A stretch of 63,179 bases of DNA, filler included, from Lenisia limosa (Eukaryota; Protista; Breviatea): NCBI GenBank assembly GCA_001655205.1. It is 12 parts of 12 records of this genome, joined end to end, with 100 filler letters (N's around TTAATTAATTAA, not from the genome) between each part and the next. Parts side by side here need not be neighbours in the genome. Positions count along the whole stretch, not along the records: positions 14,007 to 16,731 come from LPNZ01010874.1; 11 more parts are not named here. One strand, written 5' to 3'. The notes below the pieces were generated by a model, which worked only from the letters and a program-made list of their open reading frames with translations, searched no databases and was not told the DNA's origin. Within the stretch, counting starts at the first letter, position 1; every line of letters begins with the position of its first letter. This document shows, one piece after another, positions 1 through 63,179 of the stretch. Position numbers and translations under genes: made by a program.

Positions 1-120
1 CATTTGGCTTTTTTTCACAGATAGAGGAAAATTCACAGATATATGGACGGTGTGATATATGATATATAGTAGCATTAACATTGTCCTCACAACGATCACA
101 TAAAATAGCCCCCCCTCCCT

Positions 121-3100
121 TCAGCCCACATCAAATGACTCGTCGTTAGTGCCTTGACGGCCAGTGGACTTGAGCATCGGCAGTCCACCACTGTTACTCT
201 TTGAGAGGTTCGAAGTGTTACTGATGTTCTTCGTGAAGCTCTCGGACATTTGCATTTGCTGGGGTGGGGGAAAGAGTTACGATGATTAAGAAATAGATAT
301 ACATGTAAATCAGTTGTTGAAAAGAAAAAGAGTTGATTAATAATAACAAAATATAGCTGGGGTACCTCCTCACCTGTTTGCTGTAAAAGTCTTGAACATC
401 GCCAGGGTTATGCAGCACCACTTTGTTGTCCTCCTGTAGCCACGGACCTATGGGATCAGGATTGTAAAGATACCTGAACAAGTAGAGGGGGGGGGGGGAA
501 NNNNNNNNNNNNNNNNNNNNNNNNNNNNNNNNNNNNNNNNNNNNNNNNNNNNNNNNNNNNNNNNNNNNNNNNNNNNNNNNNNNNNNNNNNNNNNNNNNNN
601 NNNNNNNNNNNNNNNNNNNNNNNTTAAGCTATATGGATGTTTATTTTCCAATTTCTAACGTGATTTGGATGGCTTTTGTCTGATACTTCCCCCCTCCCCC
701 ACATAAAACGTTCGTCTGCGACTCCTCAATAGCATGGCTCAGAAGCTGTGACGCCTCCTTTCGTTTGCCCTCAACTCGCCAAAGAAGCAGTGAAATCAGG
801 ACGGTCGCTTCGAGAGCTGAAGGGGTCAGGAATTCAACCTAAAAAAAAAAAAACTAAAAAAACCAAAAACGAACACCATCACTACACCACCTGAATAATA
901 ACCCAGAGTAATATGATACCCCCTCACCCATAATAGCACAGCCCGATGCTTCGGCGTCAGATCGCGCCGTTTCAAGGCGGTTCAAGATTGCGGGTGGTAC
1001 TTGACCGGATCTGAGGTTGGGGGGTTGGAATTGTGGATTGGAATTGCACATACCAGTATGAGTTAATTATTATAATAATAAAAACATTTGAAAATGGACT
1101 TCGCCATGGAGGTGAGGAAAAGAAAAGGCAACACAAATGACGCAAAAAATTACAACAAAAACGGTTTATGAGAACCTCGTATCAGTTTATGATCATATCA
1201 ACCCCCCCCCCCCCCCCCNNNNNNNNNNNNNNNNNNNNNNNNNNNNNNNNNNNNNNNNNNNNNNNNNNNNNNNNNNNNNNNNNNNNNNNNNNNNNNNNNN
1301 NNNNNNNNNNNNNNNNNNNNNNNNNNNNNNNNNNNNNNNNNNNNNAGAGCGCCAGCATGGCGTTGGAAGATGATGCGTTCATCATCAGCTGCAGAGCCTG
1401 ACGGCACTCATCAAAGCAGTCTGGGAGGTGAGGGAAGGGCACACAATCGGAATGAATAAGATCATTTTTTTGAGCAAGAAGGTATATGAAATACATCCAG
1501 GGAAACATAAGAATACATAGGGATATCATAAACAAATCACTATCATAAAAGTGTCAAAGGGCACATTAAAGAACCCCCCACCCCCCATACAGCCCTTCAC
1601 AAGGTTGGCGCGTATCTCCACGACCACTGCCAGGATTTCGTCGTAAGAGGTGGGTATGGATTTCGGGCTGGGCTTGGGGGGCTGCGGGAGTAAAATGGGA
1701 AACTAGAAAACAAAACAAAACAAAAACAAAAACAGAGACAAAAACCGGTTAAATGTACTTTGTTGGCTTGCGGGTTGAAAACAACAAGACATATACAGAC
1801 TATTATCCCTATTGTCAAGTGAATGACAGTGAAACGATGCCCCCCCCCCCTCAGACAATGATCGGGTTTTGGACAGGAGCCTTCTCAAACAGCGTTTTTG
1901 GTGCGGGAAGGGGCGACTGCAGAGGTAAGTCAGAAATACTGGTTTGAAAGGAGTAACGGGTGTTGTTTGAAGAAACAGTTTATGCTTTCACAATCCCCCC
2001 CACCTTCATCATCAAAGAGCAGCAGTTAGTTGGGGAGTCGCAGTTGGGGGATCGGAGTAGCGGTACCGCACCTACACCATCATGCTGGCATCCGACTGTA
2101 CAATCCCATGTTATGATAATGAGAGTGAGTACCTAGCTCAAGCATTGACTCCATTTCCACCATAACTTTGAGATGAACCTTTCAACATACTCCGAAACAT
2201 TCACTCACCCCCCCCCCNNNNNNNNNNNNNNNNNNNNNNNNNNNNNNNNNNNNNNNNNNNNNNNNNNNNNNNNNNNNNNNNNNNNNNNNNNNNNNNNNNN
2301 NNNNNNNNNNNNNNNNNNNNNNNNTCACATTCGATGCAGCTGAGGAAGTGGAGCGGGGTGGTGTAGGTCAGAGGCTCCTGTAGGCGCAGAAGGGTGTTGA
2401 TGGAACTGTCTTTGGAGATGGCTTGCTGGTGGCATGATAACAGATGAAAAAGTGGCATGATATGATAACAGATGAAAAAGTGGTATGCGAACAAATGAAA
2501 GTAAGTGGAAGGTGCGGGTATTCGAATCCCATGCTTAAGAAAAATGGGATCGCTGGAGTTTATTCTGACAGTTTAGGATGTCCATTAATTGGATATTGAA
2601 ATTATAGGTAACCCATATTCTTTTGTACTCCTAGATTAATTTATATTTTTTAACAAAGTTGTTGGAAATCACAAAGACACACTGCTCGCCCCTCACCTCA
2701 ATGACAGGTCTGAGATTCAGACACAAGCAAAGGTCGTGTAACACATAAGCTGCTCGATAGGCTCTTGAGAATGCCTCTACTTGAACCTGCCGGGGGGGGG
2801 GGGGNNNNNNNNNNNNNNNNNNNNNNNNNNNNNNNNNNNNNNNNNNNNNNNNNNNNNNNNNNNNNNNNNNNNNNNNNNNNNNNNNNNNNNNNNNNNNNNN
2901 NNNNNNNNNNNNNNNNNNNNNNNNNNNNNNNNNNNNNNNNNNNNNNTGGAGGGATGGGGGGTCTTTGGTTGTGGTGATTGCGGAGAGAGAAGAATCAAAG
3001 CAGCATTTAATACCAAAAAAACAAACACAAAAAAAAATAATACCAAAAAACAAGGAGAAGGACAGCAAGCGTTAGCAAACAAACATCACATTTTAAACCC

Positions 3101-3180
3101 ATTTACCTCCACCAAATCGCACTTCTCCGCTCGTAGGAGGCCAAGCTTCATGGACATTCGTGCCGTTGAGATTTCGCCCT
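121..3180 (-). CDS. Multi-exon hypothetical protein, 5'-truncated
   Basis: Minus-strand exon-like blocks with plausible splice sites: GEISTARMSMKLGLLRAEKCDLVE (~3110-3180), VQVEAFSRAYRAAYVLHDLCLCLNLRPVIE (~2700-2785), FRYLYNPDPIGPWLQEDNK (~375-478), last exon ...NDESFDVG* ending at 121. No family recognised. Confidence 0.5.
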
Positions 3181-3582
3181 AAGAGGTCAANNNNNNNNNN
3201 NNNNNNNNNNNNNNNNNNNNNNNNNNNNNNNNNNNNNNNNNNNNNNNNNNNNNNNNNNNNNNNNNNNNNNNNNNNNNNNNNNNNNNNNNNNNNNNNNNNN
3301 NNNNNNNNNNNNNNNNNNNNNNNNNNNNNNNNNNNNNNNNNNNNNNNNNNNNNNNNNNNNNNNNNNNNNNNNNNNNNNNNNNNNNCACGAACCGTATAAT
3401 ATGAAACTCCAAACAAAAAACAAAAAAATAACAAGCAATTACACGAGCAACCAACGTTAAAACCAGACAAATAACCAGATGACAAAAGCATCAAAACTTA
3501 AAGTATCAGAAATTGATAATCTATACATACACTGCCTANNNNNNNNNNNNNNNNNNNNNNNNNNNNNNNNNNNNNNNNNNNN

Positions 3583-3594
3583 TTAATTAATTAA
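3583..3594. other. Artificial scaffold linker TTAATTAATTAA within 44+44 N. Also at 8884, 13951, 16776, 18938, 23844, 29958, 42032, 47702, 49042 and 55758
   Basis: Identical palindromic 12-mer with stops in all six frames, always centred in N runs of the same length; 11 occurrences. Confidence 0.97.
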
Positions 3595-3666
3595 NNNNNN
3601 NNNNNNNNNNNNNNNNNNNNNNNNNNNNNNNNNNNNNNCATTTACCCCCCCCCCCCTCTCCCACAG

Positions 3667-4601
3667 GAGACAACCCACGAAGACGTCTGTACAGTGACAT
3701 GTACGGGTAATTTAGTGGCCTCAGTGGATTCGGTGCAGTGCTCTGGCCTGGTGTGGCCCTCAATGACTTGTTCGGAGTTGTCAACTGTGGGAGGTAATAT
3801 GATCAACATTTCATGCTTTAGCGTTTTCTCATCTCTATGTGTCGTTCTAAAATTCTCCCATTTTACTCCCCCCCCCCCCAGGAANNNNNNNNNNNNNNNN
3901 NNNNNNNNNNNNNNNNNNNNNNNNNNNNNNNNNNNNNNNNNNNNNNNNNNNNNNNNNNNNNNNNNNNNNNNNNNNNNNNNNNNNNNNNNTTCGTGTTCAC
4001 CTTTGCCGGCCTCATGTTCTGCGCGTCTGCAGGCCTTATTTACATGGCCGCCACCAAGAAGGACGAGGTGAGTTGCCTTATAAGGCAGGTCCGTATAAGG
4101 AAGGCCAGCACTTACCATATTAGGAAGCTCCACCCACTACCGAACTGAAGCCAGTCGAAGTTCCTGAAACCTCCAATGAGACCGTTTCCCCGGAGGGTGA
4201 GAAGGGGCTGTTTTTTTTTTGTCTTGGGAGCGTGATAATATCATAATATGTGCATATTTCCTTTGTATCCCTGGAACTGCCTGAGAGAGATAACCAGATC
4301 CATAAATTGGAAATCGCACCATAATATTTATTTATATACCCATTTACCCTATTAAATATAAAGCCTTCCTTATTCATATCAAATGTAATGATATCACTTC
4401 TACAGAAACTGTGAACAATGAAACTGTCACCGAAGTGGTCACAGTCGAGACTGAAACTGGTGGGAGCTACCAAATTAGGTCTCCTTTCTTATCATGTGTA
4501 TTTCGTCTTTTCCTCTAAATACGGCTATTTCTGACCTCCCTCCCCTTTTCCTCATATTTTCAGTGGTTGAAGAACCTGTAGCGGCAGAATCACAGGTGTA
4601 A
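3667..4601 (+). CDS. 3' part of a single-pass membrane protein: Cys-containing ectodomain end, TM helix, acidic Glu/Thr/Val tail
   Basis: Exons ETTHEDVCTVTCTGNLVASVDSVQCSG; FVFTFAGLMFCASAGLIYMAATKKDE (TM); EAPPTTELKPVEVPETSNE; ETVNNETVTEVVTVETET; VVEEPVAAESQV*. Splice phases of the tail exons are consistent. Confidence 0.6.
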
Positions 4602-4776
4602 CGCCTTAGTGTTCTTGGGATTATATGGTATTATAGTATTATTGTATTATTGTTTTCTTTGTTCTGAGTTCCTGGTGTGATGTACTTTCTGTGGTCTTCA
4701 ACCTTGACCTCCAGTCTCTTTTCACCAACCTTTGATATTTTTTGAATATGATATGATATAACCCATTCGAAACACA

Positions 4777-6260
4777 GTTACTGCTCCAGCCGGCCATTAT
4801 TGAAGGTTAGGAGTCTGTTGCTCTGAAATGCAAGATGTTCTAGGACACGAGCACCAGTCAATGTGATAGCAATTGTCAATTCGGATAGGTTTTTTGGTTG
4901 GGTCTTCTTTGGTAATCAAAAAATGATCAGCTCAAACAGCGCTAAACAATAAGTCATTGAATTGTTCCACCACAATAAATATGCAAATAAGTGAAGAGAA
5001 AACTGAGCGAGAAGAGTGCTGTGAGACTTGCAGTCAGCACGTGTGGATACGACATGGAAAAATGCAAGGGCCCCCGGCCTCCATGGCAAAAAAAGGACTG
5101 TACAAGGTTTTCCCCTCCTCCCAATGTGGATACCAACTTTTATGGCCCTGATGCCCCGGATGAAGTTGGGGTCAAGGATCTCTTCCCCAACGCCAACATA
5201 GATGATGGCATCACGAACAACGCTCCCCTGGAGTTAATAAGACGGAAGGCAGAAATGCGGGTGATTGCGAAGGCGAGCATACATCTCGATTAAATGATCA
5301 CTCTTGATGGCTTGAGTGTAGTCTTCGCCTGCGATCACCAACTTTTAATGATATTACAAACAATTTTGAGAAATTGCATTCCCTTATTGAAGTGTCTTCT
5401 CACATGCAGCTCCATGCATATGATAAATGATACTCTTATCACCTTATTGTCTATTCATGAATTTCCTATTCTGTGTTGTAAATAACCAACAATTGGAAAG
5501 TGCCCAATTTCCATAAAAATATCATCAGAATAAAACTACCTCATGGTTTATGTGATGTGTGAGACATTTGTAGCCAAGAAGGGAATTGCCGTACCTTCTC
5601 TTTAGTCTCCAGACCAAGGGTGACATTGCGTTGACTTAATTCCGTTTCAAAATCCTAAGTGACCATAAGTCAGCCATAATGCAAAGAAATTTATATATGA
5701 TATGTACATAGATCACAGAAAGTAGTAGAGAGTAGTATAGTGTCTTGCACTTTGGTAATCTCTTGCTACCTGTACATATGATCCATTATAGTATCATGAA
5801 ATTATTTTGTTTGCCTGCTATTTAGGGTCCACTTTTATAGTTTCATCTGCGCTTCCTTTTGAACAAATCAAATCGAATTCTGTTAACAATCACATTGATT
5901 CTTAATCTTTAGAAGCTGAGATGGACTTAACGTAAAATTAGCTGTGAAAGAGAGGGAACTGCATAAACTACCAATAAACCCCTCTGATTCTTCCCTTTGA
6001 GTAATTTTGACATTGGAGGACGGGCAAATTGGTGTTTCATTGGGTTGGGAAGATCTCCCTCCCCCTCCCCCAAGTTTCTCACTTTTCAAGCTGAAAGATG
6101 AACTATTTGAATTATCGCTCTTCTCTGTTCTTGCCACATCCCCCTTTTTCTTTCTCAGCGGAGCGGTCTTTTGTCTTTTAGAAAGAGTGAAAATGGGAAG
6201 CTCTGGGAAAATGGTTAGAATTCGTCTCGAGAAAATAAAAAAAGGCCATTTAACTTGAAC
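4777..6260 (-). CDS. Unresolved coding-like exons (hypothetical)
   Basis: One exon with clean splice sites (DFETELSQRNVTLGLETKEK, ~5595-5655) and several protein-like frames nearby; no consistent model and strand not certain throughout. Confidence 0.25.
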
Positions 6261-6378
6261 CCCGCTTCAATACACGGTTAACAATTTCAATTAATGAATT
6301 GTTGGTTATAATGATCCTAAATACCTGAAAATGTACATTGGACTTAGACTTAGATACCATAGAAACAATATCCATTAA

Positions 6379-8812
6379 TTACATGTTTTCGGAAATTTCC
6401 TGCTTATGTTTTCGGTTCTGCTTGTTGCGCACTCCTTNNNNNNNNNNNNNNNNNNNNNNNNNNNNNNNNNNNNNNNNNNNNNNNNNNNNNNNNNNNNNNN
6501 NNNNNNNNTGCGAACTAAGCACCATATCATATCCCCTGTCTGATGATAACGTGAAACCCTTTTACCATGTATATTTATACATAATATGTTATGAAAGGCA
6601 TGGCAATAGTTTTTATTCAAACTCGGTTTACCTTGTCTTGCGGATTTCTTGAAGTTCTGCGTACGTTGTTTTGACCTCAACTGAGCCTCAACCCGAGCCT
6701 ATTACGTAAGGGGTGGGGGGAGTTGCTTCAAAATAAAATATTACTAACTAATCTGGTGAGAGCCTGGGGGGGGGGGGNNNNNNNNNNNNNNNNNNNNNNN
6801 NNNNNNNNNNNNNNNNNNNNNNNNNNNNNNNNNNNNNNNNNNNNNNNNNNNNNNNNNNNNNNNNNNNNNNNNNNNNNNNNNNNNNNNNNNNNNNNNNNNN
6901 NNNNNNNNNNNNNNNNNNNNNNNNNNNNNNNNNNNNNNNNNNNNNNNNNNNNNNTATAAGCGTGATGATGTGGATTGCTTCGGCCATATACATCCTTATA
7001 TTTAATTTCTCATTGCTATGATAATAAAAAAAAGAGCCCTATTGCCCTCGCCTCCACCCTCCCCCATGGAGGAGAGGGCAGGGGACAGGTTACCCATAAT
7101 TCGGATTCCTTGCCGCAACCCTTTTTCTCACCTTGATTTCCTCAGGGGTCAGGTTTTGGCGGGCTCGACGACGCGCGTCTGTGGCGTCAGAAAAAAAAAA
7201 GGGGGGGGGGAGTAAAATTGGAAAATTTATGAAACTACTGATCTCCTAACGGTCTTTTTCGAACGAAGCGAGACCCTAAGACACCCTTCAAGAAAAAGAC
7301 AAGAGCTTCACTTTCGGTTCCAATAAAGATCAAACCTCGATAATATCGATATTTTCCTGGTCTTTCGGAACCGAAAGGGAAGCTCTAAAAACGACCCCCC
7401 CTCTCCTACTTCGAGTTGAGGCCTTCTTCGGCTTCTTAGTTTCTTCCTCCTCCACTTCTTCGGAATCGCTTTCTCCCTCGGACTACAAGGTGAGAAGTGT
7501 ATGGGCTGCCGATAGAGCTTCACTTCCGGTTCTAAGAGACTGACAAAATATCGATATTAGGATTCAGTCTTTTTCCGAACCGAAAGTGAAGCTCTGTTCA
7601 ACTACTATGGGCGCAAAATGTATGTTACAAAACGTTGAAATCTTGATAAATCCTAGCAAAAATTAAAATAGTTGTTTTGGTCCTCTAGAATAGGATATGC
7701 AAAATAGGTACTCGTTATTTTCTACTTAGCTGAAAGAGAGCAATTAATAATTGAGATGTTTGGGAAAAATCAAACCTATTGACCCCCCAAAAAGGATTAT
7801 CAGCCCTGCACGTTTCCTCCTCCTCATCATCGCTATTGCCTTGTTTGACTCTNNNNNNNNNNNNNNNNNNNNNNNNNNNNNNNNNNNNNNNNNNNNNNNN
7901 NNNNNNNNNNNNNNNNNNNNNNNNNNNNNNNNNNNNNNNNNNNNNNNNNNNNNNNNNNNNNNNNNNNNNNNNNNNNNNNNNNNNNNNNNNNNNNNNNNNN
8001 NNNNNNNNNNNNNNNNNNNNNNNNNNNNNNNNNNNNNNNNNNNNNNNNNNNNNNNNNNNNNNNNNNNNNNNNNNNNNNNNNNNNNNNTTATTTGTTATTT
8101 TCTGTACGGAAGGAGTGACAAAGCACACAATGAAGCGGAGGTAACTAAAAAAAACTCTATCCAAGCCACTGAAAATGAATGGTCATGGTATTATCCCCCT
8201 TAACCACTTACCAGATCGGTCTTCCGCCTCAACGTCGTCATCACTCTCATGAACGTCATGATTATCTAAAACGTCAAATGTGGTGATGCATGGAGTTTCA
8301 TCAGTACTTACATACATCTTTGAGCTTCATTTTTGATTAGCAAAGATGTAGAGTATCGATATTTCAAAATTCAGTCTTTTTTTGAACAATAAAGCTCTCT
8401 TTGAGGACGTTTTTGCTGGAGCTAGGGCTACTCTTCGGCTCCAAAAAGATTGAATTTCTCGATAAATCCTCGATAAGCTATCGATTTTTTACCGGTCTTT
8501 TTCGAACCGAAGTGAAGCCCTAGTTGAAGCAGTGCCCCCCCCCTCTCAAACAGTTTTCTTCGTCCTCTTCATCCTCTCCAAGGTTCTCCTTCTCCTTTTC
8601 ATTCTCAAGAGAAAGCTGAAGGGTGAGAATCTAAGAGAAAGCTAGATCAACAGTTTTTAAGAATAGCTGAAGAGATTCCAAGAGAAAACGAAATGCCAAC
8701 ACCCCACCTTATTGAAGTCTTCCTCGAACGTTTCACTGAAGCCGTATGCGTGAATCTCACAATCCAGTTTCTTCTCAATTCCGGCAGAGGCAATATCTGC
8801 GAACTTTGGGAT
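6379..8812 (-). CDS. RIOK2: RIO2-like atypical kinase, C-terminal part; kinase domain outside the segment
   Basis: DYIPKFADIASAGIEKKLDCEIHAYGFSETFEEDFNK resembles the post-kinase segment of RIO2 (P.F.DI....LDVEV.ASG). Acidic exons follow, then DARRRARQNLTPEEIK|ARVEAQLRSKQRTQNFKKSARQ|GVRNKQNRKHKQEISENM*, like the basic RIO2 tail. Recognised from memory, not by search. Confidence 0.62.
7303..7385. mobile_element. MITE family A copy (palindromic, TIR about GGGCTTCACTTCGGTTC)
   Basis: gagcttcactttcggttc...gaaccgaaagggaagctc inverted ends; second copy at 7515-7594. Confidence 0.75.
8425..8520. mobile_element. MITE family A copy flanked by TA on both sides
   Basis: ta|gggctactcttcggctcc...gaaccgaagtgaagccc|ta with core gataaatcctcgataa. 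Related copies at ~9085, 15135, 15835, 18207, 20965, 50340-50439, 53200 and 54538-54616. Confidence 0.8.
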
Positions 8813-9376
8813 GTAGTCTGGGGGGAGGGGGGAGAGAGTNNNNNNNNNNNNNNNNNNNNNNNNNNNNNNNNNNNNNNNNNNNNTTAATTAATTAANNNNN
8901 NNNNNNNNNNNNNNNNNNNNNNNNNNNNNNNNNNNNNNNCCCCAATATTTGTTGTGCAAAGCTGAACATATTACATTTATCCAGGTATGTTCTGAAACGG
9001 ATACTCAGCTTAAACTCTGGTCAATCGCGTCAGGAATTTTCACGGTTAGTATTTATCGATATGAGAGTTACAACAATTTTGAGCTCTTGTGCTTCCCTAT
9101 GGTCCCAAAAAATCTTGAATTTATCGATAAATCCTCGATAAATATCGATATTTTCAATGTCTGTTTGGGGCCAAAATGAATAATCAAGATGGCAACACGT
9201 GGACATGCTTCCCAACCAACCAACCATCGCCGAAAATCTCCAACTATCTTCTCAAGAGCCCCGGGTCTTTTCTGTCACTTACAATACTGGTTTGCTGCAA
9301 TACATGCCCAACAAACCAAGACATTCCGAGTTGTCCGCTGAGAGGATAGATTGATCATTTTTAATACTGCATTGGC

Positions 9377-9598
9377 ATGTCGAGGGAAACGTTGACAACG
9401 CCTGCGTTCCCTCGGTACAGAGTGTACACCCGTTTCGCTCCGTTAGACACGGCAGTTCGGCGGAGAAGGCTGGGTATTGTCAGAAGGAAGAAAAAGACCT
9501 TACCTCCCGAAAGGCCTAGAAGCGCTATAACGATAAGAAAAGCATATATAGCTTTGCTGAGGGAGGCTAAGACCTTCATCTATGAGAAGGAGCGCTAG
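9377..9598 (+). CDS. Short basic hypothetical ORF or terminal exon
   Basis: Protein-like 73-aa frame (RYRVYTRFAPLDTAVRRRRLG...); no family or splice support. Confidence 0.2.
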   Translation: MSRETLTTPAFPRYRVYTRFAPLDTAVRRRRLGIVRRKKKTLPPERPRSAITIRKAYIALLREAKTFIYEKER

Positions 9599-10100
9599 CT
9601 TCTCATGTTTAATGTTCGGATAATTTACATCTTCTTTCTCATGTTATATCTTGACTTTTAAGTTGCTTTATTGTTCTGGTTCTACTTGCTGATTATGAGG
9701 CACTTTTAGCTGTGATTTATAATTTTTCGTTTTTATAGGCATCTCAGTAAATGACTCCCCATGTACATTCCACTACCTTGTCCACTTTATTGTGCCCTTT
9801 TCATCATCATTCAATCATATCTTCAGTCGAACTGTCAAATATATAATTCCTAAATGATGCATTATGATTGACGATTTCTATAAACAAATACAGCAAGAAC
9901 GACGAAGTTCCTCTTCATAATAAATCTATATTCTCTTGCATAAAAACCCATGACAAACGCCCTGCAATGGAACATACCAGTAAACATGTATTAAAAGAGT
10001 GAGACGTGTAGGGGGAATTTTCGATCGATAGAAGAAACAAGGAAATGCTAATGTACATAGTGAAGTGAAAGCCATTTGACGCGAAAGGCGGGCGTTGAAG

Positions 10101-11148
10101 TTATTGTTGCGATGAAACGACGGGCTGGGGGGCAGCAACGGTCTGAGGCATCTGAGGAGCGGCGGCTCCACCCCACTTTCCAGCACCCTGGGGAGGAACT
10201 TGAGGAACTTGAGGAACCACTTGGGGAGCAGGGGCGGGGACGCCTGAAGGAGCGGGGACGCCAGCAGCGGAAGCAGCTTGGATCTCGTCCTTCTTCTTCT
10301 TATCCTTGGCAAGGATGAACTAAATCGGTTAGACCGGCTGGATTTACGGCAAAGAACATACTACAGACCAATTTAACGGTAAGAAGAAGAAGGAGAAGAG
10401 GAAGAAGACTTTTTTAATTAGGTGAAGGAACACTGTCAACGAACAGTGCCTTCTTGGTGCCTCATCTTGCTTACCTTGTTGATGTAGGGCATGACACCAC
10501 CTCCGACGATAGTAGCCTTAATCAACTGATCGAGCTCTTCATCCTCACGGATGGCAAGCTGGATATGACGGGGAGTAATACGCTTAGCCTAAACCAATCA
10601 GAGAAGTTTCCAAGAAGAGATAGAAAAAAGACTTCAGAAAAAAAAAGGCGCCAAACTCAAACCCACTCTGAAATCACGGGCACAGTTGCCAGCAAGCTCA
10701 AGAACCTCAGCGCAGAGGTACTCAAGGATAGCAGCGGTGTAGACGGCGGCAGTTGAACCAACACGACCCTTGTTGGGGACACGCTCCTTGAGGTAACGAT
10801 GGACACGACCGACAGGGAACTAAACAGTGCTTAGAAGGACGAGAGGGCGAAAAAGCAGGATCCAAGATTGACAGTTATAAAATTGGCGCCAAAAATAAAA
10901 CCTCCAAAATCTGCCCAAAACAGTGTTAAATAACAATATTAAGAACAAATCAAGGACTTAAACAGAAAAAATTGACATTTTTGAAGAACGGAAACCACAA
11001 ACCTGAAGGCCAGCACGCTGGGAACGGGAAAGACGATCCTTGTTATCAATTTCCTTAACCTAAACGAGATTAAAACAAGTAGCCGGCTTCAGAAAAAAAA
11101 AGTGATTTAAATGAAAGGTTAGATATGCATTTTTACCCTTAGTAACAT
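10101..11148 (-). CDS. H2A.Z: Histone H2A.Z-like variant with a long Pro/Gln/Ala/Val C-terminal extension
   Basis: Exons 11137-11148 (tentative MLLR), 11003-11059, 10667-10819, 10475-10588, 10101-10319, all phase 0. Translation ...SRSQRAGLQ|[51 protein letters not shown]|[38 protein letters not shown]|... carries the H2A.Z-type DEELDxLIKATIxGGGV motif. Confidence 0.93.
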
Positions 11149-11438
11149 TCCAATAATTCATTTTAGCGAAGGCCCTACTAACCATTTTTATTTGTAATAA
11201 CTCAATGAAGTAGAAAAAAATTGGCGCGAAATTTGGTGAAAGGTAACTGGATGACCAAAGTTCAGTTCAATCATTTACGAAATTAAATTGCTTTTCTTCT
11301 AGGGCTCACTTGGCTTTTTGGTTATCAAACTTCAACTACAGCCACTTGTATCTTGTCTTTATAATAGTGCTTTATATAGCTTGCGTTTACGAAATAACTT
11401 GTTTGTAAAGTTCTCCCCATCTTTTGTTTCCTTCTCAG

Positions 11439-13737
11439 GATGCCTTCGCCTCCCCAAGGCCATCCAACCTTGGAAGAAGTACAGAGGTGGTATTCAAGCT
11501 CATACACCGAAGCAAGGGCCAAATTCTGCAGTGTAGCCAAGGATGGAGGTAAGAGTTCTGCGTGAGGGTTGAGGCGATCTTCTTTTGTATTCAACATTCC
11601 AATGTCATCCCCGCCTATCACAGGAGTTAACAATCATTGGCTGATGTTATAGGTGCGCGGCTTGTGAGTCACCCGATTGAAAACCAGTTTGCTCCTGATG
11701 GTATGTTCGGACCCTTCCATATTCCTGCTATCCGAAGGTCAACCTGCTGTGATGCAAAATGCGGATAAACTAGCATTGATTCGTTGTGCATAGAGGTTAA
11801 GTAAACTCGAAGATCTTATTTTACCTCCATGCTTCATGATTTGTGTTCAATTACTCAATAACGTTAATCATCATAATAAGGCGGCATGCGTTGTACTACG
11901 TCTACATTTGTTATCTAGCACGCATTTCTGTCTACACGTTCTATTGTAAATCCCAATGTAACCCTACCCTCGTGTAGTTTTATTTGATGTTTTGACACCC
12001 CCCCCCCTAATTGATGTTGTTTCCGGGGTTTTTTTTTTGTTTCATAAATTTTCGAATTTTACCTTTACGCCAATATTTTTTATCGAAATTTCCGTCATTT
12101 TACCCCTCCCTCCCCAGGAAGCCCACTCTCTATTGACATTGCCTATTTTGGCAGGTATACAGGGGGGGGTTATACACATGATATGGGTACGATGGGAAGG
12201 CATACAAACTGTGTGCACAGAGTAGTAAGGCATTTGATTGCGTGAAATATATGAACGCTGTGTGCACAGAGTAGTAAGGTAAACGATTGCGTGATGGTGT
12301 GGAGGGCTTCGATCGGCCAGATACTATAATCCAAATATCTTATAAGCGTGAGGGTTTGTACTGTTTTGGCCAGATACAACCTTGTATTTTATTTCTCTTT
12401 GCTATGCATGTAATACATGTAAACATTACATGTAGTGGGGTCACATGAACGCGCCTAGTAACATGAACGCGCCCACTTTTTTCGATTTTTCTTATGTCAG
12501 GAAAGTATTCAAAAAAATAATCGCTTTTGCAACTCTCTGAATCAAACTTTTTACATTACAGCAAAACACTTTGACAAAAACAATAAAGCACGATATCCAA
12601 ATGTTAGGAAATGACTGGAAAATCGTGACCTCTTACTCTAGTTGCTTTATTGTGGGCCTTCCCTTTTTTAGCAAGGGTTATTTTTTCGGTTCTTGAAATG
12701 TAAATTACAATCAAACAGACTTTCTTTGTAGTTGGTACTCATCTTTTTAAGGCTGTCCTTTTTCTCTTATTCATCCTTTCACGATACCTAAAAGCTTGAG
12801 AAAACAGCAGCTAACTCACATTCTTTTCAGCAACTTCTTCTTTGAGCTCTTTCAGGAGTCGTTCTTACCATTGTAACTCTGTGGTCGGCGTAATTGATCT
12901 TCTTGGACCAGTACCAGGACTAAAAGCCAAGTTGGGTCCTTTCCAATGAGAGAGAGGGTTATCATGGAAATACTTGATTTCAGCCTCCGTAATTTTTCTC
13001 GGATCTCATCCAGGTTCAACCATGCATCTTTGGCAACTTGAGGGTCCTATGTGACTTCTTGAATTATGGTAGGAGTATTCAAAACTCAAGAATACAGCGC
13101 AGATCTTGGAGGGGAATTTCTTTAAAAAGCGGCTTAATTATACTGATGATTAGCCAGATCTTCTCCTCTATAACTCATTGTAAAAATGTGATTTTCAAAA
13201 ACAATTCCAGAAATCAATCGGCATACAACCCCCCTATCAAGCCCGCCACATTCCAGACCTACAAAAAATTGACTTCTGAAGAGCAAAAAGGGGGTCTTCA
13301 CACAAAAAAATTCTCGAGTAAAGGGGAATGAACTGAACTTTTTCAAAGACTATTCTAGAATTGTTATCAAAAACAAATTGGCTTATGTTTGCTTTCCAGC
13401 TGTTTTTTACTTTAAAAAACAAATACCGTTGATTTATAAAGGGTTTTTGGCCCAAAAAGGACTGTTTTTCATAAAGTGTTACTGGGCGCGTTCATGCGAC
13501 CCCACCTATATATCATATAATATACAATTCATAAAAATTCTGAAACTAAAATTACACTTACCGATGGATCTTAATCCAAGTTTCATTAGACTTTACTGCA
13601 ATTAAACAATACGATTCTGGGGCGTATATAACCCAACAGCCCCACCGACCACGTCCTCTACGTCAGTTCTGGCGCGCATGGCGTGGAAGGCTTTTTCGGC
13701 TCGGCTGTGCAGATTGCTATTGCCGAAGGCTTTTCTG
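11439..13737 (+). CDS. DUF2817 / M14-like zinc metallopeptidase family protein, partial
   Basis: Exons 11439-11548, 11653-11700, 12118-12154 and 13640-13737 splice in frame: SYTEARAKFCSVAKDG|ARLVSHPIENQFAPDG|SPLSIDIAYFGS|PTDHVLYVSSGAHGVEGFFGSAVQIA. This matches the DUF2817 N-terminus with an HxxE motif. Confidence 0.8.
12292..12410 (+). repeat. Dispersed intronic repeat family C (gcgtgatggtgtggaaggc..ggccagatacaaccttatttttatttctcattgctat)
   Basis: Similar copies at ~6955-7020, 14675-14745, 16832-16865, 18660-18690, 24800-24838(-), 32285-32315(-), 52545-52610(-) and 61365-61420. Confidence 0.8.
12435..13506. mobile_element. ~1.07-kb TA-flanked TIR DNA transposon remnant (Tc1/mariner/pogo-like) inside a DUF2817 intron
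   Basis: Left ta|gtggggtcacatgaacgcgcctagtaac and right gttactgggcgcgttcatgcgaccccacc|ta form ~28-bp inverted repeats. The interior has only broken coding-like frames on the minus strand. Confidence 0.8.
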
Positions 13738-14074
13738 GTATGGCGGATTGGTGTGACTTTCAATTTTAGGGTGTTTCCTTTTTTAGGGTGAACTTTCCTT
13801 TTTATGGTTCCATTTTTGGGGTCTGGTCTTTCCTTTCAATTTGCGTTATTGTCCTTTAAGAGCTTTCTTTTTCAGGCCATATTTCCTTCGTTTAACCCCC
13901 GTGATTNNNNNNNNNNNNNNNNNNNNNNNNNNNNNNNNNNNNNNNNNNNNTTAATTAATTAANNNNNNNNNNNNNNNNNNNNNNNNNNNNNNNNNNNNNN
14001 NNNNNNACTCAATAAGGCATCTTTCACCTTCGGAGTTGCCCCTCCTTTCCCGGGTGTCTACACTTTGGTGCGAG

Positions 14075-14135
14075 GCTATCTTGGGTTATCTTGGATTATC
14101 TTGGGTTATCTTGGGTTATCTTGGGTTATCTTGGG
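14075..14135 (+). repeat. 10-bp tandem repeat (ttatcttggg, about 5-6 copies)
   Basis: Direct reading. Confidence 0.85.
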
Positions 14136-14374
14136 TGATTTTAAGGGCTCATCTAAAAAAGGGGGTGGCAGCGTCTGTAGTAATTTTTTGAACAAAATTT
14201 GAAAATAAAAGGTCAATTTTGCCTTCGCATTTTTAGACAAGCCATTTTAAGGGTGTTTCTCCTCGATTTTGGTACTGCGTTCTCAGATATCAACTCATTT
14301 GGTTGTCTATCGGGTGTGTGCACTTTTCTGCCGTGTATTTTAAAGTTATGACCCCCTAATAGGTTGCCTCAGCA

Positions 14375-16720
14375 GGCGATCAGCTTTCCGATGAGTACAC
14401 TTTTACAGCCACGTCGCCCGCCCCGGTTCTAGCTTTCGTCACTCCACCTGTTGGGGGGGGGGGGGGNNNNNNNNNNNNNNNNNNNNNNNNNNNNNNNNNN
14501 NNNNNNNNNNNNNNNNNNNNNNNNNNNNNNNNNNNNCTTATCATACCTTTACCCCACCCCCCATCCCCAGGAATACACTCCAGGAACAGATGGATACCTT
14601 GGGCACATCTTCGATGTCCAACCTGTGGTAGGCTATCACTGTTGTTGTGGGTTACTATAATCCAATATCTCTTATAAGCATGATGGTGTGAACGGCTTAG
14701 ACCAGATACAACCTTAATTTTTTATTTCTCATTTCTATATCATTTAATTGGCTCATTTTTCTTAGGAATATTTCATGTGGTACAGAATATGAATTTCGGA
14801 ATCATGATGATTTGTTTAGAACTACACTTTAGCCTTTTTTTAATAGGTTTTGTGACTATTTGAAAGGCGTTTATTCTTTAGATCAACGTCGGAGGTCTTG
14901 AGAACTTCTATGTCACCGCTTATGCAGAGTAGGGAGACTTAGCTATAGAATCATTATCCCAAATCTGATTTATCTTTCGCCTTATCACACACAGGACTAT
15001 CAACACCACGTGCACAGATGGCTTCCTTTACGGTCACACAGTCGGACCCTCCAGTGCGACTGGTGGGGGGGGGGGGNNNNNNNNNNNNNNNNNNNNNNNN
15101 NNNNNNNNNNNNNNNNNNNNNNNNNNNNNNNNNNTTCTCAATAAATCTTCGATAAACATTGGTATTTTACCGGTTTGGACCGTGGGGAAGCCTTGTGATG
15201 GGTGTGGATGCATACTGTAGCTTTCTTGTCAAATCTCATTTTTACCCCTTTAGGAGAAATTGCCTTCACTGATTTGGCTCTTTCTGGAGGGCAAGTTGGG
15301 TGCTTCTATGTCCTGAAGTTCTGCGTACATGACCAATGCCTCACCAGCCCTGAGACCTTCGTCCTGGAATAGTGGGGGTTGTAATAGTGTAGTAGAGGAA
15401 TAGTTTAAAACAAACTCATTGCATCTCTGGCCAACAGAGTTTATTTTGGGCTTTGTTTTTGTGTTATCAATCCTTGTGTGCTGTCAGCCAACAGAGTTGG
15501 TTTTAGGCTGTTTTGTTTCATAAATTTTCCAANNNNNNNNNNNNNNNNNNNNNNNNNNNNNNNNNNNNNNNNNNNNNNNNNNNNNNNNNNNNNNNNNNNN
15601 NNNNNNNNNNNNNNNNNNNNNNNNNNNNNNNNNNNNNNNNNNNNNNNNNNNNNNNNNNNNNNNNNNNNNNNNNNNNNNNNNNNNNNNNNNNNNNNNNNNN
15701 NNNNNNNNNNNNNNNNNNNNNNNNNNNNNNNNNNNNNGTGGAGGTTGACAGCGGTATGGCTGGGAGGCTGAGGAAGTAATATTTCGTGCATAATATCAAT
15801 ATTGGTTATATATACTATATTGATACATGTATAAGGCTTCACTTCGGTTCAAAAAAGACCGGTCAATTCAAGTATCTTTTGTTTTCAAAGAAACTACTCT
15901 CTCACTGTATAGCCCCGAGCACGGCTGCGCATTGGGACGTCCTCGCCTCTATCGGCGACGGTGGGGGGGGGGGGGGNNNNNNNNNNNNNNNNNNNNNNNN
16001 NNNNNNNNNNNNNNNNNNNNNNNNNNNNNNNNNNNNNNNNNNNNNNNNNNNNNNNNNNNNNNNNNNNNNNNNNNNNNNNNNNNNNNNNNNNNNNNNNNNN
16101 NNNNNNNNNNNNNNNNNNNNNNNNNNNNNNNNNNNNNNNNNNNNNNNNNNNNNNNNNNNNNNNNNNNNNNTGAAGAATATTGGCGTGAAGGTTCTTATCA
16201 CGAACCGAATAATGTGAGGTGAATGATGATGGTGGGTATTTGAGTAAAGATGGTATTGATGCGGGACTTGGTATTTAAAATTCCCCTAGTGTTCAGTTTC
16301 ACTATTCAGGAAATGCCGAAGTGTCATCAGGCTACAAAGTCACGATCGCCAAATCCGAGTACGTTTTTGTTGCCCCACTATCTTGTCTTTTATCAATTGT
16401 CTTTAACACCATCTTGCCTTTATATTACCCCCCCCCCCCNNNNNNNNNNNNNNNNNNNNNNNNNNNNNNNNNNNNNNNNNNNNNNNNNNNNNNNNNNNNN
16501 NNNNNNNNNNNNNNNNNNNNNNNNNNNNNNNNNNNNNNNNNNNNNNNNNNNNNNNNNNNNNNNNNNNNNNNNNNTTTTACCCTTTTTGCTTCCAACCCTC
16601 ATATGTTAAATATTCAGCCAACGGAGTATATTTTGGACTGTTGTCCCTCACCCCCTCCCCTAGAGCTGATTTCGAGCGTTTTTTATTTAAAACGTTTTAT
16701 CCCCCCCCCCCAGACTGAAC
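14375..16720 (+). CDS. Multi-exon hypothetical, probably extracellular, protein (partial)
   Basis: Exons GDQLSDEYTFTATSPAPVLAFVTPP|EYTPGTDGYLGHIFDVQPV|INVGGLENFYVTAYAE|TINTTCTDGFLYGHTVGPSSAT|GEIAFTDLALSGGQVGCFYVLKFCVHDQC; beta-strand-rich; no family recognised. Confidence 0.55.
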
Positions 16721-16959
16721 GAGTACGCGTTNNNNNNNNNNNNNNNNNNNNNNNNNNNNNNNNNNNNNNNNNNNNTTAATTAATTAANNNNNNNNNNNNN
16801 NNNNNNNNNNNNNNNNNNNNNNNNNNNNNNNGATACAACCTTATTATTTTTTCTCATTGCTATATCGATATAGCATTTGTACATGTGGATTTACTAATGT
16901 TTTATTTGTCCTATTATTTCGTAACGTGCTTACTCCCAAAACTTATCGCTTCCCAGCCG

Positions 16960-18575
16960 TATTACTGCACACTCTCTTGTTCACCATGCCAATGAATTAA
17001 ACCTTTTGGATTTGGGCACATTCAAACCTTACTCCATTCAGTGACAGCTTTCTTCTCAACCATGCCGCTAAATTGGCCTCCTGAGGTTCAAACTGTTCTG
17101 AATGCTCTGTCTTTTGTCAATCTCAATATGGTATTGTGGGGCTACCAAGGCTTTGAGCAAGGGTTTGATCAAGGGCTGTAGTGTTTGTGAACTACAATAT
17201 ACGCCAATATTTCCTTCTTCCCCATAACCTTCTCCGTAATTACTCCCCCCAGAGTTTGTTATTGCTTGTTTTTTTTTTGTTTTTTTTTTTGTTTGTTTGG
17301 AGTTTCAGATTATTCGTTCGTGATTAGTACCTTTACGCCACTATTATTCATCGAAATTTCCTTCGTTTTACCCCCACCACCACCACCCCGACTGGCCCGG
17401 CTTTTTTTTTTGTTGTTTGTTGTTGTTATGTGTGTTGTCGGCCAAAAGAGTTGATTTGGGTTTATTTTTTGTTTCATAAATTTCCCCATTTTACCCCCCC
17501 CCCCCAGGANNNNNNNNNNNNNNNNNNNNNNNNNNNNNNNNNNNNNNNNNNNNNNGGTACCTGAAGTGGTACTTTGCAATGTCTCTGCCGCTGATCTTCA
17601 TCGCCATGTTCTTCCTCCTGGCATTTGTCATGTTCTTCTGGAAGGTGGGTTCTATGTCTTCTTTCTTCCTTCTTTCGTGTCTATCTTAAAGCTGGGAGTG
17701 GGGGGGGGGGGGGNNNNNNNNNNNNNNNNNNNNNNNNNNNNNNNNNNNNNNNNNNNNNNNNNNNNNNNNNNNNNNNNGGTGGGAAGGAACTATTGATCGT
17801 TCTGTCAAGGGACTTTACTGCAAATTAATTCAGAACAAGACAAACCCTAACAAGCACCCACACACACACATACCTTTTAAGAATTGTTGCGGTTACGATA
17901 AGAGTAGTTTTGTTTGTGGCTATTTTTGCCCATTTCCCTTAAAATATGACATTTCACATTTCCTACTAAATATATAGAGATGTGCTCGCGGCAAGAATTC
18001 GACTCTTTCCAAGAAGGAAACTATCGATCGTTCTGTCAACGCCTACCTTCTCTTCCTCTCTCTCGCGTATCTTTTCGTTTCAACGTAAGCACCGGGGGGG
18101 GGGGTCTTTTGTCTTCATACCGAGCGACCTCGTCAAGTCTAGTTCAGTATGAAGATAAAAGTAATATTGCAAGTCAACGGACCTTTTTCTTGTGGTGATA
18201 AGCTTAAGTTCTACTTTGGTTAAGAAAGACTGGATTATCGATAAATCCTCCAAAAATAACGATTTTTTGTGTGGTACCAGGAAGGGGGTGGTGTTTTTAC
18301 CTTCATACCAAATAGTTTTAATTGCCCACCGTTTTGTTCTTACTTCTATACATGCTATGGTGGTTCAGTATGAAAAGAAACTATTTTGACGTATCTAGCC
18401 AGATCTCTCAAATCCCTAGAGCTTTTCGAATGTACCGTCCCTTTTATTTCCTAGGAAATCTCTTGAGCTTTTCGACTGCACAAAGCAAGAAGACGGTACT
18501 AGCTCTTTGGACTCGAACCAAGCCCTGTACTGTTATGACGACCAATGGAAGCAGGCTCTTCCTTACGCTATTGGT
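16960..18575 (+). CDS. Polytopic membrane protein, internal part (TRP-like C-terminal TM region typical of large protist surface proteins)
   Basis: MPLNWPPEVQTVLNALSFVNLNM; YLKWYFAMSLPLIFIAMFFLLAFVMFFWK; VNAYLLFLSLAYLF; SLDSNQALYCYDDQWKQALPYAI. Confidence 0.65.
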
Positions 18576-19132
18576 ATGTGTAAGGGTGATTATCCAATAC
18601 ATATGTATGATATTATAATCATGCATGCGTGTATGATATACTATATACATATGATACTACCTTATTTTTTAGTTCTCATTGCTATAATTATATACATGTA
18701 TATGATATACAGAGACCGTAATAAGTCCCGATATGAGACAGATATTGAAGTCTCATCACGGTCAGTGTAATTCTTATTTTTTTCGGTCTGACCCCATACC
18801 TCGCACCACATTATTGGTATGTGTCCCCTTTTTTGGGCTTTTTTTTTCATAAATTTTCCTATTTTTACACCCCCCCCCCCACACAAAATTCCANNNNNNN
18901 NNNNNNNNNNNNNNNNNNNNNNNNNNNNNNNNNNNNNTTAATTAATTAANNNNNNNNNNNNNNNNNNNNNNNNNNNNNNNNNNNNNNNNNNNNTGTATGG
19001 GGGGAGGGTATGTCCAACTTCTCCCATCTGCCTTTGGATGTGTCTTTGGTTCTGTTTTTAATTTTACTGTTTCTATCATTTATCATAACACGAAAGAATC
19101 CATGCCAAATAATAGAGAGGTGATTAACAAGA

Positions 19133-19210
19133 CAGTGACCGGGATAAGTCTTGATCCATTTGCTCGGTGATTTCCCAAGGAAAATCGGTCAAGTCTTATC
19201 CCGGGCACAC
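19133..19210. mobile_element. MITE family B copy (TIR CAGTGACCGGGATAAGTCTTGA)
   Basis: Inverted ends. Other copies at 41792-41869 (TA both sides), 50818-50930 and a half copy at ~49318-49352. Confidence 0.8.
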
Positions 19211-19237
19211 TATATCGTCACAAGAATGACCATTGTA

Positions 19238-19421
19238 GGTTCTCTGCAACCACAGTACCGAGGCTGACACCAAGTACCACCGGCACTTTTTCCAGCCTGC
19301 AGGTGGCCAGAGAGATCAAGGATGACAAGGCCAAGCCGCAGCAGCTGGCTGTGGATGCGACCGTGCCTTTTGCTGCCGACGAAATGACGCGTTTCCTGCC
19401 ACAAGTCCAAGGGGCAAAGTA
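19238..19421 (+). CDS. Probable terminal exon of a hypothetical protein
   Basis: FSATTVPRLTPSTTGTFSSLQVAREIKDDKAKPQQLAVDATVPFAADEMTRFLPQVQGAK* after a tag acceptor; codon usage like host exons. Confidence 0.35.
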
Positions 19422-20268
19422 GGCGTCCAACCTTTATTTCACATTTTTCTCGAAGCAGAATATTTTTTTCTGTAAATTCCTGATAAATGTCGCAAATAAA
19501 TGGATCATAGGAGGCCCAAATCACTTTCATTTTACTTTCACGTGCCCCTCCCTCGCGTTTTCCCTCGTAACCCTCAAGAACGTCACGTAAATGTCGAGGC
19601 ATCTGGCTCTGTCATTTGGCCAACTCCTTCCTCAAGAAACTCGGCGATCGTAAGCATAATTTGGGCATAATAGGCCAATACACACAAGGATTTTCTGGTC
19701 CCATTCCTCGTTGACTTCCTTCGAGTGGTTTGACTTCTGCAGGCAAAGCATCGCTCATCTGCGCTGTCCGAATGGAAAAGGCTGTTTTCTCGTCAGAAAA
19801 GGCGGAAAACGTGTATTCCACCATCATGAAAAACGTAAACGGGGCATTTTTTATATAATGGCTCAGTTTATGGTCTGAACATAAATAAACCGATTTCTTT
19901 CGTTGTAGTCCTGTTCAAGTCATGTTTTCCTTAGTTTACCCATCCCTAGAAAATTGCTGCAATACGGAGAGGGTAGAATTTTCAATCTATTACGCCATGA
20001 TGGAATGCGTGACACAACTGATGTGTTTATGGTTTTGAATACGATAATGCAATAAATTTATCTCTTCGAACCACCACTCAGCTGAAACTTCAAAGGATTT
20101 GAATAGTGGCACCACCCGAGTCAATAGCTGGTTAAATACCTTGAGGAATATATTTGTAACATAACATAAATACTGTACACTACGCACGCGCCATCTTCCG
20201 TGTGCGGTTCTACAAGATCAGTACATTTATAAAGTCTCGAAATGCGTAGTTTAGACATTTCCGTTCCT

Positions 20269-23200
20269 TTAACTGGAGCTCACTTTCTTGGCAGCTTTGT
20301 GTGCGCTGTAAAACGCCAAGGAATCCGGATCATCATCCACCACTCTTTGCCTCTATAATGTAAAAAAGCTAAACACAGATAAATAAAAGCGGCATATCAT
20401 TGGCAAACTCCCCACACACCTCCAATTGGTCAAACTCCTCGCCCTCATCTAAGGCATCGGCGGTCTCTTTCGGTGACACGGTTTGTGGGTCAGGGTGAGC
20501 CATGTTGTACCTGGGGGGTTAATATTTGAGAGAAAAATGTATTCAAAAACATTCAGCAAAATATGAAATATACAAATGGGTGGAGGGGACATTATCACAA
20601 TCTGGGGTGGAAAGGAGGGAGCATACCAGTCCGAGAAGGAATCGAAAAGCTTGCCCTTGCACTGCTCAACCAATCTCGTGGCATACTCCAAATCTGAGCG
20701 CACTGAGCGGAGCTCCTCGTACACTGCTCGATAGGACTGAAGAATGAGGATTGCATAATCGTTCCCTCAAGTTTATTCGTATATGGGTACAAACCCATAT
20801 CTTATCATAACGACAGAGACACCTCGTCAATCCGCAGTACCTTCTTAGCATCCTTGAGTTTGTTGTATGCTGCAAATTCCTCAATGTCAATGACTTCTTC
20901 GCCGCTTTTGCCTATACCATAACCAAGGGTACAAGAATATTTCCAACATTAAAGCCTCCATATAGTAGTCCCGAAAAAGACCATTTCTCAATAAACCCTT
21001 CAATTCTATTTATTGCTCTGGTCTTTTCCGAAGTGAAGTTCTTGATCACAAAATGTACTTCTTACTCCACCTTATCCCTTCTCACCCCCCCCCCCCNNNN
21101 NNNNNNNNNNNNNNNNNNNNNNNNNNNNNNNNNNNNNNNNNNNNNNNNNNNNNNNNNNNNNNNNNNNNNNNNNNNNNNNNAATATTGAGCCATGCCTACT
21201 GTCAACCTGCTTTCGGGTCTTCTTGTCTTCAACAAAAGACTTCAGCTCGTCAATCTGGCTCTTGGCTTCATTTGCACTGGCAGCCAACTGCCGGGCTAGA
21301 CGTCTCTTCTCCTTCAACGTGTCTGGCAGGTCAAATAGGAATTCGAGACCGAAGGTTTGCAATTCCATTTCAGATGATAATCGTCGACACCCTCCCCCAA
21401 CCCTTATTTTCTTGCAACACGTTGCTCAGTTCAATGCCGTCGGTCTCTTTGTACATGGCAAATGCCGCGTCCTTGTCTTGCGGAATCAAGGCCTCCTCAA
21501 ATACTGCAAGGTTATGGAGTAATATTACCCACAATGTTTCATTTTCAGCTCTTCTGCTAAGCATACTCCCTCCCCCCCCACCTTCCTCCTGCTCCGGCGG
21601 CGAGCCATCTTCAACAGCTGGACCGGGCGGCTGCTCAATTTGGAGGTCCGACAGTGAGGGCACGGCACCCTTCTTCAGGCCCTAAGTCGTCACCAGAAGT
21701 AATCAGCACTAAGGATCGGGATGTTCAAATCAGTTTTACGCTGAAACAAAGAAGAGGGTATCAAAGCGAAGCCCTCCCCCCCCCCCCCNNNNNNNNNNNN
21801 NNNNNNNNNNNNNNNNNNNNNNNNNNNNNNNNNNNNNNNNNNNNNNNNNNNNNNNNNNNNNNNNNNNNNNNNNNNNNNNNNNNNNNNNNNNNNNNNNNNN
21901 NNNNNNNNNNNNNNNNNNNNTAAGGCGGGAGTGGCTGGCTTTGCGCCCGCGGGAGCCTGTATAGTGAGGTCCTCCCAACCCCCAGAAGTGTGTAAATCTG
22001 GTTAACATCACATGTGGTAGTAATATAAAATTTAACCAACCATTTGTGAGAAGATTTCAAACCAAAACAGTGATAGGCAGGTTATGGATCTATCTTACGA
22101 TTAGCCCCCCCCCCCCCCACNNNNNNNNNNNNNNNNNNNNNNNNNNNNNNNNNNNNNNNNNNNNNNNNNNNNNNNNNNNNNNNNNNNNNNNNNNNNNNNN
22201 NNNNNNNNNNNNNNNNNNNNNNNNNNNNNNNNNNNNNNNNNNNNNNNNNNNNNNNNNNNNNNNNNNNNNNNNNNNNNNNNNNNNNNNNNNNNNNNNNNNN
22301 NNNNNNNNNNNNNNNNNNNNNNNNNNNNNNAGATATCCAACAAAATAAGATAAAGGGCAGGGCCTCCAAACCGAGTTCATACCCGATGAAAATTTGATGG
22401 TCAAAATTTAACCAATGGCAATGCTTTTAATACTTGCCTCCAAAATGTTGACGGTTTCAATGCTGACTGACGGCTTTCATAAACGGTATGCCGTGTGTTC
22501 AAATGGCTATACTACTACTTAGAATTGGAGTAGTGCGCATGACCACCATGGATGCGAAGTATATGAAGGTGAACCTGGTGGACCTTGCAATTTAAGATCG
22601 GGTAGATGGCACCCAAATGATGTCATCCTGGGGCCTTTGAACAGCTGAAACTGAAGAGATCGCCAGGCAACATCAGTTTTTTTTTTTTTTTTTTCCCATC
22701 TAGATTCTCTCAATATACGCTTGAAATCGTCAAATGNNNNNNNNNNNNNNNNNNNNNNNNNNNNNNNNNNNNNNNNNNNNNNNNNNNNNNNNNNNNNNNN
22801 NNNNNNNNNNNNNNNNNNNNNNNNNNNNNAATCGTTCAGATGAGAAGCTGGCATACTTCGAACTAACATCTGAAAACAAAACACAAAAGTATAAGTTTTC
22901 AAGTATGTGGTTGAGTTTGTCAACTTTGTGGGATAACCGGCAATGCGACGGTTCGCTGAAGAGGGTACTCCGAAAAAGACTCTCTTTGAGATCATTATCG
23001 CTTCCCTGGGGAAAGGATCATACCGACCTACAGCAACAGCAGTAGCCAGTCAGCACAAACACAAAATAAAAAAAATGTGGCTGGGGGGGGGGGNNNNNNN
23101 NNNNNNNNNNNNNNNNNNNNNNNNNNNNNNNNNNNNNNNNNNNNNNNNNNNGGAACAGTCACAGTCAAACAAAACAGAATGACTCTTTTCTTGATCACCT

Positions 23201-23700
23201 TTCGGTATTTACCTAAGAACAGTTCAAAATGGACCAGACAGGATCCAAGGAATCTCATACTGGTGAACAGGAAGGGAAGGAAGGCCTTGATGGTTACATA
23301 ATTGTTTCTGCTCCATGGTTGTCTTTCTTCAGCACGCACAATGTTTCAGATACCAATACGATACTGTCACAATTAATACTCTGTAGATGATTTCAATCAG
23401 GTTCACGTCCCACCATGCACTTCCCCTCGTCTGGAACTGGCTGCTGATGGCCGTACCGAGACTTGTGAAACTTACCGTCTTAGCGCCAGTGTTACAGTCT
23501 CGAAGGAGGATGAGGAGTTCCCAAAGACCCGGAAATATTTGTGCAATGACCTTATTACTTTACCACATTGAACGTTTTGGTAATATGGACAATATGAATA
23601 TGATTTTAACTGTTACAACGTAGCGTTGCTTGACTTCGTATGGACGAGGGCTAAGAGATTCGTTTCTCCCCGGAACATTGGAATCTACGGGCGCAATGAA
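20269..23700 (-). CDS. KIF9: Kinesin-9 (KIF9-like) stalk and tail; motor domain not clearly seen
   Basis: DKDAAFAMYKETDGIELSNVLQENK; TLKEKRRLARQLAASANEAKSQIDELK; EEVIDIEEFAAYNKLKDAKK; VYEELRSVRSDLEYATRLVEQCKGKLFDSFSDWY; ALDEGEEFDQLE|RQRVVDDDPDSLAFYSAHK. These match KIF9/KIF6 C-terminal motifs in the expected order. 5' exons (22300-23700) are uncertain. Confidence 0.8.
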
Positions 23701-24015
23701 CCCGCCGCTATTGATCCATTTGCTTGTTATATACTACGTTTATATATGCTGCTGCACGGAAACCGTGTCATTTATGAGAAACCGTGTCATTTATGATTTN
23801 NNNNNNNNNNNNNNNNNNNNNNNNNNNNNNNNNNNNNNNNNNNTTAATTAATTAANNNNNNNNNNNNNNNNNNNNNNNNNNNNNNNNNNNNNNNNNNNNT
23901 GGACGGTATATATATCATATACTATATCATATACTATAATATAGTATACAATGCTGAGCTTATTTGACATAAACAAAAAAAGAGCACACTCCTTCAATTA
24001 TCCACAGACGCCTAC

Positions 24016-24900
24016 ATTTCGCGAGCAGGATCGCCCCCCATTGCACAGTGGAAGTCCGGCTTTGGGCCCTTTGAGAGTGTTCCGTAAAGCGTGAACTGGC
24101 TCACTGTAAGAAAAGTGGTTAGTTGAGAGCAAGATTTGCTCACCCTGGTCCAATTTGCCCCCCCTCTCTGTCATTACTACTTTGCCCGGGAAAAGATAAC
24201 TCACATAACAAATCAATGATATCCTCACCTAGTAAAATGCCAAAATCAGAATCTTTCACGTTTTTCCTCCAGGGTTTTCCATCAGGTCCCTAGGTTCATA
24301 AATGGTTGGAACTTTGTTGCTTGCTGGGCAAGTGGGTATTAGTACTCCTTGGAGGTATTCCCACTCCACTGAAAGTTGAAAGGGAAGAGCTGAAAAATTC
24401 AGCTTTATAACTACCCATTACTGGTCTCATTTTGCTATTTGCCCTTTCAATCTTCGAGTTGATTTACTCCAAACAACTCTTCCCACATACATTGAACAGC
24501 TTGCAGCTCAGCAGTTTCCTAGCGATGTACTCACAATGCGCCCACGTGTCATTGCGGTCAATACCAACCAAGACCATGATGCCTTGATCAATGACGCCAA
24601 CCTGAAATGGTCAATTATGCCAACGGGTGCCTGAGGCTCAGTCTTTTCTGAAAGTATTTTGTACCAAATCAAAAAGCACAGAGTTTTTGCTTTGGTTGTT
24701 ATTTGATAAATGAACTGAGACAGAAGCGTGACATTTCAAGGCGAATAGGAAAGTGTGGTTCAAAGACAAAAGTAGGAGCCAAAAAATAACATTAATATAT
24801 AGCAATGAGAAATAAAAAATAAGGTTGTATCTGGCCGANNNNNNNNNNCATTGTCAACAGTGACACTAGCGGATTTCACGCGTTGTACAACAGCTCTCAT
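24016..24900 (-). CDS. DTD1: D-aminoacyl-tRNA deacylase, 3'-truncated by the segment edge
   Basis: MRAVVQRVKSASVTVDN|..VGVIDQGIMVLVGIDRNDTWAHCEYIARKLLSCKLFN|GPDGKPWRKNVKDSDFGILL|VSQFTLYGTLSKGPKPDFHCAMGG, including the hallmark SQFTL. Confidence 0.93.
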
Positions 24901-26094
24901 CTAAAAAGTTACTGAAGAGTATCGAAGCTTTGCATCAATTAAATAATCAAAAAAGTTAATTCGACTAAAAAAAGCACAGAAGGTGGGGGTGAAACCAAAA
25001 AAAAAAAAGACCCGACCTATCAACANNNNNNNNNNNNNNNNNNNNNNNNNNNNNNNNNNNNNNNNNNNNNNNNNNNNNNNNNNNNNNNNNNNNNNCTGAA
25101 GGAGTTTTCTAAGTAAGGCGGCCTCTTAGTATCCAGCACACCAGCACATATTCACACATCCAAATATCCCAATGCCCAAGCCCTTCTAAATCTAAAACAA
25201 AATAAAAGGTGGTATGGTACGCAGAACTATCTACCAGCATGTGGAAGCACAGATGCATGATCCATCTTACCTTGGTTTGCTGTGGTGTGGTTGCTGCCCT
25301 GCTCTCTGCTCCTAAACTGTTGCGAGCAATGCAACTTAAACTTAAACTTGAACTTGAACTTGAAATGCATTCTCTAACGGGGAAATATTAATATTCACAA
25401 GAACCTGGGGTTCCGATACACATTTTGGGCATAAAAAACAAGGATGCTTGGATCACCACGGATCCACACATTCATACCACAATAGATTCCCGGTACGCAC
25501 CGGGCAAAATTCCTCCGCTAACTTGGTCTTATTAAACTGACCGATAAAGTGGCGTGGAGTTTGCGCGAGGTGGCGTACCGAGAAACAATAGACCAACACC
25601 ACCAATAGAAACAGAAAACAACAAAGGGCTTGCTGCTGTGCTCCATAGATATCATCGTCCGCTTAAAGAACTCCTTGCCCTGGAGGCGCTACTCCCTTTC
25701 TTCCTTCTCTTTCGTTTTCCCTTCTTCTTCTTCCATCTGTTTTAGATTCCTTCCTCGACTCACAACTCTTACTTTTCTTCCTCTCACAACGCGCATCCAG
25801 CTTCCTAGATCATGAAACTGTGGCACCAAAAGAGCAAAAAAAATCGCAATTTTTATATTTTGTTATGACCCGATGGTGTTTTGGATTTGGGTACTCGCCC
25901 CCTCTGAGCTGTCTCTGAGCCATTGAACCAGAGGTTGGCTACTTCCGCCTTGGGCTACCTTTGGGCTACCTTGGGTCGAGTTACCTAGGAGGGTATATAT
26001 GTCTTAACATACTACAAAAGCAGTAAAACAGTAATAAGGCTTGGACTGCAAAAAAACAACGATACATTATACACCAGGTCATTTAGGAGGGATG

Positions 26095-28367
<2,273 letters not shown>

Positions 28368-28785
28368 TGTGGCGAGAGTATGTTTGTTGGTTCACACTTC
28401 AATTACTCTTCGCAACTATATGCTGTCGTGGTTGAGTTGAGAAGTTGAGAAGAATGCTTATACTGTGCTTATATATAAATTTATAAATTTTAACTTTTGC
28501 TTGCAAAAAAAAATGGCTGGGAGATAGTAGTTAAAATTACTAAGATTTTACTAACGAAGTAATGCTTCACAGTCACTTTAGGGCAGCTGGGCAAAACTGC
28601 CGTCACAACCCTGTCACCCTGTCATTGCCCTGTCACAATCATGTCACAACAGAGGTGTCAATAATTCAATAACATTAAGAATACATTTGGAAAACATGAC
28701 AGATTTAACGAATAAACGCTAAAATACTTGGGTCATAGTCTGGCTGAAGATACGTCTCCATGTGGCTACCATCTGAACGGTCAAC

Positions 28786-28846
28786 ATGAAGCAAGACAAT
28801 GGTCATCATGAAGCAAGACAATGGTCAAAATGAAGCAAGACAATGG
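28786..28846 (+). repeat. 22-bp tandem repeat x3 (catgaagcaagacaatggtcat)
   Basis: Direct reading. Confidence 0.8.
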
Positions 28847-28910
28847 TTGTTATTAGGGCTGGGGAAACAAAAAAAAAGGACAGATCCGAGTGAGTCTATG
28901 AAGAGAATGG

Positions 28911-29395
28911 TCCTTCAGTCTCTCAAAAAAACAAAAAAAGGTCCTTCAGTCTCAAAAAAAAAAGGACTCATATAAAAGGAGGGACACTCAGCCTCAAAAA
29001 CGGGGTCCTCAGTCTCTCTCTCATTTATTTTTGTTCCTTTCTTTTTCCCATGTTAGCACTTTTACTTCTCTTCATTAATCCTCTTCATCTTCCTCCTCCC
29101 TTTCATCATTATAATATTATCCTCCCAAATAATAAGAAATCAATCATATTCACCTTCTTTTACTGTTTTGTGTTTTTTTTTTTTTTTTTTTTNNNNNNNN
29201 NNNNNNNNNNNNNNNNNNNNNNNNNNNNNNNNNNNNNNNNNNNNNTACTTGGGTTGGCGAAGAGTTTTTACTTTTTTTGAGACTGGGTGACCTTTTTTTT
29301 TTGAAACAGAGATCTAACTTTTGAGACTGAATGACCATTATTAATGAATATTTCCGTTTGAGACTGACACCTTTTTTTAAGACTGAACGACCCCT
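28911..29395. repeat. Foldback-like arrangement: cagtctcaaaa motifs on the left, inverted ttttgagactg motifs on the right
   Basis: About 4 degenerate motifs on each side of an AT-rich spacer. Confidence 0.55.
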
Positions 29396-29619
29396 TCCAT
29401 ATTTATGCATACCATTTGATTTTTCAATATGAAAAGCAAAAACAATCCCAGCAGCAGAAAAACCAACTAAAATATCATAAAATAACAACACTTCGCTCAA
29501 ATATCAAGCAAAAACTGAAAATAAATTTCATATATACTGCAATATCCGGCATATCCATGGCAAGCAGTCATATCGTACTTAAGGTATCAAAAGCAGCCTA
29601 CAGGGGAAAGGAACAAAAG

Positions 29620-29894
29620 TTGTCTGGTCATTCATTGTCTTTGCCTTTTCCTGGAATATCACCACTGTAAGCTCTATAGTTTTTAGGCGATATGATAAAT
29701 CATATCATGCTATTCTTTTAAAAACAAAAAAATTACTTAATTATACATTCGCCATCCCACATGAATTCGCCATCCCACATGTAATTTATCCATCATTTCA
29801 CAGGGCACAAGCTCGTCCATTCGTCCGGAAAGGAAGAGAATCGGAACATTAACTTGATCGATGATCGCTTCGCTGTCCCACTTGATGTTCAAGA
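29620..29894 (-). CDS. Alpha/beta hydrolase (ABHD13/Bem46-like), internal C-terminal exons
   Basis: VLNIKWDSEAIIDQVNVPILFLSGRMDELVP matches the W.S...I..I..PILFLSG..DELVP motif; next exon EKAKTMNDQTTFVPFP. Confidence 0.72.
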
Positions 29895-30013
29895 CTGTGG
29901 GAGGGGGGGGGGGNNNNNNNNNNNNNNNNNNNNNNNNNNNNNNNNNNNNNNNNNNNNTTAATTAATTAANNNNNNNNNNNNNNNNNNNNNNNNNNNNNNN
30001 NNNNNNNNNNNNN

Positions 30014-30071
30014 GGGTGTTTCTAAAAAGCGTTCGCGTTCATGGGAGTGTTCGCGTTCATGTATAGTCACC
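30014..30071. mobile_element. Transposon terminus at the segment edge (..gcgttcatgtatagtcacc|ta); same sequence at 55814-55867
   Basis: About 55 bp identical between the two segment starts; shares GGTG..CATGAACGCG with the TIR of 12435-13506. Confidence 0.75.
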
Positions 30072-30116
30072 TACGCTATGTAGTACTACTATACCTGTAT
30101 TGTTCAATTGTTTTAG

Positions 30117-33100
30117 GTAGCTGCAATTGTGGATAACCTCAAATCGTCTGAGGCAGTCCGTAAACAGTAAGCTCTTTTCTAGTGTTGTACTATTTATTCT
30201 TTTTACCTGAAAATATCCGAAAAGGGATGACCGGTTTAGCCCATTTTTGGTGTTAAAAGATGTTGCTGACTCCCTCCCTGAACCCCATCAAAGGTTAGAA
30301 AACAATTCACATTCTTTCATTCGTTTACCCAAACAAAAATTTGTATATATACACACATTTCTTATTCCTTAGCTTTTCGCGCAATTTAGTACAAATGTGT
30401 TCCCAACCCTTGGCAGTAAGCATATTTGCTTTTAGCTGTGTTGTGTCGTTTCTTTGGTGTAAAGTACTTCCTCTAACAACTAGGTCCGGGAGGTTGATCT
30501 TGACTATCAACTTTGTCGCTCTATCCAAGGTTGTGGTATTCTTGGTCAGTACCCTGTTGATCTCGTTGATCTTATTGCTTGGGCCTCGGTACGTAGGAGA
30601 AAACAATAGTATCCTAATAAATGGGCACTTCTCACCACGCAGTTTGATATCCCATCAGCTCTTCGTACCGATGTTTGGATGGTGGGTTGACAATTAGCCG
30701 AGTCTATTACTTTAAAAGCAATTTAGAGCTAATATTTCCACGATAGGCGTTCTGAATCGTTCCTTTCCCCCTCACTCCCTGTTGAATTTATATGTCAGGC
30801 TATACTGGTACCGGACCAATCCGAGGCCAAACGTCGGTTCCGACGACTCGATCGTCATCTCCCGAAGGCTCAGGACAGACAAGTTGAACTGGATATCCCG
30901 AGATGCCACCAGGTGAGAAGGGGGGTAGAAATGAGAAATGAAACAAGGCAGTATCGCCGAAGCCATCCGCATCAGCCTAGGATATTGGATGATAGGGGAG
31001 GTTCATATAGTAATAAAGTGAATTCTAAATGTTTAGTATCACCCAATTTTGGCTTCAGCAGAAGGCCAAATACAGTTGAGAGGTGTACTGAAAGGTGAGC
31101 AAAAGATACTTGTTTCTTGAAGGGGTTGAAATACGGGATAACAGAAACTGACCAAACAGCATGGTCAGCAGCCCACACAGATTTGGCATATTGGCAGGGT
31201 CTTGACAGTCTTGCTGCCCCTTTTATTGCTGCCCAAATAAGAGATGAAGTATGAGGGGTATTGTGTTGTCCCATAATGCTAAATACTGCTTTGGTTATCA
31301 TGAACATATTTATTTGTTTTGAATTGTTACGTTGTTCCAGGCGCTGATGTTTGCTGCATTCGACTCAATGTCTATGCTGCATTGCAACCAGGTTCTCTGT
31401 CAAGGCAATAATCCGGTTGGAAAATATGTGTCTATTCAACAGTTTATCTCTTCACTTTTTGCTTTTCAAAACCTAATGTTTCAAAAACTCTCACGTTCAC
31501 TTTTTAGGCACTCACTGAGAGACTCTCTGTACTTTCCGGACTCATTTCATTCCACGATCCTGCTCTGGTGAGGCAGAGAGGGTTATTGCGTGTTTCTCAT
31601 TTTTCACTCCGTTTGGAATTGTCAGTTGAAGTGTTACATTTCAGGCACTTCATCTTGAGTCTTTGATGTTCAAAACGGATCTCTACGCGATTCCGTGAGC
31701 TCATTAGAATTATTTTCTAGAATTAATAACTTGACGTTGGAGTGAACTGAACTGCAACTTACTTCATCAGGTGGTTCCTTGCGATTTTCTCACATAACCT
31801 CCCAATTGTCCAAACACAAAGGGTAAGCTTTTGCAGTTTGCAATATGGTGATGCCACAAGGACATTTTTAGGAGTAATTAGATGGTGCTGTGAAACGGTT
31901 CAGATGATATGTCCCAAAACAATACTAATAGTAAAATACGAATATTCCTCCCATTGTCTTATTATCCTAGGTCTGGGATTATCTTCTGCTACATCATCCT
32001 TCCGCAACACTGCTTTTCGCAACTGCCCTTGTTTTGCACCTCAGGGTATGGATATGGATACAGGGGTAATACAGTTTGAGCAGTTTTGTCTCACAATCTA
32101 GCCACACCTGATGAATGAAGATTTCACTGTGGTGGCGAACACTTTCCGAAAACTGGCTTCAGTTGACATTTCATCCGTTAGAAAAGCAGTGGGTTATATT
32201 TATTTTGAATGATCCGTTTCCAAACACTTTGATTTTTTTTTTTGTTAAGGCCTGTATACAACATAATCTTGTTTCATAATATATATATGTAGAAATGAGA
32301 AAAAATAAGAGTATCATAATATGATTCTGTAATTCTGTTTTTTTCCTCTGTAGGCTTTCTCTGATCGACGTACATTTTTAAGTGTTTAGCCAACAGAGTT
32401 ATTCTCATGAATGTCAATTTATTGTCTTTTACCCCCATTTTTTACTATTCAGATGGAGTTGTTGTTCTAATGCTTCCCAATGTTGTATTATTTTCAAAGA
32501 GTTTTCCCCCGCCCCTTTCCCCTCTCATTCCTAGACGGATGAACTTATTGCATCTACACCGACTTCCCTCCCGCACTGCTATTTATCAACACCACGTTCA
32601 GAATGGCCACAGGTTGGGGAGCGGGGTACGTTGATGAAAGCTGTTAAAAATCATCAGTTGCATACAAATTTCTCATCGCGCACAAACAGTATCATAATAT
32701 GAGATCTTTTTTTGATGTGAGATATTTTTATCACAGTTTATGGTATTCACGGAATCAAGTCTAACTGATTTTAGAATGTACCACTTCTTTCTGAGCACAG
32801 TTCACACCAATGGCTGGTATGTGGGACAATTTTTTTTTCCACTGCATGTATTCCGGGTTTAATCACCCCCCCCCCCTTTCTTGTGNNNNNNNNNNNNNNN
32901 NNNNNNNNNNNNNNNNNNNNNNNNNNNNNNNNNNNNNNNNNNNNNNNNNNNNNNNNNNNNNNNNNCCTCGCTCCTCACCCCGTCGCTTCCCATCCCCTGG
33001 CTTTTCATCCCCTCGGTGTATGCATGTCATTGAAGTTTCCTCCTTGACACATAGAAAACTCCACCAACGCCATGGCCTGCAGAAAAGCTTGCCATCCCAT

Positions 33101-33972
33101 ACCTTTCTGTTGATGATCTCTTCCTGACGAAGGTTGGTAACTACAATGATTGTGTGCTTTTTTGGGAATAGATTGAGATTGAACGGAGATTTCTTACGTA
33201 CCAGCATCGAATGGCGGTTGTTGATGCTCGTCCGTCACCATGTAACCACGCCTTTCTTCCAGGTAAGGAAAAAGGAACAAAAACTATTAGTGAAAGGCAA
33301 ATTGTTTTTTTTTATATTCCAAGGGTCTTTGCGACACCCTGCTAACATCCCAACTGAACCAATTGAGACAGACTCAGAGGAAGAGGTATGGGTATTGTAC
33401 ATCGTTTTTATAATCCCAATAATTAACAATTAATGTTGTATTCTGGATGTTGATCATTTCCAGTTCCGAATACGNNNNNNNNNNNNNNNNNNNNNNNNNN
33501 NNNNNNNNNNNNNNNNNNNNNNNNNNNNNNNNNNNNNNNNNNNNNNNNNNNNNNNNNNNNNNNNNNNNNNNNNNNNNNNNNNNNNNNNNNNNNNNNNNNT
33601 TGATGTCATTAGCAGAAGTAAGCACAGTGGAAATTATATTCACTTCTTTTAACTCTTGTGTAGATTCAATACACAATTGCATCACTCGTAGCCAAGGCTA
33701 GACAAGACCATCGCCATACATGTGTTGCCGTTTTGGACCAATCTGGGGGAGAAAACGCCTATAAGGTTGGGTAATTGATATAGTCCCCCCTCCCCCTCCT
33801 GCCTATCCAGAATTCATATGTATTGTGTTTATACGGTGTTACTATGTGGGCTGCGGTCATACTTAAGGTTGCTCAAAGACTTGTCAAGGCGAATGTCGGT
33901 CATGTTTGTATCGTCAATGGCGGCATTGACGCAGTTATGTATCACCACCCTGACGCCCTCCAGCGGCTCTAG
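30117..33972 (+). CDS. TBCK-like protein C-terminal region with a rhodanese-like domain (partial)
   Basis: KLAIPYLSVDDLFLTK|IEIERRFLTYQHRMAVVDARP..HAFLPGSL..NIP; HTCVAVLDQSGGENAYK|VAQRLVKANVGHVCIVNGGIDAV..LQRL*, resembling the TBCK rhodanese domain. Linking the exons at 30117-30295 to this gene is inferred. Confidence 0.6.
30325..32169 (-). pseudogene. Decayed intronless long ORF (mobile or viral-like) with a CxxC and a weak SGNH-like C-terminus
   Basis: From ATG MSTEASFRKVF.., protein-like frames run ~1.85 kb through frameshifts and many mostly TGA stops; ends ..KINEINRVL..MLTAKGWEHICTKLREKL. Confidence 0.55.
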
Positions 33973-34177
33973 ATTATTTAATACAGCTTTGCTAGTGTAG
34001 TCAGTGNNNNNNNNNNNNNNNNNNNNNNNNNNNNNNNNNNNNNNNNNNNNNNNNNNNNNNNTTGTTGGCAAAGAAAGCCCTCCCCCCCTTTTTTTATTTG
34101 GTGGCGGGGGGGGGGGGAAGCTTCCGTATAGTTCAGCACAGTGTCAGTAGAAGGAAGTGATATACATTAAATGACCA

Positions 34178-37100
34178 TTAGACACCTGGTGGTGGGGGAG
34201 GTTCTCTTGAAACAGGAAGCTGAAGTGTCAACACAGACGAGAGTGTGAGCGATGCATAAGATTCACACAACAAACCTGTGGAGCACTATATGCTGTTAAC
34301 TGAGCCTCACTGGGATACCCCGAGCCAGTCATGTACTGTTGTTGCGCTCTAAAGGAATAAGAGGAGAAATGATCTTCAAGCCCCCCCCCCTTCCAACAAT
34401 TGTGTTGCTTCGGCCAAAGTAGCAGGGTCAGCCGCGATCTGTTGAGCCAAGTTGGAGGCTGTCGCCATGAAAGTGGAGCTGGAGAGTGTGGCAGCATTTT
34501 GTTTTGCAAGGGCTTCAGATTGCGGCGTTCTGGCCCAAGGGGGCGGCTTGGGGGCTTGCCCAGGATTCGGTAGCGCGTATCTGTAGAAAATTATACGATT
34601 GTTTGTTTCTGTCGTAATGAAGCCTTTGAGGGAGATTTTTTTAAAAGGCAGAAGTGGAAAAGAGTAAAATGATTTAACCGGGAAAAATGCAAAGAGTAAG
34701 TCCATCCCACTCATCAAGGCCCCATTCTTCTTTATTGTTGAGGTTTGCGACTTTTTGGGCTGATAGCTTGCTTTTCTCCTAAACAGGTCAACACATGAAA
34801 TAAGGGGTAACATCAGGAAAAATACCAATCANNNNNNNNNNNNNNNNNNNNNNNNNNNNNNNNNNNNNNNNNNNNNNNNNNNNNNNNNNNNNNNNNNNNN
34901 NNNNNNNNNNNNNNNNNNGATTGGTTACAAAGTCATTGTAGTCATCATTTTGCCGAGCCTCCAAACCGAAAGTTGGTTTATTGGACAACACTACAAAGTA
35001 AATGATGCGAGTATAAAACAGTATAAGACAGGTTCTTTGTATTATCACTCATGTATCAACCAAAGATAAAGTTCAAGAGCACTCACAATTGAATTTTTCT
35101 TGTTCTTTATTGAATCCATCAATCGGGTTTCCTGTCAATGTAAAAACAAAAAAAAAACGAAACAACAACAACAAAAAAAAAAACAATACACAGTGTGATA
35201 AAGTCAATTACATACTACTACTATTACATACATAATACATAATATGATATGCATACATTACGTAATATGATAAATACTAGATGTGCATATCATATTTATA
35301 TTACATATGATATATGAATAGATATATAAAACGCATACGACCACAAAATGAGAGAATTGTGTGGAAGTACAGACTAACTGAAAAGACACTTACCATTTAG
35401 TGAGGCTAATTCCCGAAGTTGAGTACGTTTGTGCATTTCTCTATCATCAGGAACAGCAGCCACCAAACGAAGAATCCGGTCCTTCACTCTTGCCTGAGGT
35501 ATAAAGGGATATCAAGTGCAAGAACATGAACGAAAATGAGGTGTAGCAATAAAACACCCCCCTTCCACTTCCCCCTCACCACTCCATCGTTCCCGTCTGC
35601 GGTGATAATACAATGCAAAGGCATTCTGGCCTCCTCATCAGTCTGGTTCTTTCTACCGTCCTTCGTTGCTCCTCGACCACTGAAGCGGTGTCAATCTTCC
35701 ATCAGTTTGGAACTGTATCAATACATTATTTCAGAGAATGATATGATATGTGTAACATATCAGACAAGTTGTTCTTTTGACTTGAGAAAGAATATAGGAG
35801 AGGGATCCCCCCCCCCCCNNNNNNNNNNNNNNNNNNNNNNNNNNNNNNNNNNNNNNNNNNNNNNNNNNNNNNNNNNNNNNNNNNNNNNNNNNNNNNNNNN
35901 NNNNNNNNNNNNNNNNNNNNNNNNNNNNNNNNTCAGGTAAAAAAAAAACGCCTCAAATTCACCAAACTCAAATAAAAAAAAACAAAAAAAAACATAAGCA
36001 GCATTCGTTAGAACTTGAGAAAAACCAGATGACACAAACACAAAACACAGTCGCTTCGGCCACACGGAATCCAACTATCCAACAAGGGAACATACCGATG
36101 AAATTGATATTAGGGTATTCCTCCACTGGCAAAAAGAACTTCTCAGTGAGACGGCGGTTACGAGGAACCCAGTCAGTGGGGGGCTAGAATGATAAATAAC
36201 AATGATAGTAATAAAAACCCCGAGTGTGTTCTTGATTATGGAAAAAATCATAATTAGTAACTGGTTATTTTAGTACTATAACCCCCCTCTCTCTCACTCT
36301 AAACAGCTTATTTGAGTCCATAGCCTTCACAATGGTCTGATCTCTTTCGTGCTCCAATGTTTCTTGGGCCCTTGCTGCATGCTGTGCCTCAGCTTATTGG
36401 GTAAGTAGGATATAGAGGCAAAAAGAACCCAGTAAACGCATGTATATCACAGAAATGGCAAAACTTTCAATCACAAAACACTACCTACCAAAAGCCATGG
36501 GAGATGGTGAACGGGACCTGGGGGAGGGGGGAGGGCTGTAAAAAAACGAGCATCTTTATTTGCTTCATAGTATTTTATTCAAACATGAAGATGCTATCAA
36601 GATAGGTATTAAGCGAGAACTACCCCACCTTTTTGAGCGGTCTGCTTTATCAACTACTTCTTGAAGCTGACCAATTCTGATCTTAAACACCTTCAGTTGA
36701 ACATGAACTATATATTGTTAGTGATGGAGACTAATAAATGGAGAATAAAATAAACAGCTAAATATCTGTAGCTATGTGAGTTGAAAAGCTGACTACGATC
36801 CCTATCAGAAAACGACAATAGAAGAAAGAAGAGCCTCACCAGCATTTGCAGCGTCCTCCAAAGTTTGACCAGATCCATCCGGCATAAGTTGTTGCTCTAA
36901 TGGCAAGTGTGATTGGTCAGGGGCCTCCTGGTTGAAACGAGACTTCCTTCGTGGTGGCTCTTCTGGACTGGGCTGTTGCTAAATAGTTAAAACAAGAACC
37001 TGTGGTGTGGCTCAAAATTCAAATGATATTGAAATGCCAGTAAAAAAAAAGAGGAACGAAATGAGACAGTCTTCAAACCTGGTAACTAGCTTGGGCGGGC

Positions 37101-38390
37101 TGACGATTGTAGCTTTGGGACTGATCCTGCTGTCTGTAGTCGTAACGTGAGGTACCTCCTTGAGCTTGGTTGTTCCAGTTATCAGTTCTATTGGGTCGGT
37201 TCCAGGTGTTCTCAGTTTTGTCGTTGTTGTGCCAACGCTTTTTGTTCAAACGCCCCTCGTCATTGAAGCGGCTGTTTTGAGCATTGTCGTTAAACCGCCC
37301 ATTTTGAGCATTGTCGTTAAACCGCCCATTTTGAGCATTGTCTTTAAACCGCCCATTTTGAGCATTGTCGTTAAACCGCCCATTTTGAGCATTGTCGTTA
37401 AACCGCCCATTTTGAGCATTGTCGTTAAACCGCCCATTTTGAGCATTGTCATTATCATTGTTCCAACGGGGCTTCCACGATCCTTGTCTACCTCGATTGG
37501 CAAAGTTCCGTTGCCCTCTTGGCTGATCATTGCCTCTGTAAGTGTCTTGATTTTGGAAGTTGTTTTGATAATGATTCTGATGGCTTTGACGCTGCTGTGT
37601 CTCAGGATACGAAGATGGTGGCTAAGAGGTTATATAATGAGATTACAACTCTTTTGATACACCCCCTCCCTTTTTTAGAAAAAAAAAAATAAAAAAATGA
37701 GAGGACATCGAAAAATGCACACACACAAAAAAAAACGAAAACAGTGATCTCAGTTAAATGCAATGTAGAAGCTGAAGCCATCCACATTAATCATCCAATC
37801 ATTTGCTCACCTCAAAGTCGTCGTGTTGCTGTGTCACATCCCGTCGATGAGGGGTCTTCTTAAAGAGACGATTGCCACCCTAAAAGTATTATTGGAGAAA
37901 TTTCATTGATTCATTCTTAATATCAAGACACCGGTCTGATGAAAAACTAGTATTAAAAGCTATATACACGTGGTCAAGCTGCCACCACTAACCTCGACAG
38001 TCCTTCCACGCTTGGGCTGGTTTTCAAATTCTAAAAAAATAGATAAAACAATTGTATTCGCCATGTGAAAAATGCTCAGTCATCTCAATTCATTTATCTC
38101 TCTTGTCAAAGAACAATGCTGATCATCCTACCGTCATGATCATACTCAGACTGTTGAGCCTGGCGCTTGGGCTACAAGGATTATTACAATTAGTTACGAA
38201 GCTGATAGACTATATTGCAGATACAAGGGAGGAGAAAGCTGTCTGGAAACTATTATCCCCTCAACTCACATTTTGACTACCCCTTCCTCCAGCGAATAGT
38301 TTTGTCCTCCGTGTGGGTTCAGGGTCGACTTCTCCCTCCTCAAGAGCAGGAGTTTCTTTCTTTGAGCGGGGTCGTGATCCTGGGATTAAT
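34178..38390 (-). CDS. SF1: Splicing factor 1 / branchpoint-binding protein (KH-QUA2) with a long N-terminal low-complexity extension; start uncertain
   Basis: RRKSRF (ULM-like), RSRSPSP, ARAQETLEHERDQTI, PTDWVPRNRRLTEKFFLPVEEYPNINFIG, GRGATKDGRK..PLHCIITAD, HKRTQLRELASLNG, in SF1/Msl5 order; Pro-rich end ..PPPPPGV*. Confidence 0.9.
37275..37450 (-). repeat. 27-bp coding tandem repeat, ~6.5 copies, encoding DNAQNGRFN
   Basis: Unit ttttgagcattgtcgttaaaccgccca, in the frame that fits the SF1 exon (not the MLKMGGLTT or IVVKPPILS frames of the track). Confidence 0.9.
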
Positions 38391-40374
38391 AAGAAACAAA
38401 AGAGAGGATACACTGCAGATAAACTTATTTCACTGGATATATGTATCTCTGCTGTTTAATACGATCGCTTGCTCTCAGAGAAGGGAGCAAGCCAGTAATA
38501 ATAGCAACAAAGTAAACTCCCTCCAGACAAGGCGGTAAACAGATTTATATTTTAAACCCTGTTGCTCAAGAAAAGCAGCACTAGATAAAAATAAAACATC
38601 CTCAATATATATCTACAATAATGATTTACAGAGTAAATATTTTCAGAATGGATGCAGCCACCAACCAAAGAGCTTTACTGCACTCATTTTACTCTTTGTT
38701 CGGTCTCAATTACATCTGAATCTCAAGTGTAGCCCAGAACAGAAGGGTAGAGGGCAGATTTGTTTAATCAGTGTGCCACCCGTATTGTCAAATCTGAGTT
38801 TCCTTGTCGTTTCTCAATTATATAATGTGTAAATATAAATAAAGTACTACTATTGTCCCAACATGTGCTGCCAGCCAAAAATATATACCTTTTTAATCTT
38901 TAATAGCTGGGGGTATATCAACCCAAGAAATACTGTCATTGTTTTTTTCTCTTGCTTGAGAGACTTAGAGTTTTTTTGGTTGTTTGTTGTGAAACATTGG
39001 TGAAACACTTTAGAGCCTGGATACCAAATACATTAAATCAACTTGCCTCCATTACATTTACCAATATAGGTATTATTCTTCCTCGTCTTCGTGTTGTCAA
39101 ACTCCAAACCCCCAAAACCAGAAAAAAACATTTCCGCCGTCAATCAGGAGGAAGATTTAAGTAATTGTTTCTGTTTATTATGTAAAGAAAAAAACCAACA
39201 AAAAAAGGTTGACTGGAGTCAAGTTAATTATAACTGTATGATAGCCAACGGTTTTTGATTCTTCAATATTTTTTATGTGTGGTAAAATAAACAACTAGAC
39301 AAATAACAAATATACAAAAAGTAAAGAAGAATAAAAAAAGAAAAAGAAGAAGAAAAAAAAGAAGAAGAAAACAAAGAAGACAAAAAAAAAAGACAAAAAA
39401 GAAGAAGAAAAAAACAACTGCCAAACAATTGACCCCTCCCTAAATGTTGACCTTCGATACGCTAAATCTCACAGAGAAGTTGTTCTAATTTTCGGATATA
39501 TGTTAGACAAATCCTCTAGCTAAAAGATTAGCAAAAAAATTGGGGGTCAACGGTGGTAAATTACGACCCCCACCTAACAAAAAAAAAAAAAAAAAAAAAN
39601 NNNNNNNNNNNNNNNNNNNNNNNNNNNNNNNNNNNNNNNNNNNNNNNNNNNNNNNNNNNNNNNNNNNNNNAAAATTCCAATTCCAAACTCCAAAATTCCA
39701 ATTAGGATTTAGGTTAATTTTCGGTCTTTTTTTCACAGCTAAATTACAAATTTTGGAAAATTTTCATTGGAATTCTGATTCCAATTCCAATAAGGAGAGG
39801 CCAAAATTCCAATTGGAATTCTGGTTCGGTCCTAGTGGTATTAATCCAATATTTATCCATTGACGCTTTTCCAATTTCTATTTAACAAATTCTCTCTTAT
39901 TCAACTCTTACTAAGGAGTTTTCACTGAAGGAAGTCTTTTTGCACGCTCCGAAGAAGCATAAAAACAATGTGATGAGGAGTGTATTGGATATAAGACAAT
40001 TGAGGAAGACAAAACTATCACTTTAAAGGTCACCCTCAAGGGAGTTTAAGATATGTGAAAGGCAATCGACAACCTCCTTGTTTCGAGCAAGTTGACTCGG
40101 AGTTTTGCCCTAAAAATTTAAAGGTTGCCGCCAAAAAGACAATGTCCTGTATAGGAACATAATAAGAGCAATATGGTGACGAAAATATGAAGCAATTAAC
40201 ACTTACAGAACCTTATTTCCAAAAAAAAAAAAAACAACGTAGANNNNNNNNNNNNNNNNNNNNNNNNNNNNNNNNNNNNNNNNNNNNNNNNNNNNNNNNN
40301 NNNNNNNNNNNNNNNNNNNNNNNNNNNNNNNNNNNNNNNNNAATACCAAAAAAAAAAAAACAGGATTAACATAC

Positions 40375-41640
40375 GTTTTTATCAGTAGCGTAAAAATCAT
40401 CCGCAGTCCACGTGTGCCCATAAATGAGCTTAACATCGCCATATTGTGAGAGAACATGCAGTAATGTTGTCCCCTAAACAAAACAAATAAGAAAATAATT
40501 CACACTCTCCATATGATAATATAGCTGTATATAATTCTGTATGTACATAGAATAGATACTATCAGAATGGGGGCAATAAAGTATTGGAACATATCGATAT
40601 GAGGTAACTAGTTTCTGTTTAAGGTTAAACATAATGTTGATCTGTTATAGATGAATATTTAAGTGCTCCCAACGCATCACATTATATAACCCTCAGCACC
40701 TCCCCAGTCATACCCCCCCTTTGTTTTGATGTAGAACTTTGTAAATATTGAACTACTTGGGAATACTAAATGTATATATATAATGCTGTGTTATTTATGC
40801 CAAATTCATTCTAATTTGGGACAGTAGGGAAGCCAAAAATGTAACAATCCAACCTCTTGACGCAAGTGCACAGTTAAGTTTCTCTAAACTAGTGAAAATC
40901 TTACAGAATAATATTTATCGAACCAAAAAAAAAAATACTAGTATAATAATCATGCAATATGCAGAAATGACAAAAAAAAAAGGGGGGGGGGTATCACACC
41001 ATCACGTTTTTTTGGTATATCATATCATACTCCCCAGCATACATAAAGCATTCACAAAAGAAAAGACAAGTTAGAGGGGGTATTAATAAATAGATAAATA
41101 GCATTGAAAATACCCAGCTAACCAATAGTTCTTCTGGATTAACAAAGTTCATCTACAGAGTGTTAAGCTAACCTCCGAAATGGTTGTTGGTAAACAAAAT
41201 ATCAATATGAGAGTATTTCAAACAGTCTATAAAAAAGTAAATAGATAAGTCAACATTAGCAAAACATGTATGATGGGTATGACTTGATTTTTGCCAATCA
41301 TCCAACTTACTAATAATACAATGCTTATATAGGTTGTTGCAAAAACAAGGAGGTCCATTTGTACTTGGTTCAAGTTTTTAAAGAGTTGGGAAATAAAATT
41401 GTGGGGGTTAAACTTTAATGAAATCTGAAGAGCATCTAGAACTTCTTCTGGCCATACACTGGCGGAGTAGTTGTCCTACATCATAAGCGCAGAGAGGAAC
41501 AAAAATCCCAATTATATATAATTGCTTTTCTTGTGTTCCAAAGTTAAATAATAATTCATCTATGTTCCCGAGGGGATATGGCATTCCAGGATTTCCGTAG
41601 TTGTTTTAAGGAGGTTCCGATAGATGAACGAGGCATAGCC
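40375..41640 (-). CDS. Hypothetical multi-exon protein with one ankyrin-like motif
   Basis: Exons DNYSASVWPEEVLDALQISLKFNPHNFISQLF.. and GTTLLHVLSQYGDVKLI; model incomplete. Confidence 0.35.
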
Positions 41641-41791
41641 AAGTGAGAATCGAGGAACAAAATAACCAAGGAAATCCTATCATATATACACGATGAAATA
41701 TGATAAATGTCATAATTTTTCATCATAGTATACGACATTCCGATGACATGTCACCCCATATCTCTCACCCTTCTTACCCCCTTTATATATA

Positions 41792-41869
41792 CAGTGACAG
41801 GGATAAGTCTTGACTGATTTACTATGGATTACCCTCATGAAAATCGGTCAAGACTTATCCCGGTCATTG
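41792..41869. mobile_element. MITE family B, best copy, TA duplication on both sides (Tc1/mariner-type CAGTG ends)
   Basis: ta|cagtgacagggataagtcttgac...gtcaagacttatcccggtcattg|ta. Confidence 0.85.
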
Positions 41870-43699
41870 TATATCATCTGATAAAAAATAACATATAATA
41901 TGATATAAGATATAGCTATACATGTAGTGTATGATATGTATTATCTATGTACGTAATACTGTATATTATTATCGATATATAGTATGANNNNNNNNNNNNN
42001 NNNNNNNNNNNNNNNNNNNNNNNNNNNNNNNTTAATTAATTAANNNNNNNNNNNNNNNNNNNNNNNNNNNNNNNNNNNNNNNNNNNNAAGATGAAAAGAT
42101 TCTTCAGGTTTCCCCCAGAGATTCTCCTATCCGATAAATGCATGTGCGCATGCGTCCATCCTCATTTTCATTTGTTAGGCAGGAGGCATGGCAGGCATCA
42201 TACCTTTTCTTCTGGTGGTTGTTGGGTGAGTGGGTGTTCTGCTTGTTCTTCTATTCTAATACACCTCCAATTAGTTTAAATGGGGGGCAGGGGGAGGGGG
42301 TGCGCAATTAGAGTGGCAGGGGTGCGCAATTCTTGTGAGTAACANNNNNNNNNNNNNNNNNNNNNNNNNNNNNNNNNNNNNNNNNNNNNNNNNNNNNNNN
42401 NNNNNNNNNNNNNGATCATGAGAGATCATGAGAGATCATAAAAGAACAGAGATCATGTCTACTCCACCTGATTAAGCACCCCTTAGGCACCCCTTGGGTT
42501 GGGCCCAACGTACTTAACGACTTGCCAACGAACCAAAACAACAGAGACCAGTCAGACTAACTAAGTTATTGAGAAATGTATGCTCCCTGAACTAGAAAGA
42601 ATTGACCTGGAAAATGACATTTTGGCTTAATTTTGTATATTCTGTTGTCAATAAAAAGCCAACTCAGATACATTTTTTTCTTAAATCTTCTGAATCCAGT
42701 GCTGCCATTGTTTCTCTAATTTTTTTACAATTAATTACTGTTTCTAACGGTGTTTGTTTTGTGAATCCTGGTTCTTACCTATCTGGATCATGTTTCTTCT
42801 CTGCCCAATTTTTTGCAAATCAAAAGCTGGTTGATATGGAAATTGAGTCATTGAATAATCACAAAATGATCTTCAACTCTAAACAATTCAATTGCGGTTG
42901 CATTTTTTCAGTCTTACCATGCTTGAATAACGTGTAATTATATCTAAATACATTTTGAGCGTTGTTATTGACTTTGGTATCTGGTTAAAACAAACTCTCG
43001 CCTGACTCTCCCTCTTTTACAAGCATTACAAAAGAAAGAGGAGTTAAGTAGGTACAACATGTTGTGTGATCGAGCAAACGCAGGGTGGTTCACCCCTCAC
43101 TTTTTTTTCTCTTCTTTTTGGCCTTATTTTTGCGTTTTGCATTTCTTTATTTGACGTCTTCTTTTAATAGCAAATATCTGGAAGTTTCAAAACGCGGGGA
43201 TAGAGAAAATACCCAGTATGCCATGGCTGAGAATAAGCAGCAACAGATGAAGACATGAGATTAATGAATAACTCTGTTGGAATCAATGTTAGAAGGTATA
43301 CAGGTGAGAAGGCTTCTTAGAGTTTGATTCTCTTCTAGTTTCTCGTCATTGAGCTCTTCTTCTCTCTCTTCTATGTCTGAAATACTGTATTTATACAGAT
43401 AAATATTGTACTTTTTAGAAGATTTGATCCTATAACACTTACACAGATGAGTATGAGAAACAACTTCAATTTAGAAACTAAAATTTAGGGGTTTTTGGTT
43501 TTATTTTTCTTTCCAGATTATGATGTCTTTTGATAATATGTAGGTGTTGTTGAAATCCCGCAAAGCTATTTCTTTTGTTTCTTGTTTGCTCGTAGTATTA
43601 GCTATAGGTCTAATGTGTTATGATATGATTTAATGATATATAATATTACCATAACCTATTTTTTTATTGCTCTATATTGAAATGTATACAATGTATACA

Positions 43700-44378
43700 A
43701 TGTATACAATCTATTGTTCAGACAAAATGCTGTCTTGCAACTTTCACTCGGTACATTCCTGATATTCAACATTTTGAAAACATCACAGATGAACTGTCAT
43801 TTCCAGATATTCACCCCCAAGTATTCAAGAGGGCATTTGATAGATATATAGAAGGTTTGGATGTATGACTTCATCTCATATTCAGGAAAGCCCGTTTACA
43901 ACATTATTCCTGGACCTATCTCCAAAATCAAAGACATTCACTCAGTAAGCTTTTTTTTGTTTTTGTTTATCCTTTAGAAAGGCTTACATATTGATCATAA
44001 AATTGTTACTCATCTTGCAAAGCAGAATGGAGTTTCAGTTTCCAGAAGTACAGCTTATACTCTCCTCAATGAATCAATCGAAAATTCATCAATGGATATG
44101 AACCGACAGAGGAAATGTCAGGTAAGACCCATTTATTTATGATCACATTGTTTTAGGTGGAGTTCTTTAACGGGCGGGTATATAATCCATTAATACGAGC
44201 AATGAAGTACATCAAACATGCCTGTGAAAGCTTTGATGGCATTGAAGCCGATGAAAAAGCAGTGAACGAATGGAAGTTCTTTTTTGCGAGAGAATCAATT
44301 GTCTCCAACTATATGTCAGTTTGTAGGCTAATTTCCGATAAGTGTCCCAGCAACGGTATACCTCATCTTTGTTTTTGA
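43700..44378 (+). CDS. Spliced hypothetical protein with a transposase-like HTH segment
   Basis: Exons ..FPDIHPQVFKRAFDRYIE|GKPVYNIIPGPISKIKDIHS|..HKIVTHLAKQNGVSVSRSTAYTLLNE..KCQ|VEFFNGRVYNPL..HLCF*. Confidence 0.4.
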
Positions 44379-44379
44379 C

Positions 44380-45340
44380 TCACCAAACAGACCCACACAT
44401 CAACATTACCAACAAGAATCCCAAATACCAAGAAGAATAAGAGGCACAGCTAGAAAGTAAATTTGAACATATAAAGACATACCTCTGGTGACAGATGGAT
44501 GTTATGGCATCCGTCATTTCTAAACACGCATTCGATGGACAACTCGAAAGTTCCACCGATTTCCTCCTTTGGGCTTGAATATAAGTCGGAATAGAGAACA
44601 TGGCAGGTCGTGAAACACCACCACATTTATACAAGGATTCTGCATCTCCTTCAATAACTTCAACTGACGGGGAGATTACGTTAGGGTCACTTCCAGGATC
44701 ATCAAACTCGGCTCCCCAGCCATCTATTCTTTCTAAAACAGATTTGAACCAAATTCCAGTACAGGGTGCATGGTGGCGAGCTCGGTCTTCTTCCTTACTC
44801 ATCTCTGCAGCTTTTTCGGTAATGTCATCACCTCCAAGGATATAGTGGCTTGTAACCATTTCACCTGCAAGAGATAAGACAGTGAGGCAGGACACGCGAG
44901 GATTTCCATCAAATTCACTGAAGAACTTGCCCATGAACGCGGTCTCATCAGAGAAGAGAACTCGACTTGGAGAAATAGCAACATTGGGGGTAGATTCCAA
45001 ATAGGCTTTTGAGAGAGTTCGAACAGCTTTCATAGCACGTTGATGTTGCGAGTTTTCAACAATTGTTTCAATTGACTCAAGAATTGATTTCACAGAAAAA
45101 CTTTCCATTCCACAGCTTCGAACTTCTTCCAAGATAGGTGACAGTTGCTTTGAAAGGAACCTCTTTGACATCGCAGCACTTGCAGGTGAGACACAGATTA
45201 TTTTGTACCCTTATATTTAGTCCAATGACTCCTTTGTCCATGCCCATATGAAGAGGAGAATGGTGGAAAAGCCCCGTGAGCTTCGCTGTGTTGATGGAGA
45301 CAAGTTTGTGGGAAGTAATTGCTGTCCCATATTTCGTCTA
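44380..45340 (-). CDS. Divergent IS630/Tc1-like transposase-related ORF (263-aa open exon plus upstream exons, possibly to ~46133 or further)
   Basis: Contains SRVLFSDETAF (first-D motif), RVSCLTVLSLAG, and weak EDRARHH and SPSVEVIE analogues. Confidence 0.45.
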
Positions 45341-46137
45341 ATAGTATACACCATTTTTGATATAGTGTACATCTCCCTCCCCAATGGTTATTATTTAATG
45401 AGTCCTCCTCACGTTATTCACCCCACCCCACTTTAACCATAACGATAAGCCTTAAAATGTAAAGCATTACTCAGTAGAAACTTGCTGAAATAATGAGATG
45501 TGTTCTCTTCAGTATCAAAGGATGTCATCATTGCGTCAGTGAAGAAATGTGGCACTCATGGGAAGGCTTACCGTTTTGATGAATCCCCTGCCTCCGATGA
45601 CAAAGACTATCAAGAGAAGCTGTTTGCTGAAGAAAATATCATAGCCCCGCCAGGAACTCTCAACCTGTGCATCAATACTCCTACTGATATTAGTTTTCAA
45701 GAAAACGCCTCAAAACGCGAACAGGCCCAGGCTCGTTCTGACCTTGCTGAGTGCCCTATTTTGGAAAACCTTGATGATGAAGTCTCGGTGGCCAAACAAG
45801 CCTTTTCCACAACCGAGTACGGGATTAACTCCTGAGTTGTGTACACTCGCTTCATCAGGTGCTGTTGCTGCATTGACTCCAAATTCCCTCGACATCTGTG
45901 TGATGTCATATGCAAAGAGAGAGACCACAGAAATAACCACAAAAAAGGGGGATGGGGGATTTACCCCTGATCTTCCTCCTAATAACCTATCCCCAAACCC
46001 TCAGTCGTTGTGAGACCAATAGTCACCCAGAAGGTGTGGACTGATCTTGCCAGTGAGACATCTAGTGGTCCCAGTGCAATTGAGTCAAAGGCGTGAGTGC
46101 TTGCAAGAGTAGCATTCTCTTCAGAAATTCCACTAGC

Positions 46138-46506
46138 CAGGAACAGGACAATGATCCTAAGCATACTGCTAAGGTCAGTTTGTGTTGAAAAAGATGATCC
46201 TACACAGTTTTCAAATGATTTTAATTTTTTTAGATCTGTTTGAAATACTTCAATGATTCTCCGTATACTCTACTTGAATGGCCGGCTCAAAGTCCCGACC
46301 TCAACTCCATTGAGCATGCATGGCAACTGCTTGATAACAAACTTCGTGCCTCGAATGTTAAACCGAGCTCTGAATCCGATATGATGGAAAAATTGCAAAC
46401 TGCTTGGTCTCAAATTACCTCAGATGAGATAAGAAACCTCATTGATTCAATGCCAAGACGCTGCCAGGCTGTGATCAACGCCAAGGGCGGGCCAACGAAA
46501 TATTAG
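46138..46506 (+). mobile_element. Tc1-family DD34E transposase, C-terminal half, with a spliceosomal intron (46174-46234)
   Basis: QDNDPKHTAK|ICLKYFNDSPYTLLEWPAQSPDLNSIEHAW..LIDSMPRRCQAVINAKGGPTKY*; 34 residues between D and E once the intron is removed. Confidence 0.92.
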
Positions 46507-47045
46507 ACTTGAAACTGGACGTGGAAGTATCACAATGGTTCGGAGACAGTTAAAACAGCTTGCAGAACTTTTTAATATAGACAGAAACCGTCAAATGGAT
46601 ACACAGGTATGTTGAAATAGAATCTAAAAGATGTAGCCTGAGAACTGCATTCCATGTTGCAGGACTTGGAAATCGGGAAACAGACTAATGAGAGCTATTT
46701 TTTCAATGTTTAACAGGTGAAATCTTTTGACATCGCCAAAAAAACAAAGAGGCAGTCCGTTGTTATTTGACAGAGATGGCAAAAGAAGCTCTTGTTGTTT
46801 GAATTTTGAAGGTGTATCATCATCTGATGGGTAAAGAGACATCAAAATGGTAAAACAAAAAAAAGCCTTTTCTCACCTTGATTATTTGTGTACTTGAGCC
46901 AAGCTTAGAAAATGCCGCTAATGGAGGTGCTGGATCAATCTATTTCAAATAAATTCAAAAGAATAAGAAAATTGGGACAGATTGCACATATAAAGACATA
47001 AAAAAAAGAAGATTTTCCCAACAAAACAATTGCTCAAAAAATAGA

Positions 47046-47117
47046 GGCTCTGTCAGGATTCGAACTTGCACTTCTAGATCCACAAGCAGTATGTCTACCC
47101 ACTAGGTTACGCGTCAC
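47046..47117 (-). pseudogene. Degenerate tRNA-like sequence (possibly His-GTG derived)
   Basis: 72 nt with A-box-like TAACCTAGTGG, TTGTGGA in the anticodon position and B-box GTTCGAATCC; acceptor and anticodon stems do not pair. Confidence 0.45.
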
Positions 47118-47302
47118 TTTGTTTTCTGATTCAAAAAGGGAATCCAAGCAAAAGGGACTCTATGAAAAACGGAATTCCTGAGGGTCACATGGCTGCAGCA
47201 CATCTGAAGGAAATGGTCAAAATATTGAAAGTTCAATTTCATACAAGGCAGTTAACATCATAGCTTTTCCAATCGCTAATTCAATAGAACTGCACAAAAG
47301 AT

Positions 47303-47656
47303 AAAATAAAGTACTTCAGGAAGGTCACCATCAGCAGTCATCACCTAAAACACCTTACCTCGAAAGAAGGCTTGACCTGTCGATGAAGGATCTTGTGGAG
47401 GTAGTGCTCTTTGTTCATAATGCAATTGATTTGGTAGAGCTTCCCAACTCCTCCTTTGCCAATGGCACCCCAGACAAGAACTCGCCCCCCCCATGCTTCA
47501 CAGTTGGTACAATATGCTCAACATCCCATGCAGTACCTTCCTTCCTTTAAACACGAGCATTGCCATCAGGCTTGAACACTTTGATTCATCAGTCCATATG
47601 ACACGGTACCATTTTGAAAGCGGCCAATTCAATCTTTCTGTTGCCCACTTTAGTCG
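47303..47656 (-). pseudogene. Tc1 transposase middle part (first-D region), frameshifted, cut by the segment end
   Basis: RLKWATERLNWPLSKWYRVIWTDESK..PDGNARV*RKEG..PTVKHGG.RVLVWGAIGKGGVGKLYQINCIMNKEHYLHKIL..VKPSFE. Confidence 0.9.
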
Positions 47657-47757
47657 ANNNNNNNNNNNNNNNNNNNNNNNNNNNNNNNNNNNNNNNNNNN
47701 NTTAATTAATTAANNNNNNNNNNNNNNNNNNNNNNNNNNNNNNNNNNNNNNNNNNNN

Positions 47758-48997
47758 GGGAACAGTGCAGACGTTGTCAATGCACTCCTCACCCTCAGGA
47801 CAGCAGTTGTCACCGCATTCAGTGAATTGCTCTTTGCACTTACAGAAATAAACCTTTTCATATCCAACCATCTTGTTAGCGCAGTCTTGATCAGCATCAC
47901 GGCAGCAGAGTTCCTCCTCAACAGGACCACAAAGAGTGGTACCAGTAGGGCAGGTAGACTGGGGAGGAACACAGATACCATCAACGCAAATCTCATTCTT
48001 TTGGCAGCAGTTATCACCACAAGTCAGAAGACAATCACGGCAGCGACAGTAATATTTCTTTTGATAGTGCTCAATTTTGTACACACAAACTTCATCAGCA
48101 AGACGACAGCAGAGTTCAAGTTCCTCAGGACCACACTGGAATGATTCGTAAACAGGGCAAGTGACTTGAGGAGGAACGCATTCTCCATCATTGCAACCGA
48201 AGCCAGGTTTGCAGCAGTTGTCCTCGCAGGTAATAAGGCCTGGTTTGCACTGGCATGAATATTCCTTTCTGTAACCCACTACGATAAAGTCACATTCTTG
48301 GTCAAGCTCACGGCAACAAAGCTCCATCTCATCAGGTCCACATTGAATTGTGCCAGTGGGACAGACCTTCTGGGGAACAGAGCAGACGTTGTCAATGCAC
48401 TCCTCACCAGGAGGGCAGCACTTGTCACCGCAGGTGGTGAACTCCTCCTTGCAGACGCACTTGTAGATCTTGTTGTAGCCTACAATAGAACTGTGACAAT
48501 CCTGGTCGGCATCACGGCAGCAAAGTTCCATTTCTTCTGGACCGCAAATATGGGTGCCTGTGGGACAGGTCTTCTGGGGAACAGAGCAGACGTTGTCAAT
48601 GCACTCCTCACCAGGAGGGCAGCACTTGTCACCGCAAGTAGTGTATTGATCCTTGCAGACGCACTTGAAGATCTTGCTGTAACCGGAAAGGGTATAGGTA
48701 CAATCTTGGTCAGCATCACGGCAGCAGAGTTCAATGTCTTCTGGACCGCAAATATGGGTGCCAGTAGGGCAGGTCTTCTGGGGAACAGAGCAAACGTTGT
48801 CAATGCACTCCTCACCAGGAGGGCAGCACTTGTCACCGCAAGTAGTGTATTGATCCTTGCAGACGCACTTGTAAACCTTGCTGTAGCCAGAAAGAGTCCA
48901 CACACAATCTTGGTCAGCATCACGGCAGCAGAGTTCCATGTCTTCTGGACCGCAAATATGGGTGCCAGTAGGGCAGGTCTTCTGGGGAACAGAGCAA
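47758..48997 (-). CDS. Cysteine-rich tandem-repeat protein (68-aa / ~204-bp unit, 12 Cys, ~6 copies), open at both ends
   Basis: Stop-free across the whole segment; unit CPTGTHICGPEDIELCCRDADQDC...KCVCKDQYTTCGDKCCPPGEECIDNVCSVPQKT. Confidence 0.92.
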
Positions 48998-49659
48998 NNN
49001 NNNNNNNNNNNNNNNNNNNNNNNNNNNNNNNNNNNNNNNNNTTAATTAATTAANNNNNNNNNNNNNNNNNNNNNNNNNNNNNNNNNNNNNNNNNNNNCCA
49101 GCCAAGCTCACTGTTCCTGCTCCTCCTCCACCAAGAGTCCAGCTAGAGAGTTAGTAAAATCGAAGAGTTAGAATCGAGGAGTGAAAATCGAGGAGTGAAA
49201 ATCGAGGAATGAAAATCGAGGAGTTGGCTAAAATCTCGAGGAGTTAGTGACAACCCTTACTATTAAAATAATACCTGACCAAAAAGACTATAAAACCGTC
49301 CCGGCCGATTTGTTATGTGATTACACAAGGAAAATAGGTCAAGACTTAACCAGTTAGTGGTTCTTGGCCGCTGAGGGTTTGAAACTGTTTCGACACAGAA
49401 ATTCGACGACGTATCTTGATTAAAATCAGTTCCATTAGCCTCCTTTAACACCTTTTCCTGNNNNNNNNNNNNNNNNNNNNNNNNNNNNNNNNNNNNNNNN
49501 NNNNNNNNNNNNNNNNNNNNTTCCAACCCCCTGCAGCCCTTCCAACCCCCTGCAGCCAAGTGGCCTGATGGTCTACCTCATACACTAGATATGTATAAAA
49601 TGACCCCCCACACAAATCACAAAATCCAATCCCAAAAATTACTCAATTTACCTCTATTT

Positions 49660-52600
49660 ACCCCTCCCCCGGGACCTGCCATGGTCATTTGCCTTGTACT
49701 GGCCAGGTCCGACTGAAAAGAGCACTCCCAGGTCAAATTTGAATCCGAATTTCTGTGGTGGAGGGGAGGGTGGTGAATATGTTTTTGATTTGGAGAAAAT
49801 AAATAAAAAAAAATAAAAAAAATATAAAAAAAAATATCACAAAATATATAAATCAAAGTAATATGTCTCAGTATGTACCGTGTTACATAAATATCTCATA
49901 TGAAATATGATATGAATATACAATAAAATAAAAATAATAAAAAATAAAAAAAAAATAAAAAAAAATACAATAAAATAAAATAAAAGAATCTTGAAGTAGT
50001 GTGTTTAATGATAGTTTTATTTCAGTTAAAGAGGGACGCACGCAAACAATGACAGCCAAATAGTTGCCCAGCTGTAATTTCGAAAATATGTTAAAAGACT
50101 AATTTCAGTTCATCTGATATTTAATACAAAAATTGAATAACAACTCCTCTTTTGAAATAATTTAAATACAATTAATAACATAAATCACCCCCCCTTACGC
50201 CAAAATCGGAGAGAGAGCTCAAAATTGGCTGTATAGCATTCGGATCACCTGCAGGGGTAATAATTGGATATTTATGAAACAAAAAAATAAAAATAAAAGC
50301 CCAAATACCCCTCTCCGATCCCCAAGTATCTCAGATCTGGGGCTTCACTACGGTCCCATAAAAGACTGAATGTACCGATAAATCCTCGATAAATATCGAT
50401 ATAAATTTAACCGGTCTTTTTGAGACTGTAGGGAAGCCCTACTCATATCCTAGTACACCCCGCACCGAGAGCGAATTCACCGAAATTCTTGCCGAGAAGA
50501 CCGACCTTAATGGTGAGAAGAATATTCTTATTATCATGGTTCTTGCATTAATTTTTCGAGGAAATTAGTTGACACAAATTAGAAATCAAAGTGGCTGAAA
50601 TTAAGTTCTTTACACTATGTCCCACTTCAAATTTTGATATTAATTTTTAAATAATTGCACTGAGCCCTGATTATTATAATGTGTGCTCATTTCCCCCCGT
50701 TTCGTATATTTTAAGATATATGAAAATAAAATTAAAAAAAAAAAATAGAGTTTGTGGGTTTATTTTATACAAAAAAAAAAAAAAAGTTGAACACAAAACT
50801 TCCTATATCATAGGATGTAGTGACCGGGATAAGTCCTGACCAATTTGCTATGTGCTAGACAGAGCCCTCGATAAGCGATGTGCTGTGTGATTTCCCAAGG
50901 AAAATAGGTCAAGACTTATCCTGGTCACTGAATAGTATGAGATGACAGCCCTGCTTCTCTCTCGTTTCTAGTACTACGTGCAAATAGTATTTTGAAGAAA
51001 TTAATTGGCAAAATAAGTGTCCACAATTGATTTTACATTACTGTGTCCCACTTCGTATATAATTGCACAGAATCGTTTGATTTTGCTTTACCTTCCCCCA
51101 AACCGGTTGATAGAGAGCCATGGTTTTGAGGATCTTCTCAGGTGGCGTGTCAATAGTTGGGTTGTCAACGTAAGACGTCGCGTTTCCCTTGACCCATTTG
51201 GGCATGAATGAGTACTACAAACGTAAGACAAGAAAAGGAAGATAAAGAGACAGGCAGAGAAAAAAAAGATCATTGTCAAACAAAATGTAGAAATTAGCAT
51301 AAAACATGGAACAGAAGACAATACCCAGCAAAAAATCCCCACAAACACTCATGAGATTCATGATTTGATCAGGTTTGACTGAAATGGGTTAGTAAAGATA
51401 ACAAGACAATCTACTGAAACTCATTACTACCTTCCATGAGAATGGTTAGTAAAGATAACTAAAAAATCTACTGATATTAAACAGGCCATTTCCACCAAAC
51501 ACAGTCCCCTTACCCATTCGTTTCACCCCCCCCCCCCCNNNNNNNNNNNNNNNNNNNNNNNNNNNNNNNNNNNNNNNNNNNNNNNNNNNNNNNNNNNNNN
51601 NNNNNNNNNNNNNNNNNNNNNNNNNNNNNNNNNNNNNNNNNNNNNNNNNNNNNNNNNNNNNNNNNNNNNNNNNNNNNNNNNNNNNNNNNNNNNNNNNNNN
51701 NNNNNNNNNNNNNNNNNNNNAAAATAAAAAAATTAAAAGAGAAAAAGATTGAAAAAAGATTGAAAAAATGACCCGCAAACGAGGTACTTGGTCCGGAGGG
51801 AACAAGTCAGCGTCTCCAACGTTAACAGTACATTTCATGAGTTCGCCCTCAGGCAGACTGTTAATTTCACTGACAGAGAACTCGCAAATATGATTGGACG
51901 TGTTGTGCATTTGCGCGATGGCCACCTTAATAGGATAAAGTGTGATGTTGAAAAGAAAAATGAATGCGGTCCACATCATCATGTTTTGGATGCAGATTAT
52001 TGCACTACGGCGCATCAACTTGGGACTATTGTGAAAACGTTGGAATTCCCACATTTTAGATTGGAATCCCATGGAATTTTATGGAAATTTGAAGAAATGT
52101 ATGAAAGGATTTATCGTGAAATTGAATTTTTTTGGAACCTTAGTGAGGCCTTTTGATTATATCATAAAGTTAATACAGAATGCAGCATAACTATTGGATT
52201 TTTTACAATTAAATATCATGATATGCATTCCAAGTAATTTATTGGCATTTTGTTGACTTTCGAAGTAATTAGTTATCTTTTTAAAAAAAATTTTTGAAGA
52301 AACTAATGAGCCCCCCACCTTTTCAAGCATGCTGGTAGACGTCACCGAGGCATAGTAGGTCACGTCATAGGGAACACCCGAAAGGAATGTGTAAGTGTGC
52401 GGTACTGTGGGTCCGTAGTATTTGAACTGGGGAAATTAGAAGGCTGGATGAAGGGGAAACTGTGATTTTTACTGAATTTTCATAAATAAAGGGGTACAGA
52501 TGAGAATGCATACCCGCATCAAACATAATTTAGTATACTACTTATAGCAATGAGAAATAAAAAAAAACAGGTTGTATCTGGCCGACGCCTTCCATACCAT

Positions 52601-55600
52601 CACGCTATATCATTTACATTACATCTCACACACAGCTTATAAATACATATCATATTACATGTCATATAATACATATCATATATTACATATCATATAATAC
52701 ATATATTATATCATATGTATCATCAAAATTCCTTCGAACATGCCCCCCCTACATAGGGATTGCCAACGGTCAGCATGTACTGATTATCAAAGACGTTCAC
52801 TTCATCAATGGTTTGAGGGTTGTTGAGGTTGATGAAGAGGGTGAGTTTTGGCGTGACCTGCGGAGGGGGTTAATACAAATGAAAAAAACATTTTTTTTTT
52901 TATTTTTTTTTTTATTTATTTTTTTATTTTTTTTTTTTTGGGGGGGGGTAAACAATTTAGTATATCACACACACAAAAAAATTACGGTGAGGTGCATTGA
53001 CATTTTTTCCAAAAAAAACTACTATATATATGTATATCATACTAGAAGATATTTCAACACAATTTCTCAAAACAACAAACAGCAAATCCTTCAAGCATAC
53101 TCTGAGTCTATCAAAGATGACTTCGACAGTTGTGGCTCCACCGTTCATGGGGAAGTCCAGCTAAAATGTTAGGGAAATTGCTAATTTTCATGGAACTCGG
53201 GCTTCACTTCGGTTCAAAAAAAAAGATTCCCGATAAATCCTCAGACAACATCTTCAGTTCCACCCAGTAGCCCACCATGTAAGTATTGGTAATGGAAGAC
53301 GTCTTTAATTTCCCGAGTTTATTCGGGTAAAAAGCTTGGTCAAGGGAGTCGTCAAACTAAAATGGGGTGGGTGAGTAGTGTTTCGCTTTGGTTCAATTTG
53401 GTAATTACCGAACCGAGTTTGTCAAATCTAGTAAAATTGGAAAAAATTTGAAAAGACAATTTCCCCGATTATAACCTGCAAGTGTTTTTTTTTTTCTTCT
53501 GGATTTTTTATTAATTTTTTTTGCATGCAAAGAGAGGAGAAAACCAATAGGGCATTGCTTTATGTTCGGATATTCGTGACAATTTTCTTGAACTCCTGCA
53601 TCCCCTCCCACGAAGAAAACCTCGATATAGAGCGGCTTGGTCACTGCGTTAGTGAAGGCCACTCCATCTGCCATCACTGCAAAACTGACGGAAATCTTGC
53701 CATCTGTGTTGAGCTCCTGTGGGGGGGGGGGGNNNNNNNNNNNNNNNNNNNNNNNNNNNNNNNNNNNNNNNNNNNNNNNNNNNNNNNNNNNNNNNNNNNN
53801 NNNNNNNNNNCACAAAAAACAGCAGGCAATAACAAATACGAGCAACCAAAGCTAAATCTTGACAAAAACCAGAGGAGGAAGAGGAAGAGGAAGAGTATGA
53901 TGATTATGAAGATAATGATAATGATACTGATAATGATAATGATGATGATGATATGATGATGAGTGGTGATGATGAAGAAGATGAAGATAATTAAGAAGAA
54001 GAAGAGGAGGAGTAGAAAGAGGCGGAGGACGGAGCAATTACACAGGCCCAAACCTTGACAATTGGGGAGCCTGAAATTTTGATGTTGGCACAATCTCCGC
54101 CACAGTAGAACTTTCTGTGGATTGTTAAATTAATTAAACTATCGAAATATAGCATTATCTAGATTAAATTGGAGTGAAGCCCTGATTCCGGGTCATGGGG
54201 TCATAGGGCCAGGACAAATAGATTTATGATAACGAGATGATTCAGAAAATAATAACCCGAGGGACCCAGCCCCCCACGGAGAGCAAGTGGGTCGATACTG
54301 TTTGAACAGGGTTGAGGAAGAGGCTTCGTAGAGTCCGGGGGCATCGATAGAACCGGGTATGCACTTTCCGCCGTCCTCAGCAAAACACCAGCCACTGTAT
54401 AAGGTAAATATGGGTTTGGTACAATTTGTATTCGAAATAATATAGAGATTAGAAATACAACATGTAAATGGCCGAAGATGTCCACAATCACGATGAGAGA
54501 GAAGCGATATTGGATTATCGTATGACATCATAATTTAAGCTTCACTTCGGTTCGAAAAAGGTATCTTCGAAAACTATCGATATTTTTCCGGTATTTTTTG
54601 AACAAAAGTGAAGCCCTTCTCCGCCATCAATTCCACTCACCATCCTTCAACAGCAGCACATTCGCTCGGATCTTGGAAGACGTTGCACTGCTTGGCCGAT
54701 TTGCAGGAGTAACCGCCAAGAGTATTGGTACAGTAGTCGCAGATGCCCTCTTCGCATTCGTCGATATCGACGTCACAGAGGGGGCCTGGGGGGGGGGGGT
54801 AAAATTGGAAAATGNNNNNNNNNNNNNNNNNNNNNNNNNNNNNNNNNNNNNNNNNNNNNNNNNNNNNNNNNNNNNNNNNNNNNNNNNNNNNNNNNNNNNN
54901 NNNNNNNNNNNNNNNNNNNNNNNNNNNNNNNNNNNNNNNNNNNNNNNNNNNNNNNNNNNNNNNNNNNNNNNNNNNNNNNNNNNNNGAGTATTGGCGTAAA
55001 GGCACAACACACGAACCGAATAATCTGAAACTCCGAACAAAAAATAAGCAAGACAAAAACACAAGAGAAACCAACGCTAAAACCTGGACAAAAACCAGAC
55101 GACAAAAACACAAACTGAACCTCCCATTTCGTTCTCTATAATAATATAATAAAATAAAAAAATAAAAATAAAAATATCCACACACACCGGTCGCTCTTTA
55201 TAACTATTACCCCCCCCCCNNNNNNNNNNNNNNNNNNNNNNNNNNNNNNNNNNNNNNNNNNNNNNNNNNNNNNNNNNNNNNNNNNNNNNNNNNNNNNNNN
55301 NNNNNNNNNNNNNNNNNNNNNNNNNNNNNNNNNNNNNNNNNNNNNNNNNNNNNNNNNNNNNNNNNNNNNNNNNNNNNNNNNNNNNNNNNNNNNNTGAACC
55401 GAACCATCTGGAACTCCAAACAAAAACAAACAAAATCAAAACAAGTAACAAATAATAGAGTAAATAAAATAATACAAAACAAAATCACCAAACCCCGCAA
55501 ACAGCCAGGGGTGCACACCGGGGTGCAGCCGATAATGCCTTCTCCAGCATTTCGAGGGTCACCGAACATATTGTCCAGGCACTGGTCACATTTTTCGCCT

Positions 55601-55616
55601 GTCGTGTAGTCCTGCA
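49660..55616 (-). CDS. Attractin/MEGF8-like extracellular protein (laminin-EGF, Ca-binding EGF, PSI, then a beta-rich region), partial
   Basis: DYTTGEKCDQCLDNMFGDPRNAG (laminin-EGF), DVDIDECEEGICDYCTNTLGGYSC (cbEGF), ECAAVEGW|GWCFAEDGGKCIPGS (PSI), followed by at least 10 further exons. Confidence 0.75.
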
Positions 55617-55899
55617 TGGTGTGATAAAACAAAAAGCCCAAACCAACTCCGTTGGCTGACAACACGGTAAAACGGTTAATGTGATAATATGACACTGGTA
55701 ATGGAAATGTTTCNNNNNNNNNNNNNNNNNNNNNNNNNNNNNNNNNNNNNNNNNNNNTTAATTAATTAANNNNNNNNNNNNNNNNNNNNNNNNNNNNNNN
55801 NNNNNNNNNNNNNGTTTCTAAAAAGCGTTCGCGTTCATGGGAGTGTTCGCGTTCATGTATAGTCACCTATATAGTATCCTCAATTTCTGAAACCTAAGA

Positions 55900-58800
55900 C
55901 ACCTCCCCTCACCATGTTGTCAGTGATGTTTCTCAAGTTAAACTTGACAGGCGCACAGTTGGTAGTTTGCAGGCAGTACATTCCGATACCCCAAACTTTG
56001 CCATCAGCATGATGGGCATGCTCGATCGGGTAGATCTTATCCACATCTCTGGTGAGCATGAGAATGGTGTTAAAACGCAAGATTGCGGCAGCATATGATA
56101 TGATATATACATTTAATATGTCTACTTCATGATCATATAATATGGGCTTGAAAATAAGCAGCAAGGGAGCAAATACTGTTGTGTATGAGTTGATTATTGT
56201 GATGATAACTATTCAACATTCTCCCCACGTTTCCAGCTCCACCACAGTTCCGGTGGCAGTGTATGTGGGGGCTTCAGGTACGCTGTAGTCCAATTCAAAC
56301 ATCTTGATATCCTACAATGTCAATAAGCTAAAAAAGAAAGGTATTTCAATTTGTCTAAACTCATAGATTTTACCAATACTCCTTCCTTTTCCTATCAAAA
56401 TACCCCAGTAGGCATCACCCGCTCACGCCATCAGATCCATATGTGTATATTTTTTGATTGGTTGTGTCAAGAACTCTGGTTTCAGAGAATCCTCCTAGGA
56501 GTTCGTGGTGCGCAATAATCTGAAAAAATTAAAATATAATATATTACTATATATTATCTATACTATATGTACATCAACTGAGAAATATATGTATCTAAGT
56601 GGAGAACCTACGTAGATATATATACTATGCAGAAACGTGTATAAGACCAATACCCCACCCCCCGATCTTACTTCAAGCATTGGGAATGTTTTGATGACGT
56701 AAACAAAATTGCCGTAGGTCTGGAAAGGGTTAGAGATACAAGTGTGTCTGAACCACCATTCAAAGATTGGAGAAGAAAATAAGACGACATTCACAGGTGT
56801 TTACATCATTGTCCACTTAGAAGCCGAGCGAGCCCGCAAACCTTCTCAAAGACGAAGAGCAAGTCCCGCGTAGTATCGTAGCTGGAGGTGAGGCCGGCAG
56901 AGTCGTGGCCGTACACTGGGTTGCGGGCGACGTTTGCAGTGTAGTTCAGCCTGCAGAGTGAATGCTGTCGGGATCTGCTTTCACTTTCAATTGCAAAAGC
57001 CAACTTTTTTTTTTCAGAAAAAAAGACAGAAAAACGAAATCAGTACATAATACCTGTATCCTTACTACGTATTACAATAGCAATATTATTGTATAAGCAT
57101 CCCACCGCATACCACATGGTGTTGAGGATTTGATTCACATCTCTGTCATAAATAGCAACAAAGCTTGGGAATGTCTAAAGTGAATTAGTTTGATTCAACG
57201 GAAAATTCCAAATGCAGTTGCAAAAGCAGTAGAGTTTGTAAGAAGTACTAGATTCGATGAACATGATGTTTTTCAAAGCTTCAACTCCAATCCCACCTGT
57301 GACACACTTACAACACTTTTGCCATCATTTCTGAGATGTCCGCCCGACAAGGCCGTGTTGTAGGGTTTGACAAGATGCAACGGCCCCACGAGGAGTGTGT
57401 CTTTATTACCGTCAATGTACTGTGGCGTAAGGAAGCATCAATTGGTGTGTGATACTAGGGTATGTAGTATTGTGCTCATATTTCGTGCAACTTACCCAGA
57501 GGTGCGCAGCATTCTTCTGTGAGCTGTCATGAGTAGTGGCTAAGAAGCGATTTTCACCGTCAACCTAGTGGGTACGTTAGGATGTAGTGCAGGAAGGCAC
57601 CTTTCTTTTCAATGACAGATATACATGTTACCAATATTATATTACTGCAGATTCTGACAAATAACAGGAAGCGACCAATACAACGACCAATACAGCAACA
57701 TGACATCCTCCAACCTTATACACCCGCTCTGGGAATCTGCCTTGGATATCGAATGAAGAGCCCTTCACTTTGGTATATGTCACAGGCTGTGTGTGTAAAT
57801 GTAGGAAATGTAGAGTGAAACAGAGTACAATATCTAAAGCTCATAGCATTCTCAAGAATTAAGTAATATAGTCACCCCACGCTCAGGATTTCGAACTCAG
57901 TGGTGGTGCATCGCCCAATGTAACCGTCAGATAGGAGGTGGATTGACACAGTGCCGGAAAATGTTTTCTGGAGAGGGAGAGGGGGGGGGGGTAAAATGGG
58001 GAAATTTGTGAAACAAAAAAAAAANNNNNNNNNNNNNNNNNNNNNNNNNNNNNNNNNNNNNNNNNNNNNNNNNNNNNNNNNNNNNNNNNNNNNNNNNNNN
58101 NNNNNNNNNNNNNNNNNNNNNNNNNNNNNNNNNNNNNNNNNNNNNNNNNNNNNNNNNNNNNNNNNNNNNNNNNNNNNNNNNNNNNNNNNNNNNNNNNNNN
58201 NNNNNNNNNNNNNNNNNNAACCAACAACAAGATCCGTGGCTGAACATATAATAAATAGGAATTTCTCGAAAGTCTACATTTTCCTCTACTTTGCAACCTT
58301 TTCCTATCCAATACCCCCTCCCAACTCTGTCAGCAGCCATGGTTCCGTTGCGATGTTGGCCCCAGGTAAACTTGACAGCACTGCTCTTTTCGAGCATCAC
58401 AATCTCGTCCATAGCCCCCGTAAAGTGCACGGATGCCAATGTGGGCGATCCCACTGCTTGNNNNNNNNNNNNNNNNNNNNNNNNNNNNNNNNNNNNNNNN
58501 NNNNNNNNNNNNNNNNNNNNNNNNNNNNNNNNNNNNNNNNNNNNNNNNNNNNNNNNNNNNNNNNNNNNNNNNNNNNNNNNNNNNNNNNNNNNNNNNNNNN
58601 NNNNNNNNNNNNNNNNNNNNNNNNNNNNNNNNNNNNNNNNNNNNNNNNNNNNNNNNNNAACACACGAGCGTTGTGAAACAACAACAACAGCAACAGCAAC
58701 AGCAGAAGCAGCAGCAACAACAACAACAGCAACAAAAGAGCCAGGCTAGTCATAACCACAGAGTACAAGTGGTAAACAAAAGATGATTTTTATCAAGAAC

Positions 58801-60551
58801 CGAATACTAGAATTGAAACTCGAAAACGGGGAAAAGAGAACAAGATACCCCCCAACAGTTTCGTTGAAGTGGAACTCCATGCCAGTCGAATTGCTGAAGA
58901 TACCGTCAATACGCACAACGTCATAGTCTACAGAGGTCAATAAAAGGACACACACCCTCCCGATTAGGAGTCAACGAAGCCTTTTGCTAGTTTCTTCTAA
59001 ACATACCTCTTTGCCGTTATCCATTAATAAGCCCCCATCCCCCTCCCAACAGTTGCCTTGACATTGGAGGAAGAAAGAGGTGCGACCTGTTTCCATATCA
59101 ATACCTCCTGCAGCAGCACGGACCTGTAGAATAAGTATTTTGTTTAAAGGTAAAAAAAAAGACAGTATCTTGTGCATGTGAAAAAGAAATATGAGTTGGC
59201 TCCATCCGACAAAGGTAAAGTCGTGTGGGCAGAACTTCAGGTAGTTGAAGTCAAAATGCGTNNNNNNNNNNNNNNNNNNNNNNNNNNNNNNNNNNNNNNN
59301 NNNNNNNNNNNNNNNNNNNNNNNNNNNNNNNNNNNNNNNNNNNNNNNNNNNNNNNNNNNNNNNNNNNNNNNNNNNNNNNNNNNNNNNNNNNNNNNNNNNN
59401 NNNNNNNNNNNNNNNNNAGTAATCAAGTTGCAGTAACCATCAGAAGAACAAACCGCAGTGTATGTGGTACAGAAGAAAAACTACACATGATGCACCCCCT
59501 CTCTCTCACGTAAATGACACCCTTGAGATGCCAGATTAGGTAAGTGGGCTTGTCATGAGCAGTGTAGGCAGGGATCAGCTAAGCCATTACGAGCAATTGA
59601 ATTAATGAACATTAGCTATTTCCAGGAAAGCAGACAGATAATCCCCATACAGTTGAAGAGGGAATGGCATCGACCACACCCGAGAAGACTTCACCCTGAA
59701 GAGTAATGGACAGACTAGGGAAACAGAATAGATATCGGGGGAACGCAGCACACAATTATGGCAATTGGCTCCACAATCGCCCACCTTGTAAGTGTATCTG
59801 TTGACGACGGAGTAGGACAGGCCGCCGTCAGCAGAGTCGAGGAAGAGCATGTCGTCATCATTGATGTGACTGTATCGAGGGGGTGCCACAACCTGCGGTG
59901 TGAGAGGTCCATTTTAGCCAGCCTTACCTGAGCCTATCACCAGATCTGATATGTGCCTTTTCATCTTGGTTTCAAAAAACCTCGTATTAAAATTTACTTC
60001 CACTTTACTCCACTCCTCTCTACCCCTTCTCACTCCAGTAGACTCGAAAACTCCTTTGCGGTAGAAGTTGGGAGTTAGCTCGAGGGCTTTGGGGTTAGGA
60101 AAGGGGAAAGGAGGAATGAACAATGGAGTGTCCAGGTACACAGAAGGAACAAGTCTAACATAACCACAATCCACCCTGTGCCAAAGCCCTAGAAAGACCT
60201 GAGCAGCTGCAGGGAAGAGGACACCACGTAGGCCCTCACACAAAAGAACCATATCCTCCCAAATGACCACCCAACATACTAACATTGTCGACTGTGTATG
60301 ATTGCATGGCTCCGAAGCCTGAGAACACGAAAATCTCATCCTTTTCGGAATTAATGAGCTAAGTCTGTTAGAACGTATTCCACAATCTTTATAAATCCAA
60401 AGAACTATCCACATACTCTGAGAGGAACAGCACCAAAGCCGTATTCGTTCATCTTCAAAGTGGAAGAAGCAACTTTGAATTTTTGGGGATCCTCAGCGAT
60501 AGTTGTGACTACTAAGAGCAGCAAAGCTGCTAAGAAGAGGTAGGCCTTCAT
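55900..60551 (-). CDS. Large secreted protein with signal peptide and beta-propeller-like exons, 3'-truncated
   Basis: Starts MKAYLFLAALLLLVVTTIA-EDPQK at 60551; at least 15 exons with GT/AG sites, e.g. RLNYTANVARNPVYGHDSAGLTSSYDTTRDLLFVFEK. Confidence 0.75.
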
Positions 60552-61678
60552 GGTTAAGGGGGAAAAGTCTTTTCTATCCCTTTGATGATCTTTTAAACTA
60601 ACTAAAAGCAGTATATATAATAAAAAATCAATTATATTCTATTCTAGATAATCTGATTCTGGATTTGGCATTTGAGATTTTTCGAAACACACAACAGGAA
60701 CCTGCTCGGGCCCCGATCTTGAGATTGGGGCGTTCCCAACTGCCCGACCCCCCCGACCTAAATCAATAATAATTACAGCACAATAAATAATAATGCAATA
60801 ATACACAGAAGAAGACGTATGAGGTAATAGAGAGAAGACAGTTTTCGGTGAATTATGTCCAACGGCCGGCGGTCTTGTTGGCGTTCTGCTCTCAGACGGC
60901 AGACAATCAAAGATGAACTTTGTAGTGTTGAGTTTGAGGGGTTGCCCCTCTAATTTGCTTTAAAGAGTAGTCTTCTCGCCTGTTCATTTGCCATGTGAAC
61001 GCAGAAAGAGTGCGTCACCAACCACTTCAAGACCGTCCAAAGCGTCCTACAAGACAATAAAACGAAATATAGAGGAGGAAGCCGGAGGCAAAATATATAT
61101 GCGTAGCAAGACATATTATAAGCATCAAATGTTGACCTTAAATTCAAAATATTTCGAAAGAGTCTTTCACATCAAATGGACAACCCTTACAGTCGCAGGA
61201 GGTGCTGGTCTCAGGCTTTTGCAATCTGAACTTGTAAAACTTGCAACAAATCATACACCAAGATGTTTTGAACCATCTACTGTCCCAAGTCCACCAGTAA
61301 TACACAATGTTTTGTAAGTTTTGCTAAAGTATAATTAGTTGGAATCATCTGTGGACCTCGACGGCTTCGGCTAGATACAATCTTATTTTTTATTTTTTTT
61401 CTCATTGATATATATGCATATTATATGATATATATTAATATATATCATATAATGTAGTATATATACTACTAGTTTCTTTTCTTTTCTTTTAAGTGGTTGT
61501 TCGCCCCTACCCAAAGGCCAATGGCAAAATCAGGTGGTAATCCTGACTAACCCGGATGTCAAATCCTCCTCGTGTCAAATGACCAAAAATAGGTAATAGC
61601 GCTGTTGTAATTATAATCCATGTAAATATTAACTGACAACCCAACATAGACGCTCCACTTAAGTCGTGTCATATTTAG

Positions 61679-63020
61679 TTACCAGTCGAGTACCTGCTGC
61701 AGCACCAAGCTGGCCGTTTCGGGTTGGTCGCGAGGCACCTAGGGGGAGGGGGGGGGGNNNNNNNNNNNNNNNNNNNNNNNNNNNNNNNNNNNNNNNNNNN
61801 NNNNNNNNNNNNNNNNNNNNNNNNNNNNNNNNNNNNNNNNNNNNNNNNNNNNNNNNNNNNNNNNNNNNNNNNNNNNNNNNNNNNNNNNNNNNNNNNNNNN
61901 GATTTTCAATATGAAAGAAACAAAAACAAAAACAACTTTCAAACCATATGGCCAGCGTTAAGGATAGTCATGAATTTCAGGTTATTGTAAGCCTTGGTGT
62001 AGCCCATGGGAGTGCCGTCAATCTTAATGAAGGCCTAAACGAGAGTAAATACGTTAGGGAAGAGCAGGTATCATATCATTAAAACAAACAATGAACAAAG
62101 AAATGAAAAAGAACCATAAAGCTGATGATATTACTAAGAATGGGTATATTTACAATAATATCATATAGCGAATACTATTATATCATATTAAGATAAAATA
62201 TTACTACGATTATTGCCCCAACGAGAAAAATAGTATAATGCTAGGAAGTTCACCAGTGATGAGCTATCCCCCGCCCCCCTTTCTGCAACCATTACGCCAA
62301 TGGGAGGGAAGGTCATGCAAAACACTTGTCCTGAGTGCATACTTCATCATTTCACCCCATTAACCTTTTTTGCCTTGTTGAAGTGTTCCATTCCCTGCCA
62401 TTCCATAGTGTCAATCCATCTTTCAGTGGAAAGCACATCAACTGTTTGTGGTGAGAAGCAGAGACAGAGTACTCTCTGAAAAAAGAAAATATAAAATCTA
62501 GCTCAACACCAATCTGTAAATTCCACATACCAATAATATCAAGAGCACCTGAGTAGACGGCCACATTGATATTGTGGTCGAGAAGACTCTCAACAGCCTG
62601 AGAGGTCAAAAAACAATACTCTTGATCTTCATAGATTTAGGGCTCCATTTCAGTACGAAAAAGACTCATATAATGTCGAATTTAAGTACCGTTATGGATC
62701 AAGGGGCATTCCATAATACAAGACCATTCGCCTACTTTGACAGAAGGTTTCATGAAGTCTTTCTGCATTTGCTCAAAGACTTGCTCTAGAGAATCCATTA
62801 ACATCTCCAGGAGAATAACTTGTGACCAAAGAGTCAAAAAAAAAAACAATATGGAAAAACTGGGTTGTCCTTTGTAACACTCAAATGGAATATCAACACA
62901 GTAATGATATCATATGCATATGATAGTAATATTCTAAAAAGTTGTTATAGAGCGTTGCTTACCTCCACCCTGGTTGAACCACTTCTTTCTTGACTCTGGA
63001 ATTGCCTTGAATGTAAAGTA
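61679..63020 (-). CDS. Serine carboxypeptidase S10 (SCPEP1-like), C-terminal part
   Basis: QVFEQMQKDFMKPSVK|AVESLLDHNINVAVYSGALDII|VDVLSTERWIDTMEW..|..GYTKAYNNLKFMTILNAGHM|VPRDQPETASLVLQQVLDW*; catalytic Asp and the AGHMVP His motif are present. Confidence 0.9.
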
Positions 63021-63038
63021 GTCAAGAGGGGAAATGTA

Positions 63039-63179
63039 AATAAGAGGTTTTGATACGGTAATCATGTTTAATAAGAGGTTTTGATATGGCAATCTTGTTT
63101 AATAAGAGGTTTTGATATGGCAATCATGTTTAATAAGAGGTTTTGATATGGCAATCTTGTTTAATAAGAGGTTTTGATA
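63039..63179 (+). repeat. 31-bp minisatellite, ~4.5 copies, running off the window end
   Basis: aataagaggttttgatatggcaatc(a/t)tgttt. Confidence 0.9.

Follow-up and report, generated by a model that had tools for sequence, protein, structure and literature searches.

Homopolymer tracts of G and C adjoining the GT and AG of putative introns in Lenisia limosa

In a 2.7-kb piece of the Lenisia limosa genome, long uninterrupted runs of G and C adjoin GT and AG dinucleotides at the edges of GC-richer, ORF-like islands, and they do so in a strand-specific manner. The piece (positions 14007-16731, from record LPNZ01010874.1, with 2063 read bases and five N gaps) belongs to a window of 63,179 nucleotides, filler included, in which 12 parts of 12 records of assembly GCA_001655205.1 are joined end to end; all positions given here count along that window. 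Our best explanation, which has just under an even chance of being correct, is that the runs are genuine homopolymer tracts lying just inside short spliceosomal introns, with a G tract at the donor and a C tract as pyrimidine tract, and that pairing between the two is feasible without being obligatory. The genes concerned would be intron-dense, lie on the plus strand and sit in a repeat-rich genome.

The runs and their continuity across gaps

The long runs of the piece, together with one interrupted C-rich tract, are the following.

14453-14466, plus strand: G run, 14 nt in the window (G12 followed by AG in the re-assembled contig described below), after CCT/GTT
15065-15076, plus strand: G12 run, after CTG/GT, at the left edge of the gap 15077-15134
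15963-15976, plus strand: G14 run, after ACG/GT, at the edge of the unbridged gap 15977-16170
16428-16439, plus strand: C12 run, after TTATATTA, at the edge of the gap 16441-16574 (57 real letters)
16701-16713, plus strand: C11 (16701-16711) followed by AG, after TTTTAT; acceptor-like, and possibly the 3' end of an intron starting at 15961
14552-14568, plus strand: C-rich tract C4-A-C6-AT-C4, directly before the AG acceptor of putative intron 1

All three G runs are directly preceded by GT (GTT in the first case), and the initial annotation, which had placed donors reading GT plus a long G run at 14450, 15063 and 15961, gave exactly the positions of these dinucleotides. Its second observation, long C runs before acceptors, is borne out in this piece by the C11 run, the sole C run with a visible 3' flank, and by the interrupted C tract, each of which runs directly into AG. 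Such runs are far more frequent than base composition would allow: five G or C runs of at least 11 nt were found among the 2063 read bases, compared with about 1e-4 expected, and a search for GT plus G10 with at most one mismatch gave 13 overlapping matches against 0.04 expected, a number that no shuffle reached. From the base frequencies of the piece, we estimate the chance of finding GT or GTT before all three G runs as well as AG after the C run at about 1e-4. Run lengths in the piece are bimodal, with one class of 4-6 nt, another of 11-14 nt and no run of 7-10 nt.

As the initial annotation had also noticed, N gaps adjoin the runs. Four of the five gaps have a run of at least 12 nt (three G runs and the C12 run) at their left edge. 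The fifth (15533-15737) interrupts a repeat family whose consensus, as read from contigs of a second assembly, has a C10 run 5 nt beyond the point where the gap begins. That assembly consists of the Logan contigs of X1, the only public sequencing run with DNA of this piece; it is a re-assembly by a different assembler, and we used it for a continuity test over the gaps. X1 is probably the source sample of the genome, so that it is not biologically independent of the window. Three gaps are each crossed by a single contig. The gap 14467-14536 is crossed by a 501-nt contig that covers 14152-14682 with 30 letters fewer than the window (40 real letters versus 70), the gap 15077-15134 by a 746-nt contig that covers 14704-15459 with 10 letters fewer (48 versus 58), and the gap 16441-16574 by an 877-nt contig that covers 16171-16439 and 16575-16731 with 57 real letters versus 134-135. 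The depth of these three contigs is 15-30, i.e., the single-copy level of the run. For the gaps 15533-15737 and 15977-16170, the re-assembly of X1 has no bridging contig.

The runs are thus present in the reads, and since their flanks are contiguous in these contigs, the gap lengths in the window are overestimated and the runs are internal to normal single-copy DNA. The length shift at 15077-15134 is not a multiple of three, which makes any reading frame across that gap in the window meaningless. It was at the runs that the original short-read assembly broke, which is why the N gaps adjoin them; G and C runs break short-read assembly and account for the shattering of this genome into contigs of approximately 400 nt.

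The same contigs decide on an artefactual origin, in which the runs would be two-colour poly-G read tails, or over-extension by a gap filler, pasted onto contig ends. Four runs end exactly at N gaps, and one base near the end of the first G run differs between the window (G) and the re-assembled contig (A) at 14465, both of which would fit such an origin. However, the contigs of the different assembler pass three runs into far-side sequence at normal depth, the C11 run at 16701 is not at any gap, a C run at the left edge of a gap has the wrong polarity for poly-G read tails, and adjacency to GT and AG would not be expected of an artefact. We consider this origin extremely improbable and, given that the contigs cross the runs and go on beyond them, rejected it.

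A putative gene model on the plus strand

With AG and GT as their bounds, six islands can be spliced into a single open frame of 155 codons, closed by a TAG at 15372. The resulting model, and an additional island further downstream, comprise the following features.

14234-14334, plus strand: putative exon 0 (5' limit uncertain), open in one plus frame only, ending in phase 1 before GTATTT and joining exon 1 in frame
14335-14372, plus strand: putative 38-nt intron, GT..AG, with a CTAAT branch-like motif and C5, and no long run
14373-14449, plus strand: putative exon 1, GC 0.57, with one open plus frame and no open minus frame
14450-14570, plus strand: putative intron 1, GTT plus the G run at its start and TTTAC plus C4-A-C6-AT-C4 plus AG at its end; holds the gap 14467-14536; real length approximately 91 nt
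14571-14627, plus strand: putative exon 2 of the spliced model
14628-14881, plus strand: putative intron 2, 254 nt, GTAGGC..TTTAG, no long run; holds the high-copy repeat 14653-14740
14882-14928, plus strand: putative exon 3 of the spliced model
14929-14994, plus strand: putative intron 3, 66 nt, GTAGGG..CACACAG, no long run
14995-15062, plus strand: putative exon 4 of the spliced model
15063-15253, plus strand: putative intron 4, GT plus G12 at its start and TTTTTACCCCTTTAG at its end; holds the gap 15077-15134; real length approximately 181 nt
15254-15372, plus strand: putative last exon, ending in TAG
15913-15960, plus strand: GC-rich island, possible exon of a second gene, with TATAG before it and GT plus G14 after it

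All five introns of the model, as well as the candidate intron 15961-16713, begin with GT and finish with AG. In two GT-AG introns of this six-exon model, the G runs sit at position +3 or +4 of the donor, and all three bridged gaps fall within putative introns. A possible second unit would consist of the island 15913-15960, GT plus G14, and then C11 plus AG at 16713, approximately 750 nt further on. We infer that the flanked islands are exons. GC content is 0.44-0.57 in the exons versus 0.31-0.40 in the introns with the runs removed, and T exceeds A on the plus strand. A blind acceptor scan, for a branch-like yTnAy motif followed by at least 75% pyrimidines and then AG, returned six sites on the plus strand, including 14571, 14995, 15254 and 16714, and none on the minus strand; read on the minus strand, two of the three G runs become a C run followed by AACAG or ACCAG, which is also acceptor-like, and were left unscored by the scan since their upstream sequence is hidden in the gaps. 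The acceptor-like signals returned by the scan are strand-specific, and the reading of islands and runs as parts of a plus-strand gene with introns is probably right.

Frame continuity is of no help here. In a free search for spliced open frames by a dynamic programme, the minus strand and shuffled sequences do as well as the model; with spliced frames equally long on the minus strand and in shuffles, the continuity of the 155-codon frame proves nothing. Searches for expression and homology gave little. The RNA run from the same study has no contigs covering the putative exons, and the last exon was found in none of the other RNA runs. The translations of four exons have no match in Pfam, and a phmmer search with the last exon against 1.84 billion representatives found only two low-complexity repeat proteins. 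The ESM Atlas offered only weak Ig/filamin-like leads below trust level, and a protein-level internal repeat between the first and the last exon is not significant (E 0.64). An Rfam scan of the piece with E up to 1 gave no match. Exact-pattern scans of metagenome, prokaryote-genome and viral collections gave 0 matches, both for a word from a single-copy exon and for the consensus of the repeat. A reported spliced-leader word, sought by eye, is not evident in the piece.

The lack of a homolog, of a Pfam family and of an RNA match, together with the fact that shuffles yield spliced open frames of the same length, would be explained if the region were non-coding. The GC islands would then not be exons, the runs would be a genome-wide mutational oddity, and their GT and AG neighbours would be coincidental in a small sample, i.e., five runs in 2 kb. 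Such a coincidence has to contend with the joint chance of GT or GTT and AG adjacency estimated above, with the count of acceptor-like sites (six on the plus strand to none on the minus strand), and with the presence of AG and GT at the bounds of the GC islands. We regard a non-coding region as highly unlikely.

Pairing of intron ends or independent tracts

To assess whether the two ends of an intron could pair, duplexes were predicted for the introns with and without runs. The G run and the C-rich tract of intron 1 (14450-14570) gave -32.0 kcal/mol, and G14 with C11 of the candidate intron 15961-16713 gave -32.9 kcal/mol; in intron 4 (15063-15253), G12 with CCCC gave -11.8 kcal/mol, and the introns without runs gave -1.7 to -6.9 kcal/mol. 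A strong predicted end-to-end helix is, however, trivially expected of any G run with a C run. Folding of the run-less introns gave no structure beyond that of shuffles. Complementary repeats are present at both ends of intron 1 and of the candidate intron 15961-16713, and are absent from the visible part of intron 4, while three introns of the model carry neither a G run nor a C run.

One reading of these data is that the introns are bridged. The 5' G run and the 3' C run of the same intron would form a helix of approximately 12 bp on which accurate splicing depends and which brings the splice sites together by looping out the intron between them; these introns would then correspond, in G and C, to the (AC)m-(GT)n introns of teleosts. 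In the latter, which are known from teleosts and lamprey, complementary simple repeats near the splice sites are predicted to pair into a helix, with the intron looped out (Lin et al. 2016, PMC4691745). Individual (AC)m-(GT)n bridged introns are not conserved, since simple repeats mutate fast (PMC4691745). Besides this precedent, bridging is favoured by the difference in predicted duplex energy between the two introns with both runs and those with none, by a geometry in which the helix would begin 1-3 nt from GT and finish 0-2 nt from AG, so that the two would come to lie a few nucleotides apart, and by the run-adjoining donors GTTGGG and GTGGGG, which poorly fit the usual GTRAGT consensus. 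The introns described here resemble those of teleosts and lamprey in having complementary simple repeats at opposite intron ends and near the splice sites. They differ in that the repeats are homopolymers of G and C, approximately 12 nt long and immediately at GT and AG, and in that co-occurrence is seen at most twice in the piece and is absent once.

Several observations do not sit well with bridging. That the G12 run of intron 4 faces only CCCC at the visible 3' end speaks against a need for pairing, and three introns of this gene model lack both runs. What surrounds the C12 run at 16428 is hidden, and two candidate introns are too few to compare co-occurrence with chance. Moreover, within so strong a helix, donor positions +3 to +6 and the entire pyrimidine tract would be buried. 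Bridged introns are thus a possible but unlikely account of the runs. It is likewise doubtful that bridging is obligatory, and equally so that there would be a class of introns clamped by a terminal G:C helix of approximately 12 bp (GT-G12 ... C12-AG), several per gene, in which the helix replaces normal recognition of the donor and the pyrimidine tract. The proposal of the initial annotation that G/C pairing folds the intron accordingly holds up as a matter of predicted feasibility in the two introns with both runs, but not as a general feature, given intron 4 and the three introns without runs. In the small visible sample, the balance leans towards the independent occurrence of G and C runs that the initial annotation had set against its proposal: one of the two well-defined G-run introns, intron 4, lacks a visible partner run, and three introns of the model have neither run. 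The runs are not obligatorily coupled as far as can be seen with 40 and 48 letters of the G-run introns unread.

We tentatively prefer independent intron-end tracts. On the sense strand, a G tract of approximately 12 nt would follow the GT of some donors, while a C tract of approximately 11-12 nt, or an interrupted C-rich tract, would come after a branch-like TTTAY motif and extend to AG. Placed between TTTAY and AG, the C run lies where a pyrimidine tract is expected and grades into shorter C tracts in the other introns (CCCC, C5 and C4-A-C6); it would act as a cytosine-type polypyrimidine tract at the acceptor. The role of the G tract would be that of an intronic enhancer or a U1-proximal element. 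The two would be independent signals, able to pair when both occur in one intron with no need to do so. A role of the tracts in splicing is plausible from known signals. In short vertebrate introns, G triplets close to the 5' splice site enhance splicing from within the intron, and mammals make use of C-rich pyrimidine tracts. The runs described here share this arrangement, since on the sense strand G follows the donor and C precedes the acceptor. The model donors without runs are also G-rich (GTAGGC and GTAGGG, which can be summarised as GTRGGN). Known G-run enhancers are GGG or GGGG motifs, often repeated, in contrast to the uninterrupted runs of 12-14 nt found here.

The tracts may have arisen by expansion of short G or C motifs. 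The bimodal run lengths poorly fit gradual slippage, and simple slippage leaves both the uniform length of approximately 12 nt and the absence of 7-10-nt runs unexplained.

Repeats and comparison with known systems

The run lengths also bear on a mobile origin, in which the runs would have come in with inserted elements (introner- or MITE-like, or a dispersed short repeat), as their ends or from their interior, and these elements would have supplied or created the splice signals. Uniform lengths of 11-14 nt, with none of 7-10 nt, suggest a fixed unit rather than slippage, a G run and a C run trivially make an inverted repeat, and high-copy fragments, with summed depths hundreds to thousands of times that of single-copy DNA, are strewn over the piece.

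14653-14740: high-copy fragment
15463-15532: high-copy fragment
15835-15863: high-copy fragment
16171-16281: high-copy fragment

The family at 15463-15532 (summed depth approximately 77,000 versus 25 for single copy) continues into TTTTA plus C10 in other copies; this C10 run is therefore part of a very high-copy dispersed repeat, and some C runs travel with mobile or dispersed DNA. A diverged copy of this family (D3), at 16614-16712, ends in the C11-AG site.

Other observations count against a mobile origin. In the re-assembled contig, AG comes after the first G run, whereas the TTTTA-C(n) repeat, when reverse-complemented, would have TAAAA there. The outer bases are asymmetric, with GT or GTT before the G runs versus CT before the reverse-complemented C11 run, and the sequences upstream of the three G runs, on the exon side, show no relation to one another and do not align. 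Intron 1 and its flanks are near single copy at 90% likeness (depth 30-57 versus approximately 25), and no target-site duplication flanks intron 1 or intron 4. Symmetric terminal inverted repeats with a target-site duplication were accordingly not found, the runs being complementary only, and a symmetric transposon-end origin is disfavoured; the idea, raised in the initial annotation, that the runs are remnants of transposon terminal inverted repeats finds no backing in the outer bases, the upstream sequences or the copy number of intron 1. Nor are there many near-identical copies in unrelated genes, as would mark introners, judging from the depth of intron 1 and the flanks of the G runs, with the interiors unread. 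Taken together, we consider a mobile origin of the runs decidedly unlikely. Introners or transposon-generated introns have been proposed for the U12-type introns of Physarum (bioRxiv 10.1101/2020.10.12.336362). The introns described here are similar to introners in the inverted repeat made by their ends and in belonging to a genome with many short dispersed repeats, but they differ in having no shared interior in the part that can be read, no target-site duplication and asymmetric outer dinucleotides, with intron 1 at single-copy depth.

G and C tracts also have a partial parallel in nematodes. In Caenorhabditis elegans, 396 poly-G/poly-C tracts are present genome-wide; they are over-represented, frequent in introns and nearly missing from exons (Zhao et al. 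2007, PMC2211496). Within introns they show no preferred position, and those G tracts that lie in genes are commoner on the non-coding strand, 84 versus 47 (PMC2211496). The G and C homopolymers of this piece of L. limosa are likewise over-represented and putatively intronic. By contrast, there are five in 2 kb here, with G on the sense strand at the 5' end of the intron (+3 or +4) and C at the 3' end.

Our literature search found no description of an intron class with GT plus poly-G and poly-C plus AG, which is not proof of absence. If the pattern proves to be genome-wide, many intron boundaries would be marked by long homopolymers, an extreme and easily recognised splice-site architecture and a new form of known intron-end signals. 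Such a genome could be used to test whether RNA helices, or proteins that bind G or C tracts, replace the usual donor and pyrimidine-tract signals, and could show how such mutable tracts are maintained.

With regard to assembly, the situation resembles that in Physarum polycephalum, a genome described as intron-dense with tiny exons, in which mononucleotide or pyrimidine-rich stretches in introns led to innumerable gaps and scaffolds of approximately 2 kb (Schaap et al. 2015, PMC4758236). In the portion of that paper relevant here, introns are in many cases characterised as repeats with splicing signals on either side, and the arrangement of GT plus G run and C run plus AG is not among the intron features given there (PMC4758236). 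What the two genomes appear to share, as far as that portion goes, is that homopolymer-rich introns of intron-dense genes break the assembly. In this piece of L. limosa, the N gaps beside the runs are short (40-57 nt) and lie in putative introns, so that gene models should be allowed to jump these gaps, with no frame read across them.

Dispersed repeats and the bridged gaps

Summed contig depth from the only public sequencing run holding this DNA reaches 6,000 to 79,000 at four short segments (14653-14740, 15463-15532, 15835-15863 and 16171-16281), while single-copy sequence lies at approximately 25. At the contig joints of the same run, 15835 comes directly after 14740 or 15532 in other genomic copies; because the segments are joined in this way elsewhere, they are pieces of one or a few hugely abundant dispersed elements. 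Contigs resembling 14653-14739 and 16171-16217 are also present in an RNA run from the same study.

Compared with the re-assembled contigs, the window has G instead of A at base 14465, and its bridged gaps at 14467-14536, 15077-15134 and 16441-16574 are longer by 30, 10 and 78 letters, respectively.

A 7-mer pair around the putative intron 1

The putative intron 1 (14450-14570, plus strand) lies between two copies of one 7-mer:

14441-14447: CACTCCA, 3 nt 5' of the donor
14577-14583: CACTCCA, 6 nt 3' of the acceptor

Since neither copy adjoins an intron end, the pair is probably not a target duplication but a coincidence or part of a repeat in the protein. ACT CCA is in frame in both copies.

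Other motifs

15427-15455, 15484-15512 and 16614-16642: a 29-nt motif occurring three times, CAGCCAACRGAGT..TTTTGG.CTGTT
15794-15825: AT-rich palindrome, 16+16 nt, 81% complementary, no spacer
15872-15912: AA|GTATCTTTTG..., then TGTATAG|CCCC approximately 40 nt further on

The 29-nt motif, for which Rfam gave no match, contains a Sm-site-like ATTTTGG. Just 5' of the GC-rich island at 15913-15960, the interval 15872-15912 holds a U12-like donor motif, GTATCTTT, though a TTTGA branch motif was not observed. At 14077-14136, on the 5' side of the putative gene (14234-15372, plus strand), the 10-mer TATCTTGGGT is repeated 6 times in tandem (96% matches). The TATCTT inside this unit is similar to the U12-type donor core of Physarum, reported as RTATCTT, but the preceding base is T and not R.
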